Below, one piece after another: positions 1 through 64,000 of a DNA stretch of 64,000 nt. This DNA comes from Myxococcota bacterium. GTDB taxonomy: Bacteria > Myxococcota_A > UBA9160 > SZUA-336. The notes under the pieces were generated by a model that did not search any database, had not been told where the DNA came from, and saw only the letters and a program-made list of their open reading frames with translations. The position numbers and the translations under genes were made by a program. The DNA lies in assembly GCA_965247115.1 (NCBI GenBank), contig CBDFGR010000002.1:2144001-2208000 (forward strand), in the 5' to 3' direction. Within the stretch, counting starts at the first letter, position 1, and every line of letters starts with the position of its first letter.

Positions 1-1011
1 GCGGAGCTGGTGGTCGAGGCGTCTCCGTGCGCCGACAAGGTCGCGTTCTACAATTCCGGGACCGAGGCAACGATGGCCGCGCTTCGCGCCGCCCGGGCCT
101 ACTCGGGAAAGACCAAGGTGGCGGTCTTCGTGGGGTCGTATCACGGGTCGCATGACTACGTACTCGTCCGACCCGACCCGCGTTCGAATCCCGACCGACC
201 GCAGACTCGGCCGCTGGGACACGGGATTCCGCGCGAGACCCTGGACCAGCTGCTTATCCTCCCCTACCGCAGTTCCGCCGCATTCGAGCTGATCCGGCAG
301 CACAAGGACGAGCTGGCGCTCGTGATGCTCGAGCCCGTGCAGAGCTCCAACCCGCGCCTGGACGTGGGACCCTTCCTGCAGGAGCTTCGATCGGTGTGCA
401 GCGACTCGGGCGTGCTGCTCTTGCTGGACGAGGTGATCACCGGCTTCCGGCTGGGATACCGCGGGGCACAGGACTTCTTCGGAGTGAAGGCGGATCTGGC
501 GAGCTATGGCAAGGTGCTGGGCGGTGGCACACCGATCGGCGCGGTCGCGGGGTCGGACGAGCTGATGGCGTGCTTCGGTCAGATCTTGAGCGGGGGGACT
601 TTCTGCGGCAATCCGATGTCGATGCGCGTGGGCAGCGCGGTGCTCAGAACCCTGCGAGCAAACCCCGAGATCTACTCGCGTCTGGCGAGCGAGTCGGAGC
701 GCCTGGCGCACGCGATCAACGGGTTCTGCGAGGCCGAGCGCATTCCGGCTCGTCTGATGAACGCCCAGTCGCAGTTCAAGCTCGTTTTCACCGATCAGCC
801 GGTGAACAGCGCATGGGATCTGCCGTCCCCGCGTAGCCCCGAGGCCGAGATCGAGAAGCTCTTCTACGCCCATCTGCACAAGAACGGCGTCGTCGTGCCC
901 GGCGCTCACGTCTTCTTCCTGTCCGCGGCGCACACGCAAGAGGACGTCGACGCTGTGATCGAGGCGTTCCAGAGCTCGTTCCTCGAGCTGCGAGAGGCCG
1001 GGGTGCTCTAG
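1..1011 (+). CDS. Class III PLP aminotransferase (glutamate-1-semialdehyde aminomutase-like), 5' partial
   Basis: NSGTEATM, GSYHG, LLDEVITGFR, YGKVLGGG (PLP Lys) and GTFCGNP motifs; frame open from position 1. Confidence 0.9.
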   Translation, partial: AELVVEASPCADKVAFYNSGTEATMAALRAARAYSGKTKVAVFVGSYHGSHDYVLVRPDPRSNPDRPQTRPLGHGIPRETLDQLLILPYRSSAAFELIRQHKDELALVMLEPVQSSNPRLDVGPFLQELRSVCSDSGVLLLLDEVITGFRLGYRGAQDFFGVKADLASYGKVLGGGTPIGAVAGSDELMACFGQILSGGTFCGNPMSMRVGSAVLRTLRANPEIYSRLASESERLAHAINGFCEAERIPARLMNAQSQFKLVFTDQPVNSAWDLPSPRSPEAEIEKLFYAHLHKNGVVVPGAHVFFLSAAHTQEDVDAVIEAFQSSFLELREAGVL

Positions 1012-1043
1012 AGCCTACCTTCCAAACCCAAGGGGGACCCTCC

Positions 1044-1385
1044 GTGATCTTCGAGATTCGCAACTACCACTACGAGCCAACTCTCATGCAGGCCTACAAG
1101 GAGTGGGCCCAACAGCGCGCCCTTCCATACCTCCGGGAGCACCCAGACCTAGACTTGGTCGGGTTCTGGGTAAACTTGGACGAGCCGGTGCAGGTCGATG
1201 GCAAGCCGCTCGACGAGCTCGGCTCGGCCACGGTGACCTGGATCCTGCGCTGGGACGATCTCGCCGTACGCAACGCCACCATGGACAAGTTGCTGGACAC
1301 GCCCGAGTGGCAGGCGATCATGAAGACCAACCCCGGCTTCGAGTACTACCACCGGACCGAGGTGAAGTTCGCGGAGGAGCTCTGA
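1044..1385 (+). CDS. NIPSNAP family protein
   Basis: MIFEIRNY start, LVGFW and WILRWDD pattern, 113 aa. Confidence 0.8.
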   Translation: MIFEIRNYHYEPTLMQAYKEWAQQRALPYLREHPDLDLVGFWVNLDEPVQVDGKPLDELGSATVTWILRWDDLAVRNATMDKLLDTPEWQAIMKTNPGFEYYHRTEVKFAEEL

Positions 1386-1425
1386 GCCGGGCTACTCCGA
1401 CGGCAGGCGCATCGCGCCCTCTTCG

Positions 1426-2367
1426 TCAGCTCGACCTCCACCCCCGCCAGCTCCAGAACGCGGCGCCCAGTTTGTTGAGGAAATCCCGCTCGTAGGCGGC
1501 GTCGGGCGCTCCGCGGACGAGACGGTCGATGGTGTGGGCGTCGTCTCCCACGAGGATGCGCCAGCGCTCGCCGCGAACTCCCGCCAGGATGATCGACGCC
1601 GCCTGCGCCGCGCTCGTGGGCGCCGAGTCCCGAAACGCGGTCCCCACCTGCTGGGTGGTCGCCGCGAGCTGTGCGTCGGTCATGTCCGCGCCACCGGCTC
1701 CGAACATCTCGCGCAGGGCGTCGGGCCCGCCGCCGAGCACGGCCTGCGAGTTCAGGATGATCGGTGTGCCGATGTGTCCGGGCATCACGACCGACACCTT
1801 GACGTGCGGTGCGTGCAGCCGGAGGTCCGTCACGAGGGCCTCGCTGAAGCCCTTCACCGCGAACTTGGCCGCGGAGTACGCGGTGTGCGCGGCGTCGGGC
1901 CCCGCCGACGCGAAGAACCCGTTGACGCTGCTCGTGTTGACCAGGTGCCCGCCGTCGCTGGCCACCAGCAGCGGCAGGAACGCGCGGGTGCCGTAGTAGA
2001 CGCCGTACCAGCACACCGCGAAGGTCTTCTCCCACTGCGCCCGATCGTCGCGCAGGAAGCTCCCGCCCCCCGAGATCCCCGCGTTGTTGAAGAGCAGGTG
2101 AATGTGGTCGGTCGCGTGGCGCTCCGTCACGTCGTCGCGGAACGCGAGCATCTGCGCCTCGTCAGAGACGTCGGCGCGAAACGCGCTGATGCGCAGCCCC
2201 TCGGGAGCGCCCTCGCGGCAGAGGCCGACGGTCTCCTCCATGTTCTCGGCCGAAAGGTCGCACATCGCCACGTGACAGCCCTGGGTGGTGAGCTGCCGGG
2301 CGAGTTCGCGCCCCATGCCCGTCCCGCCGCCGGTGATGACGGCGAGCTTGCCGTCAAAGCTCTGCAT
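1426..2367 (-). CDS. Short-chain dehydrogenase/reductase
   Basis: TGGGTGMG, NNAG, YSAAK; GAGGAG RBS. Confidence 0.95.
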   Translation of the reverse strand: MQSFDGKLAVITGGGTGMGRELARQLTTQGCHVAMCDLSAENMEETVGLCREGAPEGLRISAFRADVSDEAQMLAFRDDVTERHATDHIHLLFNNAGISGGGSFLRDDRAQWEKTFAVCWYGVYYGTRAFLPLLVASDGGHLVNTSSVNGFFASAGPDAAHTAYSAAKFAVKGFSEALVTDLRLHAPHVKVSVVMPGHIGTPIILNSQAVLGGGPDALREMFGAGGADMTDAQLAATTQQVGTAFRDSAPTSAAQAASIILAGVRGERWRILVGDDAHTIDRLVRGAPDAAYERDFLNKLGAAFWSWRGWRSS

Positions 2368-2400
2368 CTCCTCGCTCCTCTCTTGCGGACGCCGCGCCGC

Positions 2401-2878
2401 CTACGCGGTCGCACCGGCCTTGGTGGCCAGAAACAGCTGGTGCATGGCATTCTCCACGTCGAGCCGCTCGAAGTGGACGAAGCCCGCCTCGTGCGCCAGC
2501 GCCCGCCATCAGCTCGGGCACGCGCTGGACGCATGCCTGCGCGTACTGGAACCCGCCTCCGAGGAAGGACGGGTGGCCGTCCTCCGCCAGCACGCGGGCC
2601 TGCTCAGGGGTGATCGAGAACGACCCGTCGGTCGCGTCGTACTCGACGTACTCGGCGGCAGCCATGGCCGCCGCCCACTTGCGCAGGTAGCGCTGGTCGA
2701 GGCCGGTCCGGTCCGCGAGGGCCTGCGACGTCGCGGAGCCCGCCTCGGCCAGGGCCCGGAACATGCCCAGCCGGTCCCCGATGTAGGCGAGGGCGACGGT
2801 ATGCGCGCCGCCCCAGTCCTGGAGTACGGGCGCGGCGAACCGGTTGACCGCTTCGGGGTCCGGGGGGCGCAGGGTCAT
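2401..2878 (-). pseudogene. wHTH + SAM methyltransferase (Rv2258c-like) with the core deleted
   Basis: N-terminus IGDRLGMFRALA...RYLRKWAAAMAAAEYVEYD...PELM is joined out of frame at about 2508 to a C-terminal RALAHEAGFVHFERLDVENAMHQLFLATK*; no SAM-binding core. Confidence 0.7.
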
Positions 2879-2970
2879 GGCCAGAGACCTCCCTTCGGGT
2901 CTCGGAGCTTACCAGCCCCTGGAGTCGGTCGAGGTGGCCGCTCCCGCCGAGCCCCTGCGGGCGAATCAGG

Positions 2971-3141
2971 TCGGCGGCGCTGGGAACCGCCGCGGAGTGC
3001 GAGGTGGCGCTGCGGCACTTCGAGGGCGTCGTGGACGAAGTGGGGCTCGTGAACGTGTCCTACTCCGCCCGCGGCGCGGACCTTGGGACGGGCTTTCGCG
3101 ACCTGATCCGCCTGGGCGCCCGCGTGAAGAAGGCCGCCTAG
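2971..3141 (+). pseudogene. Orphan C-terminal gene remnant, LLM oxidoreductase-like
   Basis: Codon-typical frame with no start: AALGTAAECEVALRHFEGVVDEVGLVN...KKAA*. Confidence 0.35.
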
Positions 3142-3149
3142 GCTCCGCC

Positions 3150-4334
3150 TCAGGCGACGGTGGCGCTCGAGCGGAGCCTGGCGATTTCCTCGGGCGTCTT
3201 TCCGAGCTCGCGCAGCACCGCGTCGGTGTGCTCTCCGAGCGCGGGGGCGGCGGTGCGAATCGACGTCGGGGTGCCCTCGAAGCGCGTGGCCGGGCGCGGC
3301 TGCCGGACGCGACCCAGGCTCTCGAAGTCCTGCTCCACGATCAGCTCGTTCACGATGACCTGCGGGTCGTCGCGCACCTCGGCGCGGCTTCGCATGGGCG
3401 CGCACGGCACGCCGGCCTGGTCGAGGATGCGGGAGATCTCGGCGATGCTCATGCCTGCGAACAGAGTCCGCAGCTCGGCCTGGAGCGCCGCGAAGTTCTT
3501 GCCGCGCCGGTTGGCCGAGCGGAAGCGCTCGTCCTTGATCAGGTCGGGGCGATCCACGGCCAGGCACATCGCGCGCCACTCCACGTTCGAGCCGGGATAG
3601 ATCGCCATGAAGCCGTCCGCCGCCTCGAACACCGCGTAGATGTCCGCCATCGTCAGGCCGCGCTTGACGTCGTCGCCGACGAAGGTCTCGTTGACCATGC
3701 CGTCGGGCCAGAGAAACGCGACGGCCGCGTCGAGCATGGCCAGCCGCACGTGCTGTCCCCCCTTGCCCGAGGCCCGCGCGAGCAGCGCCGCCGTGATCGC
3801 CTGCGCCGCGGTGAGCGAGGTGACCTTGTCGCAGACGACGTTTCGCACGTAGTCGGGCCGTCCAACGGAGGGGTCGGTCTGCGTCTCGACCATTCCCGAG
3901 ATCATCTGGATCACAGGGTCGTAGACGCGCTTCCCGGCGTAGGGCCCCCGATCGCCAAACCCGGAGATCGAGACGTAGACCAGATCGTCCTTGACGCGTT
4001 TCAGGTCCTCGTAGCCGATGCCCAAGCGTTCCACGGCGCCGGGCCGGAAGTTCTGGACCACCGCGTCCGCGCTCCGGACCAGCTCGAGCAGCAAATCGAC
4101 TCCCGCCGGGGTCTTCAAGTCGACCACGATCGAGCGCTTGTTCCGGTTGACCGACGCGAAGAATGTGGAGACCGTGCCGCGGCGGTAGCCGACCGTGCGC
4201 ACCATGTCGCCGATGCGGGGCGGTTCGACCTTGATCACGTCGGCGCCCTGGTCGGCCAGGATCTGGGTGGCGAACGGTCCGGAGACGATCGCCGTGAGAT
4301 CGATGATTCGGAAGCCCTCGAGCGGACCTGTCAT
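3150..4334 (-). CDS. CaiB/BaiF (family III) CoA-transferase
   Basis: GPFATQILADQGADVIKVEPP, NRNKRS, NFRPG, APALGEHT. Confidence 0.95.
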   Translation of the reverse strand: MTGPLEGFRIIDLTAIVSGPFATQILADQGADVIKVEPPRIGDMVRTVGYRRGTVSTFFASVNRNKRSIVVDLKTPAGVDLLLELVRSADAVVQNFRPGAVERLGIGYEDLKRVKDDLVYVSISGFGDRGPYAGKRVYDPVIQMISGMVETQTDPSVGRPDYVRNVVCDKVTSLTAAQAITAALLARASGKGGQHVRLAMLDAAVAFLWPDGMVNETFVGDDVKRGLTMADIYAVFEAADGFMAIYPGSNVEWRAMCLAVDRPDLIKDERFRSANRRGKNFAALQAELRTLFAGMSIAEISRILDQAGVPCAPMRSRAEVRDDPQVIVNELIVEQDFESLGRVRQPRPATRFEGTPTSIRTAAPALGEHTDAVLRELGKTPEEIARLRSSATVA

Positions 4335-4424
4335 GCTGGCGACCCTCCCCTGTCGAAGCGCTCGCGGCGATCATCCAGTATCGGCGAATGGCGCGTCAAG
4401 TCAGCTGCGAGGAGCGGTCTGCCG

Positions 4425-4922
4425 ATGGACCGCGAAGGCCTCGACCACTACTCCAGCTCGGTCGTCGCGCTCGACGGCGACAGCGGCGAGGTGGTCTGGC
4501 ACTTCCGGATGGTCTACCACGACCTCTGGGACTACGACACGCCCGCGCAGCCGACCCTGATGGAGCTGCGCAAGGACGGCGAGACGATCCCGGTCGTCGT
4601 GCAGGTCATGAAGATGGGCATGACCTTCGTACTGAACCGGGAGACCGGCGAGCCGGTGTACCCGGTCGAGGAGCGTCCCGTGCCGCAGCAACCCGCGCCG
4701 GGCGAATACCTCTCGCCGACGCAGCCTTTCCCCACGCACGCCCCGCACCTGCTGCCGCCGATCAGCGCGGACGACGCGTGGGGCTTCACCTTCTGGGACC
4801 GCGGGGCCTGCCGCGACCGCCTGAACGAGCTACGGAACGACGGGATCTACACCCCGCCCACGCTCGAAGGCTCGATCCTGTACCCGAGCAACGGCGGCGG
4901 GAACAACTGGGGCTCACCTGCG
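4425..4922 (+). pseudogene. Internal fragment of a PQQ-dependent glucose/quinate dehydrogenase
   Basis: VVALDGDSGEVVWHF, HDLWDYD, EERPVP, SPTQPFP, GGNNWG; no N- or C-terminus. Confidence 0.85.
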
Positions 4923-4990
4923 AACATGTCCGCCCGTGCCAGCGGGATTCGAAGGCCCCTGAACCGGGCCCCAAGGGCATCGGGGCGCGC

Positions 4991-5641
4991 CTACATGCGT
5001 ATGCCGGCGGCCCTGGCCATCGGGTGGATGCTCTGCCCGGCGCTTGGCCGCGCGCCCATTCTCCGGTACCAGGCATCGAGGTTCTTGTTGGACTCGTCCA
5101 GCGGCTGGCCGACGCTCGGTGCGATGTCGAGCATGCAGTAGAGGTGAAGGTCGACGAGCCGCAGCTTGTCGCCGGCGATGTAGTCGCGCCCCGCGATCAG
5201 CCCGTCGAGCCACTGCTGGTTCTCGCGCGCGATTGCCTTCAGATCGTCGGACGCCTGCGGGATCACGTGGAGTCGATCCTTGAACATCGCGAGCCCCTCG
5301 CCGTAGCGGTAGCCGTTCGCCAGCGGCTCGGTGATGTTGAGCTCGCAGCGGCGCTGCCACATGCGCGTCTTGGCGCGCTCCTCGGGGGTCTCCCCGATCA
5401 GCGGCGGGTCGGGGTACTTCTCGTCCAGGTACTCGCAGATCGCGATCGTCTCCGACAGGATGCTCCCGTCGTCGAGTTCGAGACTGGGCACCTGCCCGCT
5501 CGGATTGAGCTTCTTGTAGGCGTCGCCGCGGTTTTCGCCGGCGTCGATGTCGATCTCCTCGGTCGGGAGCTCGATTCCTTTCTCCATCATGAACATCCGC
5601 ACCAGGCGGGGATTGGGGCCGAGCGAGTTGTAGAGCTTCAT
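4991..5641 (-). CDS. Glutathione S-transferase family protein
   Basis: GPNPRLV, LNPSGQVP, SETIAICEYLDE; GGAGG RBS. Confidence 0.93.
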   Translation of the reverse strand: MKLYNSLGPNPRLVRMFMMEKGIELPTEEIDIDAGENRGDAYKKLNPSGQVPSLELDDGSILSETIAICEYLDEKYPDPPLIGETPEERAKTRMWQRRCELNITEPLANGYRYGEGLAMFKDRLHVIPQASDDLKAIARENQQWLDGLIAGRDYIAGDKLRLVDLHLYCMLDIAPSVGQPLDESNKNLDAWYRRMGARPSAGQSIHPMARAAGIRM

Positions 5642-5686
5642 GCGACCTCCAGTCGAATGCGTCGTTGGGGCAGTCTACCACGCCCC

Positions 5687-5878
5687 TTGCTGGCACATCT
5701 GATCGATGTGCCAGCCTTGGAGCGAGCCCACCAGCGCATGCGCAAGAATGCGGCGGTGGGTGTGGATGGGGTCACAAAGGAGAAATACGGGCAGGACCTG
5801 GAGCGAAATCTCCGGGACCTACACGTTCGGATGAAGGCGAAGCGCTATCGCCATCAGCCGATCCGGCGGGTCCATATC
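5687..5878 (+). mobile_element. Remnant of a group II intron reverse transcriptase/maturase (RT0-RT1 only)
   Basis: LAHLIDVPALERAHQRMRKNAAVGVDGVTKEKYGQDLERNLRDLHVRMKAKRYRHQPIRRVHI; similarity ends before the expected PK..G..RPLG. Confidence 0.8.
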
Positions 5879-5931
5879 CGTCGTTGTTCGAGTCGAGGAA
5901 GAAGCGATCCTCGCCGATGAACGGACAGAGG

Positions 5932-7638
5932 CTAGCCGGCGGCGAGCGGCCCGCGCAGCACCCTGCCTGGCAGCGCGCCTGTAGGCTCCGAGCCCCGCAG
6001 GATTGGCTCTCCGTTCACGATCGAGTGCTCGATCCCGCGCGACTTCTGCAGGTAGCGACGCGCGCCCCCCGGCAGGTCGTAGACGACCTCGGGCAGCAGC
6101 GGCGCCACCTGGTCGGGATCGAAGGCGATCAGATCCGCCGCGAAGCCCTCGCGCACCAGACCCCGGTCCGAGAAGCCCCAGGCGCTCGCGATGTCGAAGC
6201 TGAGCATGCGCACGGCTTCACTCAGGGTCAGGGCTCCCTTCTCGCGCACCCAGTGGGCGAGCACGTGGGTCTGCAGGGACGAATCCATGATCTGTGAGAC
6301 GTGCGCGCCGGAGTCGGAGAAGGTCACCGCCGAGCGCGGATGACGCATCATCTCGAGCACGTGGTCCTGGTCCTCGTTCGCGAGCGGTTGCAGGAACAGC
6401 TGCTTCAGGTCCTTCTCGAGCGAGAGTTCGATCATCGCGTCCGCCGGATGCAGACCCCGGGCCTTCGCGACCTGGTTCAGCGAGGGGTGTGGACCCTCGA
6501 CCTTGTCGAGCGCGAGGATCCAGTCGTAGTCCGGGCGCCGCGGCTCGGCTCCGACCGCTCGCCCGCCGAGGCGTCCGGCCTTGGCGGACTCGACCAGCTT
6601 CGCGCGCAGCTCGGGATCGCGCAGGCGGCGCTTCTGATCCTCGAGCGGCAGCGAGCGCAGCTCGCGCCAGACCGGATAGTGGTCGAAGGGCATGTTCGTC
6701 TCGAAGCTCAGCACCGCGTTGAGGGCGCGGCTGTGCACCTGCGCGAACATCCGGCCACCGGCCGCGGCCGTCTCGTCGAGGAGCTCCATGTATTGCCGCC
6801 AGTAATCGGGCGCTCCACGAATCGAGAAGATGCCCCAGGTGACCGTGACCCCGGTGTCGACCGCGAGGTCGCGCAGCCACTCCAGGTAGTCGCGGATCCG
6901 CTCGGGGTCGCGATCGGGGTCCTCGCCGGCGATCTCGAAGATGCCGGCTCCCGTCTCGCCCATTGCCGCCACCAGGGCGCGCACCTCGTCCCAGCTCGCG
7001 ACGCGACTGGCCACCGGCTGCCCGTCGGGCGTCTGGTGGTGGTGCGTACGCGAGGTCGTGAAGCCCAGCGCCCCCGCGCGCACAGAGGCCACCAGCTCGC
7101 GCTTCATGGCCTCGAGCTCGTCGGCGGTAGGCGCGTCCGTGAAGGCGCGCTCGCCCATCACGTGCGTGCGCAGTGCGGAGTGGCCGACGTAGCCGGAGTA
7201 GTTGATGCCCTTGGGCAGGGCGTCGAGCCGGTCCAGATACTCGGGATAGGTCGCCCAGCTCCACTTGATGCCGGCCTCCATGGCCTCGGCCGAGATGTCC
7301 TCGGCGCGCTCGAGGTTACGGAGCACGAGCGCCTTGTCCCGCTCGCGGCAGGGGGCCAGCGTGAAGCCGCAGTTGCCCATCACCACGCTGGTGACGCCGT
7401 GATAGCAGGAGGAGGTCCCCAGCGGATCCCAGCACACCTGGGCGTCCATGTGCGTGTGGCCGTCCACGAAGCCGGGTGCGACGTGCAGCCCGTCGGCATC
7501 GATCGTGCGCCCGGCCTGCTCGCGAATCCGGCCGACGCGGGCGATGCGTCCGTTGCGCACCCCGATGTCTGCCGGATACGGCGCGCCTCCCGAGCCGTCT
7601 ACGATCGTCCCCCCTCGAACCACCAGGTCGTACGCCAT
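5932..7638 (-). CDS. N-acyl-D-amino-acid deacylase family amidohydrolase
   Basis: YDLVVRGGTIVDG, PGFVDGHTHMD, GNCGF, SDSGAH; AGGAGG RBS before the ATG at 7638. Confidence 0.93.
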   Translation of the reverse strand: MAYDLVVRGGTIVDGSGGAPYPADIGVRNGRIARVGRIREQAGRTIDADGLHVAPGFVDGHTHMDAQVCWDPLGTSSCYHGVTSVVMGNCGFTLAPCRERDKALVLRNLERAEDISAEAMEAGIKWSWATYPEYLDRLDALPKGINYSGYVGHSALRTHVMGERAFTDAPTADELEAMKRELVASVRAGALGFTTSRTHHHQTPDGQPVASRVASWDEVRALVAAMGETGAGIFEIAGEDPDRDPERIRDYLEWLRDLAVDTGVTVTWGIFSIRGAPDYWRQYMELLDETAAAGGRMFAQVHSRALNAVLSFETNMPFDHYPVWRELRSLPLEDQKRRLRDPELRAKLVESAKAGRLGGRAVGAEPRRPDYDWILALDKVEGPHPSLNQVAKARGLHPADAMIELSLEKDLKQLFLQPLANEDQDHVLEMMRHPRSAVTFSDSGAHVSQIMDSSLQTHVLAHWVREKGALTLSEAVRMLSFDIASAWGFSDRGLVREGFAADLIAFDPDQVAPLLPEVVYDLPGGARRYLQKSRGIEHSIVNGEPILRGSEPTGALPGRVLRGPLAAG

Positions 7639-8128
7639 GCAGAGCTCCTCCTGGACCCGCATCTTACGCCGATTTCGCCGGCTTCGCGAAGGCGCGCCGG
7701 TCCCTCGGAGCCTGCGCGGGGGCTCGTCGATACGGGCCCCCCGCGACGGGCGCCAGGCGGCCGCCGGAAGGGCTTTTGGGGACGAGCAGGAGTAGCGGAC
7801 GCGGGTTCGATTGCGGCCGCCTGCACCACCAACTCGAGCGTTGGCTCGGTGACCAGGAGGGTCGTCTGCTCGGATAGCAATCAGCAAGGGGAACAAACCG
7901 CCCGCGGCGTCCCCACCAGATGAGCGGGCACCCGTTCGATCGCGCGGAGACGTCGCTCAACTGGATCAGGTCCACACGCCGTCGCGTCCCTCGAGCCCCT
8001 ACACCGTGGGGGGCGCGCGGTCGCGGTAGCGGCGCTCGATGCGCGCCCCCCAAATGCCCGACGGCTCGCCAGGATGCGAGTCGGCCGAGCTTAGGGCTCG
8101 GTCATCGCGCTCCCCTCCGACGGCGTGT

Positions 8129-8503
8129 CTAGGTGGCCAGGCGCTTGGCTTCGTCGTCGGCGCTCGGCTCTTCGATCCTGTAGAGGTCGCGCCCGTTCTC
8201 CCACAGGATCTTGCGTCGCACCGACTCCTCGCAGTCCGCGAGCCCGGCGTCGATGCGCTTGTGCACCTCGTCGCCGTAGAGCGAGGTGGGGTGGGGGAAG
8301 TCGGTCTCGAACAGGATGTTGTCGACACCCACCTTGTCGATCAAGCGCCGCGGGGCGACCTGCTCGAACCAGTAGCAGGCGTAGATGTTACGGGCGAAGT
8401 ACTCCGAGGGATTCAGCTCGAAGGCGGGGTTCTCCTGGCGCACCCGGTTGCCGTGGAACTGGTAGTCGAGGGCCTCGAGGGTAAAGGGGATCCAGCCGAT
8501 GCC
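8129..8503 (-). pseudogene. C-terminal fragment of an amidohydrolase_2 family protein
   Basis: GIGWIPF, PSEYF, ILFETDFPHP, KILWENGRDLY; begins in frame directly after the BVMO TAG. Confidence 0.85.
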
Positions 8504-10276
8504 CTAAGACCCGCTCAAGATGAAGTGTTCCTTCATGTTGTCCCGCACGTGCTGCATGTGGCGGATGTACTGCGGGTAGCTGCCGTTGTAGTTGCCGTCC
8601 TGGCGGCGCTGAAACTCGCCCTCGAAGTTGTAGTACCCGGGCGTGCAGTCGGCGGCGCGGCTGGTCTTGCCGCGGTTCGCGATAACCTCCTGCACCCACC
8701 ACTCCTCGGCGTCGTGGGTCACGTCGATCGCCTGGTGGCCGTGCGTGCGGGCGTAGTCGATGCACGCGGCGATGTGGTCGCCCTGCATGTTCAGCACGTC
8801 GGTCAGGTTGAAGCGGAACGACGCCTGGTAGCCGCCCATGATGAAGAGGTTCGGGTAGCCGTGTGAGTGGATCCCCAGCACGGTGCGGATGCCCTCGCTG
8901 TACTTGTCCTGCAGGTCGAGTCCACCCTGGCCGACGATCTTGTTGTAGATCCCGGTCTTCTGGACCTCGAAGCCCGTGGCGTAGATGAGGACGTCGAGCT
9001 CGTAAACCTTGCCGTCGAAGATCGGGCCCTTCTCGGCGATCTCGGTGATGCCCTTGCCCTTGGTGTCCACGAGGTGGACGTTGGGCAGGTTGAACGTCGG
9101 GAGGTAGTCGTTGTCGAAACACGGCCGCTTGCACATCAGCATGTACCAGGGCTTCAAGGCCTCGGCCGTCTCGGGGTCCCTCACCGTCTCCTCGACGCGT
9201 TTGTGGATGCGCATCATGGCGTCGATGTTCGCGCTCTCCTGGCGGCGGATCTTCTCCTCGCGCGACCGCGACGCGATCTTGGCCCGCTGCTCGGGGCTGA
9301 GCTCGGGCTCGCGCATCGCCTTCTCACGGCGCTTCGTCTGCCAGCCCGGTTCGAGCCGGCGAGCCCAGTTGGGGTCCGTCGGCCAGTCGTCCTTGACGTC
9401 GATCGACGACGGCGTGCGCTGGAAGGCGTAGAGCTCCTTCGAGTTCTGGCCCAGGTGCGGGATGGCCTGCACGGCCGACGCGCCGGTCCCGATGATCCCG
9501 ACCACCTTGTCGCGCAAGCCCGATAGGTCGGGCTTCGTATAGTCGTAGTCCCACCGCGAGGTGTGGAACGAGTGGCCCCCGAACCGCTCCATGCCTTCGA
9601 TCTTCGAGAGCTTCGGCTTGGACAGCGTCCCGTTCGCGCAGATCACGAAGCGGGCGCGCATGTGGTCGCCGCGGTCCGTCCCGATGTGCCAGAGCTGCTC
9701 TTCCTCGTTCCAGACGGTGGAGGTGACCGTCGTCTGGAAGACGGCCAGGTCGTACAGGTCGTACTTCTCGGCGATCGCCTTGCAGTGCGCGTAGATCTCC
9801 GGGCCCTTCGCGTAGTGACTCGTCGGGACGTAGTCCATCTCGTCTAGGAGGGGCAGGTAGTCGTACGCGACCACGTCGCACGCGAGACCGGGGTAGCGGT
9901 TCCAATACCACGTGCCCCCGACGTCGGCCCCGCGCTCCACGATGCGGATGCTCTCGACCCCGACCTGGCGCAGCCGCGCCGACGTGAGCAGGGCCGAAAA
10001 GCCGCCGCCGATGAATAGGACCTCGACCCTGTCCTCGATGGCCTCGCGCTCGAGGGTCTCGTCCGCGTACGGGTCCTGCTCGTAGCGGGCCAACGGGCCG
10101 GTCAGGTCCGAGGTGAACTGGGCCGTGCCCTCGGGCCGGTAGCCCAGCCGCAGGTCGCGCTCCTCCGCGAACTTGGCCTTGATTGCCTCGTAGTACTCCT
10201 GCGGCTTCCGCGTCTTGCGGTCGGGGCGGAACGAGAAGACGTCTTGCGGTTTGTCCGCGTCAGTATCCTTGGCCAT
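8504..10276 (-). CDS. Baeyer-Villiger monooxygenase (cyclohexanone monooxygenase-like)
   Basis: GGGFSA, GGTWYWNRYPG, fingerprint FGGHSFHTSRW, IGTGASA, ATGF. Confidence 0.95.
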   Translation of the reverse strand: MAKDTDADKPQDVFSFRPDRKTRKPQEYYEAIKAKFAEERDLRLGYRPEGTAQFTSDLTGPLARYEQDPYADETLEREAIEDRVEVLFIGGGFSALLTSARLRQVGVESIRIVERGADVGGTWYWNRYPGLACDVVAYDYLPLLDEMDYVPTSHYAKGPEIYAHCKAIAEKYDLYDLAVFQTTVTSTVWNEEEQLWHIGTDRGDHMRARFVICANGTLSKPKLSKIEGMERFGGHSFHTSRWDYDYTKPDLSGLRDKVVGIIGTGASAVQAIPHLGQNSKELYAFQRTPSSIDVKDDWPTDPNWARRLEPGWQTKRREKAMREPELSPEQRAKIASRSREEKIRRQESANIDAMMRIHKRVEETVRDPETAEALKPWYMLMCKRPCFDNDYLPTFNLPNVHLVDTKGKGITEIAEKGPIFDGKVYELDVLIYATGFEVQKTGIYNKIVGQGGLDLQDKYSEGIRTVLGIHSHGYPNLFIMGGYQASFRFNLTDVLNMQGDHIAACIDYARTHGHQAIDVTHDAEEWWVQEVIANRGKTSRAADCTPGYYNFEGEFQRRQDGNYNGSYPQYIRHMQHVRDNMKEHFILSGS

Positions 10277-10357
10277 GGGTCTCCCTCTGGACGAGTCTGG
10301 GGGCGAGACTTCCTCCCCCGGGCGGAAGTCTCAGTAGGTATACCTCGTTCCGGCCCG

Positions 10358-11743
10358 CTACCGCACCGGGTCGATCGGAGTCGGCATGGGGGCCGCCGCC
10401 TCGATCGTCTCCGCGGCGGAGAGACACAGATCCTCGCGCCACAGGTCGGCGTAGACCTGGATGCCGGTGGGGAGGCCGTCCGCAACGCCCATCGGGAGCG
10501 CGACCGCGGGAAGCCCGAGGAGGTTGGCCGGGGTGATGAAGCGCACGCTGTCGACGAGGGTCTGAATTCCCGTATCCGGATCGAGATCGGCGTCGGCCGG
10601 CCACGGAAGGCAGCTCCATGTGGGGCCTACCGCCACAGGGTAGTCCGTCAAGAAGGCGGACCAGAGCCGGCCCAGGCGCGAGCGCTCCGAGTGGACCTCG
10701 GCGTTCGTCCTGTGCGAGGCGTCAAAGCGCGCCATCAAGCGCTGCATGCTCGCGAAGAGCGCCGGCGTGAGGAGGTCCTTGGTTGCGTCGTCCCGAGTGA
10801 GGTCGTCGATGGCAATCAGGTTGCCCCACACCTCGGTTACGCGGTCTAGCTCGGGTGGGTTTACCTCCTCTACTTCCCAACCCTGTTCCGTCAAGATTCG
10901 ACCCGCCCGCGGGATCTCTCCGACGGTGCTGGGCGGGAGCTCGATTTCGGGGACTTGCGTGACCAGCGCAGCTCGGCGGCGCGTCGGCGCGGGCCCCTGG
11001 AGGGGGGCGTCGACGGAGCGCGGGTCGCGGATGTCGCGCCCGGCCAGGATCGACAGGGCCAGCCGCAGGTCGGCGACCGAGCGCGCCATCGGCCCCTCGA
11101 CGAGCATCGCCTGACCCGACATGCCCATGTCCTGCGGCTCGAAGGCGCTCGCGCGCGGAATGCGGCCCTGGGTCGGTTTGAGCGACGCGATGCCGCAGCA
11201 GTACGCCGGATTGCGCACCGACCCGCCGATGTCATTCCCGAGCCCGATGGGCGTCATCCCGGTCGCGAGCGCAGCCCCCTCGCCGCCGCTCGAGCCGCCC
11301 GGGGTGCGCGCGCCATCCCAAGGGTTGCGGGTTCGTCCGCGCAGCGGGTTGTCCGTGTCGAGCCGCGAGCCGAACTCCGGCAGGTTGGTCCGAGCCAACG
11401 GGATCGTGCCGGCGCCCTTCATGCGCGACACCACCGGCGCGTCGCGCGACGGCAGCCGCTCGGCGAACGCTGGCACGCCGTCCGTTGTCGGCGACCCGAC
11501 GCAGTCGATGTTCTCCTTGATCGTGAACGGCACCCCGTGAAGCGGGCCTGTCGGCGTCGCCTGGTCGGCCGCGGCCGCCGCGAGGGCGGACTCGGCCAGC
11601 ACCACCGTGATCGCGTTGACGTGGCCGTTCACGTCCTCGATCCGCGCCAGGTGAGCCTCGACGACCTCGCGACTGGTCGTCTCGCGGCGGCGGATCCGTT
11701 GGGCCAGCTCGCTCGCGCTCTTCCTCCAGAGTTCCCCGGCCAT
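10358..11743 (-). CDS. Amidase signature family enzyme
   Basis: GVPFTIKEN, GGSSGGEG, DIGGSVRNPA. Confidence 0.93.
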   Translation of the reverse strand: MAGELWRKSASELAQRIRRRETTSREVVEAHLARIEDVNGHVNAITVVLAESALAAAAADQATPTGPLHGVPFTIKENIDCVGSPTTDGVPAFAERLPSRDAPVVSRMKGAGTIPLARTNLPEFGSRLDTDNPLRGRTRNPWDGARTPGGSSGGEGAALATGMTPIGLGNDIGGSVRNPAYCCGIASLKPTQGRIPRASAFEPQDMGMSGQAMLVEGPMARSVADLRLALSILAGRDIRDPRSVDAPLQGPAPTRRRAALVTQVPEIELPPSTVGEIPRAGRILTEQGWEVEEVNPPELDRVTEVWGNLIAIDDLTRDDATKDLLTPALFASMQRLMARFDASHRTNAEVHSERSRLGRLWSAFLTDYPVAVGPTWSCLPWPADADLDPDTGIQTLVDSVRFITPANLLGLPAVALPMGVADGLPTGIQVYADLWREDLCLSAAETIEAAAPMPTPIDPVR

Positions 11744-11835
11744 GCGTCGCCTCACATCGGTGGGTGGTCGGTCAGTATGTCCAGCTTGGCGCACCCGCCT
11801 GCGGGCCTGTAAGCTGACGCCGATCGGAGGACGCC

Positions 11836-12684
11836 ATGGACGCCCAACTAGAACTGATCGCGAGCGGCTACAGGCTCGTCGAGGGCCCGCGCACCGACGC
11901 CGACGGCGCGCTCTGGTTTACCGACGCGTTGGGCGCGACGGTCCTCCGCCGCGACCCCAGCGGCGCCATCGAGACGGTCGTTTCGGACCGCCCGATGGTC
12001 GGGGGCTTGGCCGTCCACGTGGAGGGCGGGCTCGTCATGTCGGGGCCAAACGTCGCGCACTGGAAGGACGGCAAGTTTCGGGTGTTGCTCGAGGTGGACG
12101 GCGTGCGCTCCTTCAACGACCTACACACCGACGCGTTGGGGCGCGTGTACGTCGGCGCGATCCGCGCCGACGTCTCCGACTTGAAAAGCCCCCCCGAGCC
12201 ACCGGGCGAGGCGTACCGCATCGAGCTGGACGGGAGCGTCACCGAGCTGTACGGCGGCGTGGGCGTGTCAAACGGCATCGGCTTCTCACCCGACGGCGGG
12301 ACGCTCTACCACGTCGACTCGACGGGCAAGGGACTGTGGGCGCACGACGTCGACTCAGAGGGCGCGGTCTCGAACCGTCGCCACATCGGAGGCGCGGCGT
12401 TTGAGCGGGGCATCCCCGACGGGATGTGTGTCGACAGCCGGGGCAACCTGTGGGTCGCCCACGCCGGCCGTCGCCGCGTCGCGATCTTGGATCCGAAGGG
12501 GGAGCTCGTGGACGAGCTCCCCGTGCCCGCCCGCTCGGTCACGAGCTGCGCGTTCGGCGGAGCCGACTACGGCGACCTGTACATCGTGAGCGCGGACAAC
12601 ACGGACGACAGGAGCCTGCGCGGCTGCATCTGGCGCTGTCGCCCGGGTGTGACGGGGCTCCCGACGCCGCTCGCCCGCGTGTAG
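11836..12684 (+). CDS. SMP-30/gluconolactonase/LRE family protein
   Basis: EGP, FND, SNGIGFSPDG, PDGMCVD, TSCAFGG; GGAGG RBS. Confidence 0.93.
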   Translation: MDAQLELIASGYRLVEGPRTDADGALWFTDALGATVLRRDPSGAIETVVSDRPMVGGLAVHVEGGLVMSGPNVAHWKDGKFRVLLEVDGVRSFNDLHTDALGRVYVGAIRADVSDLKSPPEPPGEAYRIELDGSVTELYGGVGVSNGIGFSPDGGTLYHVDSTGKGLWAHDVDSEGAVSNRRHIGGAAFERGIPDGMCVDSRGNLWVAHAGRRRVAILDPKGELVDELPVPARSVTSCAFGGADYGDLYIVSADNTDDRSLRGCIWRCRPGVTGLPTPLARV

Positions 12685-12688
12685 GACC

Positions 12689-13021
12689 GTGGCGTCGGTC
12701 GAAGCGGGAGCGCCGGACGACCTCGCGGCTGCGCTCGCCCGCTGTGCCGACGAGTGGCGGAGCCACGGGTGGACGCTCGTCCCGTCGCTCGTGCCCGCGA
12801 CCGAGATCGACGCGGCGCTCGACGACCTGTGGGAGCTCTTCCCGACGCCAGCGGAGTTCCACGGGGACGCGCCGGATCGGCGGCGCGATCGCTTCTTTCG
12901 CGGGATCGATACGCGCGACATCGTCTCGCCTCCCGAGACGCAGAGCGGGCCCGAGTTCCGGCCGGACCAGTTCTTGGGACAGGCCGAGTTCCCGTTTCCG
13001 GGCTCGGGGCGCGGGACCTAG
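12689..13021 (+). pseudogene. N-terminal fragment of a phytanoyl-CoA dioxygenase (PhyH)-like protein
   Basis: WRSHGWTLVPSLVP..EID N-terminal pattern; ends at 110 aa without HxD...H, at the stop of the convergent gene. Confidence 0.55.
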
Positions 13022-15441
13022 CTGATCGCTCCGGAGGCGAAGGCCGCGCCGATTTCTTCTTCGGTCATGCCCAGGATCTCGCTCATCACCTCGTAGCTGT
13101 GCTGTCCGAGGCAGGGCGCCGCAAAGCGCGGACCGTTGTCGTAGCCTCGGATTCGATACTGATGACCGCTGTACGGGATGTTCCCCATCTCGGGGTGATC
13201 CAGGTAGCGGTAGAAACCTCGGTGCGCGTGCTGCGGGTCGACCAGTAGGTCGCTGCTGCGCTGGACCGCCCCCGCCGGGATCCCCGCACCCTGCAGGCGC
13301 TTCATCAGGGCGTAGCGCTCCTGGCCGCGCGTCCACTCGGCGAGCTTCTCGTCGAGCAGGTCGTGGAACTCCAGGCGACCCGCGGTGGAATCGTGCGCGG
13401 TTTCGCGGGCCCAGTCGGGATCCCCCAGCTCGCGGCGCAGCGCCCGCCACTGCTCGTCGCTTTCCACGGCAATCGCGCACCACTGGTCGTCGCCTGAGCA
13501 CGGGTAGCAACCCTGTGGGGCCGCGTCCGGGGCTCGGTTGCCGTTGCGAGTGGCCGCGTAGCCACTCACCTGGTAGTCGAGAATTTCTGGCGCCTGGAAG
13601 TGCAGCGAGGTCTCGATCTGCGCCACATCGATGTACTGTCCCTCGCCGGTTCTGCGCTTGTGGTCAATGGCGGCGGCCAGCACGGTGGAGATAAAGCGCG
13701 GAGCAATCGTATCGGTATAGGCGGCCCAGGGACCCGAAGGGGGAAGATCGGGCCAGCCCGTCACCTCGTGGAAGCCCGCGATCGCGCTGGCGTGATAGCC
13801 ATAGCCTGCAAAGCGCGCGGCGGGGCCGGTCTGCCCCATGAGGCAGGTGCTCACCATGATGATCCCGGGGTTGATCTTGCGAACCTCGTCGTAGCCCAGG
13901 CCCAGGCGCTCGATGGCTCCGGGCGCAAAGCTCTCGGTGAAGACGTCGGCCCAGGCGATCAGCTTCTTGGCGATCTCGAGCGCCCCCGGCGACTTCATCG
14001 CAAGGCTCAGACCCAGCTTCGAGGCGTTGAAGTCCCCGTAGTAATGCGAGCGATTCCAGCCCCCCACACCGTCCTTGAACGGTCCGCCGCCACGCAGCAC
14101 GTCGGGTCGACTCTCGGACTCGACGCGAACTACTGTCGCGCCGTGGTCGGCCAGGTACTTGGAGGATATCGGTCCGACTCCCACCCAGAAGAAGTCCGCG
14201 ACCTTGATGCCCTCGAATGGCAGTGCTTCGCCGGCGGGCTCTGGATAAGACTTCGGTCGGCGAGGCTGCGACAAAGCGGAGCGAATCTCGGCCCCGTGCT
14301 CATCGAGCGACGGCGCCGGGCGCCGCACCTCGAGCGGTGTGTTCGAGATCTTCGACCAGGAGCCCGGGCTGCGCACCGTCTGTCCGCCGGGAAGGGTCAG
14401 CGGCTTCCAATAATCGCGCGCCTCGAAGTGCTCGAAGGCGAGCAGCTCGGGAATCGAGTTGGCGGGCGCCAGTGTCGTGTCGTTCGACATGCCGAATTCG
14501 AGCAGCTCGCGCCGCGTGTGCTTGGCTGTGAACTGCTTGAAGAAGTCGCCGACCTCGTGAATGTTGTAGGGCTTGCGGTCCGGCAGGTGAAGCTGCTGGT
14601 CGAGCGCGACCCAATCGACGTCGCGCGCTGATTCGTCGAAGACACCGTCCGCGATCATCCAGTCCAGACAGCCGAGGATCGCGGCGGACGTGGGAAGCAG
14701 TACGATGTAGCCGTCGAGGCACTCGAAGAGAACGTACAAGACCAAGATTCCCGTATTGACGTTCGAGCCATCGCGCTCCAGGTTCCGCCCATCGATCCCG
14801 TGTGTCGCCATGCCGTTCAGCAGGGTCCAGGTCAGGGCCGCCTGGGCCGACAGGTCCACGAACTGCGCCGTACCCGTCTTGAGCATGCGGGCGTGCGCCG
14901 CCAGCGCCCCCGCCGCCGCCTCGGCTCCGGCGTGGCGCCAGATCTGCGGTAAGCTGACGCGTAGCGGCGCGCGGTCGCGCGGGCCCTGCAGGGCCACGGA
15001 CCCGCCCATTGCAGCCACGACCAGCTCGTCGCCGAGCAGGTCGGCGTGCGGACCGTCGGCGCCGAACGGCGAGAGCCGCACGTAGACGATCCGGGAGTTG
15101 AGCCGCTCGAGGTCCTCGAAGTCGAGTCCGTAGGGTTCCAGCGGGCGGCCCGGCGAGGACTCGAACAAAAAGTCGGAGCTGCGCACCAGCTCCCGCAGCG
15201 TCGCCCGGTCGTCCGGCGCCTCGGGATCCAGGACAATCGAACGCTTGTTGCGATTGAAGGCCAGGAACTGCAGGCTCTTCAGGTCCTCCGGCGCCCCCTT
15301 CAGGTGCGGTGCGCACAGGCGAGCCGCCGAGCCCCCGGGCGGCTCGACGCGAATCACGTCCGCGCCCAGATCGCCGAGCAGCATCGGCCCGAGCTCGCCC
15401 CGAGCATCCGTCAGATCCAGCACCCGATACGGGCTGAGCAT
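13018..15441 (-). CDS. Two-domain (fused) CaiB/BaiF CoA-transferase
   Basis: Two family III units (LGDLGADVIRVEPP...NRNKRS...APSLDEH; LADHGATVVRVES...APCLGQH), 807 aa. Confidence 0.92.
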   Translation of the reverse strand: MLSPYRVLDLTDARGELGPMLLGDLGADVIRVEPPGGSAARLCAPHLKGAPEDLKSLQFLAFNRNKRSIVLDPEAPDDRATLRELVRSSDFLFESSPGRPLEPYGLDFEDLERLNSRIVYVRLSPFGADGPHADLLGDELVVAAMGGSVALQGPRDRAPLRVSLPQIWRHAGAEAAAGALAAHARMLKTGTAQFVDLSAQAALTWTLLNGMATHGIDGRNLERDGSNVNTGILVLYVLFECLDGYIVLLPTSAAILGCLDWMIADGVFDESARDVDWVALDQQLHLPDRKPYNIHEVGDFFKQFTAKHTRRELLEFGMSNDTTLAPANSIPELLAFEHFEARDYWKPLTLPGGQTVRSPGSWSKISNTPLEVRRPAPSLDEHGAEIRSALSQPRRPKSYPEPAGEALPFEGIKVADFFWVGVGPISSKYLADHGATVVRVESESRPDVLRGGGPFKDGVGGWNRSHYYGDFNASKLGLSLAMKSPGALEIAKKLIAWADVFTESFAPGAIERLGLGYDEVRKINPGIIMVSTCLMGQTGPAARFAGYGYHASAIAGFHEVTGWPDLPPSGPWAAYTDTIAPRFISTVLAAAIDHKRRTGEGQYIDVAQIETSLHFQAPEILDYQVSGYAATRNGNRAPDAAPQGCYPCSGDDQWCAIAVESDEQWRALRRELGDPDWARETAHDSTAGRLEFHDLLDEKLAEWTRGQERYALMKRLQGAGIPAGAVQRSSDLLVDPQHAHRGFYRYLDHPEMGNIPYSGHQYRIRGYDNGPRFAAPCLGQHSYEVMSEILGMTEEEIGAAFASGAIS

Positions 15442-15597
15442 GAAGACCTCCTTCTGGGTCCAAGCATAACCCGACCTGGACCCTGGCCGGTCCCTTCATC
15501 CACTGCGCCTTCTACGGGGGCATCAACATCAGCGAGAACGGTGACGAGTGCCACCGGACGTCGGCGGGTCTTGAATACCCGATGAGTTGCGACTCGT

Positions 15598-15637
15598 GTC
15601 GTTCGCGTTGAAACAGTTAGCGAACGACGCCTATAAT
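15598..15637 (+). promoter_or_regulatory. Sigma70-type promoter TTGAAA-N18-TATAAT overlapped by a 9-bp inverted repeat
   Basis: TTGAAA 15608-13, TATAAT 15632-37; GTCGTTCGC (15598-606) / GCGAACGAC (15620-28). Confidence 0.6.
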
Positions 15638-15666
15638 GCTTCCACCTAGTGAAGGGAGGCTTCCCC

Positions 15667-17418
15667 GTGGCCGAGTATGACCTGCACATTCGCGGCGGCA
15701 CGATCGTGGACGGGACGAGGGTTCCCCGGTTCGCGGGTGACCTCTGGGTGAAGGACGGACGGATCGCGCAGATCGGCGGCCGGGCCCCGGGCGCCGCCGC
15801 GCGCGAGGTCGACGCTGGCGGACACATCGTCGCCCCCGGCTTCGTGGACCTTCACACCCACTACGACGCCCAGATCCGCTGGGACCCGTGGTGTACGATC
15901 TCCAGCTGGCACGGGGTGACCTCCGTCGTGCTCGGGAACTGCGGGTTCGGGTTCGCACCGGTCCGACCCGAGTTCCGGGAGCGCTCCATGCTCACGATGA
16001 CGCGGACCGAGGCCATCCCCATGGAGTCGATGCAGGAGGGGATGAACTGGGACTGGGAGACGATCCCCGAGTACCTCGACTCCCTGGATCGCGCGCCCAA
16101 GGGCGTCAACTGCCTGCAGTACATGCCCACCGCGTCGCTCATGACCTACGTGATGGGCCTGGAGGCCGCCAAGACCCGCCCGGCCACCCCGGCGGAGCGC
16201 GCGGAGATGCAGCGGCTGCTCCACGAGGGAATGGACGCGGGTCTGTGTGGCTTCTCGATTCAACGACTGGGCAAGGATTCCACCCAGGCCGACTTCGACG
16301 GATCTCCCATGGTCACAGACACCATGGTCGACGAGGACATCCTCTGCCTGGCCGAGGTGTTGCGAGAGCGCGACGAGGGCTTCATCCAGATCACGCAGGC
16401 CACGGGCCACAACCGGCGCGACCTGGCGTTCCAGGCCGAGCTGGCCCGCGTGGCGCAGCGCCCGATCCTCCACAACGCGGTGCCGGTCAGCCCCAGGAAC
16501 CCGCGGATCCACGAGAAGCGGCTGGAGTGGATCGACCGCTGCCGGGAGGAGGGGCTCCAGATGTTCGGCCAGGGCGGGACGTTGCGCGCGGGCTTCGTTT
16601 TCACGCTCGAGGACTGGAACCTCTACGACGCGAGTCGCGCGTGGCGCAAGGCGACCACGGGAAGCAAGGAGGAGCGGCTGAAGAAGCTCTCCGACCCCAA
16701 GATCCGCGAGGAGATGCGCCGCGAGTCCATGAGCGAGGTCGCGGAGAAGCTCCGCATCGTCCAGGCCGGGGTGGGCGGCCCGATGGAGAAGCTGCTCGTC
16801 CAGGACGTGAAGGGCCACGCCGAGCTCGAGAAGTACGTCGGAAAGTCGGTCGCGCAGATCGCCGAGGAGGAGGGCAAGCTCCCGGTCGACGCCATGCTGG
16901 ACGTCGCCGTCGCCGGAGACCTCGAGGTCGAGTTCCTCGGGCCCCCCCCCGCGCGCGGTCTGAACGCCGACCACATGGCTGCGATGATCAACGACTCCAT
17001 GTACACGTTCCCCGGGGTTTCCGACGGGGGCGCGCACACGAAGTTCTTCACCGGCGGCGCCTTCACCACGGACTTCCTGGTGTGGCTCGTCCGCGACGAG
17101 CCCCGGATCAGCCTCGAGGAGGCGCACTTCCGGCTGAGCGCGCTGCCCGCCCACGCCGCGGGCTTCCGCGATCGCGGGACGCTGCGGGTCGGCGCTCCGG
17201 CCGACATCGTCGTCTACGACCTGGACGCGCTCGACATCTCCCCGCGCTGGACCGGCGAGGTCGCCCACGACTTCCCGGGAGGCGAGTGGCGCCGCGTGCA
17301 GCACGCGATCGGCTACCGCGCCATCGTCGTCAACGGCGAGGTCACGTTCGCGGACGGCAAGTGCACCGGCGCGACCCCGGGCAAGCTGTTGCGCCACGGG
17401 TACGCGCCGGGAGCCTGA
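15667..17418 (+). CDS. N-acyl-D-amino-acid deacylase family amidohydrolase (second paralog)
   Basis: YDLHIRGGTIVDG, PGFVDLHTHYD, GNCGF, SDGGAH; GGAGG RBS before the GTG at 15667. Confidence 0.93.
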   Translation: MAEYDLHIRGGTIVDGTRVPRFAGDLWVKDGRIAQIGGRAPGAAAREVDAGGHIVAPGFVDLHTHYDAQIRWDPWCTISSWHGVTSVVLGNCGFGFAPVRPEFRERSMLTMTRTEAIPMESMQEGMNWDWETIPEYLDSLDRAPKGVNCLQYMPTASLMTYVMGLEAAKTRPATPAERAEMQRLLHEGMDAGLCGFSIQRLGKDSTQADFDGSPMVTDTMVDEDILCLAEVLRERDEGFIQITQATGHNRRDLAFQAELARVAQRPILHNAVPVSPRNPRIHEKRLEWIDRCREEGLQMFGQGGTLRAGFVFTLEDWNLYDASRAWRKATTGSKEERLKKLSDPKIREEMRRESMSEVAEKLRIVQAGVGGPMEKLLVQDVKGHAELEKYVGKSVAQIAEEEGKLPVDAMLDVAVAGDLEVEFLGPPPARGLNADHMAAMINDSMYTFPGVSDGGAHTKFFTGGAFTTDFLVWLVRDEPRISLEEAHFRLSALPAHAAGFRDRGTLRVGAPADIVVYDLDALDISPRWTGEVAHDFPGGEWRRVQHAIGYRAIVVNGEVTFADGKCTGATPGKLLRHGYAPGA

Positions 17419-17704
17419 CGTCTACAACTGCTCGAAGACATCCCTCCGCAGCTGAGACTTCCGGCCGACGCCGCCCTGGCGTGGCTCAGGTCTGGATGGG
17501 CGAGCCGCGCAACGTGCGGGCATGACCCGCCTGGTGCCCAATCTGACCGAGAACTTCCCGCGCGGTCTCCGGAGCACACTGGTTCCTCTAGCCCGGGGAC
17601 CGCTGAGCACTCTTCCGCGAGGGACGTGCGCCGATGCAGGCGCCGCCCGTTCGCGGTTAGCAGCAGCGACCAATGGTGCATCCCAACACTCGAGCCGGAT
17701 GAGG

Positions 17705-18064
17705 TCAGGTCGAGGCATGCGCGGGCAACGGGCCGATCAGCTCGACGAACCAGCGACGTTCCCGCTCCCGCGCCTCGTCGAGCGCGCCTGTCAGGTACGC
17801 GGCCAGCCCGCGTTTCTCCTCATCCGAGAGCTCGCTCGCATTGGGCGCCATCGGGCCGGTCGTGAGCGCCTCGAGCACCCGCTCCGGCGTGAAGGCTCCG
17901 AGGGCCTCGCGACTGACCGCGTTGGGGATCGTAGCGGTCGTTCCGTGGCAGAGCGCGCACTGCTCCTCGAAGATGAAGGCGTAGTTGGAATCTGTCACCT
18001 GCGCCCACGTCGCCCCCGGCAGCAACACCGTGAGGGCGACAGACGCCAGGACAAACCATCTCAT
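17705..18064 (-). CDS. Exported monoheme c-type cytochrome, possibly the truncated N-terminus of a quinohemoprotein
   Basis: Signal peptide (..ATWA/Q), CALCH, distal GPMAP; AGGAGG RBS. Confidence 0.65.
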   Translation of the reverse strand: MRWFVLASVALTVLLPGATWAQVTDSNYAFIFEEQCALCHGTTATIPNAVSREALGAFTPERVLEALTTGPMAPNASELSDEEKRGLAAYLTGALDEARERERRWFVELIGPLPAHAST

Positions 18065-18150
18065 CAGCGTGCCTCCTGGATGGACTGTGTTCCCCACTCG
18101 TGGCTTCCTTTGGGGAGAGGGAGTGTAAGAGGGTTTTTCGGGTTGTGACA

Positions 18151-18333
18151 ATGGCCCTTCCCGTCCTATCGATTGGTCTGAGGACCGGGCCGCGGATCGG
18201 CCCGGAAGGGGCGGTCATTTTGGAGAGCCTGCGTGGCGACGACGCCGGCACGGTGATCGAGTACCTCGGCGAGAGCGGCACGGTTGTCGGGAAGGCCACG
18301 TCCGCGGACTTCGGGCAGCTCCTGGCCCAGTAG
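18151..18333 (+). CDS. Small hypothetical protein or gene fragment
   Basis: 60-aa ORF with typical codon usage; no family recognised. Confidence 0.3.
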   Translation: MALPVLSIGLRTGPRIGPEGAVILESLRGDDAGTVIEYLGESGTVVGKATSADFGQLLAQ

Positions 18334-18383
18334 AGAGCCTGCTCCGAGCCCAGGGGCGGGCCATCGGGAGCTCGCAGCGCTTT

Positions 18384-18848
18384 CTAGTCGGTGCGCTGTG
18401 GGAGCAGGACCGTGCGGCGAAAGGAGATCACCAGCTCACCCCGCTGGTTCCGGCCGCGGCTCTCGACGCGCACGATACCCTGGCCCTGCCGGCTGTGCGA
18501 CTCTCGCTTCTCGAGCACCGTCGTCTCGGCGTAGAGCGTGTCGCCGGCAAAGGTGGGGGCGTGGTGGTCGATGTTCTCGTAAGCGAGGTTGGCGATGGCC
18601 TTGCCGCTGATGTCGGCGACCGTCAGACCCACGATCACGCTGAATACCAGCGGGCCCACCACAACGCGGCGGCCGAACTCTGTCTCCGCCGCGTAGGCCT
18701 CGTCGCTGTGCAGCGGATGCTGGTTCATCGTCAGCAGCGCAAACCAGCTGTTGTCGGTCTCGGTGATCGTGCGCCCGGGCCAGTGCTCGATCACGTCGCC
18801 CGGCTCGAACTCCTCGAAGTAGCGACCGAAGCTCTCGCGCGTCGCCAT
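18384..18848 (-). CDS. MaoC family (R)-enoyl-CoA hydratase
   Basis: GRYFEEF, GRTITETDN, MNQHPLHSD, PTFAGDTL; 1-nt overlap with the ACAD stop. Confidence 0.92.
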   Translation of the reverse strand: MATRESFGRYFEEFEPGDVIEHWPGRTITETDNSWFALLTMNQHPLHSDEAYAAETEFGRRVVVGPLVFSVIVGLTVADISGKAIANLAYENIDHHAPTFAGDTLYAETTVLEKRESHSRQGQGIVRVESRGRNQRGELVISFRRTVLLPQRTD

Positions 18849-20005
18849 TAGATGGCGTTCCTCTTCAGCAGCTGCTTGGCGATCACCGTCTTCTGGATCT
18901 CGTTGGTGCCCTCACCGATGATCAAGAGCGGCGCGTCCCGGAAATAGCGCTCGATCGGGAACTCGAGGGTGTAGCCGTAGGCCCCGTGGATGCGCATGGC
19001 TTCAAGGGCAGCGTCCATGGCGAGCTCCGTCGCGAAGAGCTTGGCCATCCCCGCCTCCATGTCGACCCGTTGACCCCGGTCCTTGGCCTGGGCTGCCGCG
19101 TAGGTGAGCATGCGAGCTGCTTCGAGGCGCGTCGCCATGTCCGCGAGCTTCTCCTGGATCAGCTGGTGCTCGGCGATCGGTACGCCGAAGGTCTTGCGCT
19201 CCTGCGCGTAGCGCAGGGAGGCCTCGAGGCAGGCCCGGGCGAGCCCGACCCCGCGCGCCGCGACGTTGATGCGTCCGGTTTCGAGCCCACTCATCACGTG
19301 CTTGAAGCCGCGGCCCTCCTCGCCTCCGATCAGGTTTCCGAGTGGTACCTCGAAGTCCTGGAAGATCAGCTCGCAGGTCTTGATGCCCTTGTAGCCGAGC
19401 TTGGGGATGTCGCGACTGATCTGGAAGCCGGGGTGGCCCTTCTCGATCACGAACAGGCTCATGCCGCGGTGGGGCGGATCCGCGGACGTGTCCGTCTTCG
19501 CGAGCATGGCGAAGGTGTTGCCGTGGCGGGCATTCGTGATCCACATCTTGGTGCCGTTCACCACGTAGTGGTCGCCAACGCGCCGCGCGGTGGTGCGGAT
19601 CGCCTGCACGTCGGTGCCGGCATCGGCCTCGGAGAGTGCGAGGCCGCCTCTCCGCTCACCCGTTGCGAAGCGCGGCAGCCACGCGCGCTTCTGCTCCTCG
19701 GTCCCGAAGTACAGCACGGCGTGGGCCATGATCAGGTGCGAGTTGATCACGCCGGCGATCGAGATCCAGCCCCGAGCCAGCTCTTCGATGACGAGGGCGT
19801 AGGTCGTGTGGTCGAGACCGATCCCGCCGTAGGCTTCCGGGATGGTTGCGCCGAAGAGCCCGAGCTCCTTCAGGCGCTCGACGATTGCAGTTGGGTACTC
19901 GTCGCGGTGATCGAGCTCACTGGCGACCGGCGCGACCTCGATATCGACGAACTTGCGCACGGTCTCGACGATCAGTCGCTGATCTTCACTGAGGTCCAGG
20001 AGCAT
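18848..20005 (-). CDS. Acyl-CoA dehydrogenase
   Basis: LSEADAGTD, NGTKMWITN, ERKTFG, HGAYGY, IGEGTNEIQ. Confidence 0.95.
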   Translation of the reverse strand: MLLDLSEDQRLIVETVRKFVDIEVAPVASELDHRDEYPTAIVERLKELGLFGATIPEAYGGIGLDHTTYALVIEELARGWISIAGVINSHLIMAHAVLYFGTEEQKRAWLPRFATGERRGGLALSEADAGTDVQAIRTTARRVGDHYVVNGTKMWITNARHGNTFAMLAKTDTSADPPHRGMSLFVIEKGHPGFQISRDIPKLGYKGIKTCELIFQDFEVPLGNLIGGEEGRGFKHVMSGLETGRINVAARGVGLARACLEASLRYAQERKTFGVPIAEHQLIQEKLADMATRLEAARMLTYAAAQAKDRGQRVDMEAGMAKLFATELAMDAALEAMRIHGAYGYTLEFPIERYFRDAPLLIIGEGTNEIQKTVIAKQLLKRNAI

Positions 20006-20104
20006 CGTTACTCTCCCCGGCTACGGATGGCGCGGGCCAGACGTATGATGGCAGGATCGGGCGGCTATCTAAAGCCCGCCGCTCATCTGGGGTACGCTCT
20101 CGGC

Positions 20105-21301
20105 ATGCCACCAGAACAGACCCTCCCGGACGGTCGCGAGCATCCCCTCTCCGACGTGCGCGTCATCGATCTCACCCAGTACGAGGCGGGTCCCTCCGCG
20201 ACCCAGCTCCTCGCATGGCTCGGCGCGGATGTGATCAAGGTGGAGCCTCCCGGCGGCGACCCTGCGCGACAGCTCGCAGGGGCGACGCCGGAACGCGACA
20301 GCGCGTTCTTCGTGCTCTACAACCAGAGCAAGCGGAGCGTCGTGCTCGATCTGGCCAAGGACGGGGGGCGTAGGCAGCTCGACCGACTGCTCGAGAGCGC
20401 GGACGTTCTGGCCGAGAACTTCGCGCCCGGCACCCTCGCGCGGCTCGGCCTGGCGCCCGAGCGGCTCGGTGAGGCGTTCCCGCGTCTGGTCGTCGCCTCG
20501 ATCCGCGGCTACCGCTCCGGGGGGCCGTGGTCGGACTACAAGTCGCTCGATTTTGTCGGACAGGCCACTGGGGGCGGGATGAGCGTCACCGGCGAGGCCG
20601 ATCGGCCCCCCGTCCGCATGGGTTCGACCGTCGCAGACAGCGGCAGCGGTGTGCACCTCGCGCTCGGGATCCTGGCCGCTCTGCACCGGCGCTTTCGCAC
20701 GGGCCGTGGGGGCCGCGTTGAGGTCGCGCTGCAGGACGCCGTACTGAACCTGACGCGCACGGCGCTCGTGCCCACCTACGTAACGGGCGCACCGAACGTG
20801 CGCAGCGGCGACCGCTACGTCGGATCCGCGCCGAGCGGTGTGTTCGCCTGCCGGCCGGGCGGGCCGAACGACTACGTCTACATCCTGCTCTCGTCACGGC
20901 GCCACTGGGAGGCGCTGCTGCGCGCGATCGAGCGCCAGGACCTGCGAGACGATCCGCGCTACGCGCGCCAGTCGCAGCGCAACGCCCGTGAGGACGAGGT
21001 CTGCGAGATCGTCAGTGCCTGGACGCGTCGTCACGACAAGATCGCGGCCATGGAGCGCCTGTCGGAGTTCGGCGTGGCCTGCGGGGCGGTGCTCGATACG
21101 GGAGAAGTGCTGCAGAACCGGCACCTGCGCGAATCCGGCATGATCGTGGAGCAGGATCAGCCGGGCTGGGGGCGCCTTGCGCTACCGGGCTGCCCCATTC
21201 GGCTGGACGGCCCGCCGCCGCCGATCACCCCAGCACCCGCTCTGGGCGCCGATACGGGGGAGCTGCTCGACGAGCTCGACGAGGGCAGTGATGATGCCTA
21301 G
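20105..21301 (+). CDS. CaiB/BaiF CoA-transferase (formyl-CoA transferase-like)
   Basis: EAGPSATQLLAWLGADVIKVEPP, ENFAPG, DSGSG, APALGADT. Confidence 0.92.
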   Translation: MPPEQTLPDGREHPLSDVRVIDLTQYEAGPSATQLLAWLGADVIKVEPPGGDPARQLAGATPERDSAFFVLYNQSKRSVVLDLAKDGGRRQLDRLLESADVLAENFAPGTLARLGLAPERLGEAFPRLVVASIRGYRSGGPWSDYKSLDFVGQATGGGMSVTGEADRPPVRMGSTVADSGSGVHLALGILAALHRRFRTGRGGRVEVALQDAVLNLTRTALVPTYVTGAPNVRSGDRYVGSAPSGVFACRPGGPNDYVYILLSSRRHWEALLRAIERQDLRDDPRYARQSQRNAREDEVCEIVSAWTRRHDKIAAMERLSEFGVACGAVLDTGEVLQNRHLRESGMIVEQDQPGWGRLALPGCPIRLDGPPPPITPAPALGADTGELLDELDEGSDDA

Positions 21302-23835
21302 TTCCCGAAACGATACCGCAGCTTGACTACGAAGTTCTCGACGATGGGATCTTCGAAGGCATCGCTGAACAGATCGGAGAAGTCGGAATCACCGCTTTGC
21401 AGCAGGCTGTTCCCCAGGTTGTAGACCAGATAGAGATCCGTCAGCGGGGCGATCTCCCAACGATAACGCAGCTGCGTGGTGAGGATATTCACGGTGAAAT
21501 CGTGATCGGGTAAGGTAGGCGGCGCCGATACCAGATCTCCATCGCCGACAGGCACCTCGAAGAACCCGCGCTCAGCGGCTCGCACGCCTACCCACTGCAG
21601 CGACATGCGCAGCTCGTGCCTGGGCGCAATGAACCAGCTCACAGCCACGTTCGTTTGCCAATCTCGCGCGTGGTAGCTACCGAAGTTGCGCCCTCCCTGG
21701 TAGACGATCCAACCGTGGCGATGCTTGTAGCGCACGTCCAGGTCGACTGAGAGCCAGTCACTCGGACGATAGGTGACACCAGCGGCCGCGTTGTAGGACC
21801 AGTCACCGAGATTCTCCTGCAGCACACCGATGCTTGCCGAGTAACTCAGCTTCCGGGCCGAATCCGTGGCGATCTGAATATCTGCCCACCAACGGTCTTC
21901 GGTTCTGTAGGCGCCATTCCCGCGGCTATCGACGTCCTCCCACCGCTTGGGCATGTAAGCGAGCGCGGTCTTGAGCGTGTTGCGGCCTGGCAGGACCATC
22001 GAGTTTCGCCAGAACACGCCGCTGTCCACGACTTGCCCTTCGCTCTTGTTGTATTCCTGGCGAAAGGCAACGGTACCCCGAACGTCTTCGAAGTAGCGGG
22101 TAGCCTTGGGCTTGTTGTAGGAAAAGACGTACTGGGCAGCGAAGTAGTCGTTCCGGCGAAGGAAGCCTGCGTCGTCGAGCTCGACGTCTTCGTCAAAGAA
22201 GTCGAGCTCAAGCTTGTGCTGAATGCGATGACTCTGTGCGTACCTGATATCGAAGAGCGCGCCGTAACCCGTTCGATCGTCAACATCACTGGCTACGAGC
22301 TGAGCATCTGCGATCCACCGGCCGTTGGCGCTCGTGAAGTGACCATCCACGCCGTGGACGACCGCATCATATGCCGGTCCGCTCACGAGCGTGCCGAGGT
22401 AACCAACGGACTTGCGGCTGCTGCCAATACCTTCAAAGAGGATTCGACCCACGGCGAAGTCCCGGCCCGAGTCCTTGATATCGGCGCTGTTGCCAAAGGC
22501 GTCTGTGCCGAACCACTTGACATCGTCCTCGGACGCGCCGAGTGCTCCATAGCGCAGGTTCCCGACGGTTCCGGTCAATTTGCCCGCGCCGAGCAGATCG
22601 GTGGGTAGATCCCGCTCGCCCGGGTCAGGTGTGATGCCGTTCGGCACCGTCACCTGAGTGGCGGTCCCACCAATGCGGCGAGTGTTCAGCAACGATATCG
22701 GCGGCGGGAGAAACTCGGACCGAGAGACGTTCCGAGACGTGGTCGCGAAATTGTCGTTGGTCAGCAGGGTCAAGGTGTTGTAAAAGCTCGAACGAGGGGT
22801 CGACTCGAAGACCTGGTCGCCTTCCAGGAAGAACACCCGTTTCTCGGGAAAGAACGTCTCGAATGCGGTCAGGTTGAGGACCACGTCATCGGCTTCCACG
22901 GCCCCGAAGTCCGGATACGCACTAGCGGTCAACCCGAGCGCGGGTGAAGGTCTCCAGAAGAGGTCGGCACCCGCTCGAGCCTCGTCCTCGTCTCGGGCCT
23001 GGTCTACGGTGATGGAGCTGTACGGGATGGCGTAATACTGCTGCCTCGCCTCCACGCCGGTGACTTCCATCGTGTTCAAGGCGGTCACGAATCGAGACGA
23101 CGCATACGGATAGCCGGGCCATTGGTACTGCTCGTTGGTATGTGAGACCTGTCGGTTCGTCGAAAAGCCGATCGTTCGCGGCCCATCGACCTTCGGCAGG
23201 TCCATCATCGACCACGGCAGCAGCAGCTCGACACTCCAGCCGTCTTCAAACCGGGCGGTCTTGCCGATCCAGGGTCCATCCCAGTCACCCTCGTACTCAG
23301 ACTCTGGCAGCACCTTGCCATCCATCAGCGAATCGCCGAGCCCAATGATGAACCAGTACGCAAACAGACCCTGACCTGTGGTGTCGAGCGTGATCCCAAA
23401 GCTATCGCGATCGATGAAGTTGTCGCGCTTCGACATCCGAGCAACCAACGTGTCCGGCGGCTGATACAGGACCGCACTGACGAAGAGCCCACGATCTGTA
23501 GCCAGAAGCCGCAGCTCGGTGGGGTATTGCGCCGGTTCACTGGTACCAGGTACGTAAACCAACATGTTGTCGTAGTGGGGCACTTGCTGCCAGATAGGCT
23601 CGTCGACTCGCCCGTCAACGACGATCGTGGCGTCGCGGTCAGGATGACTCTGCACCACGATGTGATGGTGCGGTATGCCTTCGACATACCCGATGACTTC
23701 CTGACGACCGCTGGTTGCAGCAAAGGCCGGTGCGACCACGAAAGCCGCGCACAGAGCCGCAACGGCTCCGAGGATGGCCCCAACGGAGAGGGCCCGGGGA
23801 GTCATCCGCGGTTGGGGCATTGAGCATTTGCTCAT
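21298..23835 (-). CDS. DUF5916 / CBM9-like domain outer-membrane beta-barrel protein
   Basis: Signal peptide, VDGRVDEPIW, GWSVELLLPWS, PDFGAVEADD..NLTAFETFFPEKRVFFLEG, C-terminal VVKLRYRF. Confidence 0.8.
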   Translation of the reverse strand: MSKCSMPQPRMTPRALSVGAILGAVAALCAAFVVAPAFAATSGRQEVIGYVEGIPHHHIVVQSHPDRDATIVVDGRVDEPIWQQVPHYDNMLVYVPGTSEPAQYPTELRLLATDRGLFVSAVLYQPPDTLVARMSKRDNFIDRDSFGITLDTTGQGLFAYWFIIGLGDSLMDGKVLPESEYEGDWDGPWIGKTARFEDGWSVELLLPWSMMDLPKVDGPRTIGFSTNRQVSHTNEQYQWPGYPYASSRFVTALNTMEVTGVEARQQYYAIPYSSITVDQARDEDEARAGADLFWRPSPALGLTASAYPDFGAVEADDVVLNLTAFETFFPEKRVFFLEGDQVFESTPRSSFYNTLTLLTNDNFATTSRNVSRSEFLPPPISLLNTRRIGGTATQVTVPNGITPDPGERDLPTDLLGAGKLTGTVGNLRYGALGASEDDVKWFGTDAFGNSADIKDSGRDFAVGRILFEGIGSSRKSVGYLGTLVSGPAYDAVVHGVDGHFTSANGRWIADAQLVASDVDDRTGYGALFDIRYAQSHRIQHKLELDFFDEDVELDDAGFLRRNDYFAAQYVFSYNKPKATRYFEDVRGTVAFRQEYNKSEGQVVDSGVFWRNSMVLPGRNTLKTALAYMPKRWEDVDSRGNGAYRTEDRWWADIQIATDSARKLSYSASIGVLQENLGDWSYNAAAGVTYRPSDWLSVDLDVRYKHRHGWIVYQGGRNFGSYHARDWQTNVAVSWFIAPRHELRMSLQWVGVRAAERGFFEVPVGDGDLVSAPPTLPDHDFTVNILTTQLRYRWEIAPLTDLYLVYNLGNSLLQSGDSDFSDLFSDAFEDPIVENFVVKLRYRFGN

Positions 23836-23894
23836 CTTTTGTTCGCCAGGATGGCAGCGGACGAGCCGAGGGTCAAGGCAGGGTTGGGGGACGC

Positions 23895-25168
23895 CTAGTT
23901 CCCGAAACGATACCGGAGCTTGACTACGAAGTTCTCGACAATGGGATCTTTGAAGGCGTCGCTGAACAGCTCGGAGAAGTCGGAATCACCGTTTCACAGC
24001 AAGCTGTTACCCAGGTTGTAGACCAGATAGAGATCCGTCAACGGAGCTATCTCCCAGCGATAGCGCACCTGCGCGGTGAGGATGTTCACCGTGAAGTCGT
24101 GATCGGGTAACGTGCGTTGCGCCGGTACCAGCTCTCCATCGCCGACAGGCACCTCGAAGAAACCCCGCTCATCAGCTCGTACCCCCACCCACTGCAACGA
24201 CACTCGCAGCTTGTGCTGGGGCGCGATGAACCAGTTCACGTCGAGGCTCGGACGCACTGCCGGTGAAGCCGAGCGCGGGGGAGGGTTTCCAGAATAGGTC
24301 GGCACCCGCTCGAACCTCGTCTTCATTCCGGGCCTGGTCGATGGTGATGGAGCTGTACGGAATGGTAGTACTGCTGCCTCGACTCTATGCCGCTGACTTC
24401 CATCGTATTCAAGGCGGTGACGAGTCGCGACGACGCGTACGGATAGCCGGGCCACTGGTACTGCTCGGTGGTATGGGAGACCTGGCGGTTCGTCGCAAAG
24501 CCGAACGTTCGCGGCCCATCGATCTTGGGCAGGTCCATCATCGACCACGGCAGCAGCAGCTCGACACTCCAGCCGCCTTCGAAGCGGGCGGTCTTGGCGA
24601 TCCAGGTTCCATCCCAGTCACTCTGGTATTCATACTCTGGCAGGACCTTGCCATCCGTCAGCGAGTCGCCGAGCGCGGTGATGAACCAGTACGCAAACAG
24701 ACCCTGGCCCGTGGTGTCGAGCGTGAATCCGAAGCTATCGCGATCGATGAAGTCGTCGCGGTTCGTCATGCGAGCAACCAACGTGTCCGGAGGCTGATAC
24801 AGGACCGCACTGACGAAGAGTCCCTGATCCGTGGCGAAGAGGCGCAACTCGGTGGGGTACTGCGCCGGCGCACTGGTGCCCGGGACGTACACCAGCATGT
24901 TGTCGTAGCGGGGCAGCTGCTGCCAGAGGGGCTCGTCGACTCGCCCGTCGATGACGATCTGGGCTTCGTTTTCGGGAAGAGTCGATACCACGATGTGATG
25001 GTGCGGTACGCCCTCGACGTAGCCGATGATCTCCTGACGACCGCTGGTTGCAGCGAAGGCCGGAGGGACCACGAAGGCCAGGCACAGAGCCGCAACGGTC
25101 CGGAGGACGGCCCCGACAGAAAGGGCCCGGGGATTCACCCGCGGTTGGGGCCTTGAGCATTTGCTCAT
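23895..25168 (-). pseudogene. Decayed tandem duplicate of the DUF5916 gene
   Basis: Near-identical start, upstream region and 3' end; about 1.26-kb internal deletion at about 24250, frameshift near 24360, nonsense TGA at 23994. Confidence 0.9.
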
Positions 25169-25258
25169 CTTTGCCGCCAGGATGCCGGTGGACGACTCGA
25201 GGGTCAAGGCAGGTATGATGGTCGTCAGAACCCGAATTCCCAAGGTTGGAGGGGTACG

Positions 25259-27271
25259 ATGGACGCTCACGTGGTGGAACCAACAGCTGCCGAGGCACGG
25301 GCTCGACGAATCCTGCTAGCGGGCCTCTGCTTGGGCCTCGTCGCAGTGCATGCTGGCTCGCTCCATGCCCAGCAGTCGACGGCCCATGGGGAATGGAGTA
25401 GCTACGGAGGAGACAAAGCAAACACGAAGTATTCCCCTCTGGCTCAGATCGATCGTGACAACGTCAGCAAGCTTCGCGTTCTGTGGCGCCGGCCAGCCGT
25501 AGATCCAGGGATCATCGAGGCGTTTCCCGACCTCGACCCATCCAACACTTTCCAGTCGACCCCGCTCATGCTTGGCGGTGTGCTCTATGCGCCGAACGGT
25601 GTCGGGCTGGTGGAAGCGTTCGATCCCGGGACCGGTGAGTCGCTCTGGATTCAGGAGCCGCTCCATGAGGGATTTCAGGGCGTGGCCGGGCGCGGCACGC
25701 GGGGGGTCGCTCACTGGCGCGACGGTTCGGGCCAACGAATCTTCTCGGTGCGAGGCAAATATCTCGTGTCGATGAGCGCGGAGACCGGGAGCCTGGTTCG
25801 AGACTTTGGCGACCGCGGGAAGGTGGACCTCTCGAGAGACGGCCCCAGTGGGCCGTTTCCCGCCGGCGGGACGTCAGGCCCCGTCGTTGTGGGCGACGTG
25901 GTCATCGTCGGCGGTGCCGGCGCCGACGATTTCGGGGTGCGGCAGGAGGCAGCTGCGGAAGATGTCCGGGGCTATGACGTGCGGACCGGCCGTCTGCGCT
26001 GGACCTTCCATGTGCTGCCGCGGCCGGGGGAATTCGGCTTCGAGACATGGGAGAACGACTCCTGGAAGGCCGGCGGGGCGATGGGCGCCTGGCCACCACT
26101 CACAGTGGATGAGGAGCTCGGCTACATCTATTTGCCACTGTCGTCCCCGATGCACGCCTTCTACGGCGGCGACCGGCCCGGGCAGAATCTCTTTGGCAAC
26201 AGCCTCGTGTGCCTCGACGCCAAGACCGGCGAGCGGGTGTGGCACTACCAGCTCGTGCATCACGACCTGTGGGACTACGAGCTGGCGTCGGCTCCTGTGC
26301 TCGGCGACATCACCGTCGACGGGAAGCCCATCAAGGCGGTGATGCAGATCACCAAGCAGGGCTTCCTGTTCGTGTTTGACCGCGCGACGGGTGAGCCGGT
26401 GTGGCCGATTGAAGAGCGGCCGGTGCCGGCGTCTACAACGCCGGGGGAGAGGGCATGGCCGACGCAGCCTTTCCCGACCAAGCCCGCCCCGTTCGACCGT
26501 CAGGGGGCGACCATTGACGATCTGATCGACTTCACGCCGGAGCTGCGCGCCGAGGCGCTCGAGATTGTCAAGCCGTACGTGCTGGGGCCGCTCTTCACGC
26601 CGCCGTCGGTGGCGGCGCAGGGGCATACCCAGGGTACGATCAGCGTCCCCGGGGCGTTCGGTGCCGGGAACTGGCAGGGTGGGGCGTTCGAGCCCGAGAC
26701 CGGAATCTTCTATATCGCCTCGCACACGAACCCGTACGTGAACGATCTCATCAGGCCCGCCCCGCTGCTCGAGGCGACGACGCCCTACACCCATGGCCCA
26801 GAGGGGGCGCCGCTCGCGGAGACCGAGTGCTGTGAGCAGTACGATGTCTATGGTCCGGAAGGTCTACCGCTCTTCAAGCCGCCCTACGGGCGCATTACGG
26901 CGATCGATATGAATACGGGCGAGCACGTGTGGATGGCGCCGAACGGAGACGGGCCGCGCGATCACCCGCGGTTGCGGCACCTGAATCTGCCTCCCCTCGG
27001 GCAGCAAGGCCGCCCGGCTCCTCTACTCACGAAGACGCTGCTCTTCATTGGTGAGGGCGATCCGATCATCGGTGGGACCCCGAAAGGCGGTGGGGGAAAG
27101 AAGTTTCGCGCCTACGACAAGGCCACGGGCAGCGTCCTGTGGGAAACCGAGCTGGAGGCAGGTACCACCGGGGCGCCGATGAGCTATCTGTGGAACGGCA
27201 AGCAGTACATCGTGGTAGCCATCGGAGGTGAGGATCACGCCGCTGAGTGGGTCGCGCTGGGTCTCCCCTGA
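25259..27271 (+). CDS. PQQ-dependent dehydrogenase (glucose/quinate/shikimate family), exported
   Basis: Signal peptide, YSPLAQI, RGVAHW, HHDLWDYE, KPPYGRITAID, GAPMSY..GKQYIVVA. Confidence 0.93.
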   Translation: MDAHVVEPTAAEARARRILLAGLCLGLVAVHAGSLHAQQSTAHGEWSSYGGDKANTKYSPLAQIDRDNVSKLRVLWRRPAVDPGIIEAFPDLDPSNTFQSTPLMLGGVLYAPNGVGLVEAFDPGTGESLWIQEPLHEGFQGVAGRGTRGVAHWRDGSGQRIFSVRGKYLVSMSAETGSLVRDFGDRGKVDLSRDGPSGPFPAGGTSGPVVVGDVVIVGGAGADDFGVRQEAAAEDVRGYDVRTGRLRWTFHVLPRPGEFGFETWENDSWKAGGAMGAWPPLTVDEELGYIYLPLSSPMHAFYGGDRPGQNLFGNSLVCLDAKTGERVWHYQLVHHDLWDYELASAPVLGDITVDGKPIKAVMQITKQGFLFVFDRATGEPVWPIEERPVPASTTPGERAWPTQPFPTKPAPFDRQGATIDDLIDFTPELRAEALEIVKPYVLGPLFTPPSVAAQGHTQGTISVPGAFGAGNWQGGAFEPETGIFYIASHTNPYVNDLIRPAPLLEATTPYTHGPEGAPLAETECCEQYDVYGPEGLPLFKPPYGRITAIDMNTGEHVWMAPNGDGPRDHPRLRHLNLPPLGQQGRPAPLLTKTLLFIGEGDPIIGGTPKGGGGKKFRAYDKATGSVLWETELEAGTTGAPMSYLWNGKQYIVVAIGGEDHAAEWVALGLP

Positions 27272-27318
27272 GGCGCTGAGCGCGACCGCAGGACGCACGC
27301 CTGCCTCCAAGCCTGGAG

Positions 27319-27951
27319 CTAGTCGAGATACCTGGCCAGGTGGGAGTAGAGCATCTCGCGTGCCTCGCGGCGGAGCTCGTTGGCATGTTGCGCGTGCCTG
27401 CCTCTCGCGAGATCTTGGACGAGGGTGGAGGTGGAGCAGAAGAGCTCCCCGACGTAGAGGAGCTGCCTTCTCGGAGCCTTGACTCCACGCCGCTCCGCAG
27501 CCTTCGCGAACTGCCGGGCCAGGGTCCGGTCGGCCTGCCTGTCTACGGCCCGCAGCTCCGGAAGGGCGGAGATCGCTTTTCGTATCGCCACGAAGCCGGG
27601 CAGCTCGGCAGTTCTCCTGGCGTACTCCGCACCATAGCCACGGAGAACCTCGCGCCAGTCTCGATCGAGATCGGCCAGACCCTCGAAGCGTTGGAACGCC
27701 GCAACCTCTGCAGCGACGGTGCGCAGCGCCAACGCCGTCAGAATCGTGAACTTGTCCTCGAAGTAGATGTAGATGGCGCTTACGGGGATCCCGGCCCGCT
27801 CGGCGATCAGGTTCGTGTTGAACCCGTCCACCCCCTCGTCCTCGAGGACCTCTGCCGCGGTCTGGAGGATGAGACCGATGCGCTTCTTCGCGCGCTCCTG
27901 GATCGGCTGCGACCGCAGGATCCCCGCTAGGTCCTCGATGCTGCTGCTCAA
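27319..27951 (-). CDS. TetR/AcrR family transcriptional regulator (start approximate)
   Basis: PIQERAKKR..IL.TA..VL...G...FNTNLIAERAGIPVSAIYIYFEDK HTH. Confidence 0.88.
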   Translation of the reverse strand: MSSSIEDLAGILRSQPIQERAKKRIGLILQTAAEVLEDEGVDGFNTNLIAERAGIPVSAIYIYFEDKFTILTALALRTVAAEVAAFQRFEGLADLDRDWREVLRGYGAEYARRTAELPGFVAIRKAISALPELRAVDRQADRTLARQFAKAAERRGVKAPRRQLLYVGELFCSTSTLVQDLARGRHAQHANELRREAREMLYSHLARYLD

Positions 27952-28040
27952 ACGCTCGGCCCTTTCAAAGACTCCGATTGACGAAGAGGAGTACTGGAGA
28001 GTATCGTCAGGATCAAAACTGAGCAAATACTCTAACCCGC

Positions 28041-28058
28041 GTTACGAGCCCGCGTAAC
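28041..28058. promoter_or_regulatory. Palindrome GTTACG-N6-CGTAAC, candidate TetR operator
   Basis: Lies in the divergent tetR / TonB-receptor intergenic region. Confidence 0.35.
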
Positions 28059-28120
28059 CCTGGTACCGCTCCGCGCCCTGCCCGTGGTAACGTCCCGGAT
28101 CTGATTTCTCAGGGGATTTC

Positions 28121-30220
28121 ATGCACTGCGGCGTAAGTCTTCTAGCAGCCATCACCGTTCTGCTGCTGCCGAGTGTCGAGCTGTCTGCGCAGGAAACCGA
28201 GCCTTCCGCCGTTGCGCAGACGGAAGCGCAAGGGGCGATCGAGGAGATCATCGTCACCGCGGAACGGCGCCCCACCGTTCTGCTGGAGACTCCGGCGTCC
28301 ATCTCCGTGGTCTCGGCCGAGGAGATCCTGACCGCCAGGCCCGCGCTGGGGCTCGACGAGGCCCTCGACATGGTGCCCGGCGTCTTCGCGCAGTCCGCAC
28401 GCAACTTTTCGCAGGACACGCGCGTCTCGATTCGCGGTTTCGGTTCGCGCGCGGAGTTCGGCGTGCGCGGCATAAAGGTGCTCGTCGACGGAGTGCCGAA
28501 CACGCTGCCGGACGGCCAGACAGAGCTGGACTCGCTCGAGCTGGATTTTGTCGATCGCATCGAGGTCGTCCGCGGTCCGGTCTCGTCCCTCTACGGAGGC
28601 GGTGGCGGCGGCCTGATCTCGGTCTCCACGATCGAGCCGAGCCCAGAGCCACGGGTCACGCTCCGCACCCTGTTCGGTACGGACCACCTATCGAAGTACT
28701 CGGCGACCGTCACTGGAACCCACGGGGCGACGGGCTACGCAGCCGGCCTGGTCAGGACGCGGCAGAGCGCCTACCGGGACCACAACCGCGCGGAGCAGAC
28801 GGTGCTCATGACGAAGCTCCGGCGCGAGATCGAGGGGGGGGCGCAGCTCGGCCTGAACTTCTCCGCGGTCTGGGCGCCGGAAGCGCAGGATGCGGGGGGG
28901 CTCAGGGCCACGGAGGTGTCCGCGGATCGGAAGCAAGCGCGCTCGGCGAACGTCATCCGCGATGCGGGGGAGAAGCTCAACCAGCAGAAGCTGTCGGTCT
29001 CCCTGCGGCAACCGCTCGGTCAGGATCACGAGGTCAAGGCTGTCGCGTACGTGGTCTGGCGCGATTTCTCGAACTCGCTCCCGATCGACCGCCGGGTCGA
29101 CTTCGACCGGACGATCACGGGGGGTTCCCTCCAGTATCTGGGTGCCTCCGGCATCGTCAGCTGGATTGCCGGCCTCGACGTGGACATTCAGAAGGACAGG
29201 CGGCGCAACTACAGGAACGAGTTTGGCGCACGCGGGGACCTCACGCTGAGCCAGTCAGAGACCGTGCGCGCCGTCGGTCCCTTCGCGCAGGTCGAGGTCG
29301 CCTTACCCCACGACTTCAGTGTGGTGGCGGGCGCGCGCTACGACTGGGTCGAGTTTGTCGTCGGGGATCGTTTCGTGACCCCGACAAACGGAGACCGCTC
29401 CGATCGCATGCGCTTTCGCGAGCTCTCGCCGCGCCTCGGCATACACTGGGGGCGAAGCCCGGCGCTGCAGCTCTACGCCAATCTGGCCACGGGATTCCGC
29501 GTGCCCACCACGACCGAGCTGTCCCCTTCCGATGCCAACGGTGGCTTCTCTTCGGACCTCGATCCCGAGCGGAGCGTCGGGCTCGAGGTCGGTGCCAAGG
29601 GTCTGCTGTGGGAACGGATCTACTACGACCTGGCGCTCTTCGATATGCGGATCGACGACGTGGCCGTCGAGTTCGAGGATCCGACCGGGCAGTCCCTGTT
29701 CCGAGACGCAGGCGAAGCGCGACGACGTGGTGTGGAGTTCGCGTTCTCCGCATCCCTGACGCCAGGCCTCAGCATGCGCGCGGGCTACACGTACGCGGAT
29801 TATCGCTACAAGGACTTCAAGGTCATCGGAACAACAACGGAGTTCGACGGGAACCGCGAGCCCAACACGCCAAAGCACAGCGTTACTGCGGAGCTGCGTG
29901 GCGAGCTACCCTCGGGCGTCTACGGCACACTCGCGCTTCGCCACTTCTCCGACATCGAGGTGAACGACGCGAACTGCGCTGAGAGCTCTGGGTCGACGCT
30001 CTCTGACGCGCGTGTGGGCTGGCAGCTGGAACGAGGAGACACGATCTTCGAGTCCTTCCTCGGCGCGCGAAACTGGAGCGGTGCGCGCTTCAACGGCTCC
30101 CTTCGACCGAACTCCTTCTCGATCTTCAACCCGGACACTTGCAGGGTGATCGTCCCGGGTCGCTACTACGAGCCGGCTCCAGAGACCGAGCTGTACATGG
30201 GAGTGCAGGTCCGCTTCTGA
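28121..30220 (+). CDS. TonB-dependent receptor
   Basis: Signal peptide, TonB box EEIIVTA, plug IRGFG/LVDGVP/IEVVRGP, C-terminal VQVRF. Confidence 0.95.
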   Translation: MHCGVSLLAAITVLLLPSVELSAQETEPSAVAQTEAQGAIEEIIVTAERRPTVLLETPASISVVSAEEILTARPALGLDEALDMVPGVFAQSARNFSQDTRVSIRGFGSRAEFGVRGIKVLVDGVPNTLPDGQTELDSLELDFVDRIEVVRGPVSSLYGGGGGGLISVSTIEPSPEPRVTLRTLFGTDHLSKYSATVTGTHGATGYAAGLVRTRQSAYRDHNRAEQTVLMTKLRREIEGGAQLGLNFSAVWAPEAQDAGGLRATEVSADRKQARSANVIRDAGEKLNQQKLSVSLRQPLGQDHEVKAVAYVVWRDFSNSLPIDRRVDFDRTITGGSLQYLGASGIVSWIAGLDVDIQKDRRRNYRNEFGARGDLTLSQSETVRAVGPFAQVEVALPHDFSVVAGARYDWVEFVVGDRFVTPTNGDRSDRMRFRELSPRLGIHWGRSPALQLYANLATGFRVPTTTELSPSDANGGFSSDLDPERSVGLEVGAKGLLWERIYYDLALFDMRIDDVAVEFEDPTGQSLFRDAGEARRRGVEFAFSASLTPGLSMRAGYTYADYRYKDFKVIGTTTEFDGNREPNTPKHSVTAELRGELPSGVYGTLALRHFSDIEVNDANCAESSGSTLSDARVGWQLERGDTIFESFLGARNWSGARFNGSLRPNSFSIFNPDTCRVIVPGRYYEPAPETELYMGVQVRF

Positions 30221-30239
30221 GGGATCGAGGTCGATCGCT

Positions 30240-32099
30240 TCAGAAGATCCCCAGAAACCCATGGCTGGCGGCGGGCTGCGTTCGGAGGGCCCTGGAGACT
30301 TCCTCGTCGGTGATCCGTTCTGCCAGGGAAGCCGCGCTCTCGCCATCCTTGTCTCGATAGCGCTTTGCCGCGCCGGCTTCGAGCAGAACGCGGATGATCT
30401 CTGGGCTGCGGCTCTGGACCGCCAGCATGAGAGCCGTCGCCCTTCGTTCGTTACGTACGTCGACGTCGGCCTCCTTGGCGATCAGCTCCCTGACGACCCC
30501 GAGATGCGAACGAGATGCTGCGATCATGAGCGGTGTATTGCCGTTGCCGCTCTTCTCGTTGCAATTTGCGCCGTGTTGGAGCAGGACGCGCGCGACGCCG
30601 GCAAATCCCTCGTGTGCGGCAAGAGCCAGGGGAGGCCTGTCCGCCTCGTCGCGAGCACTCAAGGAGGCCCCTGCCTCGAGAAGAAGCGAGACAACCCCCG
30701 GCTTTCCCGAGCGAAGCGCCGCGAAGAACGCCTGCCCTCCCACGTCGAGCTCCGCCCCTGCCTCGAGGAGTACGGAAGCGATCCGCACGTCGCCCGAACG
30801 CAAGGCGGCCAGGAATGGCGTGCGACCCTCTCCATCGCGAGCCTCGAGCTCAGCCCCTGCGCCCAGCAATGCGCGTACGGTCGGCTGATCGCCTGCGCTG
30901 GAAGCGAGTATGAGCGCGGTCCTTCCATTCGGGGTCTTCGTCTCGGTCCGAACCCCTGCGGCGAGCAAGATTTCCACGCACTTCGCGCGCCCCCGCTCGG
31001 CGGCGACGTGGAGCGGTGTCAGGCCCTCACTGCCGGCCCTCGATGGACTGGTGCCGTTTCTCAGCAACGCGCGGACCAGCTCGGACTCCCCTGCTGCAGC
31101 GGCCCTCAGCAGAGCGGCTCCACCGTCACCCCTGCGAACTACCGCCTTGACCTGGGAGTCTGCAGAATCCCTCGGCTCTTCCGTCCGACCCCCTCCGGCT
31201 CGGCGCAACGCTGCAACGATGGCGGCGTTTCCTCGCGCAGTGGCGACGTCTAAGGCCGTCTCGCCGTCGGCGTTTCTGTGGCCGGGATCGGACCCGGCAC
31301 GGAGCAATAGGTTGACGAGCTTCGAGTGGCTCCTCTGTGCAGCGAGGATCAGGGGCGTGTTTCCATAGCGGTCGACCACGTCCTGTGGCACACGGTGGTC
31401 CAGCAGGATCCGAGCCACGGCCTGATGGCCGCCGCTCGCCGCCAGAGTCAGAGCGGAGTCGCCGAAGCTGTCGCGCATCAGGGGGTGAGCTCCCGCGTCC
31501 AGGAGAAACGCGACCGCCTCGTGGTGGCCCGCGGCTGCAGCGATGACCAGGAGCGTTCTGCCGTCCTCATCGCGTGTATCCGGTGATGAGCTCGCCGCGA
31601 TCAGCTGCTCGAGGTCTCCCACGGCTCCCGTAGAAGCGGCGCGCCGCAGGGACGCCTCGGCATCTGCACTGGCCAGTCGATCGGGAAGCGACTTCTCTAG
31701 CGTTCCGAGGCGTTCGCGAGCCTTGCGATGTCCTTGCTCTGCAGCACGGCCAAGCCAGAGGGCGGCGTCCGCGAGATCTGCTGTGACTCCCGTGCCGTTC
31801 AGGTAGCAGAGGCCAAGGCTGTACTGGGCCTTTGCATGCCCGGCTCGGGCGGCCCGAGAATACAGCGCGTAAGCCCGCTTCGCGTCCTTCCGGACGCCCT
31901 GACCGGAGCGATACAGGGCCCCGAGGTGGTACTCGGCCTCCCGATCGCCTTGCCGGGCCAGCGTCTGCCAGATGGCCGCAGCTCTGGCCGGGTCCCCTCG
32001 ACGGATCGCGGTGAAGCCATCTTCGAGGTCCTGGCCGTGCGCTGGTAGCCCGAAGCTCGCGGCGAGGAGTGTCAGTCCGAGTCCGCTACGGAATCCCAT
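30240..32099 (-). CDS. Exported Sel1-repeat + ankyrin-repeat protein
   Basis: Signal peptide (..PAHG/Q), AEYHLGALY.SGQGV and AQYSLGLCY.NG.GV Sel1 repeats, about 13-14 G.TPL..AA..G ankyrin repeats. Confidence 0.92.
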   Translation of the reverse strand: MGFRSGLGLTLLAASFGLPAHGQDLEDGFTAIRRGDPARAAAIWQTLARQGDREAEYHLGALYRSGQGVRKDAKRAYALYSRAARAGHAKAQYSLGLCYLNGTGVTADLADAALWLGRAAEQGHRKARERLGTLEKSLPDRLASADAEASLRRAASTGAVGDLEQLIAASSSPDTRDEDGRTLLVIAAAAGHHEAVAFLLDAGAHPLMRDSFGDSALTLAASGGHQAVARILLDHRVPQDVVDRYGNTPLILAAQRSHSKLVNLLLRAGSDPGHRNADGETALDVATARGNAAIVAALRRAGGGRTEEPRDSADSQVKAVVRRGDGGAALLRAAAAGESELVRALLRNGTSPSRAGSEGLTPLHVAAERGRAKCVEILLAAGVRTETKTPNGRTALILASSAGDQPTVRALLGAGAELEARDGEGRTPFLAALRSGDVRIASVLLEAGAELDVGGQAFFAALRSGKPGVVSLLLEAGASLSARDEADRPPLALAAHEGFAGVARVLLQHGANCNEKSGNGNTPLMIAASRSHLGVVRELIAKEADVDVRNERRATALMLAVQSRSPEIIRVLLEAGAAKRYRDKDGESAASLAERITDEEVSRALRTQPAASHGFLGIF

Positions 32100-32107
32100 A
32101 CGTTACG

Positions 32108-34192
32108 TCAGAAGTCATAGCGGCCCCCGACATTGACGAAGTACTCCGTCTCGTCGGCATCGTTGTCGTTCGCCGTGCCCCTCTCGATGTCCACCCCACC
32201 GTCGAGCTCGAACTGCAAATCGTGCCAGCGGTAGTCGAGTCTGAGCAAAGGCCGGAGCTTCCACTGATCCTCTGAGCCGTCATTGCTGCGGAACTCGAGC
32301 GAGACGCGGGGGCCCAGGCGAAGACCGTCCAGAATCGGGTAGCGAGCGGCGACCGTTGCGGAGTAGCGATCGTTCGTATCGGCGTTGGCGAACCGCAGGC
32401 TGAAGGTCGTAAAGCTCCCATCGACGACGAGGTCTGCTCCCGTCGCGCGAAGCGAGACGTTGTACTCGTTTCCAGTGCCAGGAGTCGCCGGAACGCCCGC
32501 CGATGCCGGCGTGTCCGAGAGCTTGGAGACGGATACGTCTCCCGCGATCTGCCAGCCCGAACCGAGCCGATGAGAGACGCCGAGCGTGGCAGTTCGGGAG
32601 TCGGCGGTGCGATCCTCCGCGAGGTCGCGAATCTGATCCTCATCGAAGAGCGCTTCGAGATCGTCGAAGTCCGCCACGGGCTGGCCTTGTATCGCGTTCC
32701 TCGTGGTGAGGATCGGGCTTTTTCGATGGTCTGCCGACACGCTGACGTTCGTCGAGTCGCCGAGACGCCAGTTGCTGATAAACATCAGGGTGTTCAGCGC
32801 GCTGTAGGAGACGTCGTAGTCTACGAGCGCGAGCGCGAAGGACTGTCCACCGGTGTAGCGAATCTGACCACCGATCGCGGAGCGATCCTCCACGCCGTGA
32901 AGATCCTGTCGAATCGCGAACAGCTGAACGTCCCAGCGCTCCAGGAACGGCCCGATGTCAGCGCTCGTGCCGTAGAAGAAGCGCTGGCTGTTGATTCGGT
33001 TGGAATCGCTGAACTCGACCGGAAAACCGCTGACAATGGAGAGGCGCAACCGCTCTGACATCTGCCTCCACACCTGTACGCCGTCGAAGCGGCCGAGAAC
33101 GCCACCGCCCGAGGCAGATTGCCGACCCAGTCGGGCGGAGTACGCGCTCTTCCTCGACGAGACGTCGATGAACGCCGAGCTGGCGCGTATGGCGTCCTCG
33201 GAGTCGAGCTGGTCCAGCAGGTCATGCCGGTAGGTACCGGAGAAGTTCGTCCGCGCGGAGAACGGCCCCCGCGAATGTCGCGAGCCCAGGAACACGTCGG
33301 AGTCCAGCGAGGAATTGATCGTTTCCGAGCCCGTTACCTCGGTGTCGACCGTGCCCCAGCGATAGAACTGTGCGACGCCGCCGAAGAACGAGTGTTCGAA
33401 GCTCGCCGTCTCGCGCGCTGGTCTCTTGGCCGGGCGCTGTCCGCGGGTCCTTGCAGTTCGGAGCGCCTGCAGGCGTTGAAGCACCCGAGCAACCCCCTCT
33501 GACTCGCGATACGTGGCCAGGTACTCCTCGTACTCGGCACGGGCGTGCGCCAACCTGCCAGCTCGCTGGTATGCCAGCCCGAGCAGCTCCTTTGCCTCGG
33601 GTGCCCTGGGATCGTCAGGCTTCCCGAGCACCTTCGTGAAGAGCATGGCGGCGCGCGGGAAGTCCCCCGCAGTCATGGCCTTGCGGCCCTCCGTCATGAT
33701 GCGGTCGCTGCGCGACGTTCGAGCTCCTTCCTGCTCGCGTAGCAAGATCTGGATTCGTTCCAGGGACGAAGGCTGTGCCACCTTGAATTCAACAGGGCGC
33801 TCGAAGTTGAGAAAAAGTCCTGGGTCCCCCCTGGCGTCGAGGTCGACGTGGATGTCGATCAGGGGGACCAGGTCGCGTGCCCGCCAGACCAGGACCTGGT
33901 CTTCCGCAAGCTCTGAGGGAATATCCTGGGGACTCTCCGCACGGAGCCGGATCTGTAGCGACTCGGACGTGCCGGAAGGAGTATGCGACAGATAGCGGAA
34001 GCGGCCCTCGAGGTGGACCTCGATGACGGTCCAGCTCTGGCTCGGGGTAACCTTGATGCCGCGGATGACGCGCACGGGGGTCACCGCCCTGGCCCGGCTC
34101 AGCGGCGAGAACGTGATCAGCGTGAGGAGCGCAACGCACCAACATCGGCGACTCCTGCTGTGCCGGCGGGCTGTCAGGGGGGGGCGAGACAA
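32108..34192 (-). CDS. Outer-membrane beta-barrel (porin-like) with N-terminal periplasmic and TPR domains
   Basis: Signal peptide, TPR-like AKELLGLAYQRAG..AHARAEYEEYL, alternating amphipathic strands, C-terminal YFVNVGGRYDF. Confidence 0.8.
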   Translation of the reverse strand: MSRPPLTARRHSRSRRCWCVALLTLITFSPLSRARAVTPVRVIRGIKVTPSQSWTVIEVHLEGRFRYLSHTPSGTSESLQIRLRAESPQDIPSELAEDQVLVWRARDLVPLIDIHVDLDARGDPGLFLNFERPVEFKVAQPSSLERIQILLREQEGARTSRSDRIMTEGRKAMTAGDFPRAAMLFTKVLGKPDDPRAPEAKELLGLAYQRAGRLAHARAEYEEYLATYRESEGVARVLQRLQALRTARTRGQRPAKRPARETASFEHSFFGGVAQFYRWGTVDTEVTGSETINSSLDSDVFLGSRHSRGPFSARTNFSGTYRHDLLDQLDSEDAIRASSAFIDVSSRKSAYSARLGRQSASGGGVLGRFDGVQVWRQMSERLRLSIVSGFPVEFSDSNRINSQRFFYGTSADIGPFLERWDVQLFAIRQDLHGVEDRSAIGGQIRYTGGQSFALALVDYDVSYSALNTLMFISNWRLGDSTNVSVSADHRKSPILTTRNAIQGQPVADFDDLEALFDEDQIRDLAEDRTADSRTATLGVSHRLGSGWQIAGDVSVSKLSDTPASAGVPATPGTGNEYNVSLRATGADLVVDGSFTTFSLRFANADTNDRYSATVAARYPILDGLRLGPRVSLEFRSNDGSEDQWKLRPLLRLDYRWHDLQFELDGGVDIERGTANDNDADETEYFVNVGGRYDF

Positions 34193-34195
34193 GCG

Positions 34196-36346
34196 TTACC
34201 AGCCTCCGCTGGTGACCCGGTGCTCTCCGGAACGAGCCTTGTCGATGGTCGAGAGGGTCGCATCCGTATATACGTGGCAGCTTCCGGCACAGTCACGGAG
34301 CTCGCCGGCTGTGTAGAGGATCCTGGGACTGTCGACCTTCTTGTGCGGCCCCGACTCGTAGTCGTTGGTATGGCAGCCTGCGCAATCCGGCTGGTACTGA
34401 GGGAAGTCCCAGGGGACGACCTCGTTGTTCGTCTTGTGGCAGCCCACGCAGCCAGGATTGACCCTATGGTCACCCGGGTAGGCTGCGGAGGCGTGGCTAA
34501 AGTTGATCGGTGTCCACAACGTGGTGTTGTGGCACATCTCGCAATCCAGCATCGTCACAAAGTGGCCCGAGGGTCGCCCGGTCGCCGTTACACCGTTGTG
34601 ACATCCGCCACAGTTTCCCGTGACGTTCGCATGCGTAAAGCTGGCGGGCAGCCACGCGCTCGTCGTGTGGCAGGCCTCGCAGGATGACGTGGTGACGACA
34701 TGATTCGGCGACATACCGGCTGCGTTGATGCCATTGTGGCAGGTCGCGCAGTTCCCAGTGACGCTCGAGTGATCGAAGCTCGCAGGGAGCCAGGCGTTGG
34801 TGTTGTGACAGGCTTCACAGGATGCGGTCGTAACGATGTGATTCGACGACTTTCCTGTCGAGTTAACGCCGTTGTGGCAGGTCCCGCAGTCTGCGCTGAT
34901 CGTAGAATGGTCGAAGCTCGCGGGAATCCAGCCGCTGGTCATGTGGCACGTATCGCAGGCAGCCATGGTTGGCACGTGGTTCACCGACTTGCCTGTGGCG
35001 CTCACTCCGTTGTGGCAGCTCTCGCAGCTTCCCGTGACTGCAGAGTGGTCGAAGCTGGTCGGGATCCAGGCGCTCGTCCGGTGGCATGCTTCACACGACG
35101 CCATCGTTACGATGTGGTTTGCGGACTTGCCGGTCGCGCTCACGCCATTGTGACAGCTCTCACAGTTGTCGGTTATGCCTGAGTGATCGAAGCTCGCGAG
35201 GATCCAGGAGCTCGTACTGTGACAGCTCTCGCAGGATGCCATCGTCACAATGTGATTCGTAGGCTTGCCTACGGCGCTCACGCTGTTGTGACAGCTCTCA
35301 CAGTTGCCGGTGATCCCCGAGTGATCGAAGCTCGTTGGGAGCCAGGCACCTGTGCTGTGGCAGGTCTCGCAAGACTCGGTAGTGACGATGTGGTTCATCG
35401 TCTTGCCCGTGGCGCTCATGCCGTTGTGACAGCTCTCGCAATTCCCGCTGATGCCTGAGTGATCAAAGCTCGTCGGGAGCCATGCCCTGGTCGTGTGGCA
35501 TGTCTCGCAAGGAGCGGCGGTCATGATGTGGCCAGCAGACTTACCCTCGGCGTTGACGCCGTTGTGGCAGCTCTCACAGTTGTCTGTAATGCCTGAGTGG
35601 TCGAAGAGCGCAGGTACGAACGCGTTTGTGCTGTGACAGAACTCGCAAGAGGTGGCCGTCACGATGTGAACCGCGGACTTGCCGATGGCGTTGATGCCGT
35701 TGTGGCAGGTCCCGCAGCTGTCAGTGATGTTCGAGTGGTCGAAGCGCGTTCCCATCCAGGACGTGGTGTTGTGACAGTCCTCACAGATGTTCGAGCTGGC
35801 GATGTGGGTGAGCGACTTCCCCGTTGCTGTCACGCCGTTGTGGCAGCTCAGGCAGCTCCCCGTGATGCCCGAATGGTCAAATCTGGCTGACGAGAAGGTC
35901 ACGGTACCGTGACAGTCCTCGCATGCATCAGAGCTCGGCAGATGCGAGGCTGACTTGCCGACCGCGGTCGCGCCGTTGTGGCAACCAAAACAGCTCCCGC
36001 TGATCTCCGCATGGTCGAAGCGGGCGCCAAACCAGTGGTTCGTGGTGTGGCAGTCGGCGCAGGGCGCTGAGGTCGGAACGTGGTTCTGGGGCTTGTGGCT
36101 CGACGCCACACCACCTACGCCGTGGCAAGTCGAGCACTCCTTCGACGTCCCCTCGAACAGACCTCTGTTGTGGCACGACTCGCAGGCTACGCGCTCGTGG
36201 GCGCCCGTGAGCGGGAAGCTCGTCAAGAAGTGGTCGAAGTCCCGATCCTGGGCTCCGGAGTAGGGCGCGGGTGCCAGAACGATTGCCGCTGCGATGGCTA
36301 GCGCGCCAGCCGGCAATATCAGGAAAGCGAACCCACGCAGAGTCAT
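34196..36346 (-). CDS. 28-heme c-type cytochrome (27 CxxCH + 1 CxxxCH), exported
   Basis: Motifs counted by hand; signal MTLRGFAFLIL...SGA/QD; ATGA overlap with the upstream gene. Confidence 0.93.
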   Translation of the reverse strand: MTLRGFAFLILPAGALAIAAAIVLAPAPYSGAQDRDFDHFLTSFPLTGAHERVACESCHNRGLFEGTSKECSTCHGVGGVASSHKPQNHVPTSAPCADCHTTNHWFGARFDHAEISGSCFGCHNGATAVGKSASHLPSSDACEDCHGTVTFSSARFDHSGITGSCLSCHNGVTATGKSLTHIASSNICEDCHNTTSWMGTRFDHSNITDSCGTCHNGINAIGKSAVHIVTATSCEFCHSTNAFVPALFDHSGITDNCESCHNGVNAEGKSAGHIMTAAPCETCHTTRAWLPTSFDHSGISGNCESCHNGMSATGKTMNHIVTTESCETCHSTGAWLPTSFDHSGITGNCESCHNSVSAVGKPTNHIVTMASCESCHSTSSWILASFDHSGITDNCESCHNGVSATGKSANHIVTMASCEACHRTSAWIPTSFDHSAVTGSCESCHNGVSATGKSVNHVPTMAACDTCHMTSGWIPASFDHSTISADCGTCHNGVNSTGKSSNHIVTTASCEACHNTNAWLPASFDHSSVTGNCATCHNGINAAGMSPNHVVTTSSCEACHTTSAWLPASFTHANVTGNCGGCHNGVTATGRPSGHFVTMLDCEMCHNTTLWTPINFSHASAAYPGDHRVNPGCVGCHKTNNEVVPWDFPQYQPDCAGCHTNDYESGPHKKVDSPRILYTAGELRDCAGSCHVYTDATLSTIDKARSGEHRVTSGGW
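34529..36061 (-). repeat. Intragenic tandem repeat with a 138-nt (46-aa) di-heme unit, about 11 copies
   Basis: CxxCH-NG..A.GK...H..T...-CxxCH-....W....FDH......; hemes 3-25 are spaced exactly 69 nt apart. Confidence 0.92.
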
Positions 36347-37920
36347 CGGGGCGACCTCATCTGGTCCCACCCGTCGGGCTGATGACATCTGGAGCAGTCC
36401 CTTCCATATCTCCCAAGGTGGACATCGTCGCGCTGGTGGCAGTAGCCACAGGTCCTCGAGGTCTGGATCTTCCTGGCCACGGGCTGTGCGTGGCAGTCCC
36501 GGCACGTCTGCTCGACGTGAGCTCCCTCGAGAGGAAAGTCAGTCTGCCGATCGTGATCGAACTGCCAGAAGCTCCATCCGTTCGGGTTGTGGCAGAGCTG
36601 GCAGCCTGGACCGAGGGTCTGCTCGTGAAAGTCGTCGCCCCGGTGGCAGTCGTCGCAGCCAGTCGGAGCATCGTGGAAGGCTGTCGTCGCATGGCAGTCC
36701 TCACAGGTCGCTGCAGCGTGGAGACCCAGGAGGGGGAACCTTGTGAGGTCGTGATCGAAGAAGACACTTGCGCTCCAGCCCGTTTCCTGATGGCACTGCC
36801 CACACTCCTTGCCTTGCTGTCCCTTGTGAACGTCATCTTGCAAGTGGCACGCTTGACAGTCGGTGCCGAGCTTCGACTCGCCGATGGTGCGGGTGTGGCA
36901 TCGGACACACGCAACTTGCTCGTGCAATCCCCTCAGGGGGAAATCGGTAGCGTCGTGATCGAACCTGAGCCGCTCCCAGCCATTTGGTGAGTGACACGAG
37001 TCGCAGGAACGCCCGAAGCGCCCCTTGTGGCTGTCATCCGAGCGGTGGCAGGAGTAGCAGTCCGTCTGCATCTCGACTGCGTACAGATTGCCGGTGTGGC
37101 AGCTATCGCACTCCACCCTTTTGTGCGATCCCACGAGAGGGAAGTCCGTGTCCCTATCGTGATCGAAAGACATCACCTCCCACGCGCGGCTCGAGTGGCA
37201 ATCTTCGCACTTGCGCCCGAAGCGGCCTGAGTGAACGTCGTTGAGCCGGTGGCAGGAGTAGCAGTCCATCGGGGTCTCTTCGAATTGCTCGTTGGGATGA
37301 CAGAAGCTGCACGCGACCTGAGCGTGCCTACCCACGAGCCGAAAACGCGTCTCGTCATGATCGAATCCGATCCGCGTCCAGGACTTCGGGTTGTGGCAGT
37401 CCTGGCACTCATTGCCGAGGTCTCCGTCGTGGGGGTCCTCCTCGCCGTGGCAGTCCACGCAGTCGGACATGGCATCGCGGTGCAGCTCCTCGGAGGGGTG
37501 GCATTCCGCGCACGGCACGCTCTGATGTCGGCCGACCAGCCCGAAGTCCGTGAAGTCGTGATCGAACGTCTCTGGGTCCAGGCCGACGATGTCACCGTCT
37601 CGTCCGATGTGCTCCGTGTGACAGGTGCTGCACTCCATGGCGAGGGCGTTACTCCGGCCGTGGAACCCGCTCCTTCCCTTGACGTCCTCGGCTACGGCGT
37701 CGTGGCAGTCGAGGCAGAGTGAACGCTGTTCTGTCCTCTGGAACGGTCTGTGACAGTTGCTGCATTCCCCCTCGAGGTCCTCGTGGCCGCGTATCACCTC
37801 TCCCGGCATGATGATCTTCTCGAGATCGATGCCTGCAGCAGAACCCGGCGCGACACTGGCCAGGAGGGCAACCCGCAGCACGCGTCGAGCCGAATCAATA
37901 CATGTGGACAGCGAGAACAT
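36343..37920 (-). CDS. 21-heme c-type cytochrome (c7/c3-like triheme modules), periplasmic
   Basis: 21 CxxCH; six repeats of FDH...FPL.G.H....CxxCH...CxxCH...D.H.G..G..CxxCH...W; start may be the GTG at about 37881. Confidence 0.93.
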   Translation of the reverse strand: MFSLSTCIDSARRVLRVALLASVAPGSAAGIDLEKIIMPGEVIRGHEDLEGECSNCHRPFQRTEQRSLCLDCHDAVAEDVKGRSGFHGRSNALAMECSTCHTEHIGRDGDIVGLDPETFDHDFTDFGLVGRHQSVPCAECHPSEELHRDAMSDCVDCHGEEDPHDGDLGNECQDCHNPKSWTRIGFDHDETRFRLVGRHAQVACSFCHPNEQFEETPMDCYSCHRLNDVHSGRFGRKCEDCHSSRAWEVMSFDHDRDTDFPLVGSHKRVECDSCHTGNLYAVEMQTDCYSCHRSDDSHKGRFGRSCDSCHSPNGWERLRFDHDATDFPLRGLHEQVACVRCHTRTIGESKLGTDCQACHLQDDVHKGQQGKECGQCHQETGWSASVFFDHDLTRFPLLGLHAAATCEDCHATTAFHDAPTGCDDCHRGDDFHEQTLGPGCQLCHNPNGWSFWQFDHDRQTDFPLEGAHVEQTCRDCHAQPVARKIQTSRTCGYCHQRDDVHLGRYGRDCSRCHQPDGWDQMRSPR

Positions 37921-38737
37921 GGATGGTGGCTGTGGCGATGAGCATCACGAAGAGCGGCACATGGATGGCGTGCCAGAGGCGAAACAGGCGCTCCCAGGCC
38001 GTGAACCGGACGATGCCGCGAAGGCGTTCGATGTAGAGGCGGGTGGCTGCTCGCTCCTCGTAGAGGACGGGATCGAGGTAGCCCATGCAGCGCCGGCGCA
38101 GTCGCCCGACCCTGAGACCCGACGTCAGCAGGCGCCAGGTAGCGGTGAGCGCGCTGCTCGGTGGGGTGGTGTGGCGGCTCTCGAATGCGGCCAGGGGCTC
38201 CAGGACCTCCGGGAAGACCTCCAGCAGCGGACGCGCCTTGCCCTCGGCCTGAGTCAGCGCCGAGAGAAGCTCGTTGGCCTGCGCCCGTCGTCCATATAGG
38301 CCGTAGTGGACCTTCAAGTACATAAATCGGCCGACGAGACCGCTTCCGGCGACGAGCAGGGTCGAGAAGAGGGCTACGCTGCTATTGGTAGAGCCCAGCT
38401 GGAAGTTCGAGTGGAAGAGGACCAGGATCGGGCCGACCACCCCAAGGACCATGTGCCACCGAAACCAGTTTGGGAGCAAGCCCCAGGTCGCCATGGACGG
38501 CAGCCGCTTTCGGGCCGAGTACAGAAGGATGAGGAACATCGCGCCTGCACCCGCCACTCCGAGCTGGTATCCGAGACCTTCCTCGGGGGTGATGTAGCGT
38601 TCTTCTCGAATCGACCACCCGGCCGCCAGCAGTGCCACGCAGACGCAGGTGGTCATCAGCCACGGCCGTGACACCCCGCGCGTGGGAGCTTGCAGCGGAC
38701 CTCCGGTTCTTTGGCTAGCAGCTCGAGTTTCACTCAA
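37895..38737 (-). CDS. His-rich inner-membrane protein (cytochrome b / ferric-reductase-like TM domain); start uncertain
   Basis: Several hydrophobic helices with His: FRWHMVLG, LFHSNF, LWHAIHVP, IHVLAVH. Confidence 0.75.
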   Translation of the reverse strand: MSETRAASQRTGGPLQAPTRGVSRPWLMTTCVCVALLAAGWSIREERYITPEEGLGYQLGVAGAGAMFLILLYSARKRLPSMATWGLLPNWFRWHMVLGVVGPILVLFHSNFQLGSTNSSVALFSTLLVAGSGLVGRFMYLKVHYGLYGRRAQANELLSALTQAEGKARPLLEVFPEVLEPLAAFESRHTTPPSSALTATWRLLTSGLRVGRLRRRCMGYLDPVLYEERAATRLYIERLRGIVRFTAWERLFRLWHAIHVPLFVMLIATATIHVLAVHMY

Positions 38738-38974
38738 CAGCGGCGACCCACAGCTATCGCTGGCGGAGAGGCGTGAACGTCCCGCCCGTCGTGGCCAACG
38801 CACCCGCTCTGATACCTATCGACCTCCGAGGGGGAACGTGTGAGCCCCATGTGGGGACTCCTGGTAACTCGTCGACTCCCTTCGTGTTGCGGGGTATGCC
38901 AGACTGTCTCTTTCCGCTGGATCAAGCAGAGCCACTCGTTGGCCGCGCGTGCAGGCCCGAAAAGGAGAACGCGA

Positions 38975-39877
38975 ATGCGCATCGCACTGATGACCCTCGA
39001 CCCTACGGCCGGGCTGGACGAGATCGTCCGCCAGGCGAGGGCTTCGGAATCGGACGGGTTCCCCGTGCTTGCCATGCCGAACATCTTTGGCCACGACGCC
39101 ATCGGGGCACTTACCGTTGTGGGCCGGGAGACCGAGCGGATCGAGCTCATGACCGCCGTCGTCCCGATGCACCCGCGGCACCCTGTCGCCATCGCTCAGC
39201 AGGCGCTCACGGCTCAAGCCGCCGCCGGCGGGCGCTTCAGCCTGGGTATTGGCCTCTCACACAAGATTGTGATCGAGAACATGCTGGGGCTGTCGTACAC
39301 GCGGCACGCCGCATACACGCGCGAGTACCTCTCCGTGCTGAAGTCCCTGCTCGCCGGCGAGCAAGTCGCGTTCCGGGGCGAGTTCTTCCGCGTGAACGCC
39401 CAGGTCAGCGTTCCAGACGTCAGCGACGTGCCCATCCTGGTGGCGGCGCTCGGGCCGCGCATGCTCCAGGTGACGGGGGAGCTCGCAGACGGGACGATCA
39501 CGTGGATGACGGGAACGAAGACCCTCGAGGGCTTCACGGTTCTGGCAATCCGTGCGGCCGCTGAGGCGGCGGGTCGGCCCGAGCCGCGGGTCGTGGCGGG
39601 GTTCCCGATCGCGCTCACGAGTGACGCAGCCCGCGCCCGCGAGGAGGCCAGCAAGATCTTTCAGATGTACGGGACGCTTCCGTCCTATCGCGCGATGCTG
39701 GATCGCGAAGGCCTCAATAGCCCGGGCGACGTGGCCATCGTCGGCGACGAGTCCGCGCTGCGCGCCGAGCTGGGACGGCTCCGCGATGCGGGCGTGACGG
39801 ACTTCGGCGCGGCGCCGTATCCGGCGGACGAAGGCGCGCCCAAGCGCACCCTGGAGTTCCTCAAGAGCGAGCTCTAA
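38975..39877 (+). CDS. F420-dependent LLM-class oxidoreductase
   Basis: RHPVAIAQQALT, LGIGLSH, AALGPRML, ADGTITW, LPSYRAML; AAGGAG RBS. Confidence 0.88.
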   Translation: MRIALMTLDPTAGLDEIVRQARASESDGFPVLAMPNIFGHDAIGALTVVGRETERIELMTAVVPMHPRHPVAIAQQALTAQAAAGGRFSLGIGLSHKIVIENMLGLSYTRHAAYTREYLSVLKSLLAGEQVAFRGEFFRVNAQVSVPDVSDVPILVAALGPRMLQVTGELADGTITWMTGTKTLEGFTVLAIRAAAEAAGRPEPRVVAGFPIALTSDAARAREEASKIFQMYGTLPSYRAMLDREGLNSPGDVAIVGDESALRAELGRLRDAGVTDFGAAPYPADEGAPKRTLEFLKSEL

Positions 39878-39914
39878 CGTCGCTCCGAGAACCGCACTTC
39901 CTGCAGGCCTCGAC

Positions 39915-42575
39915 ATGACCCTTGTCGTTTCCTTCCCCGGGACCGCGCAGACGACTCTCGCGGAGGTCGGCGGGAAGGGGCTCTCCCTCATCAGGATGAC
40001 AGAGGCCGGGTTGCGCGTTCCACGGGGGGCCGTGCTTACCACAAGCTTCTTCGAGCCATGGTTCGAGGAGCTCCGCGCCTCTGCACAATGGACGGCGCTG
40101 GCGATCAGCAGCAGGGACGAGTGGGGAGCAGTCACAGAGGCGCTGAAAGAGCTCTGCTCCGCGCTCCCGCTGACGGAGCGACAGGGAGATGCCCTGGAGC
40201 AGCTCCGCAAGAGCCTCGCCGGAGCGGGCCAGGAGGCGCTCTTCGCAGTGCGCTCGTCTTCGCCAGAGGAAGACCTGGCGTCGGCGTCATTTGCGGGTGG
40301 CTACGAGACCCGGCTGGGGGTGGGTTCGCAGGGGCTGGAAGCCGCAGTGCGACACTGCTTTGCCTCCAGCCTGGACGAGCGTGTACTCGTCTACAAGCAG
40401 GAGCACGGCTTCGACGTGCTCTCTCCCCGGATCGCCGTTGTCGTGCAGCAGCAGCTCGACAGCGAGGTAGCTGGAGTGGGCTTCTCGCTCAACCCGCTCA
40501 CGAACGACTACGACGAGGCCGTCATCGACGCGAACTGGGGTCTGGGGGAGTCGGTCGTTGCGGGTCGAGCGTCGCCCGACCACTTCGTGGTCGACAAGGT
40601 CGACCGGCGCGTCCTGGAGAGGACGCTGGGAGCGAAGCAGGTGTCCATCTGGCTCGATCCGAACGGTGGAACGCTCGAACGGCAGAGCCACCGCTCGGCG
40701 GAGAGCACTCTGCGCGACGCGCAGGTCAGCGAGCTGACCAACGTGCTGTGCCGGATCGAGGAGCTCTACGAGCGGCCGATGGACATCGAGTGGGCCTACG
40801 CCGGCGACGAGCTCTACGTGCTCCAGGCGCGCCCGATCACGGCCTGGGTTCCGCTCCCACCCGAGATGCTGACGAAGCCGGGCGAACGACGGCGGCTGTA
40901 CATGGACGCAGCCCTCTCGGACGGGTTGACGATCAACGGAGCCATCTCGCCGATGGGGCTCGACTGGGTGGAAGACGTGCTGCGCGGCCTGTTCGGGCCG
41001 CTGGTCGGCTCGCCGTTTCTGAGCGGCACCCCTCAGTCCGGCCTCTCTTTTACCGCCGGGTGCCGGGCGTACACGAACCTGTCCGAGCTGTTGTGGCTCG
41101 CGAGCCCGAAGGCGCTGGCCGCGAACGGCGCCTCCTACGTCAACGCGCTCCTGGCCGAGACGCTGGCCAGCGTCGACCGGAAGCGCTACCGCACGGCAGC
41201 GAAACCGGCGTACCTGCGCTTCTGGACGGTGAGATGGATTCCCCTGGCCCTATGGGGCTTGCGGCGCTTCCTCTGGAACTCGCTTCGGGGGATCGTGTCT
41301 CCCGAGCGGGTGTACCGGGCTTACGCGCCCATTGTCAGGGCCTACGAAACAGAGATGACCCGGAACGTCGACTACGGGCTTCCTCTGGCCGAGTTCCGAC
41401 GCCGGTATCCCGAGGAGTGGGGGCCACTATTCTTCGACGTGACGCTGCCCGCGCTCGCGGCCTTTGTGGTGGGCGGACTCATGACCGTCGATCGCACGTT
41501 CCGCAGGGAGTCGGCGGAGGGGCTGGCCCTCGCCGACAACCTCAAGCGGGGCTTCCCCGGCAACGTGGTCGTCGAGATGGGCATCGCCCTGTTCCGCCTG
41601 GCGAAGCTCCTCGACCGCTCCGAGCTGGCCGACCAGGCGGAGCTGGCTGAGCGGATCCGGAACCGCGAGATGGCCCCGGAGTTTCTGGAGGCATGGGACG
41701 GCTTTCTCGAGAAGTTTGGCTGTCGCGGTCCCCTGGAGATGGATCTGGCCAGCCCGCGCTACGCCGACGACCCTTCGCTCGCTGTGCGACAGATGTCCTG
41801 CATGAGCGTCGACGAGGGGAGCTTCGATCCCGAGGCGGCCCATCTGCTCCAGATCGATGAACGGCGACGAGCGTACGAAGAGCTGATGCGCAGCGCGGGC
41901 TGGTTGCGGCGGCGGAGACTGAGGCGCGCCTACCGAATCATGGATCTCCTGGCCGGAACCCGCGACGATCCCAAGTACCACCTGATCCTGATGAGCTACG
42001 CGGTCCGCAAGCGCGTCCTGATCGAGGGCCGACGTCTGGTCGACGCCGGTCGCCTGGACGCGCCCGATCACGTCTTCGACCTGGTGTTCGACGACCTCGA
42101 GATGGCCGAGCGGGATCCTTCGCTGGATCTGCGCCAGCGTCGCAAAGAGCGGAAGCTGTTCCCCGACCTGCTCAAGGCCCATGTGCGGGAGTTCCCTCAG
42201 CTGATCGACTCGCGCGGCCAGATCTTGCGTCCGCCGCCCCGACTGGAGAAGCCCGGCGAGCTGAGTGGGGTGTCTGTCTCGCCTGGTGTGGTGACGGGTC
42301 CCGTCAAAGTGCTGCACGACCCGCACCAGAAGCCGATCGAGAAGGGCGACATCCTGGTCGCCTACACGACCGACCCGGGCTGGACGCCCCTGTTCGTGAA
42401 CGCCGCCGCGGTCCTGCTGGAGGTGGGGGGTATCCTCCAGCACGGTGCGGTGATTGCGCGGGAATATGGCAAGCCGTGCGTCGCAGGCGTCGATCGCTTG
42501 ATGACAAAGCTGCACGACGGCCAGCGGGTCGAGGTCGACGGCACGGCTGGGGTGATCCGTCTTCTGGACGACTAG
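39915..42575 (+). CDS. PEP-utilising small-molecule phosphotransferase (rifampin phosphotransferase-like architecture)
   Basis: VGGKG, AVRSS..ED...ASFAG, DIEW, LQARPIT; middle domain; C-terminal swivel TDPGW..HGAVIAREYG. Confidence 0.88.
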   Translation: MTLVVSFPGTAQTTLAEVGGKGLSLIRMTEAGLRVPRGAVLTTSFFEPWFEELRASAQWTALAISSRDEWGAVTEALKELCSALPLTERQGDALEQLRKSLAGAGQEALFAVRSSSPEEDLASASFAGGYETRLGVGSQGLEAAVRHCFASSLDERVLVYKQEHGFDVLSPRIAVVVQQQLDSEVAGVGFSLNPLTNDYDEAVIDANWGLGESVVAGRASPDHFVVDKVDRRVLERTLGAKQVSIWLDPNGGTLERQSHRSAESTLRDAQVSELTNVLCRIEELYERPMDIEWAYAGDELYVLQARPITAWVPLPPEMLTKPGERRRLYMDAALSDGLTINGAISPMGLDWVEDVLRGLFGPLVGSPFLSGTPQSGLSFTAGCRAYTNLSELLWLASPKALAANGASYVNALLAETLASVDRKRYRTAAKPAYLRFWTVRWIPLALWGLRRFLWNSLRGIVSPERVYRAYAPIVRAYETEMTRNVDYGLPLAEFRRRYPEEWGPLFFDVTLPALAAFVVGGLMTVDRTFRRESAEGLALADNLKRGFPGNVVVEMGIALFRLAKLLDRSELADQAELAERIRNREMAPEFLEAWDGFLEKFGCRGPLEMDLASPRYADDPSLAVRQMSCMSVDEGSFDPEAAHLLQIDERRRAYEELMRSAGWLRRRRLRRAYRIMDLLAGTRDDPKYHLILMSYAVRKRVLIEGRRLVDAGRLDAPDHVFDLVFDDLEMAERDPSLDLRQRRKERKLFPDLLKAHVREFPQLIDSRGQILRPPPRLEKPGELSGVSVSPGVVTGPVKVLHDPHQKPIEKGDILVAYTTDPGWTPLFVNAAAVLLEVGGILQHGAVIAREYGKPCVAGVDRLMTKLHDGQRVEVDGTAGVIRLLDD

Positions 42576-42576
42576 C

Positions 42577-43104
42577 TCAGCTTCCAGCAAGCACCTTGAC
42601 GCTGCCGAAGATCGCGCGACCGTCGATACGGAAGTAGGGTGGCTCCGGGGGAGGGGAGGGAGCTGGGAGATCCTGATCGCGCTCCCCCGTGACCCACTTG
42701 CGGATCCGTTCCCCCACCCCTTTTTTGCTCACGTGCTGCTCGATGCTTCCGCAGAACGGCGTACCCTCGAGCTCGATCTCCGCGCCATCGGGCACGATGA
42801 TCTTGACCTCGCCGAAGATCGCCTGGGCGTCGATTTCGATCATTCCGCTCGGCGGCAGCTCGGCGAGCGTGAAGTCCAGCGTGACCTCCCCGCAGATGGC
42901 ACGCACCTGGATCTCGTCGGCCGGCTCCCAGCGCCCGGCGCGCTGGTTGGAGCTGCAGATGGCCCGAAACGATTCCTGCGTGAGCGGATGGTCATCCGTG
43001 GCCTGGAGCGCGGGGCTGGCCTCGGGCGAAGCTGCCAACGGGGAGGCGGGCACAGCCGCGAGCTGCGGTTTGCTCTGCGAGGGGTCGTCGTTGCCATCCT
43101 GCAT
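42577..43104 (-). CDS. LiaF/DUF2154-like C-terminal domain protein
   Basis: G.V.LDF..A repeats, AIFGEVKIIVP, AIFGSVKV. Confidence 0.6.
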   Translation of the reverse strand: MQDGNDDPSQSKPQLAAVPASPLAASPEASPALQATDDHPLTQESFRAICSSNQRAGRWEPADEIQVRAICGEVTLDFTLAELPPSGMIEIDAQAIFGEVKIIVPDGAEIELEGTPFCGSIEQHVSKKGVGERIRKWVTGERDQDLPAPSPPPEPPYFRIDGRAIFGSVKVLAGS

Positions 43105-43290
43105 CGCTCCATGATGGCAGAGAAGCCCCGCCGAATCACCCGCCACGCCCGACAGGCACAATTCCGAGTCGACCTCCGGCGATTGTCAACTGCGCGAGCA
43201 AGAGCCGGCTGGTCCAGCGTTTCCAAGCGCGAGACGGCAAAACCGCTAGTGAACCAATTGCGACGCTGTGGAATCTGATATGTTGGCGCC

Positions 43291-44343
43291 GTGAATCTGG
43301 CCGATCAGTGTATCCGAGGCGCCCCCCTGGAGGCCTCAACGCTCGCGGGGCTGCTGGATGGGAAGGCTCCCCTGCTCCCGCTCCTTCACGAGGCTTTTGT
43401 AGCGCGGGAGTACTTCTGGGGGCGAACCGTACAGGTTCACGTGCTGAACAATGCGCAGAACGCTCGCTGTCCGGAGGACTGCGGCTACTGCTCACAATCG
43501 AACGTCAGCCTCGCACCGCTCAAGCCCTATCCTTGGAAGTCCAAGGACCAGCTACTCGCCGAGGCGCGCAACGCCTACCAGGTCGGTGCCTACCGCTACT
43601 GCATCGTGGCGAGTGGTCGCGGCCCTACGAAGAAACAGATCGAGCGGCTCGCCGAGGCAGTGTGGGAAATCAAGCGCGAGGTCCCGGTCCAGATCTGTGT
43701 ATCACTGGGTCTGCTTGATGCCGCGACGGCACAGACGCTCAAGGACGCGGGCGTCGACCGGCTCAACCACAACCTAAACACCAGCGAGTCGCGCTACGGG
43801 GAGATCTGTACGACGCACACCTACGCCGATCGCATCGCAACCATCGAGGCGGCCCGCAGCGTCGGTCTCGAGAACTGCTGCGGGATGATCGTGGGTATGG
43901 GCGAGAACGATGACGAGATCGTCGAGGTTGCTCTCCGACTCCGCGAGCTCGAGGTCGCCTCGATCCCGATCAACTACCTGATCCCGATCGAGGGCAATCC
44001 GATCCAGACGGACCACAGCATCACTCCGGACCGCGCTCTTCGAATCCTGGCGATGTTCCGGCTCGCCAACCCGAGCGCCGAGATCCGGATCGCCGCCGGA
44101 CGCGAGGGCCACCTGGGAGCGATGGAGCCACTCGCGCTTTACCCGGCCAACTCGCTCTTCGTCGAGGGCTATCTGACGACGCGGGGACGTCCGGCGAGAG
44201 ACACCTACAGGATGATCCGCGACGCCGGATTCACGGTCTCGCGCGCGGACGGCTCGCAGGTCTCCTGGGAGGAGCTCGGTGTGGACCGGGCCTTTCGCGT
44301 CGGGAGCTCGGACGACATCCTCAAGCCGGAGGTTGTCCGCTAG
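43291..44343 (+). CDS. bioB: Biotin synthase
   Basis: Radical SAM CPEDCGYC-SQS, NHNLNTS, SIPINYL, IRIAAGRE, ANSLF..GYLTT. Confidence 0.93.
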   Translation: MNLADQCIRGAPLEASTLAGLLDGKAPLLPLLHEAFVAREYFWGRTVQVHVLNNAQNARCPEDCGYCSQSNVSLAPLKPYPWKSKDQLLAEARNAYQVGAYRYCIVASGRGPTKKQIERLAEAVWEIKREVPVQICVSLGLLDAATAQTLKDAGVDRLNHNLNTSESRYGEICTTHTYADRIATIEAARSVGLENCCGMIVGMGENDDEIVEVALRLRELEVASIPINYLIPIEGNPIQTDHSITPDRALRILAMFRLANPSAEIRIAAGREGHLGAMEPLALYPANSLFVEGYLTTRGRPARDTYRMIRDAGFTVSRADGSQVSWEELGVDRAFRVGSSDDILKPEVVR

Positions 44344-45515
44344 ATGGACAAGTCCTTCAGGTTGTAGTTGCGGATCACGCGCTCGAAGTTCGCTTCTGTG
44401 AAACGAAACTGGTCTTCCAGGCCCGCGAACGGCCGGTAGCGAAAACGGCGCTCTTGGGGGTAGTGCCCAGCGCGCGCGTCGATCGCCACCGCGATCACGC
44501 TCGCCCGCTCGAAGATCCGGTCCGCGTCGTAAACCACTGCGGACTTCTGGCCGAACGCGCCCCTGGCGCCCAGCACCGACGCGCGGCGATGGAAGCCAAA
44601 GGTGAGCGACACGCGGAGATCCGGCGAGGTGTTGGCGAAGGAGGCGTGCAGCAATTGCCGGTTGGCGATCGTCACATCGCCGGGCTTGCACACAAGGGGC
44701 ACCGCACCGGGAAGCAGCTCGGACCCGGCGTTCTCGGCAACGAGCGCGCGGATGTCGATCCGACCCTGCTTGTGCGCACCCGGCACCACCCACAGACAGT
44801 TGCGCGGCGTGCAGTCGTACAGCTGGACCTGGAAGTTGAAGCCGTGGATCCCCTCGTCCCAGTTGGGTGAGTCCCAGTGCGTCACGCCGTCTTGATGCCA
44901 TGCGACCGAGCCGCCCAGACCCGGGAGCTTGACGAATGTCGCATCGTTGTACGGCACGAAGTCCTCGCCGTTGATGGCCTCGGCGATCGCCAGGAGGTCG
45001 GGATGTTCGTACAGACGCAGACCGGACTCCATCGTCTGGCACATCCCCAAAAGCAGGTGCACCACCTCAGCAGGCGCGTCCCCGGCGGGGACCGGCTGGG
45101 TCATCCGGGTCGGATGCCGACCGTTCAGGAGCTCGGTGCCACCCCAGGGGTCCGACAGAGGCTTGACGAAGAGATACGGGTTCACCGCAAACTCGCGCCC
45201 GAACGCTGGCCGCCCGTGCGCGTCGACCTCCGCGTGCTCCCCCGTGGGCGCGCGGTCGAGCAGGGAGGCGACGTCGGCGCGGAGCTCCCGGATCTCGGCT
45301 GGATCGATCACTCCCTCGAACACGTAGCAGCCATGTCTCCAGTACGCCTCCAGGATGTCCGGATGCAGCGCGCCGCTCGCGTCGAAGCGGATGGGGCCGC
45401 GGTTGTCCAGTTGCGCAGCACGCCACGCACCCTCGTCCGCGTAATCAGTCAGGTCCGCCGCGTGCTGGGCGGCGGTCGGGTCCCTCTTCTCCGCGGTTTC
45501 TGCGCTTGAACTCAC
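44340..45515 (-). CDS. Phytanoyl-CoA dioxygenase (PhyH) family Fe/2OG dioxygenase
   Basis: VAWHQDG, NCLWVVPGAH, LLHASFAN.S...R; GGAGG RBS before the GTG at 45515. Confidence 0.88.
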   Translation of the reverse strand: MSSSAETAEKRDPTAAQHAADLTDYADEGAWRAAQLDNRGPIRFDASGALHPDILEAYWRHGCYVFEGVIDPAEIRELRADVASLLDRAPTGEHAEVDAHGRPAFGREFAVNPYLFVKPLSDPWGGTELLNGRHPTRMTQPVPAGDAPAEVVHLLLGMCQTMESGLRLYEHPDLLAIAEAINGEDFVPYNDATFVKLPGLGGSVAWHQDGVTHWDSPNWDEGIHGFNFQVQLYDCTPRNCLWVVPGAHKQGRIDIRALVAENAGSELLPGAVPLVCKPGDVTIANRQLLHASFANTSPDLRVSLTFGFHRRASVLGARGAFGQKSAVVYDADRIFERASVIAVAIDARAGHYPQERRFRYRPFAGLEDQFRFTEANFERVIRNYNLKDLSI

Positions 45516-45623
45516 AGGCCTGCCCTCCACTTGGACCTGACCCCGGATCCTATGGAGAGGGCTGCGGACATGCAAGGGGCTCTCCAGCGTATACAATGGG
45601 TCTCCATCACCGCGGAGGAACGC

Positions 45624-46649
45624 ATGAACCTCGGCCTCCTGTTTCCGTTCCGAAACCCGCCCCAGTGGCGTGTCGACTGGCCCGAGTTCTACGCCGAGCA
45701 GCTGCGCCAGATTCAGGTCGCGGAAGATCTCGGCTACGACACGGCGTGGCTCACCGAGCACCACTTTGCCGAAGACGGGTACGCGCCGTCGCTGCTGCCC
45801 ATCGCGGCGAACATCGCCGCGCGGACCCGCCAGATCCGCATCGGCACCTTTTTGATCCTGCTGCCGCTGCACAACGCTCTGCGCGTGGCGGAGGACGCCG
45901 CGACCGTGGACATCCTCTCCAACGGCCGCCTCGACCTGGGATTTGGTCAGGGCTACGCGCCGAACGAGTTCGAGGGCTTCGGGATCTCCCGGCGCGAGCG
46001 TAGCTCGCGCCTTCGCGAGGGCGTCGAGGTCGTCCGTGGGGCATGGACCCAGAAGCCGTTCTCCTACTCGGGGAAGCACTACCAGATCAAGGATGTGGAA
46101 CTCTCGCCACCCCCCGTGCAGAGTCCGCACCCCCCGATCTGGGTCGGAGCTCGCGCGCCGACCGGCGTGAAGCGCGCGGCGCGCCTCGGCTGTCACTTTC
46201 TCGGAACGTGGGGGCCCGCCTTGCAGGAGCTCTACGACCAAACCCTGGTAGAAGAGGGCCGCGACCCCTCGAACTTCGGGGCGACGCAGCTGCACTTTAC
46301 CTACGTGGCTCCGACGCGAGAGCAGGCGTTCGACGACTGCCAGGAACACCTGCACTACCTGCTGACGTGGTACGGAAAGTGGGCGACTGCCGCCGCGGAC
46401 ATCAAGGGCGACCCGCTCGCGGCACCGGTGCCGCCAGCCTCGGAGCTGCGAAACCTGGACCCGACCCGGGCAAACGTCCCGGTGGTTGGGACGCCAGACG
46501 ACGTAGCCAGGCTGCTCCTCGAGCACACATCGGCCTCGCGCACGACGCATATCGTGCTCTGCATGCACATGCCTGGCCTCGCCCCAGAGAAGACGCAGCG
46601 CTCGATGGAGCTGTTCGCGAAAGAGGTCGCGTCCTCCCTTCGCTGCTAG
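45624..46649 (+). CDS. LLM-class flavin-dependent oxidoreductase
   Basis: WLTEHHF..DGY, RVAEDAATVDILSNGRL, PPIWVG; GGAGG RBS. Confidence 0.93.
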   Translation: MNLGLLFPFRNPPQWRVDWPEFYAEQLRQIQVAEDLGYDTAWLTEHHFAEDGYAPSLLPIAANIAARTRQIRIGTFLILLPLHNALRVAEDAATVDILSNGRLDLGFGQGYAPNEFEGFGISRRERSSRLREGVEVVRGAWTQKPFSYSGKHYQIKDVELSPPPVQSPHPPIWVGARAPTGVKRAARLGCHFLGTWGPALQELYDQTLVEEGRDPSNFGATQLHFTYVAPTREQAFDDCQEHLHYLLTWYGKWATAAADIKGDPLAAPVPPASELRNLDPTRANVPVVGTPDDVARLLLEHTSASRTTHIVLCMHMPGLAPEKTQRSMELFAKEVASSLRC

Positions 46650-46652
46650 CAG

Positions 46653-46730
46653 CTGAACATCCAGCGCAACATCATCGGCGAGCGGGGGCTGGGAGTCCCG
46701 CGGGACCGGGCCGCCCAGAGGAGTAGGTAG
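46653..46730 (+). pseudogene. 25-aa C-terminal remnant of an acyl-CoA dehydrogenase
   Basis: LNIQRNIIGERGLGVPRD...*, a typical ACAD C-terminus, 3 nt after the LLM stop. Confidence 0.75.
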
Positions 46731-46732
46731 CC

Positions 46733-47803
46733 GTGGATTTCGACATCTCGGAGGAGCAGGAGCTGCTCCTCGGAACGACCCGTTAGCTGGTGGAGAACAA
46801 GTGCCCGCTCGTGCGTGTGCGTGAGGTCTTCGACGGCGACTCCGGTCACGACCCGCAGTTCTGGAAGTCCCTGGTCGAGATCGGCCTGGGGGGGACCGCG
46901 ATCCCCGAGGAGTTCGGCGGGGCAGGGCTCGAGCTGCTGGACCTGGCGCTGGTCGCCGAGGCGCTGGGGCACGGCGCCGCGCCCGGCCCCATCCTGGGCC
47001 ACTCGCTCGCTGGACTTGCGCTGCTACTCGGCGGGAGCGACGAGCAGAAGAAGACCTGGCTGCCGAGGCTCGCGCTGGGCGAGGCGACCGGCACGGTGGC
47101 GTTCGCGGAAGCCGGTGGCTGGCAGCCCGACGACTGGACGTTGCGCGCGAACGCTACGCTCAGCGGTGTCAAGGAGCACGTCCCGTACGGATCCCTCGCG
47201 GAGCTGATCGTCGTTGGCACAGCAGACGGCGGACTCGTGCTGGTCGAGCGCGGCTCCGGGGTCAAGGCGGAGCCGATCGACGGGGCAGACCGCACCCGAC
47301 GCCTCGACAGGCTTAGCTTCGAGGGGGCTCCCTTCGACCTGCTGCCCCACGGACAGAAGGCCGCAGGCCGCGTTCGAGACGCTGGCCTGATCCTGCTCGC
47401 TGCCGATGCTTACGGCGGAGCGGCGCGCTGCGTGGAGATGGCGGCCGAGTACGCGAACACTCGCCAGCAGTTCGGTGTGACCATCGGCCACTTCCAGGCG
47501 CTCAAGCACCAGCTCTCGAACATGGCGATCAAGGTCGATCCCGTGCGCTTCCTTTGCTGGTACGCGGCGCATGCGTATGACCACATCCAGGAGGAGTCGG
47601 AGCGCTCGGCCGCACTGACCAAGGCGCACGCCACGTCGGTGTTCATGCAGACCGCGCGCGATACGGTCGAAGCTCACGGCGGTATCGGCTTCACGTGGGA
47701 ATCCGACGTCCAGATCCTGTTCAAGCGCGCCATGTTCGACCGGGCGTTCCTGGGTGCGCCGGCGGTGCACCGGGAAAGGGCGGCCGCGCTGGCGGGCTGG
47801 TAG
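46733..47803 (+). pseudogene. Acyl-CoA dehydrogenase (partner-subunit type) with a premature TAG at codon 18
   Basis: MDFDISEEQELLLGTTR*LVENK...; RQQFG..IG.FQALKH, HGGIGFTWE; TAG at 46784-86. Confidence 0.8.
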
Positions 47804-47840
47804 CTGCTGCCACAGCGGCTTTATGCGTTGCGCTACGTCG

Positions 47841-48086
47841 CTAGCCGCTCGACTTCGGTACCCAGTTCTGGAAGAGCTCCAGACAGTCGATGCGCTTGTG
47901 TGTCTTCGGGTACGTCTCTTCCAGATACGTACATACCTCGAGAATCGCACGGATGGTTTGGGCACGATCGAGGTCTGAGTCTCGGATCTCGACCGTCACC
48001 GATTCCGGGACCTTGGTTGTGGAAGCCGCCGCAACGCCCCCTACGCATGCTATGAGCGATCCGATCATCAACGCCTTCGTTCTCAT
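47841..48086 (-). CDS. Small secreted hypothetical protein (81 aa)
   Basis: AGGAGA RBS, signal peptide MRTKALMIGSLIACVGGVAAA, two Cys in the mature part. Confidence 0.5.
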   Translation of the reverse strand: MRTKALMIGSLIACVGGVAAASTTKVPESVTVEIRDSDLDRAQTIRAILEVCTYLEETYPKTHKRIDCLELFQNWVPKSSG

Positions 48087-48190
48087 GGCGGGTCTCCTGG
48101 TGAGCGCCCTTCCCTCTCTCCCCGGTGGCCTCAGCATATACCCCTAGCGACGATCTTCCAGCACGCTCACCTGCGGGCCGAATCTCCGGG

Positions 48191-48628
48191 CTAAGGGATC
48201 TCCCGAGCTTCACCAAGCTTGTAGCTACCCACTCCGATGATGGCCCGTTCGGCGATCCACCAGCGCCCGTCTTCCTTGATCAGCCTGTCCTCATATCGAC
48301 CCAGCACCTGAAAGGGTATGCCCGAACTCGAATCGATCCCGTCGGCGTCCAGGTAGCAGACCGAGGTTGCCCCTGTCCCGTCCACCTGGATCATGGGCGT
48401 GCTGATGGTGTGACGGAGAGAACGAGTTTGGTCTCTGGTCGTCTTGTCGTACTTCTCATACCAACCTCGCACGGCCTCCTTGCCCTTGAAGCTCTCCTCG
48501 CTCTGATAGCGTGGCAACAGCACGGCGTCATCGTGGAACACGTCCATGATGTCGCTGACGGTTCCTCGGTCTACTGCGTGGCAGTACCGGTTGAGCAGCT
48601 GTTCGATCTCGACGATGTCTTCGATCAC
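48191..48628 (-). CDS. SnoaL/NTF2-like family protein
   Basis: IEQLLNRYCHAVD, FHDDA, GRYEDRL..EDGRWWI..R. Confidence 0.88.
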   Translation of the reverse strand: MIEDIVEIEQLLNRYCHAVDRGTVSDIMDVFHDDAVLLPRYQSEESFKGKEAVRGWYEKYDKTTRDQTRSLRHTISTPMIQVDGTGATSVCYLDADGIDSSSGIPFQVLGRYEDRLIKEDGRWWIAERAIIGVGSYKLGEAREIP

Positions 48629-48679
48629 GGCGCGCCCGAGAAAGGGGGACCTTCGTCTCTCAACGCCCCCCTTGTCTGC

Positions 48680-49957
48680 TTAGAAGAAGACGTAGGATCG
48701 CACCACGACGTTCTTGCGGCAGGGAGCGTCGTCGGGCGCGGTTGGGTCGATGCAGGCAGTGTGGAAAGACCAGCGCGAGACGGAGCCATCGGTGACAGAG
48801 TCGTAGCACTTGAGCATCGAGACCTCGGTGGGCTTCTGCTCGGGAAGCCAGTACCACTCGTGGTCGGGGCGGTGGGTGAAGCGGGTCGTCTCGCCGACGC
48901 GGTCGTCGTAAATGCGGTAGTTGGTGATGTACGGCTGGTCGGCGAAAGAGGGCCAGGCGCAGAGCACGAAGGGATTCTGGCGCACGGTCTCCATCGGCTT
49001 GGCGAGGTTGATCGACATGAACCGCCGCGACATCTTCGCGTCGGCCTGCTCCTCCGTGTAGTGCTGCTCGCGCCCGAAGTTCCGCAGGTTCTTCGTGAGC
49101 AGCTCGCGGCAGCGCACGCGGCCGCTGTTGTCGTTCAGGTCGTTGTGCACGAGGTTGGCGTAGTTGGCGTTCACACCCGGGTTCTTGTTGTCCTGGTCCT
49201 CCGTGCGGTCGCCCTCGTAGTCCTTGTCAAACACGTCGTGGTTGTAGACGAGCGCATCTGTCGCGTCCGGGAAAAACTCCAGGAGGAGCTTCTCCATCTC
49301 CGGGTAGAACACGCGCTCCACCTCCGCCGCGTCGTAGAAGTTCTCGCACTCGGACTCGCAGTGCGCCAGCGAGACGCCAAGCCTGTCCATGCACTCGGGG
49401 CTGTTGGGCAAAAGATCTGGGTGGTACTCCTCCATGCGTCGCGCGTCGCGCATCACCTGCGGAAAATAGAGATACCGCCGTCCGATGTCGTGCTCTTCCT
49501 TGCGCAACGCTCTTGCCTCGGCCTCGCGCGCCGGGTCCCCCCATAGTGCGTTCGACGAGACAATGGTGTAGGACGGCTGCTCGTGGACGGTGTAGCGGAG
49601 CGGAAGCGCCAGGCCGCCTTCAGGGGCTTCGATGTTGTTCGCCCGGATATACTCCAGGCACTCTGAGTAGCTACGAAACCCGACGCCCCATTCGGTCTCG
49701 ATGGGGCCGGAGGGAGCGTTGTCGAGCGTGTCGATAACTGCCTGCCCCTTCCCCTCGGCAATCTGGGTGAGCGCCGCCTCCGTCGCCGCAGCAGTTCCCG
49801 CATCCCCGTCCTGATCGAACGACATGTAGGATAAACCTCCGTTCGCAGCGATGGGTGGTAGCTGCCCTTCTGTGAGTTGGAAGGGAGGCACATAGACCGA
49901 AGAAACTGTCTCCGCAACCGCCGCACCGTGGTTCCTGATGACCTCGAGCCGATCCAT
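48680..49957 (-). CDS. CmcJ/NvfI (AsaB-like) family oxidoreductase
   Basis: VERVFYPE, VHND, WYWLPEQ...EV.MLKCYDS, FHTACIDP..P.DAP.R. Confidence 0.7.
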   Translation of the reverse strand: MDRLEVIRNHGAAVAETVSSVYVPPFQLTEGQLPPIAANGGLSYMSFDQDGDAGTAAATEAALTQIAEGKGQAVIDTLDNAPSGPIETEWGVGFRSYSECLEYIRANNIEAPEGGLALPLRYTVHEQPSYTIVSSNALWGDPAREAEARALRKEEHDIGRRYLYFPQVMRDARRMEEYHPDLLPNSPECMDRLGVSLAHCESECENFYDAAEVERVFYPEMEKLLLEFFPDATDALVYNHDVFDKDYEGDRTEDQDNKNPGVNANYANLVHNDLNDNSGRVRCRELLTKNLRNFGREQHYTEEQADAKMSRRFMSINLAKPMETVRQNPFVLCAWPSFADQPYITNYRIYDDRVGETTRFTHRPDHEWYWLPEQKPTEVSMLKCYDSVTDGSVSRWSFHTACIDPTAPDDAPCRKNVVVRSYVFF

Positions 49958-50075
49958 AGCATTCCCCCGGTTAAATCCACCCCATCGTCGCACACACGGC
50001 CTGTACTTCCCAGGGCCCATCAACATGGCCGTGCGCCTGCTGCCCGCATAAGCCCCTGAAACTGAAAGACTCCCG

Positions 50076-50124
50076 TGGTGGCGCGGGGCCGGATCGAACT
50101 GCCGACACGCGGATTTTCAATCCG
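50076..50124 (-). tRNA. 3' half of tRNA-Phe(GAA), a non-functional fragment and probable att-site scar
   Basis: Minus strand CGGA-TTGAAAA-TCCG-CGTGTC-GGCAG-TTCGATC-CGGCC-CCGCGCC-A-CCA; no D-arm or 5' acceptor strand upstream. Confidence 0.85.
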
Positions 50125-50313
50125 TCCCACCCGGGTATTCGCGAGCGTCCGCTCGAGTCCGCCCTGATCCGTCCCGTTGGCTACACACCGGCTGTCAGAT
50201 CCGAACGATCACTCAGCCGTTCCCGCTCGATTCGGTGTTGCCACCATCTGCCCGCCACTCGAAAGTCGCCCCAATCACCACTGCGACTTGTTGGCGAGTT
50301 GCGTCCATGGGGC

Positions 50314-51105
50314 CTACCAGCTGTTCCGAAGTTCGCGCAGCTTCAAGAACACGGTCCGCGCGTCGGGCTGATCAGGCAGGTCCGGGAAGGCATCGCGTAG
50401 TCTCGCGATCACGGTCGTGCTTTGCAGGCGGAAGAAGGCGTTGACCTTCTTCTCGAGCGCGAGCGTCGAGACCAGCGCGGCGTTCGGGTCCTGGTCGCCG
50501 ATCTCGGAGAGCAATTGACGAGCTCGGTCGTTGTCTGGCTCGCGATCCAGCGTGAACCCGAGGTTGTTCGCGATGTAGTCGTGCCCCGGGTAGAGGAGCG
50601 TCTCGTCCGGTAGCTTCGACAGTTGCTCGGCGAACGTCTCGTAGAGTTGCTGCGGGTGCCCGCCTCCACGGCAGTTCCCCGCGCCGGCGTTGAAGAGCGT
50701 GTCGCCGGAGAACAGCGCGGGGACATCCGTCCTCGAGAGCAGGCAGACGTGCGTCATGGTGTGCCCCGGCGTGTCCAGGCTCTCGAGCTCGACAGTCTTG
50801 CCCACCGAGACCACATCGCCCGCCGAGAGCCCCACATCCACATCAGGAATCCTGTCCCCGGCGTTGGCGTGCGCCAGTAGCTTTGCCCCGGTCGCGCGAA
50901 TCAGCGCCGCATTGCCCCCCGTGTGGTCGAAGTGTTCGTGCGTGTTGAGGACCTGCGTGATCTCCCAACTACGCTCCTTGGCGGCGGCCAAGCACTTCGC
51001 ATGATCCAGCGGATCGATCGCGAGCGCCTCGCCGGTCTCCGGGCAGGCAATCAGGTAGTTGAAGTTGCGATAGTCGTTTCCGGTCCAGACTTGCTCGACG
51101 ATCAT
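50314..51105 (-). CDS. gloB: Hydroxyacylglutathione hydrolase (glyoxalase II) family
   Basis: NTHEHFDHTGGN, TPGHT, GDTLF, PGHDY, LRELRNSW. Confidence 0.85.
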   Translation of the reverse strand: MIVEQVWTGNDYRNFNYLIACPETGEALAIDPLDHAKCLAAAKERSWEITQVLNTHEHFDHTGGNAALIRATGAKLLAHANAGDRIPDVDVGLSAGDVVSVGKTVELESLDTPGHTMTHVCLLSRTDVPALFSGDTLFNAGAGNCRGGGHPQQLYETFAEQLSKLPDETLLYPGHDYIANNLGFTLDREPDNDRARQLLSEIGDQDPNAALVSTLALEKKVNAFFRLQSTTVIARLRDAFPDLPDQPDARTVFLKLRELRNSW

Positions 51106-51555
51106 CCGTTTCGCTCCCCAGGGTCAAGTTTGGCAGTCATCAGTATGGAACCTGACGGCTCCGGCGGTCCACTGCCATTCTGGCCGATCGCTCCGTCGGG
51201 GCCGGTCTCGACGTTTCTGATCCTGACGAGATCCTCGAGCAGGGTTTCCATGTGGACCAACCGGTCGCCGTCCAGGACGATTCTGTAGAGATCTGTCGCC
51301 TTGAGCGTGCCGACGATGAGGTCGTCCTGCCACTCGGGAAAGGCGTTCCCCGCGTACAAGATGAAGCTCGAAACCGCTGGAGAGGGTGTCAGGTCCACCA
51401 CAGGCTGTTCGATGTCACTGAGATCGAATTCGAGGCCGAGCTCTTTGTGGTATTCCACTGGCGTGCCGTCGTAGTCCAGGCCCTTCGAGGACAGCGGCCA
51501 GCCGCAGTTCCTGCCAGGCAGCAGCAGGTTGACTTCATCCCCACCGCAACCGAAC
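51102..51555 (-). pseudogene. C-terminal fragment of a glucose/sorbosone (PQQ aldose-sugar) dehydrogenase
   Basis: GGDEVN..PG.N.GWP, FPEWQDDLIVG.LK, RIRNVETGPDG; starts at the stop of the upstream gene. Confidence 0.8.
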
Positions 51556-51559
51556 TCGG

Positions 51560-52090
51560 TTACCGGCTTGCGGGCTCGACCAGGATCTCCAGGCCCTGCA
51601 GGTACGCGTCCTCGGCGCGGGCAGCCAGCTCGCACCGGCTCGCACTCCCGATCGGGTGCTCTATCAGTGCGAAGCGGTAGTCCGGCAGTCCCAGCGAGCG
51701 CGCCAGGTTCCGCCCGGTCTCCTCGAAGGGATGCGTGCAGATCACCAGAGCGGGAAGGCCGAGCTGCTCGAAGCTAATGCCGTCGTGCACACTGCACGTG
51801 GAGCAGGACCCTCAATCCCCGACGGCCGTGATCAGGAATTCGACGTGCTCCGAGAGCCGCCTCAAGTGCTCTGGCGCTGACGGACGGCTGGCATCTCGCT
51901 TGTCGATGAACTCGACGCTCTGACTGCCATGGCGCTCGGCGAACACGCGAGCGGTCTCGCGCAGCAGCGCGTCGGCGTTTGCCTTGCCGTTCGAGAGCAG
52001 GCCCATGCGGGCGCCGTCCAGCTTGGCCAGGCGCGGCGCGTGGGCGTTGGCGGACTTGGGGGCGCGGACGGTCGGATCAACGAGCTTCAT
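51560..52090 (-). CDS. UGSC-family selenoprotein (176 aa, Sec at TGA 51814-51812)
   Basis: Two in-frame ORFs are joined across TGA: TAVGD-U-GSCSTCSVHDG; SECIS-like hairpin follows. Confidence 0.88.
51784..51798 (-). promoter_or_regulatory. Putative bacterial SECIS hairpin
   Basis: CGUGCA-GUG-UGCACG, with the loop G 19 nt after UGA. Confidence 0.65.
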
Positions 52091-53157
52091 TCTGGCTCAC
52101 AATCCATGCAGACGCCGATGGGCTTCGACTGCATGGTCGACGCGCGGGTGCGGCTCCAGGACGGGATGAAGGCCGAGTGCCCGCCAGCGTCGCCGCCCGC
52201 GACGGTTATGAGAATGTCATCGGGGCCAAGACCCCGATGCACGGCTGCCCTTCCCTGGACTTCGTGGTCGCGCGGCACGTACTTGCCCACCCGCGTCATG
52301 GCAGCGACGCTGCGGTGACCGCGCTCGAAGAGGAACTCGCGCACCTGCGCCTTCGACCACGACGCGCGGCCAAGGATGCGCGCGTGCTCGGGCGAGAACA
52401 CCACGACCGACTGACCGACCGTGATCGAGCCCAGGTTGGCCATGGCGTCGGCCATCGTCTCGAGCAGGGCCTCGGGCGTGCTCGCCCCGTGGTTCTCGAC
52501 GTTGTGGAACCCGCCGGCGGCGAAGACGGTCACGCTGCTCACCTCGGGCGGGTAGCCGAGCCCCACGTTCAGGCCGTCCCAGGGGTTCGCCGGGTCGGAG
52601 CGCTCGCCGATGCAGAACGAGTACTTGGCAGGCTGGCCAAGAGTGCTCTTGTCAGCGAGCCCAGGCGTCATCTGGAATACGTTCAGGATGATCAGGCGGA
52701 GCGCCCTACCGATCGTCGCGTTCGGCCGGTTGCCGGGACCAAAGACGTTGACACCCGCGTTCATCTCGAGCTGCTCCACGAGCGGACCAGACACGATCAA
52801 CAGCGGTGCGGACCCACCTGTGCTCGCGGTCGAGGCGTGGAAGTTGAAGGCTGGCTCGTTCATCGCCTCGAGCGCCGCAACGACGACTCGGAAGTACTCG
52901 GGCAGGCAGCCAGCCATGACGGCGTTGGTTGCGGCGGCGAGCACGGTACACTCGCGTCCCGTCGTCGGGTGCGAGGCAAGCACCGCCTCTGGCGGACGGA
53001 CCCCGATCTGGAGCATCGCCTCGACTCGGCCGGTCTCTGGTGGCACGACGGGCAGGCCGTCGGTCCAGCCCTGGGCGTAGCAGTACTCGAGCGCCTCGAG
53101 CGGGTCGTCGCTCACCTCGTGAAGCTTCGCGTGTTCGACCAGAGCGGATCCGGGCAC
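52087..53157 (-). CDS. Conserved hypothetical protein (GWTDGLPVVPP family), UGSC partner, C-terminal CxxC
   Basis: GWTDGLPVVPP, NAVMAGC.PEY, PGNRPNATIGRALRL, CMDC; ATGA-coupled to the UGSC gene. Confidence 0.8.
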   Translation of the reverse strand: MPGSALVEHAKLHEVSDDPLEALEYCYAQGWTDGLPVVPPETGRVEAMLQIGVRPPEAVLASHPTTGRECTVLAAATNAVMAGCLPEYFRVVVAALEAMNEPAFNFHASTASTGGSAPLLIVSGPLVEQLEMNAGVNVFGPGNRPNATIGRALRLIILNVFQMTPGLADKSTLGQPAKYSFCIGERSDPANPWDGLNVGLGYPPEVSSVTVFAAGGFHNVENHGASTPEALLETMADAMANLGSITVGQSVVVFSPEHARILGRASWSKAQVREFLFERGHRSVAAMTRVGKYVPRDHEVQGRAAVHRGLGPDDILITVAGGDAGGHSAFIPSWSRTRASTMQSKPIGVCMDCEPE

Positions 53158-53489
53158 GTGTCCTCGCTGAAGCCGCCTTCGGGGCTTCGACCTGAGACTA
53201 TATACCCCAACAGGCGGCAGCGGACGGCGCCCATGATAAATTGAAGTTTCAACTCAACGAGTACTAGCGATCAGGTAGAGAGCACCCGTCGGCCCGCCTC
53301 CCGGGCCCTCAGGCGACTCGATCGGACGGGGAGGCCATTGTCAGAACCCGAAAGACCCTCTTAAACTCCCCTCCATAGGGTAGGAGCGCTTTTTGGACGA
53401 CACGCCTTGACCCTCGCGAAGCGGGGGACGCGAGCATGGAGGCGCAGGCCCCACCAAGTCGCTGAACCGTTTTGAGAAGGAGCCCAGCG

Positions 53490-54947
53490 ATGTCTAATGG
53501 TATGACCTTTATCCAAGCCGCCGGAGCGACGGCCGTACTCGCGATCCTGAGCCTGTCGCCTCAAGCGGTCGCCACAGATCTGCTGATTCAGGGTGGAACC
53601 GTTGTAACCGCCAAAGGGGAGCGTAAGGCGGACATTCGGATTCGGGGAGAAACGATCGTTGAGATCGGATCTTTCGAGCGAGTTGAGACGGATGCTCGGG
53701 TTCTCGACGCTAGCGGCCTCCTGATCCTGCCCGGAGGGGTCGATCCCCACGTGCACCTGACGTCCTCGGAGGAGTTCGCCTTCGCCGACGATTTCGAGAG
53801 CGGGACCCGCGCGGCACTCGCGGGGGGAATCACCACGGTGGGTCACATGGCGTTTCCAGCTCCTGGGGAGGGCCCGCTCGCGACACTGGCTCGGGAGAGC
53901 GTTCCCATCGAAGAGCTGACGATGGCCGACGTTTTCGTCCACACGACCATCTTCGAGCCCACGGAGGCGGTGATCGGGGAGCTACCGGAGCTCGCCGCCG
54001 CCGGCCAGCCCTCGATCAAGGTCTTCATGCCGTTCGAGCCGTTCGACGCGGAAATGCCCGGTTTCCTGCGACTCCTGCGCGGCGCGCGAGACGCGGGAAT
54101 CCTCGTCGCGATCCACTGCGAGGACGCCGCCGCGCTCGAGTTCGCGGCGCAGGAGCTGACGGGCGCCGGCAAGACCTCGCTCGCACACTACCCGGAGAGC
54201 CGCCCCATCATCTCCGAGGTCGTCGCGACGGAACGTGCCCTGGCGATGGCGGAGATCACGGGGGCGCCGATCTACATCGTCCACCTGTCGGCCGCCAGGG
54301 CCCTCGCGGCGGCCGAGGCGGCGCAGTCGCGGTTTCCTGTGTTCGTCGAGACGCGTCCCCTGTACCTCCACTTCACGGAGGCGAACTACCGCCGGGCCGA
54401 CGGAGCGCTCTTCGTCGGAATGCCACCGATTCGAGGAGCGGACGATCGGGAGGCCATGTGGGAGGGGCTCGCACGCGGGGCAATCGCCACGCTTGCCACC
54501 GACCACGCTCCTTGGACCCGCGAGCAAAAGCTCGACCCGCAACAGACCATCACTTCATTTCGCCCCGGCGTGAACAATCTCCAGGTGATGCTGCCCATGC
54601 TCTTCTCCGAAGGAGTCCACGGGGGAAAGATCTCGCTGCAACGCTTCGTCGAGGTGTCCTCCACCAACGCGGCAAAGCTCTTCGGGCTATACCCTCGCAA
54701 GGGCACCATCGCGCCCGGTTCCGACGCCGACCTCGTGATTTGGGATCCGGACGAGAGAAGAACCATCGCCGACTCGGACGTCCTCTCAAAGACCGGGTTC
54801 TCGATCTACGCCGGGACGGAGGTCACCGGGTGGCCGCAGATCACGATTCGGCGGGGCGAGGTGGTCTACGAGGGAGGAGAAGTCGACGCCGAGAAGGGCT
54901 CAGGTCGGATCATCTCGCGTTCTCGATTCAAGATCCCTGTCGAGTAG
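53490..54947 (+). CDS. Dihydropyrimidinase/hydantoinase family amidohydrolase with a signal peptide
   Basis: PGGVDPHVH, IKVFM, IHCED, IVHLS, ATDHAP, NAAKLFGLYPRKG; AAGGAG RBS. Confidence 0.88.
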   Translation: MSNGMTFIQAAGATAVLAILSLSPQAVATDLLIQGGTVVTAKGERKADIRIRGETIVEIGSFERVETDARVLDASGLLILPGGVDPHVHLTSSEEFAFADDFESGTRAALAGGITTVGHMAFPAPGEGPLATLARESVPIEELTMADVFVHTTIFEPTEAVIGELPELAAAGQPSIKVFMPFEPFDAEMPGFLRLLRGARDAGILVAIHCEDAAALEFAAQELTGAGKTSLAHYPESRPIISEVVATERALAMAEITGAPIYIVHLSAARALAAAEAAQSRFPVFVETRPLYLHFTEANYRRADGALFVGMPPIRGADDREAMWEGLARGAIATLATDHAPWTREQKLDPQQTITSFRPGVNNLQVMLPMLFSEGVHGGKISLQRFVEVSSTNAAKLFGLYPRKGTIAPGSDADLVIWDPDERRTIADSDVLSKTGFSIYAGTEVTGWPQITIRRGEVVYEGGEVDAEKGSGRIISRSRFKIPVE

Positions 54948-55140
54948 ACAGCCGCCAAGTACGAGCCGCTCGGCGAGGCAGAATTGCTGAGCCCCGATTC
55001 GCCGAATCCGATCGGGTGGATCGATGGGACGGGCTCGGGAGGCACCACCTTCCGCTCCCCACCAGGCTCACGGCTCGCCCTGCAGACGCCACCCCCTTAT
55101 ATGATGCTTATCCCTGTGTCGCCAAACGAAGGAGAGCATC

Positions 55141-55971
55141 ATGCCCAAGGTCGAGGCCAACGGGATCAACATCTATTACGAGTTCATGGGCGAGGGCGAG
55201 CCGCTCGCTCTGATCGGCGGCTCGCTCTTCGGGCGGCAGAATTTCGGCTTGGTCTGGGAAGGGCTCGCCAAGGAGTTCAAGCTGATTAGCTACGATCAGC
55301 GGGGCTACGGTCAATCGGATCGCCCGCTCATGCAGTATGACCTCGATCTCTGGGCGGACGATCTGGCGGCACTCCTCGATGCGCTCGACATCGATCGGGC
55401 CCATGTCATGGGCACCTCCGCAGGCGGCATGATCGCGCTCAAATTCGCGGCGAAATATCCGGATCGCTGCATCGGCGTGGTCAGCGATTGCGCTTTCGCG
55501 AAATGCGACACCATGCGGCGGATCATGTTCCGCACCTGGCGCCGTATGGCCCAGACTTGGGGGTGCGGGCCGGAGTTCGCCGATCATGTCGTGACACAGG
55601 CGGTCGGTGCCGACTATCTCGATGGCCCGGAAGGGCCCGGCCTGATCGAGATGGCGCGCACGATGGTCGAGCTCAACTCGGTCGAGACGGTGGTACAGGC
55701 CTGCCTCGCAATGGAGAAAATGGACCTCCGCGAGGACTGCAAGAAGATCAAGAATCCGACGCTTGTGATCACCGCGGCCAAGGACATGCTAACCCCGATA
55801 CACACCGGCCCGGACGGCGCCGGCGCGCAATGGGTGGTCGACAACGTCCCGGGCTGCGAGGTGATCGTCTACGAGGACATCGGCCACGCGGACTTGGTGG
55901 AGTGTCCGGACAAAACCATCGCGTCGACCATCAAATTCCTGCGCGGCGCGCGGAACAAGCTCGCGGCATAG
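55141..55971 (+). CDS. Alpha/beta fold hydrolase
   Basis: YDQRGYGQS, GTSAGG nucleophile elbow, D..GH. Confidence 0.9.
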   Translation: MPKVEANGINIYYEFMGEGEPLALIGGSLFGRQNFGLVWEGLAKEFKLISYDQRGYGQSDRPLMQYDLDLWADDLAALLDALDIDRAHVMGTSAGGMIALKFAAKYPDRCIGVVSDCAFAKCDTMRRIMFRTWRRMAQTWGCGPEFADHVVTQAVGADYLDGPEGPGLIEMARTMVELNSVETVVQACLAMEKMDLREDCKKIKNPTLVITAAKDMLTPIHTGPDGAGAQWVVDNVPGCEVIVYEDIGHADLVECPDKTIASTIKFLRGARNKLAA

Positions 55972-56189
55972 TCCAGCTCGGCATGGCTGTGCTAGATAAG
56001 GGCCGCGCCCCGGCCCTCAGACCAATCGATATACGGTGCCGGGTCGTTCAACAATCCTCGGGGGGAGCCTCCGGAGCCAGGGCCTCGTCCAGTATCTCGC
56101 CGGCGGGCGGATCGCCTTGACCGACGAGGGGCGGCAACCGTCGCATGCCTCTGCATCTGGTTCTTGTTTTCTCTCCTCATATGAGGTGG

Positions 56190-56214
56190 AAAAAGAGGAA
56201 CCACCCGGGTGGTT
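56190..56214 (-). terminator. Candidate intrinsic terminator of the phage late operon
   Basis: AACCAC-CCGG-GTGGTT hairpin followed on the minus strand by CCTCTTTTT. Confidence 0.4.
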
Positions 56215-56300
56215 GGGGCCATGAGTGCACGAAAGCTCGCACCATCCGCGCTCAAGGTTGTCTAGCCAGCCCGCACGGCAGGGCACTAAGACCGCTCGCC

Positions 56301-56675
56301 TCATCCCGACAGGTTGAGCTGGAGCTCGCGCGGATGGGGCAACTCGCCAACCTTCCAGCCCTGAACGTGGAGCCGCGTCGGCTCGTAGTGCTCGCCGACG
56401 TAGGTGTGGTAGAGCGGGCGCTCGTGCTCGGTCCGCTCGATCGCCATCTGCCGTCCCTCGGGCGTGTCGAAGACGATATCGATCGCCTCCCCCCACCCGG
56501 ACCCGAACTGGTGCTTGCTCTTCTCGTGGCCGCCTACAAGCGCGTTCCGCTTCTCGGTGCGGCAGCCCCCCGTCACCGATCCGCCGTACCAGCAGCAGAG
56601 CTGCCAGCACCAGAGGACGAACTCGCCTACATCGACCCAATCGATCTGGTGCGGCTCCGAGAGAGGCAGGCTCAT
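56301..56675 (-). CDS. M15A-like Zn peptidase, putative endolysin 2
   Basis: VTGGCRT..RN..VGG...SKH..G....EAID...LHVQ; ATGA overlap with the upstream gene. Confidence 0.7.
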   Translation of the reverse strand: MSLPLSEPHQIDWVDVGEFVLWCWQLCCWYGGSVTGGCRTEKRNALVGGHEKSKHQFGSGWGEAIDIVFDTPEGRQMAIERTEHERPLYHTYVGEHYEPTRLHVQGWKVGELPHPRELQLNLSG

Positions 56676-57079
56676 GGCGCCAGCGAACGCATCCAGTCCG
56701 GCATCGTCCGGTCGTGCCGGCAGCACAGGCCCGCTTCCGGGCCGCAGGTGTCGTAGGCGCCGAAGTTCCCGCCCACGAAGACCGCGTGGTGGTAGAGGAA
56801 CCGGACCCAGCGCCAACGCCACGGCAGGGATGTACGGATGTTCTCCTTGAGCTCCCCATCGGCGTCGTTCTTGCGCTGCCACGTCATCGAGCCGGCCGGG
56901 TGACAGCGGGTGCAGTACCTCCAGTCGTGGATCCGGCAGGCCCAGCGGAAGTCGAAGCCGAAGAGATCGTCCGGCGAGCTCGAGCAGCCATCGTCCCGGA
57001 ATTGCTCCGGGATCTCTGCAAGCGTCCGCTTCGCCTCCTTCGGGATCGGCCGCTGCAGTCGGCCGTCTAGGAGCCCCAT
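56672..57079 (-). CDS. Prokaryotic phospholipase A2-like protein
   Basis: DGCSSSPDDLFGFDFRWACRIHDWRY...KNDADGEL...YHHAV matches the D.C...PD...F...C..HD..Y...D pattern of bacterial/fungal sPLA2. Confidence 0.72.
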   Translation of the reverse strand: MGLLDGRLQRPIPKEAKRTLAEIPEQFRDDGCSSSPDDLFGFDFRWACRIHDWRYCTRCHPAGSMTWQRKNDADGELKENIRTSLPWRWRWVRFLYHHAVFVGGNFGAYDTCGPEAGLCCRHDRTMPDWMRSLAP

Positions 57080-57097
57080 TCCCTTCTCACCCCCCGC

Positions 57098-57322
57098 TCA
57101 CTCATCGACCGTGACGCGGTCCGTGATCGGGACCTCGTCTGCTACGGCAGCGGGTTTGTCGCTGCATCCGACCCGCAGGGCGTTGCCCATGACCTCGAGC
57201 TCGGCCTCGGCGCCGCCCTCAAAGCCGCAGACATCCCACATCACCCAGCCGTGCTCCCCTGGCCCGATATGCATCGCGCAGGACGGCAGGAGCAGCAGCA
57301 ACGCGATCATCGCGAGCCCCAT
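57098..57322 (-). CDS. Small lipoprotein (o-spanin-like position)
   Basis: MGLAMIALLLLLPS-C lipobox-like, 74 aa, inside the lysis cluster. Confidence 0.6.
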   Translation of the reverse strand: MGLAMIALLLLLPSCAMHIGPGEHGWVMWDVCGFEGGAEAELEVMGNALRVGCSDKPAAVADEVPITDRVTVDE

Positions 57323-57742
57323 TTATGATCCCTCCGATACGGCCGACTTGTCGTCGAATTCCAGATGAACGTGACCGACGAGGACGCGCTCTCCCTTGCG
57401 TTCTCCGGTCCGGATCTCATGCAGGTGCTCTTCGTAGACGACGTCGTACCGGCGCTTGCCGTGCTTCGCCTCGAGGCGCCCCTGGATCCGGCCAGCCCAT
57501 GCCGGGCCTTCGATCTCCCACGGCTTCACCAGGTTCCACACTCGGATGTCGAAGACGCGGTCCTTGCCATGGAAGCTGCCGTCCTTGTGCCTGCCATCGT
57601 TGGCGCTGGTGATCACGATCGCCCCGTCGGTGGTGACTGGCGCCGTGTCCTGCGCGGCGTGGAGCATGCAGACGACCTCTGGCTCCAGGTGGCCTGCATT
57701 CAGCTTGACCGCCGCACTCTTGGTCCGCAGTACGGGCCTCAA
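57323..57742 (-). CDS. M15/Hedgehog-DD-peptidase-fold Zn peptidase, putative endolysin 1
   Basis: ITSANDGRH...SFH-x6-D-IR...HVHLEFD; TTG start with GGAGG, TTGA overlap. Confidence 0.72.
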   Translation of the reverse strand: MRPVLRTKSAAVKLNAGHLEPEVVCMLHAAQDTAPVTTDGAIVITSANDGRHKDGSFHGKDRVFDIRVWNLVKPWEIEGPAWAGRIQGRLEAKHGKRRYDVVYEEHLHEIRTGERKGERVLVGHVHLEFDDKSAVSEGS

Positions 57743-57945
57743 TCGGCTTCCCCCTCCGTGCGCCCTTCCATGAAACTCAGGCGGCTTTCGTGGTCTCCGA
57801 CCTGGCCGTTCATCTTCTCCTGAGCGACGCGTAGCATTTCGACGCGCTCGAGGATCCGGCCCGTCCGCAAGAGGGTCACAGCGATGAGCGGAACCATCGC
57901 GACGGCAATTCCCGACGTCGTGAGCTGGATCCAAGTCTCCATCAT
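57739..57945 (-). CDS. Small single-TM coiled-coil protein, holin-like
   Basis: 68 aa, N-terminal hydrophobic helix, HESRLSFMEG coiled coil; first gene of the lysis cluster. Confidence 0.5.
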   Translation of the reverse strand: MMETWIQLTTSGIAVAMVPLIAVTLLRTGRILERVEMLRVAQEKMNGQVGDHESRLSFMEGRTEGEAD

Positions 57946-60515
57946 CGGCTCCCCGCCAACGAGGCCGCGGATTGCCGGAGGCGCTCCACAGCGGCAAAGC
58001 CGCGATTCCCGGCTTCCGCATCGATGTCCGTAGCGAAACCCGCGGCGGCCGCCCCAATGAGGCGGATGGAGCCGCCCTCGAAGGGTTCGAACCTGCCGGT
58101 ACCGATGATCAGGCGTCGGGCCCAGGGACTTTGAAGGATCCGACCGACTCCGAGTAGATGGACCAGGTCGACGATCCCCGTGAGCGAGAGCTGGGCGGCT
58201 TGGCTGATGATGCTGGCACCGCGGAGCGCGGTACCGGGGTCCTCGACCGAGATGTCCTGGATCACCGCGACGGCGCGCGCGTCCGAGAGAATCCGCTTGG
58301 TCTCCGGCTCGAGCATGTCGAGCAAGCCCTTCTCGTCAAAGGCCTCGAGCGTGTTTCGAAGCGCCCGCCCGCTTAGCTTCGTGATGTTGTCGTCGCCGAC
58401 TACCGTCGACCTGCGAATAATGTCGTCTACGAGTGAGGATCGGACCGAGCGGCCGAAGGAGACGCTTGGGCTCCGGCCCACGAGCGCGCGCAGCGCTGCG
58501 ATGTTGGCGGTGTCGTTCGTGTCGAAGACCTGCCGAATGAAGGCTCCGACCTGAGACTGGCGCTGAAGAGCATCGGGGATGTTCGTCGAGAAGAGCTCGG
58601 TAAGCTGGTCGCCGGCGCGAAGAAGCGCCTCGCGACTGCGCTTCGGGAACAGGATCCGCAGCGCCTGGTCGTCGAACTTCTCCATCGTCGCCCGGATCTT
58701 TCGGGGATCTCGCATGATCTTCCCGACCGCGGCGTTTCGGATCTCGTCAAACGCCGGCTTGCTCGTCGCTCTGCGTACCGCGATGAGGTTGTCGACCAGC
58801 GCGGGGTCCTGAGAATTCAGCAGCCGGTTGATGTAGGCGCTCGGCCTCTGCTCCTTGAAGCGGTTCACCATGTCGATCACGGCGGCCGCCTCGCGCGTCT
58901 CGAACCGCTCGCGCGCCATCTGACTTGCGCGGCGCCAACCGAACACGAACTCCGAGTTGCGATTTGTCGGGTTGTCGAGCACCTGCTGGAGCGTGCGGCG
59001 CAGGTCGTCGGCAACGAAGTTGCTCTCCCGCATCCCCTCCGGACCGGGGAGGGCCTCGTCGCGCAGGTTCTTGATGATCTGCCGGACCCGGTCGGTGCGC
59101 GAGATCTCCTCGCCGCTCTCGCGGATTGCTGCGGGGAGCGAGGGATCGAGCTCGAGCAGGTCGTCGACTGCCTGGCGCACACCGGACGCCAGGCGATCGA
59201 GGCGCACCACGCCCTCCTCGGTCACCTCTTCGATGATGGGATACCCGGCAGCGTCGAGGATCCCGGTCTCCTGCACCACGGTTCGCGGGCGAGCGGGCGT
59301 GAAGACGCCCTCCCTCAGCCGACGCGCAGCATCGAGCGCGGGGTCGAGTACAAACTGCGGCTCCTCGATCGACCTCGCGACCGAGTAGGCCCCGTCGACG
59401 CGGCCGCCGGACCGTTGCCACCACGCTCGGAACTCCGGGTCGATCGCCTCCGCCGTCGCTCGCGGCGTCTTCCTGGAGAACTTCACCTCCGCCTCGACCA
59501 GGTCGAGGATCGCGCGGCGATCTGCAGCGAAGGCCTTCGACGACTCGATGAGGAAGTTGCCCCGCGCGATCGGGTCTACTTCGATGCGCACGCGCTCGAG
59601 GAGCTCCTTGGACGCCTTGTCCTGCTGACGCTTCAGGAACGGAAGCACGGATGCCGCCTGGCGCGACAGTCGCTGGATGAACGGAACATCGCTGAGTTGG
59701 GAGAGCTGGGGCTGTGTGACGCCGAGTCGCTCTGCAGCTTGGATCGCCTCTCTGGCACCCTCCCGGGTTCCCAGCATCCCGCCGCCGCGCAGCGCGACGT
59801 TGCCGGCCTTCACTACGCCGGCGCCGAGGGTGCCTCCGACGAACGACATGCCGGCCTCGAAGACGGCCTGCTCTCCAATCTCGCGCGGTCCCTGGACGTT
59901 CGTTCTGGACGCTTCCTGGACGCCTTGCTGCCCGAGCTCGCCCAGTGCTGCGCCTGTCGCCAGTTTGAAGAGCGCCCGCATGCCAACCTTTACTGCTGGG
60001 CCTCCGCCAGGGAATCGGGCCGCGAGCGCGAGCGCCTCGCCGGCGACGATGAAGGTCTCCCCGCCGAAGTCGCTGACATCGCGGCCGAGCTCCTTCGCGA
60101 ACTCCGAGAAACCCTCTCCCAGCGATTCGAATAGGCCCGGATCGGCCTTGCGAAACTGTTCCCCGGGCGACTTGCGGAACAGCACGGTACCGGTGTCCGG
60201 GACTTCGAGCAGCTCCGCACCTGGCATGAAACGATCGACAACTAGCTGTCGCTCCTCGGACGTATCGCCGAGTACGGAGATCAGAAAGCGGCTCTTTGCA
60301 TCCAGCGGCGGTCCTTTGATGGAGTCCTGGCCTACGAAGCGCGCGTCGAACTCGTCGTCAGTGATCTCGCGCCTGCGGCGATCGCGCATGGACAGCGCCA
60401 GCTCCGCGGGTGATTGCCCGACGGGACCACCGAGAACCGCGGATCCTCCCAGGAACGTCGTCGGGCTGAGGCGCCTTTGTTCTCTCATCTTCAGCGCGTC
60501 CTCGGCTGCACCCAT
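57942..60515 (-). CDS. Large phage internal virion / DNA ejection protein (putative)
   Basis: 857 aa, Ala/Gly/Arg-rich and helical, with Gly-rich hydrophobic segments; last of three adjacent ejection-like genes. Confidence 0.55.
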   Translation of the reverse strand: MGAAEDALKMREQRRLSPTTFLGGSAVLGGPVGQSPAELALSMRDRRRREITDDEFDARFVGQDSIKGPPLDAKSRFLISVLGDTSEERQLVVDRFMPGAELLEVPDTGTVLFRKSPGEQFRKADPGLFESLGEGFSEFAKELGRDVSDFGGETFIVAGEALALAARFPGGGPAVKVGMRALFKLATGAALGELGQQGVQEASRTNVQGPREIGEQAVFEAGMSFVGGTLGAGVVKAGNVALRGGGMLGTREGAREAIQAAERLGVTQPQLSQLSDVPFIQRLSRQAASVLPFLKRQQDKASKELLERVRIEVDPIARGNFLIESSKAFAADRRAILDLVEAEVKFSRKTPRATAEAIDPEFRAWWQRSGGRVDGAYSVARSIEEPQFVLDPALDAARRLREGVFTPARPRTVVQETGILDAAGYPIIEEVTEEGVVRLDRLASGVRQAVDDLLELDPSLPAAIRESGEEISRTDRVRQIIKNLRDEALPGPEGMRESNFVADDLRRTLQQVLDNPTNRNSEFVFGWRRASQMARERFETREAAAVIDMVNRFKEQRPSAYINRLLNSQDPALVDNLIAVRRATSKPAFDEIRNAAVGKIMRDPRKIRATMEKFDDQALRILFPKRSREALLRAGDQLTELFSTNIPDALQRQSQVGAFIRQVFDTNDTANIAALRALVGRSPSVSFGRSVRSSLVDDIIRRSTVVGDDNITKLSGRALRNTLEAFDEKGLLDMLEPETKRILSDARAVAVIQDISVEDPGTALRGASIISQAAQLSLTGIVDLVHLLGVGRILQSPWARRLIIGTGRFEPFEGGSIRLIGAAAAGFATDIDAEAGNRGFAAVERLRQSAASLAGSR

Positions 60516-61733
60516 CTACTTCCCGACGCCCCCGAGGGTCCGTAGAAGCCGGATCTGCTCTTCCATGATCTCCATCCCTTCCCAGATCCGGTACCCGCCC
60601 AGCCCGAGACGCTGGAGTTCAAACGATGTCTTCTTCACGCCGGCCTCGGTAGCGAGGTTGAAACCCGGAAGATCGATTCCAGCGACCAGCGCCTCGCGAT
60701 GAGCGCGCAGAAAGCGCAGCAAGATCCCCTGCTCGATCGCGGCGCGGACCTGCGCGAAGGATCCGGTGAGCACGTCGATTCGGGTGGCATCGCGCGCGAT
60801 GTCGAGCTCTCGCTCAGTGACCCGGCCGCTCTTTTCGCCCGTGACGTCAGGAACAGAGCGCGCGACGAACGATTTTGCTTGCTGGCGGAAGGCGGTCACC
60901 TCTTCAGGCTCTGTGCCGCCGGCCGCGAACCGCGAGATCCTGCGCCCGAGACTTCCGCCAAAGAGATCGTCGAACTGCTGCAGGACGCCACCCACACTCT
61001 CGACGAACGCGCCCCGCACGCCTACGGCGCCGGGCCCGACACGGTCGAGCGATCGAAGCAGCGCCGTCGCCTGTGCGACATCCCCGAGACTTTGCCGCGC
61101 CGCCGCGCCCGACTTTCGGCGCTCCGGTCGTTCAGGCGCTCCGGTGAATGCGCTCGGCGGACCCTGTGCTGTACTTGTAAGGAGCTGGCTTCCCTCCGGA
61201 ACGGGCACGCGCTGGCCGTTGATCATCACCGTGCGACCGCCATCTAAGCTGATGCGCACGCCGACTCCCGGGATCGCGACGTTCTGGCCTTTGTCCAGGT
61301 CGGGCGATCCCAGCTCACTCGCGGTCTTGATATCCGAGGGAGCGACGCCCACGCGCGCCGCGATCTCCTCCGGGGACATGAGACCGGGCACGTCGACAGG
61401 GATGCGTCCCCCGTGTCCCGAAGCGATGACTTGGGCGACCGCCTCGCGGCGCCGCCGCTCGGACTGTGCTTCCGCGGCCGCCGCCTGGCGCTGCTGGAGG
61501 ACGTCGAAGATCTGCGCCATACCGGTGTCCGGTGCCAACTGCTGGATGAACCGGAACCCGGTCTCGGGGTCGTCGCGCAGGACCTCCGCGAGCTGCGCGC
61601 CCGTCGGATCGTTCGGAGCGCCCGCGCTTTCCAAGATCTGCGCGGCGAGCTCCGCCTGGTCTCGGAGATTGCGACCGTCGACGATCCCTCGAAGAGCTCC
61701 GCCGATTGCTGAACCGAGTGCTTCGCCGCCCAT
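60516..61733 (-). CDS. Phage ejection protein (putative)
   Basis: 405 aa, starts GEALGSAIGGAL, contains G.VTERE; position in the operon. Confidence 0.5.
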   Translation of the reverse strand: MGGEALGSAIGGALRGIVDGRNLRDQAELAAQILESAGAPNDPTGAQLAEVLRDDPETGFRFIQQLAPDTGMAQIFDVLQQRQAAAAEAQSERRRREAVAQVIASGHGGRIPVDVPGLMSPEEIAARVGVAPSDIKTASELGSPDLDKGQNVAIPGVGVRISLDGGRTVMINGQRVPVPEGSQLLTSTAQGPPSAFTGAPERPERRKSGAAARQSLGDVAQATALLRSLDRVGPGAVGVRGAFVESVGGVLQQFDDLFGGSLGRRISRFAAGGTEPEEVTAFRQQAKSFVARSVPDVTGEKSGRVTERELDIARDATRIDVLTGSFAQVRAAIEQGILLRFLRAHREALVAGIDLPGFNLATEAGVKKTSFELQRLGLGGYRIWEGMEIMEEQIRLLRTLGGVGK

Positions 61734-62545
61734 TAGTTGAAGAATCCCCCCGCGGCTCCTCCGATCGAAGCTCCTGCTAGGGCTCCGGCCGGACCACCCA
61801 AGAAGGCGCCACCGATGCCTCCGGCGATGGTTCCCAGCGCACTGCCGAGACCCCCCCTATCCTTGCTCTGCACACCCGGAATGGGCGTGTTGAGGCTCAC
61901 CGGCAAGAGTCCCAGCGCCGGATTGAAGACCGGCTGCGCCTCTAGGAAACGCCGGAATGCGTCGGCCATCTGTTCTCCCTGGATCGCACGCTGCGTCTCG
62001 CCGGTCGTCGCGCGAACCGCGATGCCACTGAGCTCGTTCGCAAGGGAACTCTGGATCGCGGGTCCGACGCGGTCGAGCGCGCGCTCGCGAGAGCCGATCT
62101 GCGCGAGCTGGAGTCCCGACCGCGCAGCCAGGAGCTGCTCGTTCACGTCCGATCCTGCGAGCGCGAGGGCCCGAGCGCGGACACCGGAGTTCGCGATCCC
62201 TCTGGCGGCAAACCGCTGATCGATGCCGGGGAGGATGTCCCGCTCGAACTGCCTGAGCGTCGGCCGGGCGATGCCCGCCTGGAAGATCTCTTCCAACTCA
62301 TCGGCACGGAATGCCGGATCCGCAGAGAGAAGACGCTCGAGCGCCGCCGTGCGTTCGCCACCGCTACCGAAGCTGCCCGCAAGTTCGAAGCCTTGCTGCT
62401 GCAGCTCGGAGGCCCCGGGGGCGAGGTCCCCGGTGAACTGCGGCCCGGGCTGGCCGATCTGGGGTCGAAGGAAGTCGTTGATCGACTTCGTGATCGCGAG
62501 TCGTTCTCCGATCAGCGCGGCCGCGCGGCGTCGTCCACCGGACAT
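61733..62545 (-). CDS. Phage pilot / DNA-transfer protein (putative)
   Basis: Gln/Ala-rich helical body, FAARG...SG, Gly-rich hydrophobic tail GTIAGGIGGAFLGGPAGALAGASIGG. Confidence 0.6.
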   Translation of the reverse strand: MSGGRRRAAALIGERLAITKSINDFLRPQIGQPGPQFTGDLAPGASELQQQGFELAGSFGSGGERTAALERLLSADPAFRADELEEIFQAGIARPTLRQFERDILPGIDQRFAARGIANSGVRARALALAGSDVNEQLLAARSGLQLAQIGSRERALDRVGPAIQSSLANELSGIAVRATTGETQRAIQGEQMADAFRRFLEAQPVFNPALGLLPVSLNTPIPGVQSKDRGGLGSALGTIAGGIGGAFLGGPAGALAGASIGGAAGGFFN

Positions 62546-62546
62546 C

Positions 62547-62903
62547 CTAGCCCCCCAATCCCGGAATCGGCCGCCGAGACACCGACCCGATGATCTGTTC
62601 CGCAACCCGGAGTTGTGGCGTCAGGAACCGCGCCGGCCCGACATTCCCCGCCGGCAGACCACGCGCGGACAGATCGAGCATCTCGAGAAGCCGGCGCCGC
62701 TCGGTCGCGCCCGCGAGACCTTTGAGTGCGCCCTTTATGATGTCTCGAGTCGTGACGCGCGCAGCATCGCTCGAATCACCTGTGTTGCCCGTAACGACGT
62801 CACCAAGCCCACGTAGCACACTGCCGAAGAGGCCGCCCTCGGCCTGGGGGTCGAGTCCGGGGACTGGAATTCCGGGAACTGGAATTGGTGTGCGGATAGC
62901 CAT
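62547..62903 (-). CDS. Hypothetical phage protein
   Basis: 118 aa, packed within the operon. Confidence 0.55.
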   Translation of the reverse strand: MAIRTPIPVPGIPVPGLDPQAEGGLFGSVLRGLGDVVTGNTGDSSDAARVTTRDIIKGALKGLAGATERRRLLEMLDLSARGLPAGNVGPARFLTPQLRVAEQIIGSVSRRPIPGLGG

Positions 62904-62915
62904 CTGGATGGTTCC

Positions 62916-63104
62916 CTAAGGCTCGAGGTCTTCCACTCGTCGCGTCAGATAGTCGATCTCGCCTTTCAGCTCGTCGAACTCGTTCTCGATCGAATGCCGG
63001 AAGCGCCGGAGCATTCTGGCTAGCTCTTGGGTGTTGCGCTCGCGAATCGCCTTCTCTTGAAACTCGAGCTGCGTACGCGTCTGCTGTCGTGGCGGCTGGG
63101 TCAT
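62916..63104 (-). CDS. Small coiled-coil phage protein
   Basis: 62 aa, heptad pattern; ATGA overlap with the upstream gene. Confidence 0.55.
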   Translation of the reverse strand: MTQPPRQQTRTQLEFQEKAIRERNTQELARMLRRFRHSIENEFDELKGEIDYLTRRVEDLEP

Positions 63105-64000
63105 GTCCTGCGGAACCTCCCACTGACGTCGAACCACGGCACGACAGCGTCGATGGCGATGCGACTGTTCGACAGATTCTCGATCAGAATCTGGTGGAAT
63201 GGCGCCTGGCGTCCAACCGGGATCCGTCGGATGACTTTCTCCTCGCCAGGGGCACCGGGCGTCAGGTCAATGGTCTCGATCAGGTAAGGCGCGGCAACGT
63301 ACCCTCCGCTGATCTTGACAGTGAGCTGCACTCCCGGGTTCGCATCGGCAATGATGTCGAGCTTCCCGAGGCGCACTTTGCGCATCGCTCCCCTGCGCCC
63401 GTCCACGAGCGGATTTAGGCGCTGGGACAGCATCGTCAACTGGAAGAGCGACTCCTGCGGCTGCTCGTTTCCGTCGAGGGTGTGATCGAAGTACTGACCG
63501 CTCACGGGCTGATAGACTCGGCTCTCTCGATCGCCTGCCAGTGGAATCGGGAATCCCGCGCTCAGGCCTCCCTCGTCCCACGCGAACTCCGAGGTATCCC
63601 AAGTCCCGGGCACGGTATCCCAGGTGAGCTCTGTACCGGCGGACATCTCACCGAAGCAGTGCGCTGGGAACTCGTGAACGAAGCACGCCAGGGTCAGCGT
63701 GTTGATCGCGAGTATTTCCGTCGGGAACGATTGGCCACTGGCCGCGTAAGCGAGCCACGCCTCGTGCAGCGGCTCGAGTTCTGCGCCATACACGAATGTC
63801 GCAGCCTCGGGGTCCGCCTTCAGCACGAAGTCTGGGATCTCCCCTGCTTTGAAGGCCAGGGCCTCGTTTCCATCGCAGCGGAGAAGAGAGGTTCTACCCC
63901 AGATGATCGCCTCGTCGACGACCGACACTCCGCCGAACCGTGACAGCGAATCGCCTTCGCCGCGAAGTCGGCGGAACGAGAATGGCGCGAGCGGGTCGGG
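63101..64000 (-). CDS. Phage tail nozzle / packaged-DNA stabilisation protein-like, 5' partial
   Basis: Beta-rich, TWDTVPGTWDTSEFAWD motif, frame open to the window end, upstream of ejection-like genes. Confidence 0.55.
   Translation of the reverse strand, partial: PDPLAPFSFRRLRGEGDSLSRFGGVSVVDEAIIWGRTSLLRCDGNEALAFKAGEIPDFVLKADPEAATFVYGAELEPLHEAWLAYAASGQSFPTEILAINTLTLACFVHEFPAHCFGEMSAGTELTWDTVPGTWDTSEFAWDEGGLSAGFPIPLAGDRESRVYQPVSGQYFDHTLDGNEQPQESLFQLTMLSQRLNPLVDGRRGAMRKVRLGKLDIIADANPGVQLTVKISGGYVAAPYLIETIDLTPGAPGEEKVIRRIPVGRQAPFHQILIENLSNSRIAIDAVVPWFDVSGRFRRT

Follow-up and report, generated by a model that had tools for sequence, protein, structure and literature searches.

The five-gene operon located in the 64,000-nucleotide window analysed here is a PCC3-type cluster by published sequence criteria (He et al., 2017). 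The PCC3 type itself is known; what is new is a PCC3 cluster whose flavoprotein gene is missing from its usual slot and which resides in a strain-variable cassette. The reading that we prefer, with a probability of about 0.47, is that the operon would form an outward wire fed by NAD(P)H via a membrane-anchored Fe-S/FAD enzyme, for which a foreign-looking gene copy located elsewhere in the genome would likely act in trans. PCC3 clusters are cited as candidate iron oxidases but have never been functionally probed, and the comparative evidence points to cytoplasmic NAD(P)H entry and outward flow; this entry point and direction, if true, would change the reading of PCC3 clusters in metagenomes. 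The PCC3 inner-membrane protein (IMP) is present in about a quarter of the class to which the host belongs (53 of 225 genomes), well outside Proteobacteria. In the host genome the wire is set apart from its customary flavoprotein, and sister strains without the cassette exist, so that both the IMP's need for the flavoprotein and the benefit of the wire to the cell are directly testable.

Gene content and relation to known systems

All five ORFs named in the initial annotation were found on one strand (minus, positions 30240 to 38737) and in the order given there, from the IMP through the 21-heme cytochrome, the 28-heme cytochrome and the TPR/barrel protein to the Sel1-ankyrin protein (Table 1); the counts of 21 and 28 heme motifs agree with the claimed 49 hemes. 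The claim that overlaps and gaps are at most 8 nt holds for three junctions (-4, +3 and +8 nt), the exception being the IMP/21-heme junction, with a 26-nt overlap (ATG at 37920) or a 13-nt gap (GTG at 37881). A contig of run X1, possibly the source sample, spans positions 30222-39500 with zero differences from the window. No sigma-70-like promoter was found at the operon, where terminator-like sites occur only at chance level. No RNA data set containing the sequence was listed, a result without bearing on expression.

Table 1. Features of the PCC3-type operon and its cassette (positions in the window)
Feature	Position	Strand	Description
Whole cassette	30222..38960		Absent from the empty-site allele of near-identical strains
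Sel1 + ankyrin-repeat protein	30240..32099	minus	Pfam Sel1 and Ank; signal peptide-like N-terminus
Barrel/ankyrin junction	32100..32107	minus	8 nt; slot of the Fe-S/FAD oxidoreductase gene in relatives
Outer-membrane protein	32108..34192	minus	Beta domain at the N-terminus; TPR helices; predicted barrel of 22 strands with a terminal Phe
28-heme cytochrome c	34196..36346	minus	27 CxxCH + 1 CX3CH; 716 aa, 26 aa per heme
21-heme cytochrome c	36343..37920	minus	21 CxxCH; 525 aa, 25 aa per heme
PCC3 IMP	37895..38737	minus	Start uncertain (38656-38737); 253-280 aa

The PCC3 type has been defined by very high heme counts (medians 21 and 34) at 22-39 aa per heme, by repeat-built multiheme cytochromes (MHCs), the outer one rich in T/S/A/G, and by an IMP of about 300 aa with five TM helices, SGXXG on TM4 and two WX3HX13H motifs (PMC5566968). 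The core genes, the outer-membrane (OM) barrel, the heme numbers and density, the repeat-built MHCs and the IMP motifs are all present here, which bears out the earlier PCC3-like label. The four core genes are shared with, and ordered as in, Slit_1446-1449 of Sideroxydans lithotrophicus ES-1; also shared with PCC3 are the 21-heme periplasmic cytochrome, the T/S/A/G-rich repeat cytochrome and the IMP motifs, and the ES-1 porins are annotated as SPOR- and TPR-domain proteins, like relatives of this barrel. Among the listed ES-1 peptides (supplement of PMC12016527), compared by eye, some resemble the barrel and the 21-heme repeat. However, PCC3 as defined belongs to Proteobacteria (in ES-1, Slit_0867-0870 and Slit_1446-1449), whereas the present host lies outside that group; the fifth, Sel1-ankyrin gene has no mention in the main text of the PCC3-defining paper (PMC5566968); and the present operon has no linked flavoprotein gene and sits in a cassette that varies between strains. 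In PMC13013709, 'PCC3' denotes something else.

The MtrCAB, MtoAB and PioAB systems likewise combine a barrel with periplasmic and outer multiheme cytochromes, and the operon gives weak DmsE and MtrC HMM matches below cut-off (101 bits with the DmsE HMM against a cut-off of 192; the 28-heme cytochrome has a DmsE-family match below cut-off). It differs from these systems in having 21 and 28 hemes instead of 10 and in the absence of an MtrB_PioB (PF11854) match on the barrel, the only such match elsewhere in the genome being marginal (100 aa). Membership in the MtrAB/MtoAB/PioAB group, which is defined by an MtrB_PioB porin together with a decaheme MtrA, was accordingly rejected. In addition, the outer cytochrome has no lipobox, and a cytochrome b-type IMP takes the place of CymA. 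Assignment to PCC4, which has three MHCs in the periplasm and none of the extracellular type, was also rejected, the operon encoding two giant MHCs.

Properties of the encoded proteins

The IMP, originally described as His-rich, contains only 8 His overall, but these include four conserved residues of ligand type. Five hydrophobic peaks correspond to five predicted TM helices, and the protein carries two WX3HX13H motifs and SGxxG; among related IMPs, both WX3HX13H motifs recur in 62 of 63 and SGxxG in 63 of 63. H95, H109, H259 and H273, invariant across 116 sequences, make up two HX13H pairs (H95/H109 and H259/H273) on TM3 and TM5. The top Atlas cluster for the IMP is 'Ferric reductase like' (0.96), and in the structure model (pLDDT 89) a long helical arm between TM4 and TM5 would face the cytoplasm. 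The IMP is a predicted di-heme b protein. PF01794 gave no match to the window IMP and weak matches in 4 of 116 relatives (best E 0.013), a Foldseek search with the model gave no significant match, and no sequence relatives were found among solved structures. A wide structural search returned only generic helical bundles, including the di-heme 4D2 (Z 10.3, rmsd 2.9, 102 aligned) and STEAP1 (Z 8.2, rmsd 3.2, 119 aligned).

Both cytochromes have a signal peptide-like N-terminus and neither has sequence relatives among solved structures. The acidic 21-heme protein, a predicted periplasm-spanning wire, is built of three-heme repeat modules, and 36 of 44 related ORFs have 21 motifs. The 28-heme protein, which lacks a lipobox and is the predicted outward-facing wire, shows 22 consecutive motif spacings of exactly 23 aa, far beyond chance, and a T/S/A/G content of 41% compared with 24% in the 21-heme protein; its related ORFs contain from 12 to 73 motifs. 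Outside the heme motifs there are 23 (21-heme) and 32 (28-heme) His, so that a second His ligand is possible for every heme. Cytochrome c maturation, on which the initial annotation had made its reading depend, is provided for: Ccm maturation genes are present in the genome and no ResB match was found there, which points to maturation by Ccm. The genome also contains a T2SS pseudopilin gene.

The protein encoded at 32108-34192 had been put forward as an OM barrel able to hold a cytochrome. The barrel fold stands in the AlphaFold2 model (mean pLDDT 88; 22 strands counted by DSSP in residues 265-693), while the holding of a cytochrome stays a proposal. The protein has TPR domain matches, the top Foldseek rows are all OM barrels, albeit with low TM-score, and 22 TM regions were given for the Leptothrix porin in the PCC3-defining paper (PMC5566968).

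The Sel1-ankyrin gene accompanies 35 of 42 GTDB and 15 of 22 metagenome IMP-bearing loci, in agreement with its earlier description as an accessory; this conserved companion might serve as a periplasmic scaffold or chaperone. Identification of the protein as a Dot/Icm effector or MzaA was rejected, the NCBIfam matches being far below cut-off and due to generic repeats. In the literature outside subscription journals, no publication was found that connects PCC3 with ankyrin or with the flavoprotein.

The probable flavoprotein partner and the point of electron entry

In related clusters, the usual sixth gene encodes a membrane-anchored Fe-S/FAD enzyme of the NAD(P)H type. In all 12 loci with a same-strand ankyrin gene downstream of the barrel, the FAD gene lies between the two (1.3-1.5 kb), and the same order is found in a genome of the same family; the slot, about 1.4 kb in relatives, measures 8 nt here. 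Co-occurrence of the genes elsewhere, which the initial annotation had also made a test of its reading, is wide in related loci. The FAD gene is found in 36 of 42 GTDB and 19 of 22 metagenome loci showing the IMP; across the phylum (251 genomes), 56 of 57 genomes with a full-length FAD enzyme carry an IMP-family gene as well, and both are missing from 175; in the class (225 genomes), 50 of the 53 IMP genomes have the FAD enzyme, a 51st has a frameshifted copy and 166 have neither, all these counts overstating co-inheritance because related genomes and loci are not independent. Furthermore, IMP-family and FAD domains are joined in one ORF, in both orders, in 12 of 12 loci examined, 10 of them beside multiheme genes; these fused IMPs are only distantly related (E 1e-20 to 1e-29), and no match to this barrel was obtained at their loci. 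A Bacteroidota operon has the order ccsA-IMP-FAD-23 heme-40 heme. In ES-1, Slit_0866, a 430-aa FAD oxidoreductase, is encoded beside the PCC3 porin, and its listed peptides match the family consensus by eye.

The FAD enzyme is TrxR/YpdA/FNR-like, with CxxC beyond the ferredoxin part in 0 of 59 copies. Its closest solved relatives are YpdA/Bdr and TrxR-type ferredoxin-NADP reductases (PDB 7A7B, 7A76 and 3AB1; E 1e-43 to 6e-24), from which it differs by a membrane anchor and by a ferredoxin domain with two clusters, in which His replaces one Cys. The IMP, in turn, is comparable to NOX/ferric-reductase-domain (FRD) proteins and to MsrQ with Fre in having His pairs for two stacked hemes on TM3 and TM5 and in the cytoplasmic flavin partner, which is fused in some IMP relatives. 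Unlike in these systems, the partner is of the TrxR/YpdA-like kind and carries a ferredoxin domain, rather than being an FNR-type NOX dehydrogenase, the predicted output is a cytochrome wire, and PF01794 matches are only weak.

Taken together, the co-inheritance of the FAD enzyme, the IMP fusions and the position of Slit_0866 beside PCC3 argue for an NAD(P)H-fed, outward, NOX-like wire, and NAD(P)H is the more likely entry point than quinol. Electrons would pass from NAD(P)H to FAD and the two Fe-S clusters of the membrane-anchored enzyme, then to two stacked b hemes held by the IMP His pairs, as in NOX/ferric-reductase domains, on to the 21-heme periplasmic rod and the 28-heme rod, located at the barrel or passing through it, and finally to an outside acceptor, perhaps Fe(III)/Mn oxides or humics. 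The potential of NAD(P)H, near -320 mV, and the inside-negative membrane favour outward flow; against this reading, no energy would be conserved by outward flow from NAD(P)H. Since the operon lacks an enzyme that is paired or fused with the IMP in relatives, it probably does not make a complete wire alone, and the initial description of a complete quinone-pool-to-surface wire is doubtful.

A single IMP gene is present in the host genome (G000), together with a single full-length FAD-family gene, which lies on another contig (C3, 2408757-2410061), unlinked to the operon, and retains the invariant columns of the family. This enzyme shares only 38-45% identity with cluster-linked copies and groups apart from them, in a clade close to Bdellovibrionota-named proteins; it is foreign-looking and would likely rescue the operon in trans, but may instead be the partner of something else. 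In a congener (95% complete) neither gene was found. Of two metagenome scans, the first found nothing and the second only relatives at 30-46%, too distant for dating the loss of the gene. The more specific scenario, in which PCC3 is a quinone-independent NOX-like wire exporting NAD(P)H electrons through both membranes, the operon's flavoprotein gene was lost in this lineage and replaced in trans by an unrelated, horizontally acquired homologue, and sister strains gain or lose the wire as one cassette, is less likely.

Ferric-reductase domains of the MsrQ type can use quinol, and such use would be consistent with an unlikely but serious alternative, namely that the IMP is a quinone-active cytochrome b and the five genes are a self-contained quinol-to-surface conduit, the flavoprotein being optional and lost in this lineage. 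A quinone-active IMP is the model of He et al. (PMC5566968); moreover, the operon has stayed intact despite lacking the FAD gene, both here and, apparently, in a relative that is roughly 88% alike, and several other clusters have no adjacent FAD gene (L016, L036 and L134, as well as Slit_1446-1449, the more expressed ES-1 cluster, judged by its two flanking genes). Against this alternative speak the almost universal co-inheritance of the flavoprotein and its repeated fusions, as well as the retention of one FAD-family member by the host when 166 of 225 genomes of the class have neither gene.

An inward conduit, through which the cell would draw electrons from Fe(II) minerals, sulfur or electrodes, is improbable. 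PCC3 was found in Fe(II) oxidisers (PMC5566968), one PCC3 IMP gene of CL21 rose with iron-oxidising activity, and Slit_0866 rose in late magnetite cultures of the iron oxidiser (q 0.018 and 0.003, few spectra), which has no obvious fit with a role in export. However, the ES-1 PCC3 genes fall on Fe(II) compared with thiosulfate (PMC8788666), the ES-1 extracellular cytochrome Slit_1448 was not detected, the host genome has only a partial RuBisCO-family match, and reduction of NAD(P)+ from Fe(II) is, by established energetics, about 0.5 V uphill, with no coupling device. It is very unlikely that both cytochromes are a periplasmic electron store which the barrel only anchors or assembles, as the missing lipobox, the 22 predicted strands without an MtrB match and the fact that the 'extracellular' label of the larger PCC3 cytochrome in the literature is a localisation prediction might suggest, given that the 28-heme type is found close to the barrel at 70 of 80 loci and that a fixed 21-heme length beside a variable one of 12-73 suggests one rod spanning a fixed gap and another unconstrained.

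A strain-variable cassette

In runs X1, X3 and X5, the empty allele joins position 30221 directly to 38961, leaving out 8739 nt, and the same loose end at 30221 recurs in X3 and X5; near-identical strains without the whole 8.7-kb cassette were seen in contigs of two studies. That such strains manage without the cassette counts against the NAD(P)H-fed outward wire. The adjacent genes for a TonB receptor and an F420-type oxidoreductase were rejected as parts of the operon, being on the opposite strand, retained in the empty allele and without a conserved neighbour family among 80 GTDB loci.

The empty site in two studies, the mobility of the genome and the displacement of the flanks in the congener would also suit a stranded, dispensable island, non-conducting after flavoprotein loss and being shed by strains; this is very improbable, as all five reading frames are uninterrupted, every ligand motif is retained and the roughly 88%-alike relative has the same arrangement, with the operon apparently intact without the FAD gene. 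The genome contains 28 copies of one transposase-like element, and the genes that flank the cassette are located elsewhere in the congener.

Operon composition and predicted structures

Judging from its sequence, the operon is a real member of PCC3, as proposed in the initial annotation: each published sequence criterion set out in the available parts of He et al. (2017; PMC5566968), where PCC3 is defined by a set of four genes, very high heme numbers, repeats rich in T/S/A/G and the motifs of the inner-membrane protein (IMP), is found in it. New relative to PCC3 are the presence of a conserved ankyrin accessory, the absence of a linked flavoprotein, a foreign-looking unlinked copy of the latter and the strain-variable nature of the cassette. 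Direct homology to the type proteins of Sideroxydans lithotrophicus ES-1 is suggested by annotations (SPOR- and TPR-domain porins) and by-eye peptide matches in the accessible portion of a proteomics table (PMC12016527). PCC3 is still termed unverified in the available parts of later papers (PMC9900912; 10.1101/2025.02.27.639646; PMC11429942).

Coordinates of the operon genes (window) and of the unlinked oxidoreductase gene (contig C3 of the host genome, G000)
Feature	Position	Strand	Basis or remark
IMP ORF	37895-38737	-	ORF in window
21-heme cytochrome ORF	36343-37920	-	21 CxxCH
28-heme cytochrome ORF	34196-36346	-	27 CxxCH + one CX3CH
Barrel ORF, 694 aa	32108-34192	-	ORF in window + fold model
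Sel1-ankyrin ORF	30240-32099	-	ORF in window
Sole full-length enzyme-family member in G000	C3:2408757-2410061 (= L095:5757-7061)	+	membrane-anchored ferredoxin/FAD oxidoreductase

The total of 49 heme motifs was reproduced by counting in the two cytochromes, the larger of which shows a strict 23-aa heme period in its motif spacing. The claim that all junctions are at most 8 nt stands for three of them (-4, +3 and +8 nt) and fails for IMP/21-heme (-26 or +13). One contig of run X1, which may be the source sample, matches window positions 30222-39500 exactly.

The supposed outer-membrane protein is indeed predicted to fold as a barrel: the model (mean pLDDT 88, pTM 0.64) comprises a beta domain, TPR helices and then a barrel with 22 strands, and structural comparison places it next to ushers and porins, at low TM-scores. 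In the IMP model (pLDDT 89), five helices lie in the membrane and a long helical arm precedes the last one. The histidine pairs H95/H109 and H259/H273, invariant in 116 sequences, would by the positive-inside rule provide two heme sites, one inner and one outer, of a transmembrane wire. Structure searches with this model retrieved only generic helical bundles, which is compatible with a ferric-reductase fold but does not prove it. Among ORFs related to the 21-heme cytochrome, 36 of 44 have 21 motifs (some of the other eight are frameshift pieces) and length is nearly fixed, against a range of 12 to 73 motifs across 45 relatives of the 28-heme cytochrome; we therefore infer that the former spans the periplasm and the latter points outward. 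The 73-heme relative (L013:2592-8069, 1825 aa) comes from a record titled Sedimenticolaceae. The Sel1-ankyrin protein might, at a guess, be a periplasmic assembly scaffold.

A partner oxidoreductase in related clusters

In a survey of barrel relatives at 80 genome and 80 metagenome loci, many cut by contig ends, the operon genes recur together, as had been anticipated, and two further families accompany the PCC3 core: the Sel1-ankyrin protein and a membrane-anchored enzyme of ~440 aa in which a two-cluster ferredoxin is combined with a FAD/NAD(P) body resembling TrxR/YpdA. At loci showing IMP, the enzyme is present in 36/42 genome and 19/22 metagenome cases and the ankyrin gene in 35/42 and 15/22; in every locus that has the two (36/36 and 20/20), the enzyme gene immediately precedes the ankyrin gene. 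Full-length enzyme, called at E <=1e-120 (a cut that we chose among the 83 genomes with a match), occurs in 57 of 251 phylum genomes, 56 of which also carry an IMP-family gene; 19 have the IMP-family gene without it and 175 have neither. The 225 class genomes divide into 50 with both, 3 with IMP only (one with a frameshifted enzyme gene, two ending at contig edges), 6 with enzyme only and 166 with neither. IMP and enzyme matches share one open frame in at least 18 genomes, and all 12 loci fetched (L182-L193) are fusions, 11 IMP-first and one enzyme-first; the fused IMPs are distant relatives, and these loci have no match to the window barrel. Most of the fusions lie beside 7- to 36-heme cytochromes. 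An Emticicia plasmid encodes ccsA, IMP, enzyme, 23-heme and 40-heme cytochromes in a single run. No printed mention of a PCC3-enzyme link was found in the literature searched.

In a hydrogenase cluster on an Alteromonas plasmid (L181:5974-9457), a distant homologue of IMP is flanked by a 2Fe-2S protein and a 7-heme cytochrome; here the IMP family is combined with a different Fe-S partner. At L079, L032, L003, L051 and L146 the barrel stands alone or with the outer cytochrome, the IMP module not being nearby; the outer half of the system can be encoded separately.

Wherever the ankyrin gene follows the barrel gene on the same strand, the enzyme gene stands between the two (12/12 loci). In G013, from the same family, the genes are split over two contig ends: one has IMP, 21-heme and long cytochrome, in this order, and the other has long cytochrome, then barrel, enzyme and ankyrin. 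Since the corresponding gap in the window is 8 nt, the enzyme gene was probably lost from this slot in the window lineage. One contig of a ~88%-alike relative likewise runs from barrel into ankyrin in the space of 416 nt.

The unlinked enzyme gene has no cytochrome nearby and a GC content of 57% vs 66% for G000. Its product shares 38-45% identity with 40 linked copies (medians among these, 55-62%) and, in a tree of 49 sequences using about half of the linked set, falls in a separate clade (support 1.0) beside Bdellovibrionota-named proteins; its subfamily was absent from all other class genomes searched (best match 45%). All family-invariant columns are kept, and rescue of the operon in trans is plausible; clusters without an adjacent enzyme gene elsewhere (L016, L036, L134 and, by its two flanking genes, ES-1 cluster 2, Slit_1446-1449) count against it.

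Possible route of electrons

Tentatively, at a probability of about 0.47, we favour a path in which NAD(P)H electrons would enter via the FAD and then the Fe-S clusters of the enzyme, pass to two b hemes of IMP and thence along the 21-heme and 28-heme rods to an outside acceptor. The outward direction is preferred because flow from NAD(P)H is downhill, whereas NAD(P)+ reduction from Fe(II) is ~0.5 V uphill; inward electron uptake, which would face this slope, is improbable. A quinol-fed conduit is the strongest competitor, albeit a doubtful one; a stranded island and a periplasmic electron store rank below even inward uptake, level with each other. Instead of conserving energy, the NAD(P)H-fed outward wire would serve to dispose of reductant or to supply it, as in redox balancing or metal mobilisation. 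In ES-1, such an Fe-S/FAD enzyme, Slit_0866, adjoins the PCC3 porin Slit_0867; its rise on magnetite, seen in few spectra, is the chief datum that does not fit neatly with this path. Both ES-1 PCC3 clusters are lower on Fe(II) than on thiosulfate, according to the available part of PMC8788666.

Host genome and strain-variable cassette

Cytochrome c maturation, which the operon had been expected to need, is represented in G000 by ccmE and three assembly matches. The genome also has two heme-copper oxidase subunit I genes, a T2SS pseudopilin and only a partial RuBisCO-family match, and a search of it for a convincing MtrB found none; the host is probably an aerobic heterotroph. Three other multiheme ORFs (C2:191536-193632, C3:727652-729976 and C3:507652-510237, with 9, 8 and 6 motifs) showed no relation to the operon in tblastn.

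In contigs of runs X1 and X3, which come from one sample, and of X5, from a different study, 30221 is linked to 38961 and 8739 nt are missing; the short side of the joint covers 18, 78 and 55 letters, respectively. On the X3 contig, 722 nt on the left are identical to the window, and about 133 other letters, by subtraction, lie in between. Given these joints and this identity, near-identical strains lack the operon. Loss may be likelier than gain, since IMP in the 88% relative lies beside the same flanking gene as in the window.

At its left edge the cassette has a short inverted repeat (window 30222-30236), where the TonB receptor and ankyrin genes converge; the repeat lies between their stop codons. 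The flanking TonB receptor and F420-type LLM genes (28121-30220 and 38984-39877) occupy other, mutually distant places in the congener G002, where their neighbours map to C2 of G000 at ~1.585 Mb and 0.617 Mb; the region around the operon looks like a patchwork. G000 also has 28 copies of a 1.29-kb element (L177:857-2151) that carries a transposase-like ORF, presumably of an IS5-like family; several of these copies lie shortly before the window.
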